Positions 1 through 64,000 of a DNA stretch of 64,000 nucleotides are shown here, piece by piece (position 1 is the stretch's first letter; each line of letters starts with the position of its first letter). This stretch comes from Octopus vulgaris (lineage: Eukaryota), in contig OX597819.1 of the NCBI GenBank assembly GCA_951406725.2, positions 70,122,001 to 70,186,000 of the forward strand, read 5' to 3'. The notes beneath the pieces are model-generated. The model saw only the letters and a list, made by a program, of their open reading frames with translations. It ran no database searches and was not told the origin of the DNA. A program made the position numbers and the translations under genes.

Positions 1-2822
1 TGAAAATAAGGCAACAGTCATCACTCACTCTGCCTACCCTCTCCGTCATTTTTCTCTCTCTCTCTCACTCTTTCCATCATCATCATCATCATCAATATCA
101 TCACCATCATCATCATTTAACATCTGCTTTCCATGCTGGCATGGGATGGATGGTTTGAAAGGATCTGGCAAGCCAGAGGGTTGCACCAGGCTCCAATTAT
201 GCACTTTGGCATGTTTTCTACAGCTGGATGCCCTTCTCAGCACCAACCACTTTACAGAGTGTACAGGGGGCTTTGTACATGGCACCAGTACAGATGCTTT
301 TTGCATGGCACTAACAAAGGGCCATTTTTACACAGCATCAGAAGGGATGCTTTGTCCTTGTAAGGTTTTGAACTCTGTACAGGATAACTGATGAAATACT
401 CTGCTCCTCTGGTCGTTAACCCTTTAATAATCGCTTCCTAAGTTAGCAACAACAATTAAATGTCACGAATAAACACACAATATATGATGCATTCTCGGGG
501 TTTTCCTTTTACTTGTTTCATTCATAGGTATCTGACCATGCTGGGGCACTGCCTTGAAGAATTGTAGTTAAACAAATCAACTCCAGTATTTCCTCGTTTT
601 GTTTTTTTCAAAAAAGCCTAGTACTTATTCTGTTAATCTCTTTTGCTGAACTGCTAAATTAAAGGGATGTAAACACACCAACACCAGTTGTCAAGTGATG
701 GTGGAGAAACAAACACAGACACACGTAGACACACACACACACACACACATAATATAGGATGGGCCTCTTTCAGTTTCTCTCTACCAAATACACTCACAAG
801 GCTTTGGTCAACTCAAGGCTATAGTAGAAGGCACTTGCCCAAGGTGCCATGCAGTGGGACTGAACTCAGAACCATGTGGTTGGGAAACAAGCTTCTTACC
901 ACATAGCCAAGCCTGTGCCTTGAACTATTTTTTTTAACTATTGACCCTTTTTTCTTTACCAACACTTTGCCAATGACACCTGACTGTGATACAATGCTCT
1001 CTCAGCCCCATGGTTAAAGCACATACATGTAATATGAGGGGCCAGAGTAATTCAGTTCCTTGTACTAATTAAATAATTAGATGCAAGTGATTACTTACCA
1101 CAGAATCATGTTATTATAAACATACATGATACATACTCTTCTATTTATTTCAGTTATTGGACTGAGGTCAGGCTGGAGCACAGTGTTATAGGCAGAATCT
1201 GACTGATCACTGTCTACTTCTATCACAGATCAATCCATGATAAACCATTAAGCACAATGTGTTATCCAAGATATATGTGTTATCCAATGATAAATGAACC
1301 AGTGTTAAAAGAGGCTTCATGTATTTCAATAGGAGACAGACTTGAACTGTATAGATGCATGTGTTGGACTCTTCAGCCATGACCACCACCACTACCAATC
1401 CCTTTCTCCCCAAGACTAATACAGAAATTTTCCACCACCCACTTTCAGAATGGTTATTGGTATAACTTGATAGTTTAGTTTAAACACATGACAAGTCTAG
1501 GTTTGGAAAGCCAAGCTTTGTTAAATGTCACCAAATGTAAAGAGGCTTAGCCTGAATTTGTTATGTATTGTGTGTGAAGGTACAATGACTCTGAGCTAAA
1601 GGTGCCGGGTAACTGAGTGCACAGGTGCAGGCATGGTCGTGTGGTTAAAGAAGTTTTCTTCCCAACCACATGGTTTCAAGATCAATCTTACTCACGAGCA
1701 CCTTGGGAGGGTATCTTTGTACTAGCCCCACCAGGATGACTAAAGCTTTGTGAGTGGATTTGACAGACAGAAACTGAAAGAAGCTTGTTGTTTGTGTATG
1801 TGTGTGGGAGTTTCTTAGTTATGATATCGAGTGGTAGTTGTAATTGAGTACCATTGTCATACAAGCAGTGTCATTCATTTTCAATCTTCTGTGAAAATAT
1901 GTCCGGCTCTGGGGAAACATAACCTTGCTTGGAAACAGGTGAGGGTTAGCAACAGGAAGAATACCTGGCCATAGAGAATTTGCTTCAGTAAACACCATCC
2001 AACCCATAGAAACATAGAAAAGTGGATGTTGAAATAATAATAATAAAAATCCTTTCTACTATAGGCACAAGGCCTGAAATTTGGAGGGAAGGGACTAGTT
2101 GATTAGATGACCCCAGTACGCAACTGGTACTTAATTTATCAACCCCAAAAGGATGAAAGGCAAAGTTGACCTCAGTGGAATTTGAACTCAGAACGTAACG
2201 AAGGGCAAAATACCACTAAGCATTTCGCTTGGTGTGCTAATGACCCTGCCAGCTCACCACCTTTAAAATAATAACAATAATTCTTTCTACGGAAAGCAAA
2301 TTTGGAGGGAGAGGGCTAGTCGATTACATCGACCCCAGTGTTTCACTGGTACTTAATTTATCAACTTCAAAAGGCTGAAAGGCAAAGTTGACTTCAGTGG
2401 AATTTGAACTTGGAACGTAGTGGTGGGCGAAATTCCACTAAGCATTTTGCCCAGTGTGCTAACGACTCAACCATCTTGCCACCATCGAAATAATAATGAT
2501 AATGATGATGATGATGATAGTGATGGTGATGATGATATTTTTTAGTTCAAATCTGATAAGAACTATTGTCCGTTTCATATGAGCAAGGTAGATAGCTCTG
2601 CTTTTTCCAATTTAATTCTTCCATGACCAAATTTTTTATGGTTAGTTCAACATGCACCTACAGATGCAATTCTTGGGACACATCATCAGCACTGTATCCA
2701 GGGTTCACTGGATGTTTCGGCTCTTACGACATACACCTTCATACAGATGACCCAACTGAGATCAACAAAAACTAATCCCCGACCCCCACCAATCACCTCT
2801 TTTCAACCAGAACCATCTAGAT

Positions 2823-3023
2823 CAATGCTTCTCAACTTTTTTTATATTTGAGCCAGACTCAAAACCTTTATTTTTGTAGGAGGGCCACCTCCACAAAAAA
2901 AAAGTAAAACTCAGGTCAATTAAAGAAAATTTGTGACATTTATAGAGGGAAGATTGTCAAGAGCCACCAGAAGGATGCTTGAGGGTCACATGGGTCCCTG
3001 GGAGCTGTAGCTGAAAACCACTG
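2823..3023. mobile_element. hAT MITE
   Basis: CAATGCTTCTCAAC / GCTGAAAACCACTG; TSD ATCTAGAT/GTCTAGAG. Confidence 0.75.
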
Positions 3024-3251
3024 GTCTAGAGGTTTTCTCAGCAGTCTTTATGTTGTCCTTGATGGCTCTTCTGCTCATTCCATTAATTCCAGGGTTCCAT
3101 ACACCTTTCTCAGAATATGACCAATGACCCTTCAACTGCCATCATCTGACTAACACCCTGTTTTCCACCCTTTCCACTTTTGTGGACTGAACCTGAAACC
3201 ATGTGGTTGGGAAGCAAACTTGTTAACCACACATCCATTTCTGCCCCTATA

Positions 3252-3476
3252 CAGTAATCCCTTGCCATATTGCAGTTCACCTATTGCAGTTTATCATTTA
3301 AGCTTACATTGATTCCTCTATGGTGTTGTTTTGCATTTATAATAAAATAAATATACACAAATTATAAAAATAATGTAAACAAATATGCAGTATAATACTG
3401 TTTCTACTTCGTGGATTTTCACCTCTCACGAGGGATTTTGGAACATAACACACCTGCGATAGACAAAGGATTACTA
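3252..3476. mobile_element. pogo/Tigger-like MITE
   Basis: TA-CAGTAATCCCTTG / CAAAGGATTACTA-TA. Confidence 0.7.
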
Positions 3477-3574
3477 TATTGTAGAAAAAAAAATTTCTAC
3501 AGGGCAAAAATAGTCTAGATTCTATGCATGTCACTGGCAAGACAAAAAAGAGAAAATGAAAAGAGAATGCCTAC

Positions 3575-3690
3575 CTTTTCGAGAGAACTGTCAGTATCGA
3601 TTTTCTCATTTTCATGGAAGTTTTTCAATTCAGGGCTAAATGATAGCGGCTGATCCTGAATGCCATCTCCTGTGTTAGGTCGGCTAGTGT
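3575..3690 (-). CDS. Internal coding exon of a host gene: (D)TSRPNTGDGIQDQPLSFSPELKNFHENEKIDTDSSLEK
   Basis: Unique non-repeat sequence; minus-strand acceptor ttgtctttcaatctctttcag, donor AAG|gtagg; 116 nt, only one open frame (phase 1 in, phase 0 out), compatible with exon 20320-20443. Confidence 0.75.
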
Positions 3691-3934
3691 CTGAAAGAGA
3701 TTGAAAGACAAAAAAAATTATTATCTTCATCATCATTGCCCCCATCATTGTTTTAATATCCACTTTTCCATGCTTCCATAAGTCAGACAGCATTTACTGA
3801 AACAGATTCTTCAAGGCTGGATGCCCTTCCTGTCACCAACTCTCATCTTTTCCCAAGCAAGGTAATATTGCAAAATGGCCAGACACGTTTCCATGGAAGA
3901 TTAGAAATGAATGACACAACTTGTATGTAGTGGC

Positions 3935-4493
3935 ACGCAAGCACCCGTGCTGGTGCTGCATATAAAGCACCCATGTTGGTGTCACATACACACACCCATG
4001 CTGGTTCCACATATAGAGCACCCATGCTGGTGCCACAAATAGAGCATCCGTATTGGTGTCACGTATAAAGCACCCATGCTGGTGCCATGCATAAAGCGCC
4101 CATGCTGGTACCACATATAGAGCATCCATGTTGGTGTCACGTATAAAGCACCCGTGCTGGTGTCACATACACACACCCATGCTGGTGCCATGTACAAAAA
4201 GTGTCCATACTGGCACCTCATAAAAAGAACCCATGCTGGCCCCACATATAAAGCACCCGTGCTGGTGTCACATAGAAAACACCTGTGCTGGTGCCACATA
4301 TAAAGCACCCATGCTGGCTCCACATATAAAGCACCTGTGCTGGTGTCACATAGAAAGCACCCGTGCTGGTTCCATATAGAAAGCACCCGTGCTGGTTCCA
4401 CATATAAAGCACCCATGCTGGTTCCACATATAAAGCATCCATGCTGGAGGCACATATACAGCACCCATGCTGGTGCCACATACAAAGCACCTG
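3935..4493. repeat. ~26-bp minisatellite AAAGCACCCATGCTGGTGCCACATAT, about 21 copies
   Basis: Visible periodicity; unit matches the RTE 3' UTR motif. Confidence 0.9.
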
Positions 4494-5875
4494 TAGGGGG
4501 TAATAGCTCCTTAAACCATTTCCACTTTATTCTTACTTCAGCACCTTACTATATTTTCAGAACCACCCAGTTCAAAAATTGAAAGCATAGTCTCATGATC
4601 ATAATGCCCTGACCTGACCACTAGTCAATAAACCTCCCCCTCTGCTATAATAAGCACTCAAAACACCTTAGCATAGAATTCCTTGGTCCACAGCACTTTA
4701 AGAAACACTGCCTATACTTCTACTACTAATACTACCACCTGCTCTGACACCATTTAGACAAAAATATCATTAAACTAAAATGGTCCTGAAGTACCATACT
4801 TGCAAGTTATTGCTTCATCCCTCCCGCCCTCTCTCTCTCTCTCTCATACACACACACACACACAAACATTATCATGTTACCTAGCAATGAAATACAGGTA
4901 CACAAATACAGATCTACAGGTTAAGCAGCTATAAAAAAGAATTTCTACCTTTTGTAAACAATACTTTCAAATATTGACATACAGGTGTGGCTGTATGGTG
5001 GGAAGCTTGCTTACCAACTACATCGCTCCAGGTTCAGTCCCACTGCATGGCACCTTGGGCAATTGTCTTCTACTATAGCCCCTGGCCAACCAAAGCTTTG
5101 TGAGTGGATTTGGTAGACGGAAACTGAAAGAAGCCCATCATATGTGTGTGTGTGTGTGTGTGTGAATATATATGAGGATATTGTTTGCAATATCAGCGGC
5201 TTAGCATGCATAAAAAAAAAAATAGCAATAGCTGCGTGGTAAGTAGCTTGCTTACCAACCATATGGCTCTGGGTTCAGTCCCACTGCATGGCAACTTTGG
5301 CAAGTGTCTTCTACTATAGCATCAGGCCAACCAAAGCTTTGTGAGAGGATTTGGTAGACGGAAACTGAAAGAAGCCAGTTGTGTGTATGTGTGTGTGTGT
5401 GTGCGCGTGTGTGTGTGTGTGTCTGTCTGTCTGTGTGTGTGTCTGTCTGTCTGTCTGTCTGTGTTTGTGCCTGTCTGTGTGTGTGTATGTCTGTGTTTGT
5501 CCCCCTACCATCGCTTGACAACCAATGTTGGTATGTTTATGTCCCCCATAACTTAGCGGTTCAGCAAAAGAGATGGATAGAATAAGTACTGGGCTTACAA
5601 AGAATAAGTCCTGGGATTGATTTGCTCAACTAAAGGCAGTGCTCCAGCATGGCCACAGTCAAATGACCGAAAAGAATAAAAGAATAATAATGAAGGGTAC
5701 TACAGGGTTTTAGTCGTACAATTTGACCCCTGGGGCATTATTCTTTGTAAGCCTAGTACTTATTCTATCAGTCTCTTTTGCTGGTCCACTAAGTTACGGG
5801 GGACATAAACACACCAACATCGGTTCTCAAGTGATGGTTGTGGGACAAACAAACACAAAGACACACTCATAAATA

Positions 5876-6080
5876 TATGTGAATGTGTGTGCGTGATAGA
5901 GAGATACTAAGTGATATTTTCATGGTTTGAAATCATTGTGATATGGGTATATCTGACTTTTCAATTTCTGATTTTTTTTTTTGTCATTGGTATGGTATCT
6001 TAGTGATATTATCTGTTGCTCCAACTTCATCTTTATATAAAAGTCAAAACTTGTGATTTTGAGTGGTTTTGGCTGCTATG

Positions 6081-6112
<32 letters not shown>

Positions 6113-6536
6113 TATACATATATATACATATATACATATACATATATATACATATACATACATATACATATATATACATATACATATATATACATATATA
6201 TACATATACATATATATACATATATATACATATACATATATATACATATATATACATATACATATATATACATATACATATATATACATATATATACATA
6301 TATATACATATACATATATATACATATACATAATATACATATATATACATATACATACATATATATACATATACATACATATACATACATATATATACAT
6401 ATACATACATATATATATACATATACATACATATATATACATATACATATACATACATATATATACATATACATACATATATATACATATACATACATAT
6501 ATATACATATACATATATATACATATACATACATAT

Positions 6537-6571
<35 letters not shown>

Positions 6572-6818
6572 TATACATATATATATACATATATATACAT
6601 ATATATATACATATATATATACATATATATACATATATATATACATATATATATACATATATATATATACATATATATACATATATATACATATATATAC
6701 ATATATATACATATATATACATATATATACACATATATATATATACATATATATACATATATATACATATATATACATATATATACATATACATATATAT
6801 ACATATATATACATATAC

Positions 6819-6849
<31 letters not shown>

Positions 6850-6858
6850 CATATATAC

Positions 6859-6889
<31 letters not shown>

Positions 6890-6960
6890 CATATATACAT
6901 ATATATACATATATACATATATATATATATATACATATATACATATATATACATATATAC

Positions 6961-6993
<33 letters not shown>

Positions 6994-7458
6994 CACACAT
7001 ATATATATATATACACACATATATATATATATACATATATACATATATATATATACATATATATATATACATATATATATATACATATATACATATATAT
7101 ATATATACATATATATATATACATATATACATATATATATATATACATATATATATATACATATATATATATACATATATACATATATATATATACATAT
7201 ATACATATATATATATACATATATATATATATACATATATACATATATACATATATATATATATACACACATATATATATACACACATATATATACACAC
7301 ATATATATACACACACACACATATATATATACACATATATATACACACATATATATATATACACACATATATATACATACACACATATATATATATACAC
7401 ACATATATATATATACACACATATATATACATACATATATATACATACACACATATAT

Positions 7459-7535
<77 letters not shown>

Positions 7536-7747
7536 TATATATACATAGCAGCCAAAACCACTCAAAATCACAAGTTTTGACTTTTATATAAAGATGAAGT
7601 TGGAGCAACAGATAATATCACTAAGATACCATACCAATGACAAAAAAAAAATCAGAAATTGAAAAGTCAGATATACCCATATCACAATGATTTCAAACCA
7701 TGAAAATATCACTTAGTATCTCTCTATCACGCACACACATTCACATA
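5876..7747. repeat. Near-perfect ~213-bp inverted repeat flanking a ~1.45-kb (TA/TACA)n array
   Basis: 5876-6089 is the reverse complement of 7535-7747 apart from T11 vs A10. Confidence 0.95.
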
Positions 7748-8006
7748 CACACACACACACACATTGTCATGTTAGTATCTTAGTATCTCCTCAGACATGT
7801 TGAGGAGATATTAAGCGATATTTTCACAAAGTTTGAGATCAGTGTGATACAAGTGTGTCTGATTTTTCAATTTTCAATTTTTTTTTAGTCATTGGTAGGG
7901 GGTCTTAGTGGTTTTGCCTGTTCCCAGGACTTCATCTTTGTGAAAATGTGGTTTTGAGTGGATCTGACTGCTATTTTAGCATGCTGTACTTCCTGTAACA
8001 CCCTTC

Positions 8007-8046
<40 letters not shown>

Positions 8047-8521
8047 TGTATGTATGTATATATGTATATATTTGTGTGTTTGTGTTTGTCTGTTCCACAA
8101 ACATCACTTGACAACCGATGTTGGCGTGTTTACATCCCCGTAACTTAGTGGTTCAGCAAAAGACACCGATAGAATAAGCACTGGGCTTACAAAGAATAAC
8201 GCCCCAGGGGTCAAAGTGTTTGACTAAAACCATTTAAGGTGGTGCTCCAGCATGGCCTGAGTCATATGACTGAAACAAGTAAAAGAATATAAGAATTTTT
8301 TGCTCTTATTTCTTCATCATATTGTGAATGAACAATACTAAATATTTTCCAATCTCCTCTTTTGGTATTGTTACTTTCTAGGTAATATTTTTCCAGTATT
8401 TTCATACTTCACACAAATATAATTTCTACATACAGTTTTGCAATACTAAAATATGTGCAGACGTGCTTTCAGAAGACACATAATATATATATATATATAT
8501 CTATATATATATATATATTTA

Positions 8522-8906
8522 TCTCTCTCTATATAAACGGCAGTTTGTCTGTGCGTGTTTCTGTGTGTCTGTTTTCTCGTACCCTCACCCTGACCACGGC
8601 TTTCAACCGATTCTGATGAAACTTGACACACACATAGCCCAATGTCATAATTCAAAACTAACGCAGCGAAAATTTTGAAAAGTTCCCCCAGTTCTGAAAA
8701 AAATCGATAAATTCGACATGGGGTCCAGAATCAGAAACCCAAACCACAGACCGTCTAGGGGACGCAACTCCACCTTTTTTAACTCTCAAAAAAAATTTAC
8801 CATCATTTTTTCCCCATTTTTTTGCTATTTTTTGGCTATAACTCTCTAAAAATGCTTTATAGTTATTTCCCTTACAAACCTGAGCAACGCCGGGCGATAC
8901 TGCTAG
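8522..8906 (+). mobile_element. Non-autonomous Helitron
   Basis: A|TC start, subterminal CCTGAGCAACGCCGGG hairpin, CTAG|T end, no TSD. Confidence 0.8.
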
Positions 8907-9670
8907 TATATATATATTTATATATGTCCATCTCCTGTGCTTCTGCCTTTAGGCTTTCACTTCATACACGCCAGCTCAATTTGATTCGTTCTCAGTCGAA
9001 AGACACCTGTTGTTATTTCTTCTTTGTATTTGTAATTGTGTACCATGTTCTCCATTTTTTAAAAAGCTTTGTTGCTGTACACATTCTCTAGCTTTCTTAT
9101 AAAGGGGTCTAATGCATTTACCTTAGACATTTTTGGGAGCAACCAGGTCAAACCATCTCAAGAGTAACTGCCCGAAATGGTCATGACTTCTGGAGCTTGA
9201 CTTAGGAAAGAATGCCAAGAATGACCTGTATTTTTTTTACCTGTCCTTCTAATTGTTGTTTCTCTTGTCTGCCTTTGTATTGTTTATCTGTCTGAATGTC
9301 CTCTATTGTGTTTTTGTTCCCATATATATATATATATTTATATATATATATACACACACAAACACACATATATATATATACACACACGTGATTGATGCCA
9401 GAGCCGCCTGACTGGTCTCGTGCTGGTGGCACATGGAAAGCACTATCTAAACGTGATCATCAGCAGGCCCACTTGACTGGCTCCTCTGCCAGTGACACGT
9501 AAAAAGCACCCCCTACACTTTCTGAGTGGTTGGCATTAGGAAGGGCATCCAGCTGTAGAAACCTTGCCAAATCAGATTGGAGCCAGGTGCAATCTCCACA
9601 CCTCAGTCAAACCATCCAATCTATGCCAGCATGGAAAACAGGTGTTAAACGATGATGATGATGATGATGT

Positions 9671-9728
<58 letters not shown>

Positions 9729-9804
9729 GTTAATTAATAAAACATATCAGAAAAACAGCATACTCTAAAGAAAAGAGCAGTAATTATTACAACAATAATT
9801 TTAG

Positions 9805-10194
9805 TACATTATTTAAATTTGACGGATATTTGTTCTCATCTTGTTTCGTGTTAACACAACGTTTCAGCTGATATACCCTCCAGCCTTCATCAGGTGTCTT
9901 GGAGAAATTTCAAACCTGGGTTCTCATTCCCACGGGCATATGGCATAGTGGTTAAGAGTGCAGGCTACTAACCCCAAGATTCTGAGTCCGATTTCAGGCA
10001 GTGACCTGAATAATGATAATAATAACATTGAAAAATACCTTGGGAATGAGAACCCAGGTCCGAAATTTCCCCAAGACACCTGATGAAGGCTGGAGGGTAT
10101 ATCAACCGAAACGCTGTGTTAACAACAAACAATATGTGGACAAATATCCGTCAAATGTAAATAACGTACATAATTCCTCATCTCTTAGATATAG
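9805..10194 (+). mobile_element. tRNA-headed, hammerhead-tailed SINE with 5' inverted copy of its 3' part (copy A)
   Basis: 9805-9930 is an inverted copy of about 10043-10172; A box TGGCATAGTGG and B-box-like GAGTCCGATTTC at about 9940-9995; (AAT)n linker; second hammerhead 10075-10120 with GTT>GCT. Confidence 0.8.
9853..9898 (-). ncRNA. Minimal type I hammerhead in tail of tRNA-headed element
   Basis: Minus strand: GACAC CTGATGA A GGCTG gagggtatat CAGCT GAAAC GTT GTGTT; palindrome AACGTT as stem III. Confidence 0.8.
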
Positions 10195-10364
10195 GTTTCA
10201 TATCCACAAAGCTGAAGATTTTTAAATGTTAAGATATAATCTCAATTTCTAAGCATTTCCTCACGTCTGCGACGTACAAATTTTAATCTTTTCTGTTTGT
10301 ATAGAGCTTGACAAGTTGTCCACAACGCTTTGTGGATACGTATGTCCAAAATGTAATCTTTTGT

Positions 10365-10402
<38 letters not shown>

Positions 10403-11309
10403 TGTGTATGTGTGTGTGTGTATACATACACATACACACACACACACATATGTAAAGAGAGAGTGAGAGTCACATTATACAACAATACATTCAATATTAT
10501 TCATAACAGACCAGCCAAGGACACACACTACTATCACAGTAACCAACTGCTATTTGTTTATGGAGGGATTTAAAAAAAAAGCCATGTTACGAAATAGTTT
10601 TAAACCAATGAAAGAATATAATCCTTTTGCAGATAATCTTAATCTCTGTTTGATTTATAGATTAACTAGTTTCAAAAAGAAGCTTTTATTAGTCTATTTT
10701 AAGGCATAAAAAGAAAGATAAAAAAATCAAAAACAGCAGAAATTATCTTAAAATATGTTGTCATGATCACTGTGAGTTAATTATGTTTACGAAAATAATA
10801 ATTTTGATGATAAAACCTCATGTAAGAACATGTGGTTTGTACAGCTAAAGGATGCTGGCTTCCAGCCTGATTGGATCTCATCCTCAACGTAATAGTCTAT
10901 ATATTGGATGAACACTTAGTCATTACATTACGTTTGCTTGAGCCAGTAAATCACCTCACCTTCTCCATTACCAGCCTCCCATCCTCCCCATGCACTACAC
11001 CTGCCTGTTTCTCCTCTCACCCTGCCTATCTTGCCCTTTTTATCTTTTGTCTCAGTCATTAGACTGTGGCCATGCTGGGGCACCGCCTCACAGAATCTTT
11101 AGTCAAATGAATCAGCCCCAGTACGTGTTTTTTTTTAACCAGGTACTTATTCTATTGGTCGGATGTAAACACACCAACACTGGTTGCAGAGCAGTGGTAG
11201 GGGAAAAACAGTCTCAAAAATACAGACACACACATGCACATATTTATCTATCTACATACATACATATAAGTATGTTATCTATAAACATATATATATTATC
11301 TATATACAT

Positions 11310-11362
<53 letters not shown>

Positions 11363-11382
11363 CTATATACATATATATATAC

Positions 11383-12521
11383 ATCATCATCATCATCGTT
11401 TAACGTCCGTTTTCCGCGCTAGCACGGGTTGGACGGTTTGACCGGGGTCTAGGAAGCCAGGGGCCGCTCCAGGCTCCAGTCTGATCTGGCAGAGTTTCTA
11501 CGGCTGGATGCCCTTCCTAACGCCAACCACTCCGCGAGTGGAGTGGGTGCTTTTTACGTGCCACCTGCACAGAGGCCGGGGGGTCCGGCATCGGTCACGA
11601 TCGGTTCGAGCTTTTCTAGAGTTGAGTTGGGGGGGGGTCCAGCTGAGAAAGGTTCCACCAGTGAAAAGAGAGGGAAAGATAGTGGGGGGTGCAGGTAATA
11701 TAGGGAAGCACCAGTGGGGAAGGTTGGGGTAAGGAGGAACGATGACAGGGAAGGGTTGGTGCAGGTTCGTAAGAAATAAAAACGTAGGATATCACGAGGC
11801 GGGGAGGGGACTGGAAGGAGATAGTCGGATTGAGGCAGTGACAGATTCAAAACAGGAGGTAACGTAAGATCAGTGGGGCGGTTGATGAGCTGCGGCGCTA
11901 GCAGCTTGTCTTGGTGGGGGAAGGGGTAGTACACAGTGAAAGCATGTGAGGAGGAGGAGTAGGAGGGAGAGACACACGTAATGGTGGTGGGGGAGGAGGA
12001 GGGAGGAGGGAATATCCGGTGTAGATGGTGAGAACAGTGTTCACCGGTATTGGTGGTGGTGGTGGTGGTGGTGGTGGTAGGAGGGCGGGGCATCGCCAAA
12101 TGGTGGAAAGATGGAATTAAGGATTGAAGGTAACCTTAAAGGGTTAAATTTCGTAGAGAAAGATAGGAAAAACAAAGCAAGTTACTGTATAGGTTCAGAC
12201 ATTTAACGGTAGTAACGAATGAGAGGTACGGAAGATAAATGAGATAAAATCTTTTTAACTTGCTGTGGACATCAGGCCGGAAGTTGAGTTGGAGAAGAAG
12301 GAAGTTTGAATTGGGGATTGTAATGGCGATTTTCGGGTTTGAGCAGAAGAAGAAGAAGAAGGCATCGCCAAATGGCGGAAAGATGGAATTAAGGATTGAA
12401 GGTAACCTTAAAGGGTTAAATTTCGTAGAGAAAGATAAGAAAAACAAAGCAAGTTACTGTATAGGTTCAGACATTTAACGGTAGTAATGAATGAGCAACG
12501 AATGAGAGGTACGGAAGATAA
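11383..12521 (-). mobile_element. Young non-autonomous RTE-tail element with internal ~150-bp direct repeat
   Basis: CpG-intact RTE 3' tail at 11383-11610 (matches 51821-52080); 12089-12240 repeated at 12361-12521. Confidence 0.6.
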
Positions 12522-12726
12522 AAATCGACAAACCAATGCTGGAGAGAGTGGAGGCAAACTTCCAAGAACTCCTTCAGAAATGTATCAATGAAAACGGACA
12601 CCACATGAAGGATGTTGGTTTCCACACTTGATTTTGACAAATGCTAATGCAATACAAACACATTGATGTCAATAAATTTGTTTTGTGAATTTTTCAAAAA
12701 CGTCCATACTCTCTGCCCCACCCTGT
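12522..12726 (+). mobile_element. Tc1/mariner 3' remnant
   Basis: Encodes ...LQKCINENGHHMKDV; ends CCCCACCCTG-TA. Confidence 0.6.
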
Positions 12727-12737
12727 ACACCCCCCTC

Positions 12738-12790
<53 letters not shown>

Positions 12791-13880
12791 ACAGTTTCTT
12801 CCTGTTTCCGCCTACCAAATCCATCACAAGGCTTTGGTCAGCCTGAAGCTATAGTAGAAGACATTTACCTAAGGTGCCATGCAATGGGACTGAACCTGCA
12901 AGTATGTGGTTGGGAAATAAACTTCTTACCACACTGCTACAACTGCACCCTCTACTTTATATCACCATTACTATTCTGCTACCCTTTGCCCTACCATGCA
13001 TCATTGGTAACCAACACCACCCCTTACCCATCATTCACTAAGTCCACCCCTCAATCCTACCCATTACCCAATCTTTACAGTTGTCACCTACACTTCCCTA
13101 CCTCCTCTACTTACCATCCCTCAACACTTTTTCATTCACTCCATCACTATTTCCCCATCTCTCACTCTCCCTTACACTCATGCACCCCTGCCCACCCATA
13201 CTCCTGGTTCTATCCCCACTCACTTTTACTCCCCTCATACAATGAGGGTCCACACAGATGCCCCATCACCAGCACTTTCATCTGTGCCCTGTGAATAGCG
13301 AAGTGGCACAACTACAACAAGAAGCACATCCTACTCAGACCCCTTCTTTCATACACTAACACCTCATCTCTCAACATAAAGCTACCTTCTGCAGGGTCCA
13401 TAGTATTCTAAGCAGCATGGTGACCCTACTAGTGTTGATAGTGGAGGCACATGGCTTAGTGGTTAGGGTACTGGACTCATGATTGCAAAATTGTGGTTTC
13501 AATTCCTAGACTGGGCAACACAGGGTGTTCTTGAGCAAAACACTTTATTTCATGTTGCTCCCGTCAACTCAATGGGTAAAAGTAAGTAACCCTGCAACAG
13601 ACCAGTGTCCCATCCAGGGAGGGAATTTATACGCCACAGAAACTGGGAAACTGGCCCTTATGCATCTGCATGACTCGAGAAGGTGACCTTAACCCTTACC
13701 AGTGTTGGTTCTATGAAAAAAAACATCAAGTATACAGCATAAATTAGTCAGTGTTAGGAAGCACATCCAGCTGTAGAGGCCCTGCCAAAGCAGAAAACTG
13801 AAGCATGATACAGTCCCTTGGATCCACTGGATCCTGTTAAACCCTCCAACCTATGTCAGCATGGAACATGGACATTGAAT

Positions 13881-14190
13881 CATGATGACAACGATGATGA
13901 TGGTGATAGTGATGATGATGATTGTAATGACGATGATGATGATGACGATGGTGATGATGATGATTGTGATGACGATGATGGTGACAATGATGATGACGAT
14001 TGTGATGACAATGATGATGACGATTGTGATGATGATGATGATGATTGCGATGATGATGATGATGATGATTGTGATGATGATGACGATTGTGATGATGATG
14101 ATGACAATGGTGATGGTGATGATGATGATGATGATGACAATGGTGATTGTGATGATGACAATTATGATGAAAATGATGATGATGATTGTT
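13881..14190. repeat. (GAT)n-derived low-complexity tract
   Basis: Expanded tail of an RTE-tail element; gives spurious poly-D/M/S ORFs. Confidence 0.95.
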
Positions 14191-15844
14191 GAATAACTAA
14201 ATCTTTTAACCTCTTGATTAATATCATTGATGTACTGCTGCTGTTGCTAATGGTGACAGTGATGGAAGATAAAGTGGTGGTGGTGCTGCTGCTGTTGCTG
14301 CAGCAGATTAGTAATTAAGTAGGAGAGCATGAGCATTCCAGCACCATTTTAATTTTAATAACCTTGCCCCACCCACACTCATACACATACCTATACACCG
14401 CTTCATGTCCGCAATGTTGTTGCTTTCAGAGAACATGATGATGATGATGACAATAATGATTGTGATAGGGATGATGATGATTGTAATGGTGACGACGATG
14501 TCAACAATGATGATGATGATGGAGTGATGACAAGGATGGCAAAGGTTATGGGAATGATGGTGGTGACTGTGATGAGGATGAGAATGATGAATAGAGTGAT
14601 AACGATGCTGCAGCTGATGATGATGATGATGGCAAAAAAGATCATGAGGAGGAAAAAGAGGAAAGATGATTATGATGACAATGACGGCGATGGTAAATAA
14701 TGACGGTAGTGATGATGATGGTGATCATGCTAATGATGATAATGATGAAGATAGAGGTAGCTGTGGTGGATGCGATCACTACTACCGCCACCACCACTCT
14801 TCGTCCTCCTCCTCCTCATCATCATGCGCTATTTATCTTCTCTTTCTATTGAATAAGCTTGCATAAAGGGATTAATATAATTCTTTTCTTTGTAAATCTG
14901 GACAACCACATTCCACTGGAATATTTTTTTTTGTATTTTTCTTAATTATCTTACTCTTTATTTTATTTATATCTTTTTGTTTCTTATTTACAAACCCTAT
15001 CTATTGTTAATTAATTAATTAATTAATTGACACTAAATACCTTCAAAAATTTACATCTCTTTACGACTTTTTCTGAGTCAAATTCTGTTGTAATTAATTT
15101 TGATTTTAATCCCCAATAATGATTATTAAAATGTATACTAAGCTTTTAGTGGAGGGGGGGGTCACTTATCAATTACAGGCCCCCACATAATTTGTGGACT
15201 TATACCTGTGCTAGAAATTATTATTTTTATTATTATTACTGCTATGACTATTATTATTATTGTGCCTGTAGTAAAAAGGATTATTATTATTATTATCATT
15301 ATTACTTTGGGGGTCGATAAAATATACAAGTTGAACTGGGTGGGGGGGGGCGCACCGTAATCTCCCCCACAAAACTACTGTCCTTGTGACAAAATTTGAA
15401 ACCATTATTATTATTATTATTATTAGTACTAGTAGTAGTAGTAGTAACAGCAGCAACAACAGGAGTAGTAGTAGTAGTAATAGTAAGGCAACAAACTGGC
15501 AGAATCGTTAGCATGCTGGACAAAATGCTTAGCAGTATTTCGTCTACTGCTTCGTTCTAAGTTCAAATTCCACCGAGGTTGACTTAGCCTTTCATCCTTT
15601 TGGGGTCAATAAATTAAGTACCAGTAAAACACTGGGGTCAATGTAATCAAGTCATCTTCTCCCTGCAAAATTTCAAACTTTGTGCCATTAGTAGAAAGGA
15701 TTATTATTATTATTATTTAAGGTGGCAAGCTGGCCAAAACGTTATCCTACCGGGCGAAATACCTAGCATTATTTTCTCTGTCTTTACATTCTAAGTTCAA
15801 ATTCTGCCTAGGTCGACTTTGCTTTTTATCCTCTCGGAGAAGGA

Positions 15845-16132
15845 ATGGTGGTGGTGGTGGTGGTGTCGGTGGTGGTGGTGTCGGTGGTGGTGGTGTCGGT
15901 GGTGGTGGTGTCGGTGGTGGTGGTGTCGGTGGTAGGAGGAGGAGGAGGAGAAGGAGGAGGTGAAGCAAGAGGAATGGTGGTGGTGGTAGTAGCAGGAGCA
16001 GGAATGGTTGTGGTTGTAGTAGGAGGAGGAGGAGCAGGAATGGTTGTGGTTGTAGTAGTAGTAGTGGTGGTAGTAGTAGTAGTAGTGGTAGTAGTAGGAG
16101 GAGGAGGAATGGTGGTGATGGTGGTAGTAGTG

Positions 16133-16166
<34 letters not shown>

Positions 16167-16180
16167 TAGTAGTAGTAGTG
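15845..16180. repeat. (GGT/AGT/GGA)n trinucleotide tract
   Basis: Direct inspection. Confidence 0.95.
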
Positions 16181-18399
16181 TTATGCAAAAGCGAGACAGA
16201 AATCAATATAACATCTCCAGCAACCATCTCAACCCGTCTGATCTAAACCAGATCAAGGACTGGATTACAAAATATTAGCAAAATCACTTTACATAACAAC
16301 ATTTCTTTTTCTTCTTTCCTTGAGGAAGAGATCTAAATAACTAACGGGAAATTTTGACAATGACGAATTAAATTTCCTTCACAAAAACCCACGACTTTCA
16401 TGTATTTTCCTCTTCTGTTTTTCACACCAACTATTTCTATCAGACAAATAATTGTCCTTTTTTTCTGTATGTACATGTTATAGGCACAGATGTTAGCCTG
16501 CTTGCCCAGCCAGTGGGGTGGTATCATTCAAAAAGTAAAGCACAGCAAAGCGCATTGTGACCAGTGATGTTTAACTTCATCTGAGGGTCTGGTTGATCAT
16601 GTAATATATATAACTATATATATGAAGCTTGCTTTCCAACCACATGGTTATTTGTTTAATCCCACTTCACGGCACCTAGAGCCTTGTGAATGGGGAAATA
16701 TTATCTTATGGGAAACAGATGACTGTTGGTGACAGGAAAGGCATGCAGCTGTAGAAAATCAGTCTCCATGAAGTACACCTGACTCATGCAAGCATGGGAA
16801 ACTGGACATTAAATCATGGCTTGAGAAGACACGTCAAGTCGTGTGAAATCATAGTCGTGGCTGATGCTGGTGTCACATAATTGGCACCTGTGCCAGTGGC
16901 ATATAAAAAGCCCCTTTTGCATGGTGGGCCTCACAGAAGCAAAGTGGCTGATGCCAGTGGCACATGAAAAGCTCCTTTCAAGTGTTGGACCTCACAGAGA
17001 CAATGACTGAGACCTTGGCATTATGTCATGCTTGAAAAGAAAGCCCATCATGCCGAACAAAATTGCAGTTGTGGCAGATATTGGTGTCATGCAAATTGGC
17101 ACCCGTGCCAGTGGCACATAAAAGTCTCGGAGTGGTTGGTGTTAGGAAGAGTATCCAGCCGTAGAAACTATGGCAAATAAGACTGGAGTCTGGTGCAGCC
17201 TTCCAACTTGCTAGCCCAGGTCAAACTGTCCAACCTATACCAGCATGGTCAACAGACACTAATTGATGATGGTGTGTGTGTGTGTGTGTGCATATATATA
17301 TACATATAAATAGTTATATGTGTTACATGATCAACCAGACTCTCAGATGAAGTTAAATATCACTGGTCACAGTGCACTTTGCTTTGCTTTACTTTTTGAA
17401 TGATGCCACCCCACTGACTGGGCAAGCGGGGTAACATGTCCCCTGCTCAAAAAGCCAGACCCTCGCAGGGTCATGCATTTGCAGCTGTTTTGCCCAAGAA
17501 CACAACAAGCAGCAGGTCTGGGAATCAAAGACACAAAAAGTGCAACCACTAAGGCTTCTTCAAGTTTCCATCAGTTTCACTCCAAAGGGATATTGGTCAG
17601 CCAGTAACTATGATAGAGGACATCAACTGATAGTGCCACACTACAGGAATGAACCCTCAACCATATGGTTATAAAGTAAACTTCTTAACCACAGTCACAC
17701 CTGTGCTGCTAAGAAATCTAAAAGAAATATGTTATACAGGCTGTGCTTGAGGAGACCTATTGAATCAAGTACATCAATATCAAAATAAAAATCAAATGGA
17801 CATTGTAGTTGTGATACCCGTGCTGGTAGCACGTTAGGCCTCACAGAGGCAATGATGAAAGACTGAGACTTCTGAGATATGCTGTGACTGCCAAGACCAG
17901 ACAAATTAAGTGAGTTCATGGTTCGCAGGACGGCCTGCTGTGTTAACCTTGGGTCATAGGGTGACCCGCTGTGCTTGAGGAGGCCTATTGAGTCAAGTAC
18001 ATCAACATCAAAATAAATATCAAATGGAAATTGTATCTGTGATACCTGTGCCGGAGGCATATATAAAAGCACCATCTGGATGTGACTGATGCCAGTGCTG
18101 CCTGACTGGCGTCCGTGTCGGTGACATGTAAAAGCACCAACCGATCGTAGCCATTTGCCAGCCTGCTCTGGCCCCTGTGCCAGTGGCACGTAAAAAACAC
18201 CCACTACATTCACGGAGTGGTTGGCATTAGGAAGAGCATCCAGCTGTAGAAACACTGTCAAATCAGACTAGAGCCTGGCACAGCCTCCTTGCTTCCCAGA
18301 CCATGGTCAAACCGTCCAACCCATGCTAGTATGGAAAACGGAGGATTAAACGATGATAATGATGTTTACATTGGTGGGATGGCTTCTGTTTTAGAGCCT

Positions 18400-18680
18400 C
18401 TCCAATGGCAATTTGGTGTGTTCTGCTCCCAGCCCAGGCCTTGCTGCTCATCAGGCTGAGAAGAGCAAACTGTCAAAGTATCGGCTGGTCTCTGATAGGT
18501 TTGTGGTAAAGCCTGTGGCAGTGGAAACCTCTGGTGCTCTTGGATCCTGCACCACATTCCTGCTCACCACTATCAGGGTAGAGATGGCTATCAGCAAGTG
18601 TAAGCCCTGTGATTCAGATTGGCTGTTCCAGAGCATCTCCCTTACCATCCTCCAGGGCAACACCTTGTAGCACAAGTGAT
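18400..18680 (+). mobile_element. CRE-like non-LTR retrotransposon RLE endonuclease C-terminal fragment
   Basis: AAHQAEKSKLSKY...PVAVETSGALG...WLFQSISLTILQGN fits the CRE-clade pattern AxxAExxKxxKY/PxAxETxG/QRxSxxxQRGN. Confidence 0.75.
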
Positions 18681-19988
18681 TTACACTGTCATCATGTGAG
18701 ATGTTTTCAATTTGACTCATCTAGGCTTAAATACTCATAAAACAACTCCACAAGCTCTTTTCATTCCAGCGGTCACATGACCTGGTGATTAAATGGACCT
18801 GTTGTTTGTATTGGTCAGCTTCCAGCTGTCCAATCGCATTGGTACAACAGTTTATTTTTCCTTATGCAGGAAATTAATCACCAGCTCTGGGAGCCTCCTA
18901 CTCCCTATAAGTATGGCCATTCTTGACTGTTCTAGGTCCCTGGCACTCGCCACTGACCACACACACAATGATGGCCTGACACCAACCAGTCTCTGCTCTC
19001 ATCATCTCCACCAGATGCCTGTCTACATCATTGCTGTATGAAGACAACATGACCAACAGACCGAACACCTGCCTGCACACACCACCAACAGTTGTGGCAC
19101 TCTGTCGGTTATGATGATGAGGGTTCCAGATGATCCAAGCAACAGAACAGCTTGCTCGTGAAATTAACGTGCAAGTGGCTGAGCACTCCACAGACATGTG
19201 TACCCTTAACGTAGTTCTCGGGGGAGATTCAGCGTGACACAGAGTGTGACAAAGCTGGTTCCTTTGAAATACAGGTACAACAGAAACAAGAAGAAAAAGT
19301 GAGAGGAAGTTGTGGTGAAAGAGTACAGCAGGGTTCGCCACCACCCCCTGCCAGAGCCTCGTGGAGCTTTAGGTGTTTTTGCTCAATAAACACTCACAAC
19401 ACCCAGTCTTAGAATCGAAACCACGAACCTATGACCGCAAGTCTGATGCCCTATTCACTGGGCCATTTGCCTTCCACACCACCAACAGTACGTCAACTAT
19501 GTCTACAACATCAACAGTCCAACCTAACTGCAAAGTTCTCTCACACATCTGTGTTGTAACATGTCATGTTATTTTATTTCATGTATGGCAATCATTGTAT
19601 TTTATAACAGAAAATAAAACATACTTACCAGTTTCAGTCTCAAGTTGTGTATATTTCATTTATACATTCTCCTTCATTTGTTATAACCTTTCCATTTTGT
19701 CCATTGAGACCATGAGGTGAACTGACAAGTCTTTTTTAGACATTGCTTCTTATTTGTTATTTAATTTCCTAATCCTGTGATCGACCTGACTATTAGTTGT
19801 TATACATCATTAGTCACAATGTGCTTTGCATTGTTTAAGCTTTTTGAAAGATACCATCCCACTGGCTAAGGCAAGCAGGCTAACATTTCAGTAGTTCTCC
19901 ATCTCCCAGCTGAGGGCTTTTTGTCTTGGTGCCACATACAAAGCACCAGTACTAATGCCACATATAGAGCATCCAGTGCATTCTTTAA

Positions 19989-20194
19989 CCCTTCTGTTGA
20001 GATGCTCTGTGTTTCTTTCAATTAATTTTTAATATAACAAAAAATTTAGTAAAATGATTCAAGTTATCATTCAGCTGGTGTTAGGAACATAAATTGCGAC
20101 TAAGGTTTAGTGGAAGATTTTAATTCAGAACTTTTGTAAACAAGACATTTATACTCAACTAGAGGTGGTTCTAACCGGGTTGGTATCAAATGGG
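19989..20194. mobile_element. piggyBac-like MITE
   Basis: TTAA-CCCT...TGGG-TTAA; related decayed tandem copies at about 27200-27862 and 50880-51100. Confidence 0.6.
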
Positions 20195-20319
20195 TTAAAG
20201 TAAAACAGTAACAGCTAAGGAAACTATTATATCTTGCTTACTTTTATGTTGTGGAACCAAATACATTCATTTTGAATTTAAAAAAGGAAAAGAGAGAGAG
20301 AAGTGAAAATCTAACTGAC

Positions 20320-20443
20320 CAGAATCACTCTCACTGTCTGTTCGTTTCCTTGCACGTGAAGGCCTCTGGCGTCGAGCCAGGGAACTCTTCCTGCGGAGTA
20401 GAAGCTTATGTCGGGCGGTTTCATTGGTCAATGTTCGGGTGAC
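20320..20443 (-). CDS. Internal coding exon VTRTLTNETARHKLLLRRKSSLARRQRPSRARKRTDSESDS
   Basis: Acceptor taatttttcag, donor TCTG|gtcagt; 124 nt (phase 0 in, phase 1 out); CpG-retaining unique sequence in AT-rich surroundings; trailing G + AC of next exon gives Asp. Confidence 0.8.
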
Positions 20444-20950
20444 CTGAAAAATTAATATGGATGTCAATAATGAATGAAAGAGATTGAAAGAAAAAAAACG
20501 TTAACAAGTAGATTAATTAATTAATCAATTATCTTTTCTTTTACCTGTTTCAAACACAGGACTGTGGCCTTGTTGGGGCAACTAACTTATGGGGCTTAGT
20601 GAAGCAAATCACCCACAATACTCATTTTTTAAGCCTTGTACTTATTCTATGCTGAAGTGAGGTTTTAATTATTAATATTTGGGAAGTTCTTTCCGAATCC
20701 ATAGGGGAGAGAAGTTCAATTTAGTGGTACTAAAATGAATTACTCACTGTATTATATACATATAAATAGATAGGTTTAAGAGACAGAATCACCCTCAAGC
20801 AACTCAATGATCATTGAATGACATTATCCACAATATGTATACATAGGACTAAATATTAAAATCATCAAAATTAATACCTACAATTCTTATTCCAAATTAT
20901 CAAAATTAATACCTTCAAATCTTATCACAAATCATATACTTTACATTATC

Positions 20951-21040
20951 TAGACTACGCGTGTTTCTTGATATTGCTGAAATAGAATGTCTCTATACAA
21001 TACCATATTAAAACAAATGTATTGCCAATCATCAGGTCTA
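20951..21040 (-). ncRNA. Type I hammerhead ribozyme with long loop 2
   Basis: Minus strand: TAGAC CTGATGA TTGG...TCAA GAAAC ACGC GTA GTCTA; perfect 5-bp stem I, intact core boxes, GUA site. Confidence 0.8.
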
Positions 21041-21339
21041 TCTTATATGAACTTATTTTGCTATTTACATCGTATATTAAGACATGACAAACTAAAATTA
21101 TATAACTAGAAGTTGTTAGAATAATTTTTCTTTAGTAAATAATGAACAGCTTAAGGAATTTTCGCACCCAACATCACAAAATGTGTCTGAATAAACATTG
21201 TCAGACAGCAAATAGAGACTCAGACATTACTTAGAAAATAGTTTTCATTTTTAACCTCGTATAAAGTACACACTAGGGATTTTGACCTTTAAATTTGGGG
21301 AACAAAATGCGGATTATACTCAAGGATTTACGGTATATA

Positions 21340-22607
21340 TTAGGTTGTCAAAAAAGTTCTTGCGGAATTTTTAATTTTGGTCTTAAATGATGTATTTTCA
21401 AATTAATTTTTGTTAAATTACTTTGACTTAATATCATTTTAAAGCCTATTTTTCACTCTATCTAATCCTATTACTCTTTTTCATTTTGAATAATTAGTCC
21501 ATTTTTTCTGAAACATTGAATACATGTACAAAAAGCAAATTTGCACAATTTTCTTATTCCAGTTCAAGCTAGGCCAAAAAGCTGCTGTAACAGCTCACAA
21601 TATCAATGATATGCTTGGTCCAGGAACCACTAATGAACGTACAGCACAATCGTGGTTCAAGAAATTTCGTAGCGGTGACGAGAGTCTTGAAGATGATAAG
21701 CATAGTGGTCGGCCACCGGATGTTGGCAACAATCAACTAAGAGCCTTAGTGGAAGCCAAACCACGCACAACTGTTAGAGAGCTTTCTTCTGAATTAGACA
21801 TAATGTATACGACAATTTCCAACCACTTGAGAGATTGGAAAAACTTGAGAAATGGATGTCGCACGAATTGAACGACAATCAAAAACAACGCTGTTTTGAA
21901 ATGTTGTCTTCCCTTCTTTTATGCAACAAGAACAACCCATTTCTCAACCGGATTGTGACTTGCGATGAAAAGTGGATTCTTTACAACAACCGGCAATGCT
22001 CAGCTCAGTGGTTGGATGCCAACGAAGCTCCATGGCACTTCCCGAAGCCAAAGTTGCTCCAAATGAAGGTCATGGTGACTGATTGGTGGTCTGCGGCTGG
22101 TCTCATCCATCACAGCTTTTTGGATCCAGGCGAAACTATTATGGCGGAGAAGTAATGTCAGCAAATGGATGAAATGCATAAGAAACTCCGACAACAGCCA
22201 GCATTGGTCAATAGAAAAGGATCAATTCTTCTCCACAACAACGCTCGGCCGCACATCACACAACTGATCCTGTAGAAGTTGAACAGATTGGGCTATGAAA
22301 CTCTGCCTCATCCACCATACTCACCAGATCTCTCGCCTACCGACTGCCACTTTTTCAAGCATCTTGACAACTTCCTGTGTGAGAAATGCTTAAAAAACCA
22401 AGACGATGCGAAACACGCCTTCAACGACTTCATCGCCGCCAGAACGTAGGATATTTATGCTACTGGCATAAATAAATTTGTTTCATGTTAGCAAAATTGT
22501 GTTGATTCTGATGGTATTTATTTCAATTAATAAGGTTTTGTTTGAGCATTTAGATATGTGCATCTAAATTTAAAGGTTAAAACCACAAGAACTTTCTTGA
22601 CAACCTA

Positions 22608-22608
<1 letters not shown>
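21340..22608 (+). mobile_element. Full-length decayed mariner (DD34D) transposon
   Basis: TIRs TTAGGTTGTCAAAAAAGTTCTTGCGG / CCACAAGAACTTTCTTGACAACCTAA, TA flanks, 1269 bp; SGRP, WMSHEL, IVTCDEKW, YSPDLSPTD. Confidence 0.95.
21524..22530 (+). pseudogene. mariner transposase pseudogene
   Basis: Frameshift near 21835 and several premature stops. Confidence 0.9.
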
Positions 22609-22642
<34 letters not shown>

Positions 22643-23034
22643 TACATACATACAGACATATACATATACACATACATATATATATAAGTACACGAAAATG
22701 CCTACAGTGAGAAAGGAGGAAGGGAATGATGGACAAGGAGAGAGTGTGAAAATGAAAGAGAGAGTGAGTGACTCATATATAGATATACACACACACACAC
22801 ATGCGTGCATCCATACAAGCGGCAGAGCTACAAAAGAATTTTTTTCTTTCTTTCTGTCTTTTCAAGCCTCATTAAATCGCAGAAATACCAGATAATAATA
22901 GCAAAACAGATAATTAAATTAGTTTCCCTTTCTGATCCAAATTGTGTTGAAATATCTCAAGGGAGACCAAACTCATAACAAGTGACAGTCACCATCCGAA
23001 TGTGTCTATTATATAGTCATCGGTATCAGTGAGA

Positions 23035-23520
23035 AAGTGTGTGTGGGGGGAGTGTGGGGATGTATATGTGTATGTGTGAGGGTGAAATAGTTTGTGTGTG
23101 TTGGTGGGTGTATATGTGGAGGTGTATATGTGTACGTGTGAAATAATTTGTGTGTGTTGGTGGGTGTATATGTGGGGGGGTATATGTGTATGTGTGAGGG
23201 TGAAATAATTTGTGTGTGTGTTAGTGTATGTGGAGGGGTTTGTGTGTGAGTGCAAAATAATTTGTGTGTGTGTATGTGTGTGTGTGTGTGTGTGTGTTGG
23301 TGGGTGTATATGTGGGGGATGTATATGTGTATGTATGAGGGTGAAATAATTTGTATGTGTGTATATATGTGGGGGGTATATATGCGTAAGTGTGAGTGTG
23401 AAATAATTTGTGTATGTGTATTGGTGTGTGCATGTGTGTATATGTGGGGGTGTATATGTGTATGTGTGAGGGTAAAATAATTTGTGTGTGTGTGTATGTG
23501 TGTGTGTTGGTGTGTCTGTA
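23035..23520. repeat. ~60-bp GT-rich minisatellite with GTGAAATAATTTG core
   Basis: Core recurs about 8 times. Confidence 0.8.
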
Positions 23521-23524
23521 AGTC

Positions 23525-23563
<39 letters not shown>

Positions 23564-23802
23564 ATATGCAACATTATAATCATTGTTGTTGCTTTATATA
23601 TATTCATCATATTTGGGGTACTTATTACATCAGTAATTAGTCATTTCATGATTGGGTGGATTTCAAGCATGCAAAATTTTTCTTTCTTTTTTTTTTTTAT
23701 AATGAAACATGTAGCCGTGTGCATATGTATGTGTGTACATGTGTGAGTGTGTGTCTTTACAAACCAGGAAGACCTCAATATCATTGGTAATAGAGGTCTA
23801 TA

Positions 23803-25106
23803 TAGTGTGTTCAGGTTAAATTTGATGGGGGTTTTTTTTTAACGTCTTCTTTTTAACAGGAACAGCTTGATGTATTGGTGAACAGTCAACAGTGGCGGAA
23901 AGAATAAAAATTATTAAAGTTGTAGTTATTTGACATGGAGGAGTAGAAGCCATCCGAATATTGGAAAATAGTTAACTGTATCATGTTGATTTATGCCAGG
24001 TATCAAAATGCTGACATCATGCCTGCTGTTCAATGCTCTGTGAATATTGTAAAGGTTGTAGGACACCACAGGGACAACTGCAGTAGATATTACGAAGGTG
24101 TGCCCAGCAGAAAGGAACATGGCAACCATTCTGAATGTGTCCACATGCCAGAGTCCATCCAATAACTGTAGGACAAGGTGATGGAAGATCCGAGCAAGTG
24201 AATCCAGGTTTTGGTGAGAGAGATGGGTGTTGGGGTCACCATCATGAAGATGGCCGTGAATGACGACCTACACTACCACTCATACAAGAGATACAAGGGA
24301 CAAATTCTGAGAGCCAACAACAAATAGAACCATCTGACGAAGACAAAGGAGCTCCTGAACCAGCTGAGGGACATTGTTGAGCCAAGGACGATCTGGTTCT
24401 TCTGAGATGAAAAGAATTTCTGCCAGGACGAATTGCAGAACACCCAAAACGACAGGTGGCTTGCCTATAATCCATGTGATATCCCATCTATCATGAAAAC
24501 CAAGTTCCTTGAAACTGTGATGGTTTTTTAGTGTGTCTCCAATGAAGGTGACATCATACTGCCTGACGTCCTTGAATAGGGCCTTAGGCTCAATTCAGAC
24601 AGTTATGTGAAACTGCTGGAGAAATTGCTGTCAATCCCTGGAGAAGGTTGCTGCTGGAAGTCCATATGTGTGACAGCAGGATTCGACTCCTTACCTAACC
24701 TCTGGAAACAGTCAGAAGTGTTTGTCAGAGAATATCTACAACTCCACCAATCCCAATTTTTGGCCTCCTGGTTCCCCTGATTGTAATTCCTTAGATTACT
24801 GTGGTGGGGAGGGGGGCACATTTGAGAGAGACACCAACCACGCTGCTTGCAACACCAAGACCAAGATCAAGGAGGTGTTCAAAGATCTTCCCAAAGACCG
24901 AGTGAAGAACACATGTGCCAGGTTCCAGAGTTGTTTTGAAGTGATGATGGAAGATGAGGGTGGCTATTTTGAGTAAACAGTTTATCTCCCAGTCGTGGTC
25001 CAGTTGATACCTTTTGATTTTTAAAATATACTTTAATGTTTGGATGGGATACAGCATTTTTTCTTTTCTTTTTATGCAAACTGTCAAACATAACCCAAAC
25101 ACCCTA
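23803..25106 (+). mobile_element. Decayed maT/DD37D-like Tc1/mariner transposon
   Basis: TIRs TAGTGTGTTCAGGTTAAATTTGA / TCAAACATAACCCAAACACCCTA, TA flanks; DEKNF and FWPPGSPDCNSLDY motifs; subfamily call is inference. Confidence 0.85.
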
Positions 25107-25488
25107 TATTTACTGACATAAAGATAGTGAACTCACAGAATCAGTAGAGCATTGGAAAATTGCTTTGTGCTTTTGTTTTCCAGCTCTTTATATTTCACTG
25201 AGGTTCATTCTGCTTTTCATCCTTTCAGGGTCAATGAAATATAGGTAATGTTCTGTTATCTCTAGCACTCACATGTACGTAAAACTACTTGATCCCTAGA
25301 TGGATGTCTACCAATGACTATCGCAAGTCGCAATAATAGCCATAAGACAGTAGGAGCTAAATTTGAAATTTTACATCTCCCAAATGGTGATTCTAACTAA
25401 AACTAGGGGGTCCATCTCCCCTGGTGTCACATTATATACTCAGTCACTAACTCAGGTTTTACTATGTCCCAATATTGTTTATCTGGGA

Positions 25489-25805
25489 CAGTGGTTCTCA
25501 ACCATTTTTTGTCTATGGACCCGTTGATTACCATTATACTCAGATGGACCCCCATACCCATTCAGTTTTATAGATATTTCTTTCAAAATTCCTATTTTGT
25601 ACACACATTCAGTTGTGTAGGGTGAACTGGGTAAAATGTTAGAGAAGAAACCTGGCTGTTTCTTACAATAAATACATTTAAAGGAAAATTCTTCATGGAC
25701 CCTTAAAATGATACTGTGGACCTATTTACTATTTTGTTTATGTTGACCCCCAAAAATCTTATAAAGACCCCCAGGAGTCACGTGGACCCTGGTTGAAAAC
25801 CACTG
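25489..25805. mobile_element. hAT MITE
   Basis: TIR CAGTGGTTCTCAACC / GGTTGAAAACCACTG; degenerate TSD ATCTGGGA/ATCTATAA. Confidence 0.8.
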
Positions 25806-26216
25806 ATCTATAACAACATTATCCAGTAGGCTGTTCCTCTTTTTAAATTGTGATTCAAATGTGATTTGGCTACTATTTTAAATACATAGCATGACCTCAT
25901 GCAGTCTCTGTTCTTGGTTCAGGATAGATATTACATAATATCAAGGGTGGTGGATGGCACCCTTTGGTCAACTGGGAGCCATAGTAAAAACGACATGTTC
26001 TCATGGTGCCACACAGTGGGATTGAACACGCAACCATATGATTGGGAAGTAAGCTTCCTAACCACATACACTCGTACGTGTAAAAATCATACAGGAGTTT
26101 CATAAACTTTACAAATATGATGACCATCCATAAACGTAAGTATAGTTCTAAGAAAACAAATACCACAGATCAAATCTATAGACCAAATAACATAGACTGC
26201 AAAAGCGGTAACTTAC

Positions 26217-26264
26217 TTTGATCGCAGAAAGGTCAGATTCTGACATCGCTTTCTCATTTGGCAC
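26217..26264 (-). CDS. Internal coding exon VPNEKAMSESDLSAIK
   Basis: Acceptor ttatttatttcag, donor AAA|gtaagt; 48 nt, phase 0/0, joins in frame to 20443. Confidence 0.75.
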
Positions 26265-26315
26265 CTGAAATAAATAAATAAATAAATCATAATTATTGGT
26301 GACAGAAGTGACATT

Positions 26316-26681
26316 ACAGTTCTATATTTAAGAGATGAGGAATTATTTACATTATTTACGTTTGACAGATACTTATCCTCATCTTGTTTGTTGTTAACAC
26401 AACATTTTCAGCTGATATACCCTCCAGCCTTCATCAGGTGTCTTGGAGAAATTTCGAACCTAGGTTCTCATTCCTAAGGTATTATTCGATGTTATTATTA
26501 TTATTATTATTATTCAGGTCACTACCCGGAATCAAACTCGGATTCTTGGTGTTAGTAGCCTGCACTCTTAACCACTACGCCATATGCTGTGGGTTAGGGT
26601 TAGGGTCCATGGGCATATGGCATAGTAGTTAAGAGTGTGGGCTACTAACCCCAAGATTCAGAGTTCGATTCCAGACAGTGA

Positions 26682-26722
<41 letters not shown>

Positions 26723-26832
26723 TCGAAAAATACCTTAGGTATGAGAAACCAGGTTCAAAATTTCCCCAAGACACCTGACAAAGGCTGGAAGGTATATCAG
26801 CCAAAACGTGTTAACAAACAATATGAGGACAA
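26316..26832. mobile_element. Head-to-head palindromic pair of the tRNA-hammerhead SINE (copy B)
   Basis: Left arm 26316-26593 (minus), right arm 26606-26832 (plus), both with tRNA head; hammerheads 26396-26442 (GAAAAT variant) and about 26770-26812 (core mutated); TTAGGGTTAGGG between the arms. Confidence 0.85.
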
Positions 26833-26859
26833 AGTGACATTAATGCCAAAATATTTAAC

Positions 26860-27186
26860 CCCACTTAGAAATGGGTGTTGTGTTAGATATCACTGCTATC
26901 TCCAGATATTGCTCCTTCAGATTTTCTACTTATTCAGGTCTCTGCAGAATAGTCTTAATGGTAAAAATTTCAATTCCTTGGATGACATAAAAAGATACCT
27001 TGATGAATTCTTTGCCATGAAACCACCTCAATTCTGGGAAGAGGGTATTTTCAAGTTAAAGGAAAGATGGAGACGCATTGTGCAACAAAATGGTTCATAT
27101 TTGGTTGATTAAAAATGTAATAGCAAGTATTTATTGACCTTTTTCTTTCCTTTAAAAATCGGCACGAACCTTCCGGACAACCCAAT
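26860..27186 (+). mobile_element. mariner 3' fragment with right TIR
   Basis: YLFRSLQNSLNGKNF...FWEEGIFKLKERWRRIVQQNGSYLVD*; TIR ...CCTTCCGGACAACCCAA-TA. Confidence 0.88.
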
Positions 27187-28255
27187 ACATTTTGCTTTGC
27201 TAAGAACTTCAACAACATCATCAGCAGCAGCACCAGTATTATTTTAAGGCTTTTCTTCTGATATTTCTGTTGAAGCAAATGACTTTTCTTTTAATTAATT
27301 TTGAAAGTTATGAGAAAGTTATTAAAATAACTTTGTTTTTCCCAAGACACAACAAAAATTTTATTTTTAGTAAGTTGGTATTTGGGGCATAAATTAGCAT
27401 GTATGTTTGGCAGAAGATTTCAATTTATATCACTTGACCATTTTTTATTAGCATCTTTCTATCAAGATACACTGCTTTTGATTCAATTAATTTTTTAAAA
27501 AATGAAGAATTTAGTAAAATTAATGTGTCATTATTAAGCAGATATCTGGAACATAAATTAACATGAAACCTTGATAGAAGGCTTTTATTTAGATCACTTT
27601 AAAATAGCACCAGAACTTGAAGCAGACCCAGCCAGGTTAGCAGCAAAAGATTTAACTGTTTTATTACAATATTTCTGTAGAAATGTTCTACCTTCATTAC
27701 AATTAATTCTGAAAATAATTAAGAACTTATTAAATAACTGTCATTATTAAGCTGGTGTTTGAAACAAGTTAACAAGAAATTTTGACTTAAATCCTTTTAA
27801 AACAAAGCATGTAACATTGAACCAGGGGTGGTCACAAGTGGATTGGCATGGAAAGGGTTAATATCAGTTTCTTTTCATACTACAAAGGGTTCAGTGAACC
27901 ATATCTGTTTTTTTTTGTTTGTTTTTTATTTCAGCCTCTTCCTTTCTGTTGTTCACAAAATATTAATATCCTGGCCTCACAACCTCTTCCTAGATCTTTC
28001 ACAGTTTTCTCCAACTATGACCATCCCCTGGTCATACATATTCACCTAATACATCATCTTAGTCATCATCACTCTCACTGTTATTATTGTCATCATCATC
28101 ATTATCTTCATCATGACCATCATCATCATTGTCCATTCACATCCCCTCTCAGATTTCACTGATGTCTTTCATACTTCCAGCCCTCTTTCATAAACTATAC
28201 ATTTTACATCACCTCCAGCTATATAAATCGATATACATGTATAGAACATAACATA

Positions 28256-30213
28256 CAGTAGTGGCCAAAATTAAGAAACAAAAATAAAGCTATTTACCTT
28301 TCTACTTCATTTATCTGAATGATTTTTTTCTATTGCATATACTTTAAAGTATGTTCATTCTTTACAATAAATTTTGTAGGAAGTGATTAATAACTAAATA
28401 ATTTATGACATAAAAAAAATGTTTACTTGAGAAATACAAGATGGACAAAATGAGAAAATATATGACGTAAAATTCAAAAACTCAAAAGTTTGCCAGAAAT
28501 TTTTACAATCCACATAAATCATCATCATCATCATCATCATCATGTGTACACTCCTTTATTTGAAATTTCTTCAGCACATCTCCATCCGCAGGATTTGACC
28601 AATTTCTCACATTGTTCTGACATAATTTTATTCCATTCTTCCTGAAGTTTTTCCCACAAAATTGTAACATTCACAGGTCAGTGCTCTCTGATCTTACCAC
28701 CAAGTATCTTTCATAAGTTTTCAATGGGATTAAGGTCAGGGTTTTGAGCTGAGCAACGCATCACAGTAAGGTTTTCAGTTTCAAACCTCTCCTTAACTAT
28801 TTCAGCATTGTGACATGGCACATTATCCTGCATAAAGATTGGCTGACAAGTTAGCAATGACCTCATAGCTGGCACAAAATGCTGCAGAATGATGTTTTTG
28901 TATATGGTTGCATTCACATTATCAGGGATCTGGATCAAGGGCCCAACACCTACTGCAGAAATTATTTCTCACACCATTAAACCCACACCTCTAAACTCAA
29001 CTGATTTCTTCATGCATTTCGGGACCAATCTTTCACTTTTACGATATCTCACATATTGTCTACCATCAGAGCCAACCAAATTGAACTTGCTTTCGTCACT
29101 GAAGAACACACACGACCTGTTGTCGTCCATCCAAAGTATGTGCTCATTGGCAAAGACTAACCTTGCTTTTCAGTTCTTCATATTGATTAGAGGTTTGGTG
29201 GCAGAGGAATCGGCATGAAGTTTGACTTACTTCAAATGACGAACCAGTCTTCCGAGGCGCATTCATTCCGTAATCACAATTTACTTAGCAAGAAATTCCT
29301 ACAACAATACTAAAACGGTCTCTTAATGACAGCCTCTGAACCACACAGTCTTGCCGAACACTTGTTCTGTTATCTCCCTCATTTTTCTAATGACATAAAC
29401 GAACTTGTTTCTTCATAAGGCTTCGGTATGCTTCAAACAACACTCTTTGATCAGTTAATGTCCCTGGCAATAAGAGAAATAGTCATTCCTTCTTTTTTCA
29501 ATGTGACCACTTGCTTCCATCATCTTTACATTGGCTTTCCATGATTGTTAATTCACTTACTGTTAAATATAAATCTTCACACGGTTAAGTCAACAGTTTA
29601 CATCTGTTGGAGTGTTGCCAGATTTTACTTTTTGAATTTTACACCATACATTCTCTAATTTTGTCCATCTTGTATTTTTCAAATAAACATTTTCTCTATT
29701 ATAAATCATTTAATTATTAATCACGTCCTACAAAATTTATTGTAAATAATAAACACACTTTAAGTTATATACAGTAAAAATCCTATTTGGAAAAATGAAG
29801 TAGAAATGTAAACATCTTTAAATTTTATTTCGGCTCTCTAATTTTGGCCACTGGATGAGGGTGACTCCCCTTCGGTCATGAATGACCATGGGATTGCACC
29901 TAGAAAGTTACCCACCAAGGCACAAGTCCAGGCAAGGTTGTTTATGGAAGACAAGCAGTCACCCATGCATACCAGCCTCTTCTCTCCACGCAACCGATGT
30001 TATCCAAGTGAAAGGTAAAAGGGGCTGATACAGCTTGGCACCAGTGATGTCACAACTCATTTCTACAGCTGAGTGAACTGGAGCAACATGAAATAAAGAA
30101 CACAACACACAGCCCAGCCTGGGAATCGAACTCACAACCTCATGATCATAAGCTCAACGCTCTAACCACTGAGCCATGCACCTTCACATAATTTTTTTTT
30201 TTGGCCACTACTG
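28256..30213 (-). mobile_element. Tc1 (DD34E) transposon with ~250-bp TIRs, right TIR interrupted by a SINE
   Basis: Ends TA-CAGTAGTGGCCAAAA / TTGGCCACTACTG-TA; FMQDNVPCH and QNPDLNPIENL; long imperfect TIRs about 28256-28500 and 29610-29852. Confidence 0.9.
29853..30190 (-). mobile_element. tRNA-derived SINE nested in Tc1 TIR
   Basis: Minus-strand A box TGGCTCAGTGG, B box GTTCGATTCC; flanked by duplicated TTTTGGCCACT. Confidence 0.85.
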
Positions 30214-31634
30214 TATATAACAACTTAAAATGAAGGCATGTGGGTTAGTGGTTAGGGTATTCAGCTCACAATCATGAGGTGATGAGTTCAATTCCTAGCG
30301 ACGTGTTTTGTTCTTGAGCAAGACACTTTATTTCATGTTGCTCCAGTCCACTCAGCTGGCAAAAAATGAGTTAGACCTGTAATTCAAAGGGCCAGCCTTG
30401 TCACATTCCGTGTCATGCTGAATCTCCCTGAGAACAACATTATGGGTATGTGTGTCTATGGAGTACTCAGCTGTTTGCACATTAATTTTGCCCAGGGTGT
30501 TTGTCTGTCTTTACATTCTGAGTTCAAATTCCACTGAGGTCAACCTTGTCTTTCATTCTTTCGGGATCGACAAATTAAGTACCAGTTACATACTGGGGTT
30601 GATCTAATCGACTGACCCCCCTGCTCCCCCAAAATTTCGGGCCTTGTGCCTTAGAGTAGAAAAGAATTGTGCACAGGGTGTGCCATCGACTGAACCAAAT
30701 AGGATCCTCTTTGTCATAGCCAATGGAGATGCAGTGTATGTGTTCCTCTATGTGTGTATGTGGTGTTACATACTATGACTTTGTGTTACTGTTACGATAC
30801 ACTAACGTATATGTAAACTGTATCAGATATTTCTTAGTATTTTATGACATAAGACTTCCTGAGCGAGAGAGGGAGAGAGCGACACAACAAGAGACAGCGT
30901 GTGAGTGTGTGTGTATGTGTGTTGGTCAGAGCATTTGCATGTCCATCTGTGTATATTTGTGTCTGTATGTGTATGCTCACATGTATGTGTGTGTGTGTGT
31001 GTCTATGTTTGCATTCATTTGTGTGTGTGTGTGTGTGTCTGTGTTTGGATTCATGTGTGTGTGTTTGCCTTTATTTGTGTGTGTGTGTGTGTGTGTATGC
31101 ACCTGTCTGCATTTGCGTGTGTGTCTGTGTTTGCATACGTGTGTGTTTAGGTGTGTGTGCCTGTGTGTGTTCATTCATAAATGTGTGTCTGAATACTGTG
31201 TCTTTGCATTACTGTTACAAAGCACTAACATTATCTGTTACTTGTTTTAGTCATTTGACTGTGGCCATGCTGAAGCACTACTATGAAGGATTTTTAGTTG
31301 AATGAATCAACACCAGTACTTCTTTAGTTTTTAAGCTCGATACTCATTCTGTCAGTCTCCATTGCCGAACCGCTAAGTTACAGGGGACATAAACACACCA
31401 ACACCAGTTGTCAAGCAGTGGTGGAGGACAAACACAGACTCAAAGACACACACACGATGGGCTTCTTTCAGTTTCTGTCACACAAATTCACACTTGCCCA
31501 AAGGGCCAAACAGTGGGACTGAACCTGGAACCATGTGGTTGGGAAAGAAGCATTTTACTACACAGCTATGACTGCTGTGCGATAATATATATGCAAACTA
31601 TATCAGGTACTTTATGATGTAAAAAAGTCATACT

Positions 31635-31669
<35 letters not shown>

Positions 31670-32121
31670 TGTGTGTGTGCCTGTGTGCCCCAAGATGGGT
31701 GGGTATATTTATTTGAAACTTGCTTTATATAACTGCTACAAAGCCTTGATATGCTTTATTGTATGTTTTATTGTATAAAAATCTACGTCAGTTCTTTTTC
31801 AACATTTCTATACACAAAATGTGTTTTGTATCGTAACAGTCATTTTACAACATCACACAATACACACACACAAACACACACATGCACACATTTATATGCC
31901 CACACACAGCTTAGATCATGCACACATGCTTACTCACAATTATAAACACCGTCATCATTGTCGTCATCAACATATTCAATCCCTAATGACCAATATGCAC
32001 ACTTATACGCATGCAAAGGCGACAGCATGCAGATGAATTCCACATTTACAAATAAATTACACCTCACCCTTAAATACATGAATCCACACACTCACACAAC
32101 ATCCAAGATATATTTTTCTAC

Positions 32122-32158
<37 letters not shown>

Positions 32159-32485
32159 AGAAGACCCAGCAATTAAAGTGAGATTGCAACCATGCATGTC
32201 CTGCCCAGTTAAGAGTACCCCTGGTGCATCAGGTGAAATAATATGCTTGAGCAGACCTGTTGAGTCAAGTAAAACCAATATTGTCGCTGTGACTACGATA
32301 TTGGTATGGGATCCTGACTGGCTCCCGTACTGGTGGCATGTAAAAAGCACCATCTGAATGTGGTCGATGTTAGGTCTGCTTGACTGGCTCTCATGCTGGT
32401 GGCAAGTAAAAAGCACCATCCGAACATGGCTGATGCCAAATCTGCTTTATTGGCCCCCGTGCATTACAAATATGCCATATACATA

Positions 32486-32890
32486 TACTCTTTACTCTTT
32501 TACTTGTTTCAGTTGAGTGCGGCCATGCTGGAGCACCGACTTTAGTCGAGTAAATCGACCCCAGGACTTATTCTTTGTAAGCCTAGTACTTATTCTATCG
32601 GTCTCTTTTGCCAAACTGCTAAGTTACGGGGACGTAAACACACCAGCATCGGTTGTCAAGCAATGTTTGTTGGACAAACACAGACACACAAAAACACACA
32701 CACACATATATACATATACATATATACAACGGGCTTCTTTCAGTTTCCATCTACCAAATCCACTCACAAGGCTTTGGTCAGCCCAAGGCTATAGTAGAAG
32801 ACACTTACCCAAGGTGCCATGCAGTGGGACTGAACCCGGAACAATGTGGTTGGTAAGCAAGCTACTTACCACACAGCCACTCCTGGGCCT
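32486..32890 (-). mobile_element. tRNA-derived SINE family 1, full-length
   Basis: Reverse-complement match to 39212-39715. Confidence 0.9.
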
Positions 32891-33063
32891 ATATGTATAT
32901 ATACACATATATATTTTATGATTGTGCTTCGGCATAACAATACTAATTACCTGGTATTAGTGTTCAATATATATATGCATCAGAATAAAATGTTAAGAGA
33001 GTACAGAGCATAATGAGAATTAATTAAATGACAAGGGAACAGGAATTACATAATTAACTTCAT

Positions 33064-33147
33064 TAGCTTACAGCCGTTTCTGCTATAAGAAGCAGAGCAC
33101 TCAGAGCTGAGTGTTTGTGCATCACCTCATAGCTTCCTCAGAGACTT
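33064..33147 (-). ncRNA. Type I hammerhead ribozyme with extended stem II
   Basis: Minus strand: AGTCT CTGAGGA A GCTATGAG...(CACTCAG ct CTGAGTG hairpin)...CTTATAGC A GAAAC GGCT GTA AGCTA; 8-bp stem II, near-palindromic stem III; stem I imperfect. Confidence 0.7.
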
Positions 33148-33628
33148 TAAAATGAAGTGTATGTCTATTTAGGAAAGTATTTCAGTACATGGAGAAGGTC
33201 ACCATGTGTGTGTGTCTGTACATATTACTTATCTTTTACTTCTCTTTTTGTCATTTACTTTGGATTGTGGCCTTGCTGGAGCACCACCTTGAAGGGTATT
33301 AGTTAATTTATTTTTCCTTTTAAGTCTGGTACTCATTCTAGTACTCTGCCAGAATAATAAGTTATGAGGACGTGAACAAACCAACACTGGCTATCAAGCA
33401 GTGAGGGGAAGATAAACACTGACACAAAAACACACACAGACACACATTGACATATACATATACACATACATATACACACAGACATACATACACACACACA
33501 TATATACACACACAAATGTACACAATCACACACACAGACATATAGATACACATACACATATACACACACACATACACTTACACAAACACACATATACACA
33601 AGCACACACACACACATACACACACACA

Positions 33629-33918
33629 CAGTGTGTGATGGGTAAACTGTTGCCATTTTATATTTTTAATTTTGCATATGCACACTGTTTGTTTTTGATT
33701 TTATCAACTACACAGCATAGTAGGGTTAGTTGCAGGAAATTCCAAAATCATCTGGAGGCCATGGTTGAAGCCAGTGGCAATTTTATTGAATAAATTTACT
33801 CTTTAGTATTTCAAGATATTTTTTTATGTAATTTGGGTAAATATTTCTGTTAAAATGAGATGTCAATATTATTTTCATTTTTGCATAATTTAGATGATGA
33901 TATATTCACCGCACCCTG
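33629..33918 (+). mobile_element. maT/mariner-derived MITE
   Basis: Ends CAGTGTGTGATGGGTAAA / ATTCACCGCACCCTG-TA; internal LEAMVEASGNFIE* transposase end. Confidence 0.65.
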
Positions 33919-34154
33919 TATATGTATCCTTTTCTACTCTAGGCACAAGGCCTGAAATTTTGGGGGAGGAGGCCAGTCAATTAAATCAACTCCAGTATGC
34001 AACTGGTACTTAATCTATTGACCCCAAAAGGATGAAAGGCAAAGTCAACTTCAGCAGAATTTGAACTTGGAGCATAAAGACAAAAGAAATACCACTAAGC
34101 ATTTTGCCTGGCGTGCTAAGGTTTCTGCCAGCTTGCTGCCTTGCACCCTGTATG

Positions 34155-34205
<51 letters not shown>

Positions 34206-34553
34206 ATTACATGCTGGTGCTATGTAAAATGCATTCATTCTAGTGCTACTTAAAAAGATCCTCGTACACTTTGTAAAATGGTTGGCATCAGGAAGGGATT
34301 CCAGCCACAGAAACTATACCAAAACAGACAATTGGAGCTTGGCATAGCTCTCTGGCTTGCCGGCTTCTGTCAAATTGTTCAACTCATGCCAGCATGGAAA
34401 ATGGGCACTAAATGATGATGATGATGATGATATGCGACAAACTTGTTTGAGTTTCCATCCACAAAATCCATGCAGAGGGCTTTCGCTTGCCTGGGGCTAA
34501 AGACACTTGCCTAAGGTGATGTACAGTAGGTCTGAACTAGAAACCACATAATG

Positions 34554-34752
34554 CAGTTCTATATTTAAGAGACGAGGAATTATGTACAATATTTACATTT
34601 GACAGATATTTGTCCTCATCTTGTTTGTTGTTAACACAATGTTTCGGCTGATATACCGTCCAGCTTTCATCAGGTGTCTTGGGGAAATTTCGAACCTGGG
34701 TTCTCATTCCTAAGGTATTTTTCGATGTTGTTATTATTATTATTATTATTAT

Positions 34753-34783
<31 letters not shown>

Positions 34784-35061
34784 AAGAAGAAGAAGAAGAA
34801 GAAGAAGAAGAAGAAGAAGAAGAAGAAGAAGAAGAAGAAGAAGAAGAAGAAGAAGAAGAAGAAGAAGAAGGAGGAGGAGGAGGAGGAGGAGGAGGAGTGG
34901 AAGAAGAAGAATTATAACATCAAAAAATACCTTAGGAGTGAGAACCCCAGGTTCAAAATTTCCCCAAGACACCTAATGAAGGCTGGAGGGTATATCAGCC
35001 GAAATGTTGTGTTAACAACAAACAATATGGGGACAAATATCCATCAAATGTAAATAATGTT
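34554..35061. mobile_element. Inverted pair of the same element's 3' tails around (AAG)n(GAG)n (copy C)
   Basis: Arms about 34554-34752 and 34911-35061; hammerheads 34633-34678 (-) and 34968-35013 (+, CTAATGA); sits in an older SINE with GAAACCACAT repeated on both sides. Confidence 0.85.
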
Positions 35062-36202
35062 GAAACCACATGGTTAGGAAATGAGCTTCCTAACAACACA
35101 TCCACCCATGCCTCCCCCTAAATATATAAAACAGTTGAAATAAATGAAAAAAAAAAAAAAAGAACTAATTTACCTAACAATCCAACGTATAATTTTATAT
35201 TTTGTATCTGATTACACTCAACATTTCTAGGTTTTTTTTTACAATTTATTTCATCCATTTTTGTTGCATTCGATAATTTTCTAGATTATTCTGCAGACGT
35301 AACATTTCAAGTGAAATTATAAGCGCTTTTGTAACCGAATCCATTCTTGTTTCATAATCGAACAGCTCGTAACATTAATTCCAGTTCTCTTATATTAAAC
35401 CTTTTGTGTGTGTGTGTGTGGGGGGTGAATATTTCTGTGTGGGTGTATGTGTGTGTGTGTGTATGTGGGTATGTATCTGTGTGTGTATATTTCTGTGTGA
35501 GGGGTATATGTGCATGTGTGTGTATAATTCTGTGTGCACATGTGTGTGTGCATGTGTATGTATATTTCTGTGTGTATGTGTGCATGTGTGTCTGTGTGTG
35601 TATATTTCTCTGTGTGTACATGTGTGCATGTGTGTATACTTCTGTATATGTATGTGTGGGTATGTGTGCATGTGTGTCTGTTTGTGTAGATTTCTGTGTG
35701 TGTGAGCATTCTTTTGTTGTTGTTATGTAGTTCAAGTGCCAAATGAAAGTCGACTTCCTAGAAATTTATAAAACCATTAATAAAAGAATGCCTTGTGCAC
35801 ATCTAACAAGATGAAGTGTACATAAGTGTGTGCATGTATGTGTGTGCGCACGTGTCTATATGTGTTTTGTGTATACAGTCAATCACACACAGTTACATAG
35901 ACAATATATACACAGATAAACATAAAGATAGCTGCTCCAATTTTAGCGTATGAAGTATATGCATGCATATGCACTCACACACACACACACACACATGCAC
36001 ACACAAACATTGTTCAAGGTGATGCCCCAGCATGGCCACAGTCTAATGACTGAAACAAACAGAAAATTAAAGATATATACGTGTGTGTGTGTGTGTGTGT
36101 GTGTGCACGCGCGCATGTGTGTGTGTGCACGCGCACATGTGTGTGTACACGCGCACATGTGTGTGTGTGTGCACGCGCACATGTGTGTGTGTGTGCGTGC
36201 AT

Positions 36203-36241
<39 letters not shown>

Positions 36242-36453
36242 TATAACTTTAATTTTCTGTTTGTTTCAGTCATTAGACTGCGGCCATGCTGGGGCACCAC
36301 CTTGAACAATTTTTAATCAAACATATTTGACCCCAGCACTTATTTTTTTTTTCAAGCCTGTTATTTATTCAATCAGTGTCTTTTGTCAAACCACTAAGTT
36401 ACAGGGAAAACGTTGACAGTGACTCTGAAGTTTCAGCTTGCTAGCTTTTTGCA

Positions 36454-36500
36454 GACTGACTGAGGATGGGCAAACGAACGGAAACTTCGAAGTCACAGTC
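36454..36500 (+). ncRNA. Type I hammerhead ribozyme, stem II decayed
   Basis: GACTGA CTGAGGA ... GAAAC TTCGAA GTC ACAGTC: palindromic stem III ACTTCGAAGT, GUC site, stem I GACTG/CAGTC; short inverted copy at 36413-36434. Confidence 0.65.
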
Positions 36501-36662
36501 AATTTTTTACTTATAATAAATCTGTACCCTGCTAAAAGCACTGAGTAACCTTTCAGTTTAATATTAAACAGTTTTTATAATATAACTTGACATAAAAGCA
36601 AACACTAAAGTATAGATTGGATTAGGTAGACGGAAACTGAAAGAAGCCTGTCGTGTATATAT

Positions 36663-36730
36663 ACAGACAGACAGACATAGATGGATGGATGGATATAGAC
36701 AGATAGATAGACAGATAGAGATAGATAGAT

Positions 36731-36787
<57 letters not shown>

Positions 36788-36866
36788 TAGATATAGACAG
36801 ACAGATAGACAGAGAGATAGATATAGATAGACAGAGAGATAGATATAGATAGACAGAGAGATAGAT

Positions 36867-36943
<77 letters not shown>

Positions 36944-37063
36944 CAGATAGATAGATAGACAGATAAACAGAGAGATAGATATAGATAGACAGAGAGATAG
37001 ATATAGATAGACAGAGATATAGATATAGATAGACAGATATAGATAGACAGATAGATAGATATA
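36663..37063. repeat. (GATA/GACA)n tetranucleotide tract inside a SINE
   Basis: Direct inspection; similar tract at 40900-41133. Confidence 0.95.
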
Positions 37064-37459
37064 GTACAAGTAGAAAGATATATTTTTCAACAAGTAAGTA
37101 CTGATAGAACAGCATATATAGGATAAAATCCTTTTAACAACCAATGTTGGCATGTTTACACGGCATGTAACTTAGCAGTTTGGCAAAAGAGACCGAAAGA
37201 ATAAGTACTAGGCTTACAAAGAATATATCCTGGGAGTCAATTTGTTCAATTAAAGGCAGTGCACACAACTTCCTCTCTAAGAGCACATGCACGAAAAGAT
37301 GTAACGAAAGTGCTCACAGATCAGAAAAAACTTCTTCCCCACCAAAAATGGTTACTGACATCCTCATAAAAAACATCTTTTTAAAAAATAATTTTATTTT
37401 TTTTAAAAAGAATCACATTTACACTTCAAAAACTGTATCAAGTAATCCTCATAGACTCC

Positions 37460-37508
<49 letters not shown>

Positions 37509-38436
37509 ACGTCAGCAATATCAAAATAAAATCAAATCAAAATTTGTAGTTGTGAGTCCCGTGCCAGTAGCACGTAAAAAGCACCACCCGAACATGGTCG
37601 ATGCCAGCTCCTCTGGCCCCTGGGCTGGTGACACATAAAAAGCACTATCCGATTGTGGTCAATGCCAGCTTCTCTGGCCCCTTTGCTGGTGGCATGTAAA
37701 AGTACCCACTACACTCTTGGAGTAGTTGGCATTAAGAAGGGCATCTAGCTGTAGAAACACTGCCAGATCAGACTGGAGCCTGGTGCAGTCTCCTGACTTC
37801 CCAGACCCCTGTCGAACCGTCCAACTTATGCCAGCATGGAAAACAGACGTTAAATGATGATGATGATAATGATGATACATACATACAGCAACAGAGAGAG
37901 GGGTATACATACACATCATTAAAATTAGTTGTTGAAGTCCTATCTTGAGTCTGTAAAAGCAGGATTAACCTCACATAGCAGCCAGCACATTCATGGAAGA
38001 CAATAATCTAAGATGGCTTACAATATATAATAATCTTTTCTATTACAGGCACAAGGCTTGAAATTTGGGGGTGCAGGGATAGTGGTATACATCGTCCCCA
38101 GTGTTTTACTGCTGCTTAATTCATCAACTCCAAGAGGATGAAAGGCAAAGTCGACCTCGGTGGAATTTGAACTTTGAACGTAGCAATGGGTGAATTACAT
38201 CTAAGTGTTTCGTCCAGCGCTTACAGAATGTGATAATGGATAAAAAGATGTAAACAAACAAACAATTGGTACTTGGTCAGGTTATGACATTTATTTATTT
38301 AAACTTTGACAAAATATTTTAGTTGCAGTTCAAGTTGGAGTTTAGGCAGCAAGTTGACTAATTGAATGGAACTACAATCCTCCCTCATTAGGCAATATAT
38401 AAACACACACACATAAATATATATGTATATACGCAG

Positions 38437-38485
<49 letters not shown>

Positions 38486-39211
38486 TATACATATGTATAT
38501 ATATAGGTACAATAAATTCAGGGTCAATACTTGATAAATGTAAGCACCTGTATATGCCAGCTAGTGGCATAGGTGATAGGATATATGTATCAAATGAAGT
38601 AAATGAAAAACAGGATGCAAAGGATTTTGCAGTACATATGTTTCGGGCTTTATTGAACAACTTATTCTTATATCAATGCTTAATTGATATAACAGATTAT
38701 ATATATATATATATATATATACACTCACATATCATTTGAGCATGGCCATTGCCAGTACAACCTGACTGGCCCTCATGCCGGTGGCACGTAAAAGCACTCA
38801 CGACACTCTCGGAGTGGTTGGCGTTAGAAAAGGTATCCAGCTGTATTCCTTTCAAGTGTTGGGCTTCATAGAGGCAATGACTGAGACCTTTCCTTTTAAG
38901 TGTTGGGCCTCATGGCGGCAATTATTGGTATTATTTCATGCTTGAGAAGATCCATCAAGCCATACAAAATCACCATTGTGGCAGATACTGGTGTCATGCA
39001 AATTGGTACCTGTGCCAGTGGCACGTAAAAAAGCACCCATTACACTCTGGGAGTGGTTGGCATTATGAAGGGCATCCAGCTGTAGAAAGCCATGTGAAAT
39101 CAAACTGGAGTCTGGTGCAGCATTCCAGCGTGCCAGCCCTGGTCAAACTGTCCAACCCATACCAGCATGGACAACGGACGTTAAATGATGATGAATATAT
39201 ATATAAATTAT

Positions 39212-39373
39212 AGGTGCAGGAGTGGCTGTATGGTAAGTAGCTTGCTTACCAACCACATGGTTTTGGGTTCAGTCCCACTGCGTGGCACCTTGGGCAACTG
39301 TCTTCTACTATAGCCTCAAGCTGACCAAAGCCTTATGAGTGGATTTGGTAGATGGAAACTGAAAGAAGCCCAT

Positions 39374-39468
<95 letters not shown>

Positions 39469-39715
39469 GTGTATGTCTGTGTATGTATGTATGTATATGT
39501 ATGTTTTTGTTTCTGCGCTTGTCCCCCTACCATCGATTGATAACCTATGTTGGCGTGTTTACATCCCAGTAAGGTAACGGTTCGGCAAAAGAGACCGATA
39601 GAATAAGTACTAGGCTTTCAAAGAATAAGTCCTGGGGTTGAATTGCTTGACTAAAGACGGTGCTCCAGCATGGCTGCAGTCAAATGACTGAAACAAATAA
39701 AAGAATAAAAGAAAA
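39212..39715 (+). mobile_element. tRNA-derived SINE family 1 with central (TA)n(TG)n (representative)
   Basis: Head TGGCTGTATGG...GGTTCAGTCCC; other copies at about 505-920(-), 5230-5685(+), 31240-31570(-), 32486-32890(-), 59030-59385(+) and many fragments. Confidence 0.9.
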
Positions 39716-39737
39716 AAGAACACATACACACACACAC

Positions 39738-39768
<31 letters not shown>

Positions 39769-40903
39769 GTAGGTTGGTAGATACTCTGTTGGTTTTTACC
39801 ACAAACTTCCGGTTATATGACTAAGTTAATTCCTAAACATAGAATTAATATTTTACTGATACATGTACCCTTAATACAATTCTCTGCCGAAATAGGGATG
39901 GTGCAGTGTGTGGTGAAGTCAGACCCTTGAATAAAAGAGCCAGTCCAGGAAAACAGAGAAGAAGAGAGAGAAAGAGAGGAAGCGGAGTTTAGATTTTTGT
40001 TTCCTCTTTTGCTGTATTTCTTTCTTCTTTCTCTTTATCTCATCTCTCTAATCCACAACATTCCATTCCCCTTCATTCCTCCTTGCTCTTCTCTTTCTCT
40101 TCACCAACCACTTCACTTTCTTGTTTACTCTTCACTCTTTCTATAATAAATTCTCTCCCTCTCTCCTCACTCCTTAAATATAAGTCCTCTCACCTCTCCT
40201 TTCTTCTCACTGTCTCTATTCACTTAGTCTTTCTCTATCATCTCTCATCCTCAATCCTCTCTCTCTTCTTTTTCCTTTCTCCTCCACTCTCCACCTCCCT
40301 CTTTCTATCTCCATCTCTCTCTCTATATAACTTACCACTCTTTCTCACTTTACTCTCTCTCTCCAGCACTCCCCACACTACCCCCTCCCCCCTCTCTCTA
40401 TTTACTACTTTCTGCCTTTCTCACCTTTGACCTGACATAATCCTGTTGCTGGAACTTTCACCAGTCATACCCACTTCTCCTCACCCATCTCCTATGTTAC
40501 CCTCCTCACCCCACCACAACCGCCACCACCACTTATAAATCAGATCTCATAATCCACATCTTAACAAAAAATAAATAATTGTAGGTGTCTACCTTTTAGT
40601 CTCTATCCTCCACCCTCCTCTTTAGATATTACCCTGTTTTCTTTCTTTCCTCTTGCTAGTACCCCTCCTCCTCCTCATATATATATATACATGTATATAT
40701 GTGTATGTATATATATATATATGTATGTATATTATATGTTTATATACACATACAGACAGAGATAGATAGACAAACAGAGATACACACACACACAGACATA
40801 CATATACTAACACCATTCATATACATGAATATTCATATACATACAGCACATACACATACGTGTGTGCATGAGTGTGTGTGTAGAGAGAGACTGACAGACC
40901 GAT

Positions 40904-40941
<38 letters not shown>

Positions 40942-41047
40942 GTATATAGATAGATAGATAGATAGGTATATAGATAGATAGATAGATAGATAGGTAGATA
41001 GGTAGATAGATAGGTAGATAGATAGGTAGATAGATAGGTAGATAGGT

Positions 41048-41092
<45 letters not shown>

Positions 41093-41280
41093 CAGACGGA
41101 TGGACAGATGGCGGGACAGACAGACAGACAGATACACATGCACACATACAAACATGAACAAATGTGTGTGTATATGTGTACACATATTTATACAAAACTT
41201 AACTCGTAATATTTGCAATTAATACACAATTCAGCATTAATACTCTCACTCCTTGTGCCTCATGCACATAACACACATAC

Positions 41281-41313
<33 letters not shown>

Positions 41314-41469
41314 TATATACATATAGTTTTATGCACATATGCATCCAACAAAATATTAACATGCATGCATGTACGCACACTCACACACATATTGATTTAT
41401 GCAAACACATTAACATGCATATATTCATAATCATGTTTATACTCTTGGGTTCACAGTGACATACACATA

Positions 41470-41684
41470 CTCCTTTCTATCTAGGCACAAGGTCCAAAAT
41501 TTTAGGGGAAGGGCCAGTCAATTAGATCGACCCTAGTATACAACTGGTACTTAATTTATTGACCCCGAAATGCTGAAAAGCAAAGTTGTCTTTGGCTGAA
41601 TTTGAACTCAGACCATAAAGACAGACAAAATACTGCTAAGCATTTCACCCGGCATGCTAACATTTCTGCCAGCTCGCTGCCTTG
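41470..41684 (-). mobile_element. SINE family 2, MetaSINE-like (representative)
   Basis: B box GAGTTCAAAT and GACTTTGCCTTTCATCCTTTCGGGGTCGATAAATTAAGTACCAG-type central domain; copies at about 2048-2262, 2281-2480, 15485-15702, 33925-34143, 38035-38220, 43217-43445, 54245-54433, 56950-57190. Confidence 0.85.
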
Positions 41685-43181
41685 CAAAATGCACATATTG
41701 AGTGCATTACATCACAACATGAAGTAGTTGTAGTCACTGATGTGGTCCTTATTGTTGAGCCCTAATAGAGTAGACCATTGACCAAAGGTATTTCGGCCAT
41801 GACCATCCCATCCTATCCCATCTTTAACCTATATGCAATGAACCCAGGCTCGCACTACACTACGTGTTTCCTTTCTTTTAAGACAGTAGCGCATGGTTTA
41901 AGGAAGGTTAGGTTGTTATTTCTAGCGGACTGAGTGATCGCATAGAGGTCCTCCTTCCCTCACTGGCTTACACAAAACATGATGTCAGAAATATGGGCAG
42001 AGAGGAGAAAAACAGTAGACAGGCTTTTCATATGCCTAGACAAGACAAGTCAGTCGTCAGTCAGCCAACAGTTTTAATAAGTACACTACTAATACAACAA
42101 CAACAATACAACCAATATAATCCTTATCTTTACAATACCTGTATGTTTGGTTGGTGTACTAAGCTGGGCTACGAGATAAATTTGGAAGTGTGGGTGGGTG
42201 GTTTGGTGGGAATGGATTTTGGTGGACAAAGAATGAAATCTATCTGCTACTAGGAATCAAATAGGTACCAATTAAAGTACTTGAATTCTTGGTTCTCCAT
42301 TGGTTACGATGACAAGTGTTCTAGTTAATACAAGCAATGGAACAGCCTGCTCATGAAAGCAATGGGAAAGTGGCTGAGCACTTCACAGACATGCATACAC
42401 TTAATGTATTGTTCTCTGGGAAATTCAGCACGATGCAGAAAGTGACAAGGCTGGCCCTTTGAAATACAGATACTACCCATTTTTGCCAGCAGAATAAACT
42501 AATGGAATGTGAAATAAAGTGTCTTGCCCAAGGACACAAAGCGCCACTGGGAATCGAACTCACAACCTTACAATCGTGAGCTAAATACCATAACCACTAA
42601 GCCACATGTCTTCACAGTAAATGAAGGAAAAGCTACTGATAGCTAAGTTGCCAGGGTAACAGTGAGGCAGTCATTGAGAGGTCAGCCATTGGTAGTTTTG
42701 TGTTGTGTTAGGACAGGACTCAGTAAAGTGGTCAATATTGACCCCTGAGGTGTCTATGTGGGTGTCCAAGGGATAGTTAAACATCTGAAATGATTCTAAG
42801 GGTTAAGGGTTCTGAATTATTAACAAACTGAATCTGGAAGAGCATTTGGGAGATTTAGCACGAAACAGAATGTGACAAGGCTGGCCCCTTTGAATTACAG
42901 GAGGGGGAGGGCGAGATGAAGATAGGGGAGGGGAGGAGGGGAGGCGGAGGAGGCGGAGGGGGTAGGACAACCTCAATCATTACCAAATGATGCCTCACAA
43001 GGGTCATCTACATATGGTGTGACCCTTTAAAAGTTGAAATTATAACGTTACAAAAATCCGTACAAATGTCTGAATATTTTGGAAATGGTGTTATTTATAA
43101 TTATACTAAACAAAAGTGATTAATCAAATTAAGTCAACAGCATAGAAAAGTGGAAACAAAATGATTTTTGGTGGAGTCGGT

Positions 43182-43217
<36 letters not shown>

Positions 43218-43466
43218 AAGCAGCAACCTGACAGAATTGTCAGCATGAAGGAGCAAAATGCTTAGTGGCATTTTGTACGTCCTTACGTTCTGAGTTCAAA
43301 TTCTGCCATGGGTGACTTTGCCTTTCCTCCTTTTGGAGTCAATAAATTAAATATCAGTGAAATTCTGGAGTGGGGTGGGGGTCGATGTAATCAACTAGTC
43401 TCCTCCCCAAAAACTTCAGACCTTGTACCTATAATAGAAAGGTTGTTTATTATTATTATTATTATA

Positions 43467-43501
<35 letters not shown>

Positions 43502-43715
43502 CATTATTATTATTCAGGCAGCAAGCTGGCAGAAACATTAGCATGCAAAACCAAAATGCTAAACTGTATGTTTTCTAGTTTTATGTTCTGAGTTCAAACC
43601 CCAGCAAGGTTGGCTTCGCCTTTCCTCCCTTTCAGTGTTGATGAAAACAAGTATCAATCGAGCACTGGTGTTAATGTAATCGACATGACCCTTTCCACAA
43701 GATGTGCCTATAGAA

Positions 43716-44003
43716 CAGTGGTTCCCAAACATTTTCGGGCTGCTGCCCTTTTGACACCCAGGCCACATTCCTAGTGTCCCCACCCCAACTAACCATCACA
43801 AACACAGACCCCTTTCTGAAGCAAATTCAAAGCAACTGTACTTCACAAATAAAACTTAATCTCATGAACCCATTATTTTGTTGTTTTTACATGAATCACT
43901 ACCCCATTATTGCCCCATTATTTTCTTCAACGCCCCAGTCCCCCCCCTTTGAATTTTCCACCCCTGCCAAATGGGGCAATACCACCTACTTTGGGAACCA
44001 CTG
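43716..44003. mobile_element. hAT (Charlie-like) MITE
   Basis: TIR CAGTGGTTCCCAAA / TTTGGGAACCACTG; perfect 8-bp TSD CTATAGAA. Confidence 0.92.
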
Positions 44004-44956
44004 CTATAGAAGAATGAATATTGAAGGGAGTGAGCAGGCAGAGTATTTAGCACACCAGGCAAAATGCTTAGTGGTATTTCATCTGGCTGTACATTTTGAG
44101 TTCAAATGCTGTCGGGGTCGGTTTTGCCTTTTGTCCCTGCAGGGTAAATAAAATAAATACCAGTTGCGTACTGGTTTGCTGTAACCAACTTGGCTCCTTC
44201 CCCAAAACTGCTAGCCTTGGGCCAAAATTTAAAACTTGTACCAGCGGCACAGAAAAGGCACCTGTGCCAGTAACACATAAAACCATGCATGTTGGTGACA
44301 CGTAAAAGGCACCCACTGCACTCTGAGAGTGGTTGGCGTTAGGAAGGGCATCCAGCTGTAGAAACCAAACCAAACCAGACTGGAGCATGGTTGCAGCTCT
44401 CTGGCTTACCATTTCCAGTCAAACCACAAAACCCATGCTAGCATGGAAAATGGACATTAAATGATGATGGTGATGATGATGGTGGTGATAATGATGATGT
44501 TGGTGATGAAGTTGATGTTGGTGATGATGATGATGGTGGTATTGTTGGTGGTGATGGTGGTGATGATAATGATGATGGTGATGATGATAATGATGACGGT
44601 GATGTGATGGGGATGATGACGGTGATGTGGTGATGATGATGGTGATGATGACGGTGATGTGATGGTGATGATGTAATGGTGGTGATGATGATGATGGTGG
44701 TGATGGTGATGATGATGGCGATGATGATGGCGATGGTTATGATGATGCTGGTGATAATGACGATGATGATGGTGATGATGATTATAATTAAATACATACA
44801 CACACACACACACCACACATAAAATGTTTTGCTTACCGGTTTATGTGAGACTATGGAAGAAACCCCATCAGCTTCTCAGTTTTACAACGAAGATGCTTAA
44901 CAGTCTAGCAGTGAACTTTCACCCCAATAAATTTTGCATTGAATATTTTTTTTTAC

Positions 44957-44989
<33 letters not shown>

Positions 44990-45478
44990 CACGGGTGTGT
45001 ACATGTATGTCTGCATGTGTGAGTTTGCATGCGCGTATGTGTGTCAACAAAGTATTACGCAGGACAAACAGCAGCTCGGCAGGAAAGTGTGTGTTTGCCG
45101 TATTGTTTAAAAGTGAGCTTAAGACAAGACTGCATAAATGATAATTGCAACATAATTGATGAAGTCATTGGATTGAAGGTTACTACTATTATTATTATTA
45201 TTATTATTACTATTATTATTATTATTATTATTATTAATATTATCATTATTATTACTACATAATAAAAACTGAGTTCATTTCAGTCTTTTGTAGTTCATTG
45301 CTTCAGGCAATAAAACTTAACTCGTTTTGTCTTTCAACAAAGCTTACTTAATGGATAATCACAAAGGTTTATTATTTGATTTAAACTTTAATAAAAAGTA
45401 ATTGCTCTCTTATCTTTGTGGTATTCATCAGAGGTTAGCTGGAGGCTGGTCGGAAAGTCACATTGTTAGAGTTTCACT

Positions 45479-45720
45479 TCAATACAGGAAAATTAGGTGA
45501 AAGAACATCAGTGTATTTAAACACTCATTTATCACGGAAGGGGGGGGGGGCGAAAGAAACAGAGTGATAAATGGATCATGTTTATACAGTAAGGAAATTG
45601 AATGAATGGTAGATTCATTGACACCAAACTCATGGCCCAGAGCAGCAAGGCCTCCACAGTCACATATTTCTTTTAGATCCTCTTTCTCTCTTACCTTCTT
45701 TGCCTTCCTTGTCATATCTC
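45479..45720 (-). mobile_element. Tigger/pogo-like transposase N-terminal HTH remnant
   Basis: ALGHEFGVNESTIHSI resembles the CENP-B/psq HTH. Confidence 0.55.
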
Positions 45721-45895
45721 ATTGAATGTCCTCTACCTATGTTGGCATTGGTTGGACATATGTATTCTTATTCTTTTACTTGTTTCAGTCATTTGACTGC
45801 AGCCATGCTGGAGCACCGCCTTTTAGTTGAACAAATCAACCCCAGGACTTATTCTTTGTAAGCCTATTACTTATTCTATCAGTCTCTTTTGCCTA

Positions 45896-47575
45896 AGATC
45901 GAGCAGGGCCATCTTCCTGAGGATATTTGTGGGTTTTCTACCTTTCTACTTATTAGTACTTTGGTTTTAGCTAGGTTGACTCTAAGGCCCCTCGATTCTA
46001 AACCCTCCTTCCACACCTGGAACTTCTCCTCCAGTTCTGATAGTGACTCAGCGATTAGAGCGAGGTCGTCAGCATAGAGGAGCTCCCAGGGGCAACCTGT
46101 CTTGAATTCCTCCGTTATTGCCTGGAGGACTATGATAAATAGGAGGGGGCTGAGTACTGAACCCTGGTGGACCCCAACCTCTACTTTGAATTCTTCTGTG
46201 TACATGTTGCCAACTCTAACCTTACTTACGGCATCTCTGTACATGGCTTGCACAGCCCTCACCAGCCATTCATCTATCCCTAGTTTCCTCATTGACCACC
46301 AGATGAGGGATCGGGGGACCCTATCAAAGGCTTTCTCCATGTCAACGAAAGCCAGGTACAGGGGCTTATCCTTGGCTAGGTATTTCTCCTGCAGCTGCCT
46401 TACCAGGAATATAGCATCAGTGGTGCTTTTCCCTGGGACAAACCCAAACTGCATCTCATCTAAACTAACTCTCTCTCTAATTAGTTGGGCTATGACCCTC
46501 TCCGTAACCTTCATTACCTGATCCAACAGCTTGATACCTCTGTAATTATTTGTATCCAGGGCATCACCTTTACCTTTGTAGCAGTTGACTAGTATGCTGC
46601 TACACCAGTCATTGGGTATGACTCCTTCGTGTATCACCTGGTTGACTATACGGGTGACTAGGTTATAGCCGACACTGCCAGATATTTTGAGCATCTCTGC
46701 AGTAATTCCTGATGGGCCTGGGGCTTTCCCTGTCTTCATGCTTCTAATTGCCTTAGCTACCACGGAACTATCAACTCGGATAGCTGGTCCCTCTGTTGGG
46801 TCAACATTTGGCAGACTCACTTTATCCCATTCATTTTCTTTATTCAGCAAACTTTCATAGTGGCATCTCCAAACCTCTCTCTTTGCATCCTCATTTAGCG
46901 CAAGTGAACCATCATCCATGCGAACACACTTCTCTCCTACCACATCACGATTCTCTCTCACACACTGTCTTGCAACACAAAATACCTCAAGTCTTTCATC
47001 CTCACGGCTCAGAACATTGGCAAATTTTTTCTTATCCGCTTCCCCTCTGGCTAAATAAACCTGTCTCCTAGCTTCCCTTTTGGCTGTCTGATACAATTCC
47101 CTGCTACCACCGTTCTTCCAGTCCTTCCAAGCCTGTCTTTTTTGTCTAATAGCCCCGTCAACCACCGTGTTCCACCACCATGTAACTCTGGGTCGAGATG
47201 GTACTTTGCTCCATCCACAGATCTGGTCAGTGGCTGTCAGCAGATTGTCCCGTAGGAATCTCCAGTTGTCTTCCACATTAAGTGGAGCTATATCCCCTTC
47301 TATTTCGTCAGAGGCTTCGAGTAGTATGTCTCTAAATCTCTGTCCATTTGCAGGATCTTTAAGCTTCCAGACCCTTCTCCTCCAAGCTGGTCTTCTTCTG
47401 GGCAACCATTTAGCTCTGATCCTGAAGTCGCTAACTACTAATCTATGTTGGGGAGTACATTCTTCGCCTGGGAAGGTTTTGGCATTTATAATCAGCCCTC
47501 TTTCCCTTTTTTTTGGCAAGGATGTAGTCAATCTGGCTGGTGTGTCTGCCAGAACGGTAGGTGACTAGGTGAGAG
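45896..47575 (-). mobile_element. RTE-clade LINE internal fragment (end of APE domain, linker, reverse transcriptase); 550-aa open frame
   Basis: Motifs APGPSG, KGKGD-NYRGIKL, QFGF, FVDMEKAFDRV, GVHQGSVLSPLLF, LLYADDL, GLRVNLAKTK; truncated at both ends. Confidence 0.95.
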
Positions 47576-48231
47576 GTGGGTAGGCTTCTTTCAGTTTCCA
47601 TCTACCAAATCCACTCACAAGACTTCGGTTGGCCCGAGGCTATAGTAGAAGACACTAGCCCAAAGTACCATGCAGTGGGACTGAACCCGGAACCATGTGG
47701 TTGATAAGCAAGCTACTTACTACACAGCCATGCCTGCACCTATATACATATACATATATATGTACATTTATATAGACACACACACACACACATCACTGGA
47801 ACTGTAAAAATCTGTAAAACTTCTGTAAAACCAGAGGTTTATCATTTAAGTATATATAAACATGTCTACATATGCAACTATATGCATGAGTATACATACA
47901 AATCTGTACACACATACACACACATAGGTACATACATACAAAAACACTCTGTTGAAGTTGAAATTCCAATGAATGAGCCTTGGATCTAAGTTAGAAACTG
48001 GCTCTTTCTCTATTGGCAAGAAATCTTGAAATAAAACTGAATAATGACATTCATACATACATGCATACATACATAACTACATACGCACGTGCATACATAC
48101 ATATATACATGCATGCATGCATACACATATACATATATATGTATACATAAATACATACATATACATACATGCATGCATACATACACATACACACATAAAT
48201 ATATGTGTATAAATATATACATACACATATG

Positions 48232-48615
48232 GGGAGGCGCAATGGCCCAGTGGTTAGGGCAGCGGACTCGCGGTCATAGGATCGTGGTTTCGATTCCCAG
48301 ACCGGGCGTTGTGAGTGTTTATTGAGCGAAAACACCTAAAAACTCCACGAGGCTCCGGCAGGGGATGGTGGTGATCACTGCTGTACTCTTTCATCACAAC
48401 TTTCTCTCACTCTTACTTCCTGTTTCTGTTGTACCTGTATTTCAAGGGGCCGGCCTTGTCACTCTGTGTGTCACGCTGAATATCCTCGAGAACTACATTA
48501 AGGGTGCACGTGTCTGTGGAGTGCTCAGCCACTTACACGTTAATTTCACGAGCAGGCTGTTCCGTTGATTCGGATCAACCGGAACCTTCATCGTCGTAAC
48601 CGACGGAGTGCTTCC
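48232..48615 (+). mobile_element. tRNA-derived SINE family 3 (young copy)
   Basis: A box TGGCCCAGTGG, B box GTTTCGATTCC; copies at about 19110-19476(-), 30232-30485(+), 42295-42615(-). Confidence 0.88.
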
Positions 48616-50020
48616 ATTCCCACATACATATATACATACACACACACACACACATACAGGCATACATACATACAAACATACATACCCTGTTGTTGATGCT
48701 GAAATTCCAATGAGAGAGCCATAGATCTAGGTTAGAAACCAGCTCTTTCTCTATTGGAAAGAAATCTTGAAATAAAGTTGTTACACACATATACACACAC
48801 ACACACTACCATATATACTTTACAAATCCTGTCCAGAGTAATATGATGAACAAAAATGACCAAAAACAAACAGTAAAAATATATAAAAAGGAAAGAAGAA
48901 AAAAAACCTTCACAGACTTATCTTCAGCAGTTCTTGAACTCCAGATCCTTCAGTGTATTTAATTTAGGTTAGCGTTATATAATTTCTTCATATTTCACTC
49001 TTTCACAATACTTTATAACGGATATATCCAAACGAAATATAAGAAATATGAAGAATATCCAAACAAGACAACAGTACTGACCACTCTCCACGACAACATC
49101 CACTCGTGCCCCCTTCTCCACAGTCCACCCCACTCAACCACCAAAAATACCTCAGGAAGGAATCCATGAGTCAGATGCCTTGTATAGTCTTATCTTCCTG
49201 AGGACACCCCTAATATTTTAATCAAAGCTTCCTTACAGCACCCATCTACCCATCCGACCGTGTATTAGTGTGGTGGAGTAGGGGAGAGGTAGGGGCGTTT
49301 GGAAGCACATTTACCTAATCTCTACCACTACCACCACAAGCCAGTAAAACAGTGCCTCAATGTGGTCGTCTGAACTATGAGAAACAACAGCCAAATCTTC
49401 CTCAAGTCCCATTTTGCTCAAAAGAAACATTAGATATAAATAGTCCAATTATACTACATATGAAGTAAAAGAATGACAGGATGGTCATGGTTGGAATATT
49501 TTTGAACACCGGATCTGCTGAATGAGGAGTGACTTAGGTTAAGCAGCAACAACAACAATAACAACAACAATTACAGCAACAATAACAGCAACAACCTGAG
49601 GCCTTACAAGATGTTTTAGGTTATCCAGATTTGGTGAAGCGATTGGATTATGGCTGAGGCAGGGGACGGTGTGGAATTGACAGGAAGACAAACAAAATGA
49701 AAGGATGAAAAAAGAACATAAGAAATGCACCACAAGACACAAACGCCCACCACCACCACCACCACCACCAACATCATCAAAACACTAAAGGCCCACTGCC
49801 ATTCCCCCCACACACATCACTTACCACCACCGAAATTATAAACCAAAACTGACTTTGTGGTAGTTACACGTTAATTACATTCTATCATGTTTCCATGCAT
49901 GAACAGTCAGCTGTGGAGTATTTAGGGTGAGAGAAACGAAGGAAGAGAAATGCATAATTAGGAGGATTTACGAGGGCAAGGTCAATGATTTCAGGGAGAC
50001 AAGCATTCTCTTATTTATAA

Positions 50021-50405
50021 CTAGCAGTATCGCCCGGCGTTGCTCGGGTTTGTAAGGGAAATAACTATAAAGGATTTTTTAGAGAGTTATAGCCAAAAAA
50101 TAGCAAAAAAATGGGAAAAAAAAGATGGTAAATTTTTTTTGATAGTTAAAAAGGTCGAGTTGCGTCCCCATGACCATCTGTGGTTTGTATTTCTGATTGT
50201 CAACCCCATGTTGAATTTATCGATCTTTTTCAGAACTGGGGGAACTTTTCAAAATTTTCGCTGCGTTAGTTTTGAATTATGACATTGGGCTATGTGTGTG
50301 TCAAGTTTCATCAGAATCGGTTGAAAGCCGTGGTCAGAGTGAGGGTACAAGCAAACAGACACACAGAAACACACACAGACAAACTGCCGTTTATATATAG
50401 AGAGA
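50021..50405 (-). mobile_element. Non-autonomous Helitron, same family as 8522-8906
   Basis: Reverse-complement match over full length; TC...CTAG ends. Confidence 0.8.
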
Positions 50406-50582
50406 TTTCATTCGTGACTAGGATGTTTTCGAGGAATATTAACCCTTTCTTTTGGATTTTTGTTGAAATGTACTGCCTCTGTTTCAATTGATTTTTTGGT
50501 AAGAAGCTTGCTTCCTAACCACAAAAGCCTTGTGAGTGGAGTTGGTGGATGGAAACTGAAAGAAGCCCATCATATATATAAA

Positions 50583-50628
<46 letters not shown>

Positions 50629-50630
50629 CA

Positions 50631-50672
<42 letters not shown>

Positions 50673-51194
50673 CATTTGTGTGCGTTTGTGTGTGTGTGTG
50701 TATTTATCCTCACACACACACCACTTGACAACTGGTGTTGCTATTTACCTCCCTGTAACTCAGCAGAGAAGTACTGGGGTCCATTCATTTGACTAAAAAA
50801 TTGTTCAAGGTGGTGCCCCAGCATGGCCATAGTCTAATGACTGAAACAAGGAAAGGATAAAAGCTAAAACCTTTGTACAGTAACCCTGTTATTTTCAGGT
50901 TGGTGTTTAGTACGTAATTTGATACAAAAATTTGATGTAAGGATTTAATTTAGATTCCTTTATAAAACAGGAAGTTTGGATCAAAGAACAAGGGAAAATC
51001 AGACAGATTGGTCCCATAAGGGTTAATCCCTTGTTAGCATACTTTTGCTGAAATACTCTACCTTTGTTTCAATTATTTTAAAAAATAATTAAGTATTTTT
51101 TAAAATGACTGGTGACCGAGATCTTTGGCGATGTGGTGTGCTTGGAAGACCCGTCAAGCCAAGCACACCCATGCCGGTGGCATGTAAAGAGCAC

Positions 51195-51432
51195 CTTTCA
51201 AGTGTTGGGCCTCACAGAGGCAAAGTGGCTGAGTTTCTTTTGAGTGTTGGGCCTCACAGAAGTAAGATGGCTGAGGTCCTTTCGACTGTTGGGCCTCACA
51301 GAGGCAAAGTGGCTGAGTTTCTTTTGAGTGCTGGGCCCCACGGAGGCAAAGTGGCTGAGTTTCTTTTGAGTGTTTGGGCCCCACGGAGGCAAAGTGGCTG
51401 AATTTCTTTTGAGTGTTGGGCCCCACGGATGC
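51195..51432. repeat. ~42-bp tandem repeat (about 6 copies) TTGAGTGTTGGGCCTCACAGAGGCAAAGTGGCTGAGTTTCT
   Basis: Direct inspection; derived from RTE 3' end sequence. Confidence 0.88.
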
Positions 51433-51820
51433 AAGGACCAAGAACCTTGGCATTATGTCATGCTTGAGAAGAAGACCCATTAAGCTAAGCAAAATTGCAG
51501 TCGTGGCAGATATCAGTGTCACACAAATTGGCACCTGTTCCAGTAACACATAAAACCACCCTGGTGTCAGACAAATGGCACCCGTGTCGGTGGCATGTAA
51601 AAGCACCCATTACACTCTTGGAGTGGTTGGCACTAGGAAGGGCATCCAGCCATAGAAAACCATGCCAAATCAGATTGGAGTCTGGTGCAGCCTTCGTGTG
51701 TGCCAGACCAATCAAACCGTCCAACCCATACCAGCATGGACAATGGACATTAAATGATGATGGTGGTGATGATGATGGTGATGATGATGATGCCTTAGTA
51801 TGAAGCTGGGGTTTGGGACA

Positions 51821-53731
51821 CATCATCATCATCATTTAACGTCCGCTTTCCATGCTAGCATGGGTTGGATGATTTGACTGAAGACTAGCGAACCAAATGG
51901 GCCTGCGCCAGGCTCCAATCTGATCTGGCAGAGTTTCTACAGCTGGATGCTCTCCCTAATACCAACCACACTGACAGTGTAGTGGGTGCTTTTGCGTGCC
52001 ACCGGCGCGAGGGCCAGTCTGGCTGTACTGGCAACGGCCAAGCTCAAATGGTGATTTTTATGTGCCACCTGCACAGGAGTCAGTCCAGCGTCACTGGCAA
52101 CGACCTCATTCGAATGTTTTTTCAAGTGCCAGTAAGGCAATGCTAGTAACGATCACGCTCAAATGGTGCTTTTTACGTGCCACTGGCATGGAAGCAAGAC
52201 AACCACTCTGGCAGTGATCCCGCTCAGATGGAGCTGTTGGTGCTCCACTGGCATGGGTGCCAGTCATCAAATTTGGTTCAATTTCGATTTCGATTTCACT
52301 TGCCCCAACAGGTCTTTGCAAGCAGAGTTTAGTGTCTAATGAAGGGAGGTTGGCATGGGTGCCAGTCATATTTGGTTCGATTTTGAATTCAATTTCAATT
52401 TCACTTGCCTCAACAGGTCTTCGCAAGCAGAGTTTTGTGTGCAAAGAAGGAAAGGTATGCGTAAGTGGGCTGGCTACATCCCAGGTAAAGGCCACGAGTT
52501 ATGGTCTCACTTGTCCCGCTGGGTCTTCTCATGCACAGCATATTTCCAAAGGTCACGGTCACTAGTCATTGCCTCGGTGAGGCCTACTGTTCGAAGGTCG
52601 TGCTCCACCACCTCGTCCCAGGTTTTCCTGGGTCCACCTCTTCCACAGGTTCTCTCAACCGCTAGGGTGTGGCATATTTTCACACAGCTATCCTCATCCA
52701 TTCTTGCCACATGACAATACCAGCGCAATCATCTCTCATCCACACCACAACTAATGCTTCTTAGGTCCAACTTTTCTCTCAAGGTACTTACACTCTGTCG
52801 AGTATGTACACTGACATTACACATCCATCGGATCATACTAGCTTCATTCCTCGCGAGCCTACGCATATCCTCAGCAGTCACAGCCCATGTTTCACTGCCA
52901 TGTAGCATGGCTGTTCGTACACATGCTTCATACAGTCTGCTTTTTACTCTGAGCAAGAAGCCCTTTGTCACCAGCAGAGGTAAGAGCTCTCTGAACTTTG
53001 CCCAGGCTATTCTTATTCTAGCAGTTACACTTTCAGCACACCCGCCCCCACTACTGACTTGATCACCTAGGTAATGGAAGCTATCAACAACTTCTAGTTT
53101 TTCTCCCTGGAATGTGGCGGAAGTTGTTCTCTGTGCATTTTCAGTGTTTATTGCACCAGAGCATCTGCCACATACAAAAACTATCTTCCCAGTTAGCCTT
53201 CCTTTGACATTGATGCACCTCTTGTGTCCATAGCTTTCACTGGGTATATCTTATAGAGTTTCTACCTACGCCTTTTCTACAGATCGAGCAGGGCCATCTA
53301 CCTGAAGGAGTTTGTGGTTTGTCTACCTTCCTTATTAGGACTTTGGTTTTAGCTAGGTTGACTTTAAGGCCCTTCGATTCTAATCCTTGCTTCCACACCT
53401 GAAACTTCTCTAGTTCTGATAGTGACTCAGCAATTAGAGCAAGACCATCAGCATAGAGGAGCTCCCAGGGGCATCCTGTCTTGAATTCCTCTGTTATTGC
53501 CTGGAGAACTATGATAAATAGGAGGGAGCTGAGGACTGAACCTTGGTGGACCCCTACCTCTACCCGGAATTCTTCACTGTACTCATTGCCAACCCTCACC
53601 TTACTGACAGCATCCTGTACATGGCTAGCACAGTTCTCACTAACCATTCATCTATCCCTAGTTTCCTCAATAACCACCAGATAAGCAATCAGGGGACCCT
53701 GTCAAAGGATTTCTCCATGTCAACGAAAGCC
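51821..53731 (-). mobile_element. 5'-truncated, frameshifted RTE LINE with 3' UTR and (GAT)n tail
   Basis: RT pieces GVHQGSVLSSLLF, LLYADGL, LYEACVRTAMLHGSETW, RGGPRKTW; same family as 45896-47575. Confidence 0.93.
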
Positions 53732-53742
53732 TGATATATATA

Positions 53743-54133
53743 TCTTCTTTATATATAAAAGTCAAGTTGTGTGTCTGTCTCCTACGATTTAGATTCCTAA
53801 CTACTCCCACATTTTGCGGTGCAGTTTAACCAAAACCGGGGTATCTTATAGTCGTGATTCATATCGAGCCCTTCTGGGTATTAGTGTGCGTCTACGATGA
53901 GTCTACAATTTAAAAAAAAAAGTTACCATCATTTTTTTCCATTTTAATGCATTTTTTCGCTATTATATAAGGGAAGTAACTCTCTAAAAATGTCTACGAT
54001 GAGTCAACGATTTTTAAAAAAAATTACCATAATTTTTTTTCCATTTTTAATGCATTTTTTTGCTATAACTCTCTAAAAATGCTTATATAGTTATTTCCCT
54101 TACAAACCCGAGCAACGCCGGGCGATACTGCTA

Positions 54134-54134
<1 letters not shown>
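53743..54134 (+). mobile_element. Non-autonomous Helitron, related family sharing the 3' end
   Basis: A|TC start; last ~80 nt nearly identical to 8830-8906; internal direct repeat GTCTACGATGAGTC... Confidence 0.8.
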
Positions 54135-54175
<41 letters not shown>

Positions 54176-54458
54176 TATCCCACCATTAATAGTTAAAAAC
54201 TATTTTATTGGGTAAAAATGATGAATTGATGATGGTAAACTTTCCTGAAATTTTTGGACAGAGGACTAGTCAATTAAATCAATCCCAGTGTTTCACTGGT
54301 ACTTAATTTATCGACCCCAAAAGGATGAAAGGCAAAATCAACCTCAGTGGAATTTGAACCCAGAATATGAAAACAGACGAAATACTGCTAACCATTTTAC
54401 TCGACATGCTTACGATTCTGCCAGCTCGCTGCCTAATAATAACAACAATAATAATAAC

Positions 54459-54492
<34 letters not shown>

Positions 54493-55834
54493 GAGTCTAG
54501 ACAACTAATGGATAGGAATTTTAATTCTTAGCACTTACAAAATACTAGTTCAATCTATTTTAGAAAGGGCAAAGAAAAAAACACAGAAAAGAAACAAAAA
54601 CACCAATGTGTGGCAACCGAATTTTTCTTGATATGGTTCCTTGACATCAAATAACACCAAAAATTTAAGACAGAAGATCAATAATGTCTTCTCAGTCATA
54701 CTGAGAAGAAGAGAGTTTCATTGGCAGACATTCTTTGGTAAAATAGTTCCTAATATTTCTGCAATATTGCCAAGACATTACTTAACCGAAATCAAACCAT
54801 ATCTAGCTAGGTCACATGACCTAATTTTTTTTTACTTCTTTATTATTTTGTTGTTATTGTTGTTTACTATGTTCTCTGTTGCCTTTCTAATTTGGTTTTC
54901 ATTTTGTTTTGCTTTGCCTTTGTTTTTTACAGTGATGTTGCTGGGATGCTGGATTATATCAGAGTTTGCAAAGCAATTAAGTAGAAGAATTATCATTGAT
55001 CTTTTACTCGCTTTGGTTATTGGATTGCAACCTTGTTGCTGCCACATCTACTCCTGCCCCCTTCAAGTGCTGAGTCAAACAAATCGATCAAAATACTTAT
55101 TCTAAAGTCTGGTGCTCATTCTGTTTGTTTTCTTTGCCAAACTATTATGTTATTGGGACATAAACAAAACAACATTGGTTGTTAACAGACAGGAGGAACA
55201 AATACAGATACACACACACACACACATACATATATCATCATCATTATTTAGCATCCATTTTCCATTCTGGCATCGATTAAACAGTTTAACTGGAACTGGT
55301 AAGCCGGAAAGTTATACCAGGCTCCAGTTTGATTTTGGAATATTTTCTACTGTTAGATGACCTTCCTAATGCCAACCACTCCAAGAGGGTCGATAAAAAA
55401 AATACCATCCAAGGATTGGGATCAATGTAACTGACGTACATTGGAGGGTAACTTTCTAGGTGCAATCCCATGGTCATTCATGACCAAAGGGGGTCACAAC
55501 ACACCAACAAAATAATTACCAATTACACAGTGGGGGTCAATGTAATCGACTTAATCCCTTTGTCTGTCCTTGTTTGTCCCCTCTATGTTTAGCCCCGTGT
55601 GGGCAATGAAGAAATACATACTAAAAATTTATGGCGGCAAGCTGGCTAAATCAGACAAAATGCTTACCAGTCTTTCTTCCGTTTATACGTTCTAAGGCCA
55701 AATTCCTCTGAGGTCAATATTACTTGTCATCCTTTTGGGGGTCAATAAAATAAGTACCAGTTGTGCACTGGGGTTGATGTAATCAACTTATCCTCTTCCT
55801 TGAAATTGCTGGTCTTGTGCTAAAATTTAAAACC

Positions 55835-56510
55835 AGAACCTATGGAAGAGGTAAATACAGGAAAACATGGGATGAGTTGGTGAAGCACGACCTTCGAATG
55901 TTGGGCCTCACAGAAGCAATGACAAGTGACCAAGACCTTTGGAGATATGCTGGGATTGAGAGGACCTGGCAAGTCATGCAAGTTGTAGCTGTGGCCAATG
56001 CCAGTATCATATAACAGGCCCATTTAAAAGCACCCTTCAATCGTCAGGCAATATGCTGTGCTTGAGAAGACCTGCTGAGTCAAGCGAAATTGTAGTCATG
56101 GCTGATGCCAGTGTCACCTAACTGGCACCCATGCTGGTGGCATATAAAAAGCTCCATTCAAGCATAGTAGATGCCAGTGCTGCCCAACTGGCTCCCATGC
56201 TAGTGGCACATAAAAAGCACCATGCAAGCTTAGTTGCTGCCAGTGCCCCCTGACTGGTCTCGTGCCAGTGGCATGTAAAAAGCACTATTCAAGTGTGGTC
56301 AATGTCAGTGCCACCTGACTGGCCCCCATGCCAGTGGCATGCAAAAAGCACTCACTACATTCTCGGAGTGGTTGGTGTTAAGAAGGGCATCCAGCTGTAG
56401 AAACATTACTGGATCAGATTGGAGCCTGGTGCAGCCTCCTGGCTTGTTAGTCCTCAGTCAAATTGTCCAACCCATGCCAGCATGGAAAATAGACATTAAA
56501 CAATAATGAT
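55835..56510 (+). mobile_element. RTE LINE 3' fragment with ~60-bp tandem repeats in 3' UTR
   Basis: GRGKYRKTWDELVKHDLRMLGLTEAMTSDQDLWRYA matches the C-terminus at 52507-52728. Confidence 0.85.
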
Positions 56511-58206
56511 GATTATATTCATCAAACCCATACAAAGCATGAACAAAACAGATGTAAAAACTTATGAAGCCTGAAATGTAAAGGTGATCTTGGCTGGATT
56601 TGAACTCAGAAACACAAACAAGCGACAAAAATGTCACAAAGTGCTTTTTGAAGTCCAATGCTGTAACATCTCTACCTATTGATTTCCTTCAATGCCATAA
56701 CAAAGAAAATTGCACAAGAGGTGTCGACTGACTTAGTCAACCGATAATCTTGGATACAGTTGATTTAATTCTTAGATGACTCCTTGGTGTATAGTGTCAA
56801 GTATTTTGCTCTTGTAAATCAAGAGAAATCAATAACTGCACCGATTCCACTGCACTTGGTGTTCCTGTTGATGTAATATCTTCTGAAAATTACTCACTGA
56901 CTAATAATAATAATAATAATAATAATCTTCAGCCGAGGTGTCTGTATAATATTGGTTTCAAATGTTGGCACAAGGCCAGCAATTTCGGTGGAAGGGGGTA
57001 AGTTGATTACATCAACACCACCACCACCACCACCCCAACCAATGTGCAACTGGTACCTGCTTAACTGCTTTATTGACCCTGATAGGGATGAAAGGCAAAG
57101 ATGGCCTTGGTGGAATTTGAACTCATAATGTAAAGGTGGACAAAATGCCGAAGCATTTTGCCTGGTGTGCTAATGGTTCTGCTGTCTCACCATTGTACCT
57201 CATTGTGAAATGTTGTCAACAAGACGTGGCCATTAATGTTGCTTGTCTTGGACTCTGATTTTTGCATTTTTCTGTTTGATTTAATTTTTTTTTAAAGCAA
57301 ATAACTGTTAGTGAAGTAGTGTTTAGAAGAGGGAGATGAAGGGGAGAAGAGGGGAGGAGAAAGAGTGGGAGAGAAGGGAAGAGAAGGAGTAAGGAGAGGG
57401 AAAAAGAGAGGAGGAGTTGGGGAGGGGAAGAGCAGAGAAGAGAGGATGAGAGGAGTGGAAAAAGATAGGGAGGAGGAGGAGGCAACAGGAGGAGAAGAAA
57501 AGAGAAGAGAGAGAGAGAGAGAAGAAAGGAGAGGTGACAAAGAGAAGAGGGAGAGGAGAAGAAAGGAGGAGAGGAGGAAGAGGAGTAAAGGTGACAGGGA
57601 GAGAACAGAGAGAAGGAGAAGAGAAAGCATTTAATTAGAAGAGCCATTGAGGCAGTGTAATAGATTCTATAATTAAAATCACTTAACACCTGCGTTAGAT
57701 TATTAAATAATGACGACTTAATTAACGAACTTAAGATTTCACAGCAAGGTTGAAACTGTTCTGATTTATATTTTCATTAGTGTGCAGAGGGGAGGGGGGT
57801 GATTTTTGTCATGAGTGGTGGAGGCGGAGATGATGGTCGTGCTGGTCGTTATGGTGGTAGTGGTGGTGAGGATGGTGGTGGTGTTAGTGGTGGTGGTGTA
57901 AGTGGGGTCAGGGTGGGGGTGTTTATGGAGATGATACTGATGGTGGTTGAGGAGATGGTGGTGGTGATCGTCATCATCATCGTTGTCATGGTGGTGGGTG
58001 GTGCTGATGTAGTGTGGGTGGTTATTTTGTTGGTGGACATAAACACACCAACACCAGTTGTTAAGCAGTGGTAGAAACAAACACAAGCACAAACACACAT
58101 ACACACAATGGACTTGCACTCTCCAACAACCAAACCCACTCACAAAGGACCACACAGTGGGACTGAACCCAGAACCATGTGATTGGGAAGGAAGCTTCTT
58201 GCCACA

Positions 58207-58245
<39 letters not shown>

Positions 58246-58439
58246 GCCATGATAGATCGTTAGCCACTACGCACATTTTTTTCTCTCCTTGATTCTCTCT
58301 CTGTTTTTCTGTGTCCCCTTCTGTAGAAGAGCGTAGGCTCGAAACGTAAAATACTTTTTCTATTCCTAAGCGTTATACTAATACATCTGTTTGTTTTGTA
58401 CACCACCTGTCTTTGTCTTTTGTTTTCTTTGTAAACTTT

Positions 58440-58489
<50 letters not shown>

Positions 58490-58661
58490 AATATTAGGGA
58501 ATAAATCCAAATTTACAGGGAAAAAATCAGATTTAGGATTAAATCCAATTTTATAGTAAAATATTATATAATATTATTAGAGACAAAACCACTATTTTGC
58601 AAAACAAACAAGGAAAGACTTAATCAATACATAAAATTTTAATAAAAAGTCAAAAAAACCG

Positions 58662-58704
58662 CCACTACAATTGTTTCTTGTCTTGATCGACAATCTTCAG
58701 GTGG
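58662..58704 (-). ncRNA. Minimal type I hammerhead ribozyme (mirror copy)
   Basis: Exact reverse complement of 58745-58787. Confidence 0.9.
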
Positions 58705-58744
58705 ACTTCCAATAAGTCAGTTTCAAATTAGACTTATTGGAAGT

Positions 58745-58787
58745 CCACCTGAAGATTGTCGATCAAGACAAGAAACAATTGTAGTGG
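58745..58787 (+). ncRNA. Minimal type I hammerhead ribozyme (Penelope-like), intact core
   Basis: CCAC CTGAAGA TTGTC-gatcaa-GACAA GAAAC AATT GTA GTGG: stem I CCAC/GTGG, 5-bp stem II, palindromic stem III ACAATTGT, GUA cleavage triplet at 58781-58783. Confidence 0.9.
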
Positions 58788-58870
58788 CGGTTTTTTTGAC
58801 TTTTTATTAAAATTTTATGTATTGATTAAGTCTTTCCTTGTTTGTTTTGCAAAATAGTGGTTTTGTCTCT

Positions 58871-58921
<51 letters not shown>

Positions 58922-61116
58922 GTACCTGTGCTGGTGGCACATAATAAGCACCAGGAAACTGAAGCAATGACCATGTAGTTTGGAAGCAAACTTCTTACCA
59001 CACAGCTACAAAAATAAAAAAGCAGGCAGAAGCATGTGATTAAATAGCTCACTTTGCAACTAGATGGTTTCAGGATCAATCCCACTTCATGGCACCTTGG
59101 GAAAGTGTCTTTTATTATAATTCCGGATTGATCAATGCCTTGGAAGTGAATTTTGTAGACAGAAACTATGTGGAAGCCTGCTATGTGTGTGTGTGTTTGT
59201 TCATGCATGTCATCTGGTGTGGGTTTGTTTATGCTCCAATAACTTAGCGATTCAGCAAACGAGATTGATGATAGAACTAGCGCCAGACTTAAAAATATAA
59301 GCATTAGAGTCGATTTGTTCAACTAAACCATTCTAGGTGGTGCTCCAGCATGGCCACAGTCCAATGGCTATGGAAAGTAAAAGAAAAAAATTTCAGACCC
59401 CTTCGTGACCTTTTGTGCCACCCAGTAGCAATGGCATTAGTGGTGGTCATGGTTCTAGGGCAATGGTAGTTAAAACATGATGATGGTGATGATAATGATG
59501 TTGATGGTGATGCACAATGGGGAGGAGGCTTGCATGTAGGACTTAAATCCTGCAGTTTCCATCTTAAAAGGCACTAAGTTGTCATTTAACCCTAGGTTGT
59601 ACCTAAATGAACAGACCCAGGAATAAACAAGTTTCAAGACATGTGACCACCATCTTCAGGCACAGTCCCAGGAATTTTTCAAAGGGAGAATACATGGTCA
59701 GAAGGAAATACAATTCCTGGGGAAAAGGGCATACTAACATTATTTAGAAGGGTGCACTTTTTTCTTGAGCAGGGGTGAGGGAAAATGCCCCCCAGACCCC
59801 AACCTTTAATCAAACAATTATATCTTGAACTGTTATCTTTCAAGATGCCTTTTTTTTTTTTAACCTTTTCATTTTTTTTTTCCTTTCCTTACTGTTTCCA
59901 GTCTTGCAAGTTACTTGGCAACCTCACTAGTGCTGGTACTTCATAAAAAGCACCCACTATTGTTTGTAAAGCAATTGGCTTCAGGAAGGGTGTCCAGCCA
60001 TAGAAACTGACCAAAGCTGACATTAGAGCTCAACACAGACTTGAGGTTCACCAGATCCTGTCAAACTGTCCAAGGCATATCAACATAGAGATTAAAAGAT
60101 TAAAAGCAGAGATTAAAAGATGATGAAGTATCCTTTTAAGCTAACATATTGAGGGTATGATCTGGGTGAGCTTTAGCTGCTGTGTCTTACATGTCAACAT
60201 AGTTTGATGAAGAAGATTTAAATACTTAACTGCAAAGAATAATCTCCTCCGCTATCTCTATCACAAAATGATCTGACAACAGTGAGAGAATATTCCACAC
60301 ATCTGCAATGGAGTGTCTGTTCTAACTCTTTACATTTTGAGTTCAAATCCAATCAAAGTCAACTTTGATTTTCAATGCTTCAAGGCCAATATAATAAAAT
60401 GCCAGTGAAAACAATATGACTGGTATTTTATACATTTTGGTGGTGGTGGTGATGGTGGCAGAGTGGTGGTGATGGCAGCAGTAGTGATTGGTGGTGGTGG
60501 CTGTGATGGTGGTGGCAGCAGTAGTAATGGTGACGGTGAAAGAGATGGTAATGGTAGTGGTAATGGTGACATTGGCAATGGTGGTGGTGGTGGGGGGCAG
60601 CAGTGGTAATTAGTGTGGGGTAGTGATACAGGGAACAACATCAACCGTCTCTGTCCCCAAGTTTCAGATCCAGAACAAACATTCGGACATGCTCAAGCAA
60701 GTACTACCAAGACAAACACTCTCCACTCCACCACACACACACACACAAACACACACAAATGTATACTCACCTCCTAACTCACACATACAAACATATATAT
60801 ATAAAGTTGCATACACACAGACATACATCTACACATAGATATGCACATATACACACACACACACACACACATATACAGCTATACAAAAGCATGCAGAGAT
60901 ATACACAAACAGTATAGAAGCAGACAAGCATACATATATTACATACATAGAGACATACAAAATACATACACACAAACATACACACACACACAGCATAATA
61001 GCCACAAACATATATATATATACATATAAGCACATGCACATACATACTCATACATACATAAATGCATACATATATATACATATACATATACATACATACA
61101 CACATACATGCATATA

Positions 61117-61163
<47 letters not shown>

Positions 61164-62968
61164 GAATACATATCTACTACATATGTGCGAAATTCTAAAT
61201 GTGGGTGTGTTTGTGGAGTTATTAGCTAACACCTCCTACATCACTTTATCAATTTTGATGAAACTTGACATGTGAGTAGAACTCATGTCTGGAAACCTCA
61301 TGGCATACACAGATTGTGGAAAAAATGGATAACAGGGTCCCTGGGAGGGAACCTTATATATAACCAAGGGAAATAACCCATTCATTTTCCTAAATTATTT
61401 GGTATAAATCAAATTGAGTATGCTTATTTCTTAGTATTTGAACTGTTAAAGTTATTTTCGCAATTTATCCAGTACAACCCTTAAACAAGTGGATCTATTA
61501 CAAAATAATAGGTCCACTTATTTCAGTTAGTGACTTATTCACGAATATACCAACACTAGCGCCCCTGAGAGTAATATTCCCTGGGAACACACAAAAGCCT
61601 TTTCAGAGTTATTTACTTTGAATTGCTAATATTTCATATCTGATTAGCCTGTTATTACGTCACATGCTTCACAATTTTAGCATACATACCTTATTACTAT
61701 TTCCTCCTATGTTCTATATACTCTGGGAATGCATTAAAGCCCTTTTCGGGGCTACTTTATTTGAATTCTTACTATCAGATAACTAATTTCATGTTATTAT
61801 ATAACTGACATCACAATTTGGGTATTCATAACTTATTGGGAATTCCTAAAAACAAGATCCTGTGTAAGACAGTTCGGTATTCTCTGTAAATCCACAAAAA
61901 CCATTTTAAGAGCTACATACTTTGTATTGTTGTTATTGGATTAGCAAAACAGTTATGAGAACACACATACATACATGCACACATACATACATGCACACTT
62001 ACATACATGCACACATACATACACACACACACATACATACACACACACACATACATGCACTCATATATATATATACATACACATACATGCACACATACAT
62101 ACATATATGCATGCATGTATATATGTCAGAGTATACAATACATACACATACATGAATATACTGTATACTCACACACATGTATGTGTATGAATATACAAGC
62201 ATACCCATGCATATACATACCTACATAGCTACATACCTACATACATAAACAAGGATACACACATACACACATGCACTGCTTAGACAAACAGAGTCAAGGC
62301 CAGCTGCCACATGCCTGGGTGTGCATTTGGTTGAAGTGACGTGGGTCCCAATTTCTAAGGGAAAGATGTTTGTCCAAAATGTTCCACATCCAACTGGACG
62401 CTTATTGTTTACGCATAAAGCAAACAGAAAACACAAGGGAGGATGTCTTGTAGGCCAGTTGGACGGTTGGTTATTGGGTTAGTAACTGGTGGTGTTGATT
62501 CGACAAGAGTAGGGAAGTGCTGTGCCTAGATTTCTGAGGGAGGTGGTTGTTGTTATTATTGGTGGTTGTATTGCAGTGGTAGTAGTGGTGTCACAGTAGT
62601 GGTGGCGATAGTGGTGTAGCAGAGGCAGCAGTGGTGGTGGCAGCAGCAGTGTTGGTGTGGTAGTGGCAGTGTTGGTAGTTAGGGTAAAGGTGATGGTTGT
62701 TTGTGGTTGGTGATAATTGCTGTTATTGCTGAGGTGGTAGTGAAAGGACGGTGGTGGTGGTAGCTGTGGTGGTCATCATCATCGTCATCGCCACGGTTGC
62801 GGTAGCAGTAATGGTCGATAGTCTGTTGGTTCATTGGTTGGCTGGCTGCACTGGCATACTTGCATGCGTGCATATCCATATATCTGTGTGTGCATGTGTG
62901 TCTGTGCATGTGTATGCATGTGTGTGAGTGTCTGTGTGTCTATGTATATGTCTGCATGTGTATGTATG

Positions 62969-63006
<38 letters not shown>

Positions 63007-64000
63007 ATAGATAGAAGAGATCATAGTGCTATGTTGAAATGTAAAGGCAGGGTGCAGCAGGAAGAAAGGGGGAAGGTGAGGGAGTGATATGGAAAATACC
63101 GGAACACATGGAAAATACCAAAGCTTTCTCCATCCCAATCCAAACCCCATGGCACTTCCTCACCAAATACAAAGAATAAATCATTTTCCTCCAATTTCAA
63201 TACACACACACACACACAAATACACACAAACATATACACACATAACACATGCAAACACACACACACAAACATATACACATAAAAACACATGCAAACACAT
63301 ACACATACATACACATGCACGTACACAAGCAAACACACACTCACATACATGCAAACGTCATACATTCTTACATTTACACAGCCACATAAACATTTACATA
63401 TACACACACACATACACACACACAAGTACTACCTACACATACATATGTACATACACACACTCCTCTCTCCATCATTTAGCAATCTGCCTTCCTCTTCCCC
63501 CAACCAACAGAAACTTAATCTTTAATCAGAATTTCATTCATGCAACAATCATTATTGATACATTTACAATGGCCAGCCTGGTATGTGTTTGATGTAGTCT
63601 GTGCATGTGTGTGTGTATATATATATATATATATAAGTGTATGTTATATCTCAGTGTACGAGTGTGTGCATCATTGAGTGTTTGTAAACATGTGTATCTG
63701 TGTTGGTGTGTGTTGTTGGATGCATATTATCATCATCATGAACGTCTGTTTCCCATGCTCGCATGGGTTGGGCGGTTTGACAGGTGCTGGCAAGGCTAGG
63801 AGCCACCCCAGGTTCCATTGTGTTTTTGCATAGTTTCTACAGCTGGATGCCCTTCATAATGTCAACCACTTTAACAGAATGAACTGGGTACTTTTTATGT
63901 GGCACCCACACCAGTGCTTTTTATACAGCGCCAGCACCAGTGCTTTTTAGCGCCTTTTATGTGACACCAGCACCAGTGCTTTTTACATAGCACCAGTACT

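What the first reader, a model, noticed from the sequence alone, without database searches (positions are those of the whole stretch)
26581..26620. TTAGGG telomeric repeats exactly at the fold-back axis of the hammerhead SINE
Seen: the left arm, read as cDNA, ends ...CATATGCTGTGGG, followed by TTAGGGTTAGGG (26594-26605), then the sense arm restarts TCCATGGGCATATGG. The element's terminal GGG is in register with the repeat. Established: TTAGGG is the molluscan telomere repeat; PLE RTs are related to telomerase, and telomeric PLEs (Athena, Coprina) have 5' ends capped by telomeric repeats in this orientation. Inference: the cDNA 3' end was extended by telomerase before fold-back, a fossil of telomerase-retroelement cross-talk at an interstitial site. 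One instance only, 15 nt long.
Basis: partly seen in the sequence, partly recalled or inferred. Interest (0 to 1): 0.75.

Follow-up and report, generated by a model that had tools for sequence, protein, structure and literature searches.

The report
Telomere repeats inside Penelope fold-back junctions
Two perfect telomere repeats sit exactly where the two back-to-back halves of a Penelope-type jumping-gene insertion meet, and the same rare mark occurs at two more such junctions in this genome, likely because telomerase briefly extended the loose end of the new DNA copy before it was sealed into the middle of a chromosome.

Summary
TTAGGGTTAGGG (26594-26605) lies in register at the apex of a head-to-head insertion framed by an 11-bp target duplication. 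The element is not a free-standing SINE: it is the 3' pseudo-LTR (tRNA-like head, (AAT)n, hammerhead core) of a GIY-YIG Penelope-like element. The repeat is not fixed in the family. Genome-wide patterns found two further apex cases (C9, C1) with different junctions, among roughly 1,200-1,700 fold-backs; about 0.02-0.05 are expected by chance (P of two or more, ascertained locus left out, 3e-4 to 1e-3). In all three the G-rich repeat lies on the strand that supplied the apex centre. No cap was found on other copies, and no link to chromosome ends. Best reading: rare (about 0.2%) telomerase extension of a free nascent 3' end during integration (0.5). Rivals: telomerase healing of a later break at the palindrome (0.27); the element's own RT re-priming on its internal CTAACCCCAA motif, a jump seen in two copies (0.12). 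This is a short interstitial telomeric insertion of a known kind in a setting I did not find described. The scan earlier noted twin-armed Penelope insertions in this genome, not telomeric fillers.

The parts
26306..26316 (+). Left copy of the 11-bp target-site duplication AAGTGACATTA
26317..26342 (-). PLE 'tail': optional 3' extension of about 27 nt, present on this arm only
   Evidence: two piles of loose contig ends at 26315 and 26342; tail described in PMC11167929 and PMC3846280 (passages)
26317..26593 (-). Left arm: pseudo-LTR copy in antisense; on the + strand it reads as cDNA ending in GTGGG
26396..26442 (-). Minimal type I hammerhead-like core of the left arm (CTGATGA at 26431-26437 intact, stem III region mutated)
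   Evidence: by eye, coordinates; Rfam gave no hammerhead match; cleavage untested
26515..26593 (-). tRNA-like head of the left arm (A-box-like 26572-26582, B-box-like 26529-26539)
   Evidence: boxes recognised by eye from recalled consensus; ARAGORN found 0 genes in 7 related loci
26591..26593 (+). [quoted passage not shown]
   Evidence: family ends here read ...CCCGTGGG
26594..26606 (+). Filler TTAGGGTTAGGG plus T: two perfect telomeric hexamers at the apex
26607..26832 (+). Right arm: pseudo-LTR copy in sense, keeping its own apex centre (CCATGG), lacking the tail and about 25 nt more
26645..26654 (+). Internal CTAACCCCAA motif in the anticodon-like arm: 9 of 10 bases match the reverse complement of the TTAGGG repeat; possible internal template
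   Evidence: commonest form of the motif in fetched copies; priming on it seen in L035 and L036
26686..26720 (+). (AAT)n microsatellite inside the element
26770..26812 (+). Decayed hammerhead-like core of the right arm (CTGACAA in place of CTGATGA)
26832..26842 (+). Right copy of the target-site duplication

Best explanation
The filler is a two-repeat telomeric insertion at the apex of one head-to-head Penelope-type insertion, likely added by telomerase to the free 3' end of a nascent DNA strand before the two arms were joined. Steps: (1, shown) one insertion with an 11-bp duplication and two inverted pseudo-LTR arms; (2, inferred from PMC11167929 and from the two fixed 3' ends) the Penelope enzyme cuts and extends both target strands, giving two cDNAs; (3, shown as a pattern) copies usually stop at the head palindrome TGCCC-AC-GGGCA and join there cleanly, or one strand folds back for a few bases and is then joined to the other arm; (4, inferred) the exposed end reads GTGGG or ATATGG, a natural telomerase primer, and in about 0.2% of events a poorly processive telomerase adds about two repeats; (5, inferred) end joining with 1-3 nt of G:C overlap seals the junction. 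It is an accident of repair, not part of the element's cycle.
For: Three apex cases with three different junctions and their own target duplications: window, L032 (C9:41678477) and L182 (C1:97639493). Expected 0.024-0.049 in 1,700 apices x 25 positions; P(two or more) 2.7e-4 to 1.1e-3 with the window locus left out, still below 0.01 for 5,000 apices. All are perfect hexamers in register by 2-3 nt, as reported for telomerase-made interstitial repeats (PMC2246262, PMC7215372; passages). In 3 of 3 the G-rich strand is the one carrying the GT apex centre, i.e. the strand whose 3' end was free. L182 matches the common 'short fold-back, then join' pattern (25 of 35 asymmetric junctions have the centre on the full arm's cDNA strand, P=0.017, counted by hand). 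The window keeps both apex centres, like repeat-free joins of two complete ends (L266, L267, L268, L270). A snail telomerase has low repeat-addition processivity (PMC8480181; passages), fitting inserts of two repeats.
Against: Strand polarity 3 of 3 is weak (P=0.125). No cap at this terminus on any copy without an inverted partner although head-bearing loci number about 15,000 (3,100-45,000; 3 in 550 kb). Two other telomeric inserts in the family are not at a cDNA end: L186 is G-rich on the sense strand and L171 lies inside the microsatellite, which shows that later breaks or drift also put such repeats into this element. The element's own motif does prime TTAG synthesis (L035, L036). No telomere array was seen at 14 of 14 contig ends examined, so TTAGGG as this animal's telomere repeat rests on general knowledge of molluscs. 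Timing cannot be read from one genome.
Confidence: 0.5

Rival explanations
1. A clean or blunt fold-back was inserted first; the palindrome later broke at or near its apex (cruciform or hairpin cleavage) and telomerase added two repeats during end-joining repair, as for ordinary short interstitial telomeric sequences.
For: L032 and L182 are simple insertions into an otherwise clean fold-back with 2-3 nt duplicated, the outcome of a staggered break. L186 and L171 show telomeric inserts in this family away from cDNA ends. Long palindromes are fragile (general knowledge). ITS inserted within repetitive elements are on record (PMC2246262, table note).
Against: The window junction keeps both apex centres with no loss from either arm; deletions accompany half of mammalian ITS insertions (PMC2246262) but none of the 3 apex cases. 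G-rich strand matches the centre-bearing strand in 3 of 3.
Confidence: 0.27
2. The Penelope reverse transcriptase itself made the repeats by re-priming twice on the element's internal CUAACCCCAA motif, a telomerase-like repeat addition on its own RNA.
For: The motif matches the reverse complement of TTAGGG repeats at 9 of 10 bases. The first step is seen: in L035 and L036 the GGG end continues as TTAGTAGCC or a one-base variant of it, copied from this motif. Four more junctions read GGG-TTAG-T (L033, L034, L037, L054). PLE RTs share an ancestor with TERT (PMC8557442, abstract and passages).
Against: The motif has four C and no evident boundary, yet the inserts have three G and stop after TTAG each round; no four-G variant appeared among the 30 of 48 matches that were viewed in context. 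The second round needs priming over a mismatch. L182 starts from ATATGG, and L186 has 3.5 perfect repeats on the sense strand.
Confidence: 0.12
3. The filler was copied by template switching or polymerase-theta-type templated insertion from one of the many TTAGGG-rich dispersed repeats, or from telomeric or telomerase RNA.
For: 2,066 TTAGGG array ends genome-wide against 4 for the reversed control; about 24 of 30 viewed lie inside other repeat families (by eye). Other junction fillers are clearly templated from nearby element sequence.
Against: Those arrays are degenerate, and no flanking sequence of such a donor accompanies any of the 3 apex fillers. 0 of 30 arrays viewed were next to this element.
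Confidence: 0.08
4. Chance or a fixed feature of the family.
For: The genome is rich in TTAGGG tracts; the window locus was picked because it looked telomeric.
Against: Not fixed: absent from 54 of 54 listed fold-back loci. Two further apex cases against 0.02-0.14 expected over the range of assumptions.
Confidence: 0.03

Closest known systems
Short interstitial telomeric sequences inserted at double-strand breaks (Nergadze et al. 2007, PMC2246262; Santagostino et al. 2020, PMC7215372; passages read)
   Same: Perfect TTAGGG hexamers at an internal site, 2-4 nt in register with the flanking 3' end, sealed by end joining; telomerase proposed as the source.
   Different: Here they cluster at the head-to-head apex of a retroelement insertion, are only two repeats long (the mammalian survey started from four repeats), and are in an invertebrate; the broken end is probably a retrotransposition intermediate.
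Telomeric endonuclease-less PLEs, Athena and Coprina (described in PMC3846280 and PMC8557442, passages read; the 2007 primary paper was not available)
   Same: Telomeric repeats added to the 5'-truncated end of a PLE copy, G-rich on the cDNA strand; hammerhead motif in the element.
   Different: This element has a GIY-YIG endonuclease, inserts internally with target duplications, has no fixed telomeric stretch, and is capped in about 0.2% of junctions, with the chromosome continuing beyond.
Endonuclease-positive Penelope/Poseidon elements with inverted pLTRs (Arkhipova et al. 2013, PMC3846280; Frangieh et al. 2024, PMC11167929; passages read)
   Same: Inverted pLTRs, palindrome at the inverted junction, optional ~30-bp tail on one arm, target duplication, hammerhead in the pLTR.
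   Different: The passages read mention no telomeric filler at the inverted junction and no tRNA-like head inside the pLTR.

Membership tests
EN+ Penelope/Poseidon PLE | C-terminal GIY-YIG endonuclease upstream of the 3' pLTR | tested here: met
   Long copies (L039, L049, L186/L214) run into broken frames with CVYSIPCSCGRLYKGET; Atlas top hits score 0.96 to clusters with GIY-YIG in 18-20% of members; Pfam scans of the broken fragments gave no significant hit
EN+ Penelope/Poseidon PLE | Inverted pLTRs with a palindrome at the junction and a target duplication | tested here: met
EN+ Penelope/Poseidon PLE | Optional 30-40-bp tail on one arm | tested here: met
   about 27 nt; two fixed 3' ends at 26315 and 26342; tail on either arm
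EN+ Penelope/Poseidon PLE | Hammerhead ribozyme in the pLTR | tested here: inconclusive
   Core motifs by eye; no Rfam hammerhead match; single-strand folds did not give the hammerhead fold
EN+ Penelope/Poseidon PLE | PLE-type RT domain in a full-length partner | not tested
   5 long copies extended by 7 kb were all 5'-truncated; clade not determined
Athena/Coprina telomeric PLE | No endonuclease domain | tested here: not met
   GIY-YIG-like frames present
Athena/Coprina telomeric PLE | Location at chromosome ends | tested here: not met
   Window at 70.1 Mb of 135.6 Mb; L032 at 41.7 of 119.3 Mb; L182 at 97.6 of 225.7 Mb; no element head in 14 contig ends
Athena/Coprina telomeric PLE | Fixed reverse-complement telomeric stretches in the element | tested here: not met
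   Only near-matches: CTAACCCCAA and TAAGCCCTAA
Short ITS (telomerase-type) | Perfect hexamers absent from the ancestral state | tested here: met
   Ancestral state taken from sister copies; an orthologous empty allele was not seen
Short ITS (telomerase-type) | [quoted passage not shown] | tested here: met
   5 of 5 inserts found in the family: 3 nt (window), 2-3 (L032), 2 (L182), 4 (L186), 3 (L171)
Short ITS (telomerase-type) | Made by telomerase (e.g. telomerase RNA fragments co-inserted, or dependence on TERT) | not testable with these tools
   Telomerase RNA of this animal not identified
tRNA-derived SINE | tRNA-related head with A and B boxes | tested here: inconclusive
   Boxes by eye; ARAGORN 0 genes in 7 loci; no Rfam tRNA match
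tRNA-derived SINE | Free-standing unit, not part of a coding element | tested here: not met
   The head is continuous with the endonuclease-coding 3' end in long copies

The most novel reading that the evidence does not exclude
The Penelope reverse transcriptase performs telomerase-like repeat addition on a template inside its own RNA: the GGG end of the cDNA re-primes on the CUAACCCCAA motif of the tRNA-like head and adds TTAGGG units, leaving genomic fossils of a retrotransposon RT behaving as a proto-telomerase.
Probability: 0.12. Interest if true: 0.85.

Novelty: new variant of a known kind. Interest (0 to 1): 0.5.

Why it matters
If co-insertional, it shows that telomerase can reach retrotransposition intermediates in the middle of chromosomes in a germ line, and it names a source of interstitial telomeric repeats. 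The fillers also mark which strand was free, which makes the unresolved origin of Penelope's head-to-head inversions testable from junction statistics. The family offers a clean natural test between telomerase and the related PLE RT. If post-insertional, it is an ordinary interstitial telomeric scar that marks Penelope palindromes as fragile sites. No function of this locus is implied.

Tried and rejected
Fixed-consensus explanation: rejected. Subtelomeric arrays: 14 contig ends of 7 contigs hold neither telomere arrays nor element heads, so the assembly cannot answer this. L111 (one TTAGGG at the apex) was dropped from the count because it is better explained by two jumps within the element's own sequence; L094, L116 and L101 were dropped as mutated clean junctions or mutated upstream sequence. 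L033, L034, L037 and L054 (GGG-TTAG-T) were not counted: one telomerase round and internal priming predict the same letters. L188, L189, L192 and L193 are variants of the element's own upstream TAAGCCCTAA motif. L166, L168, L170 and L185 are unrelated to the element. Using the tail to mark the first-made strand failed: the centre lies on the tail arm's cDNA strand in 10 of 22 informative loci. Shared substitutions between arms (7 observed, 3.8 expected, 99 private, 19 loci) did not separate snap-back from two cDNAs. Contigs of four public runs laid on the locus were swamped by other family copies and did not show the orthologous junction. Rfam, ARAGORN and Pfam gave no significant match. [quoted passage not shown] 2017) were not held, so a prior mention there cannot be excluded.

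Full report
OBSERVATION. The + strand reads ...CATATGCTGTGGG TTAGGGTTAGGG TCCATGGGCATATGG, with the two hexamers at 26594-26605. This is the only tandem TTAGGG in the window. It lies between two inverted arms that are 88.5% alike. An 11-bp duplication, AAGTGACATTA, at 26306-26316 and 26832-26842 frames both arms. The structure is therefore one insertion, and the repeat was not target DNA caught between two insertions. The window lies at 70.1 Mb of a 135.6-Mb contig of a 2.8-Gb genome; from size and repeat content I infer a cephalopod, which no call names.

THE ELEMENT. Each arm has a tRNA-like head with A- and B-box-like motifs, an (AAT)n run, a minimal hammerhead-like core, and on the left arm only a 3' extension of about 27 nt. 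Box and hammerhead calls are by eye from recalled consensus; Rfam and ARAGORN found nothing significant. Longer copies continue upstream into broken frames with the motif CVYSIPCSCGRLYKGET, whose nearest Atlas clusters (score 0.96) carry GIY-YIG in 18-20% of members; Pfam gave no significant hit on the fragments. Contigs of four public runs pile up loose ends at two fixed points, 26315 and 26342. Inverted pseudo-LTRs, a palindrome at the inverted junction, an optional tail and a target duplication are the described anatomy of endonuclease-positive Penelope elements (PMC3846280, PMC8557442, PMC11167929; passages). So the 'SINE' is the 3' pseudo-LTR of such an element. Head-bearing loci number about 15,000 (3 in 550 kb of randomly placed DNA; interval 3,100-45,000).

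THE APEX. The family has a built-in palindrome, TGCCC-AC-GGGCA, at the fold-back axis. Exact patterns gave 988 and 1,198 strand hits for fold-backs at this point; 27 of 40 clean loci on C1 were recaptured by the second pattern (counted by hand), giving about 1,700 loci. Of 54 loci listed, 51 are clean and 3 have filler; none has TTAGGG. About 37 non-clean element junctions appear in the first 100 of 181 rows (by eye); most fillers are pieces of the element itself. The repeat is thus not fixed in the family.

OTHER CASES. Six targeted patterns found five telomeric inserts in this family in all. Three are at the apex. The window: GTGGG + TTAGGGTTAGGG + T + CCATGG. L032 (C9:41678477): GTAGG + TTAGGGTTAGGG + CATATGG, a different restart, with its own duplication. 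L182 (C1:97639493): a clean fold-back that runs 8 nt past the apex, then TTAGGGTTAGG in register with ATATGG, with a 14-bp duplication. Two are elsewhere. L186 (C20) has 3.5 repeats on the sense strand in place of about 35 nt just upstream of the palindrome, in a long copy; its end resembles an inverted copy of the element's own TAAGCCCTAA motif. L171 (C30) has two repeats inside the microsatellite. All five are in register by 2-4 nt. No cap was found at this terminus on a copy without an inverted partner. The patterns need exact anchors, so decayed cases are missed, and the 3' part of the element and the coding region were not covered.

CHANCE. The genome has 2,066 ends of TTAGGG tracts against 4 for the reversed control. 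Of 30 viewed, none was next to this element, about 24 lay inside other repeat families and about 6 looked solitary (by eye). Taking 25 positions around each of 1,700 apices, 0.024 (chance plus solitary tracts) to 0.049 (chance plus all tracts) matches are expected. Leaving out the window locus, P(two or more) is 2.7e-4 to 1.1e-3, and 2e-3 to 9e-3 if there are 5,000 apices. The enrichment is real, but it rests on two further events.

WHICH STRAND WAS FREE. The apex centre (GT on a cDNA strand) shows which strand supplied it. It lies on the tail arm's cDNA strand in 10 of 22 informative loci (P=0.83), so both arms can act as cDNA, in line with the report that a Penelope enzyme cuts and extends both target strands and starts at two sites (PMC11167929). 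In junctions with one full and one shortened arm the centre lies on the full arm's cDNA strand in 25 of 35 (P=0.017, tallied by hand from the rows), and the short side often reads a few bases of fold-back and then jumps to a downstream part of the element. That fits a short self-primed fold-back followed by joining to a second cDNA. In 3 of 3 apex cases the G-rich repeat is on the centre-bearing strand (P=0.125). The window keeps both centres, like the repeat-free joins L266, L267, L268 and L270; two of these also have a T between GGG and CCAC.

MECHANISM. Best supported (0.5): telomerase extended the free 3' end of a nascent strand during integration, by about two repeats, before end joining. 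In-register ends are the signature used for telomerase-made interstitial repeats in mammals (PMC2246262, PMC7215372), and a reconstituted snail telomerase adds few repeats (PMC8480181). Against it: polarity is weak, simple copies show no caps, L186 and L171 are not cDNA-end caps, and 14 of 14 contig ends examined lack telomere arrays, so the telomere repeat of this animal was not confirmed here. Rival 1 (0.27): a later break at the palindrome healed by telomerase; L032 and L182 fit it equally well. Rival 2 (0.12): the element's RT re-primed on its own CTAACCCCAA motif, which matches the reverse complement of the repeat at 9 of 10 bases. The first step is on record: in L035 and L036 the GGG end continues with sequence copied from this motif. 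But the motif has four C and no evident stop, while the inserts have three G and stop after TTAG in each round. Rival 3 (0.08): copying from another TTAGGG-rich repeat or RNA. Chance: 0.03.

COMPARISON AND NOVELTY. It works like a short interstitial telomeric insertion, and it resembles the telomeric caps of Athena and Coprina (PMC3846280), but it fails membership of those clades on endonuclease, location and fixed repeats. Searches listed no paper on telomeric fillers at inverted junctions of endonuclease-positive PLEs; I saw listings and passages only, no supplements, and two primary papers were not held. Earlier notes of this scan describe twin-armed Penelope insertions in this genome and none on telomeric fillers. 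Verdict: a real, recurrent, rare feature; a new variant of a known kind; interest 0.5.

Noticed in passing
window 26645-26654; L035 about 1490-1510; L036 about 1495-1510: The cDNA's GGG end re-primes on the element's own CTAACCCC motif and copies on into TAGCC: an intramolecular template jump at a telomerase-template-like site.
   Followed up: partly
window 26607-26685 and family-wide: A tRNA-like head with Pol III-type boxes sits inside the 3' pseudo-LTR of a GIY-YIG Penelope element, just after the end of the coding frame; most short copies begin at this head.
   Followed up: partly
L065-L092 (e.g. L067, L070, L072, L073, L082): At least three abundant dispersed repeat families, some with long inverted arms, carry internal degenerate TTAGGG arrays and account for most of the 2,066 interstitial tracts.
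   Followed up: no
window 9805-10185: Second copy of the family: full right arm joined at the palindrome to a shortened inverted arm.
   Followed up: partly
window 34568-35060: Head-to-head pair of headless copies whose (AAT)n runs meet across a 158-bp (AAG)n tract.
   Followed up: no
window 26895-27112: Decayed 3' end of a mariner-like transposase (frame ending ...RWRRIVQQNGSYLVD; family assignment recalled, not searched).
   Followed up: no
L095-L099, L121-L122 (C2:45977196, C25:25167340): A 19-bp tandem repeat family built on CCATATGG with a TTAGG/TTAGGG core, unrelated to the element.
   Followed up: no
L266 and L267 (C6:7437278, C1:1222123): Joins of two complete ends with a single T between GGG and CCAC, the same restart as in the window; possibly a one-base addition.
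   Followed up: partly
L269 (C9:94951334): A perfect palindromic apex whose two arms share the same substitution, suggesting that one arm was copied from the other.
   Followed up: no
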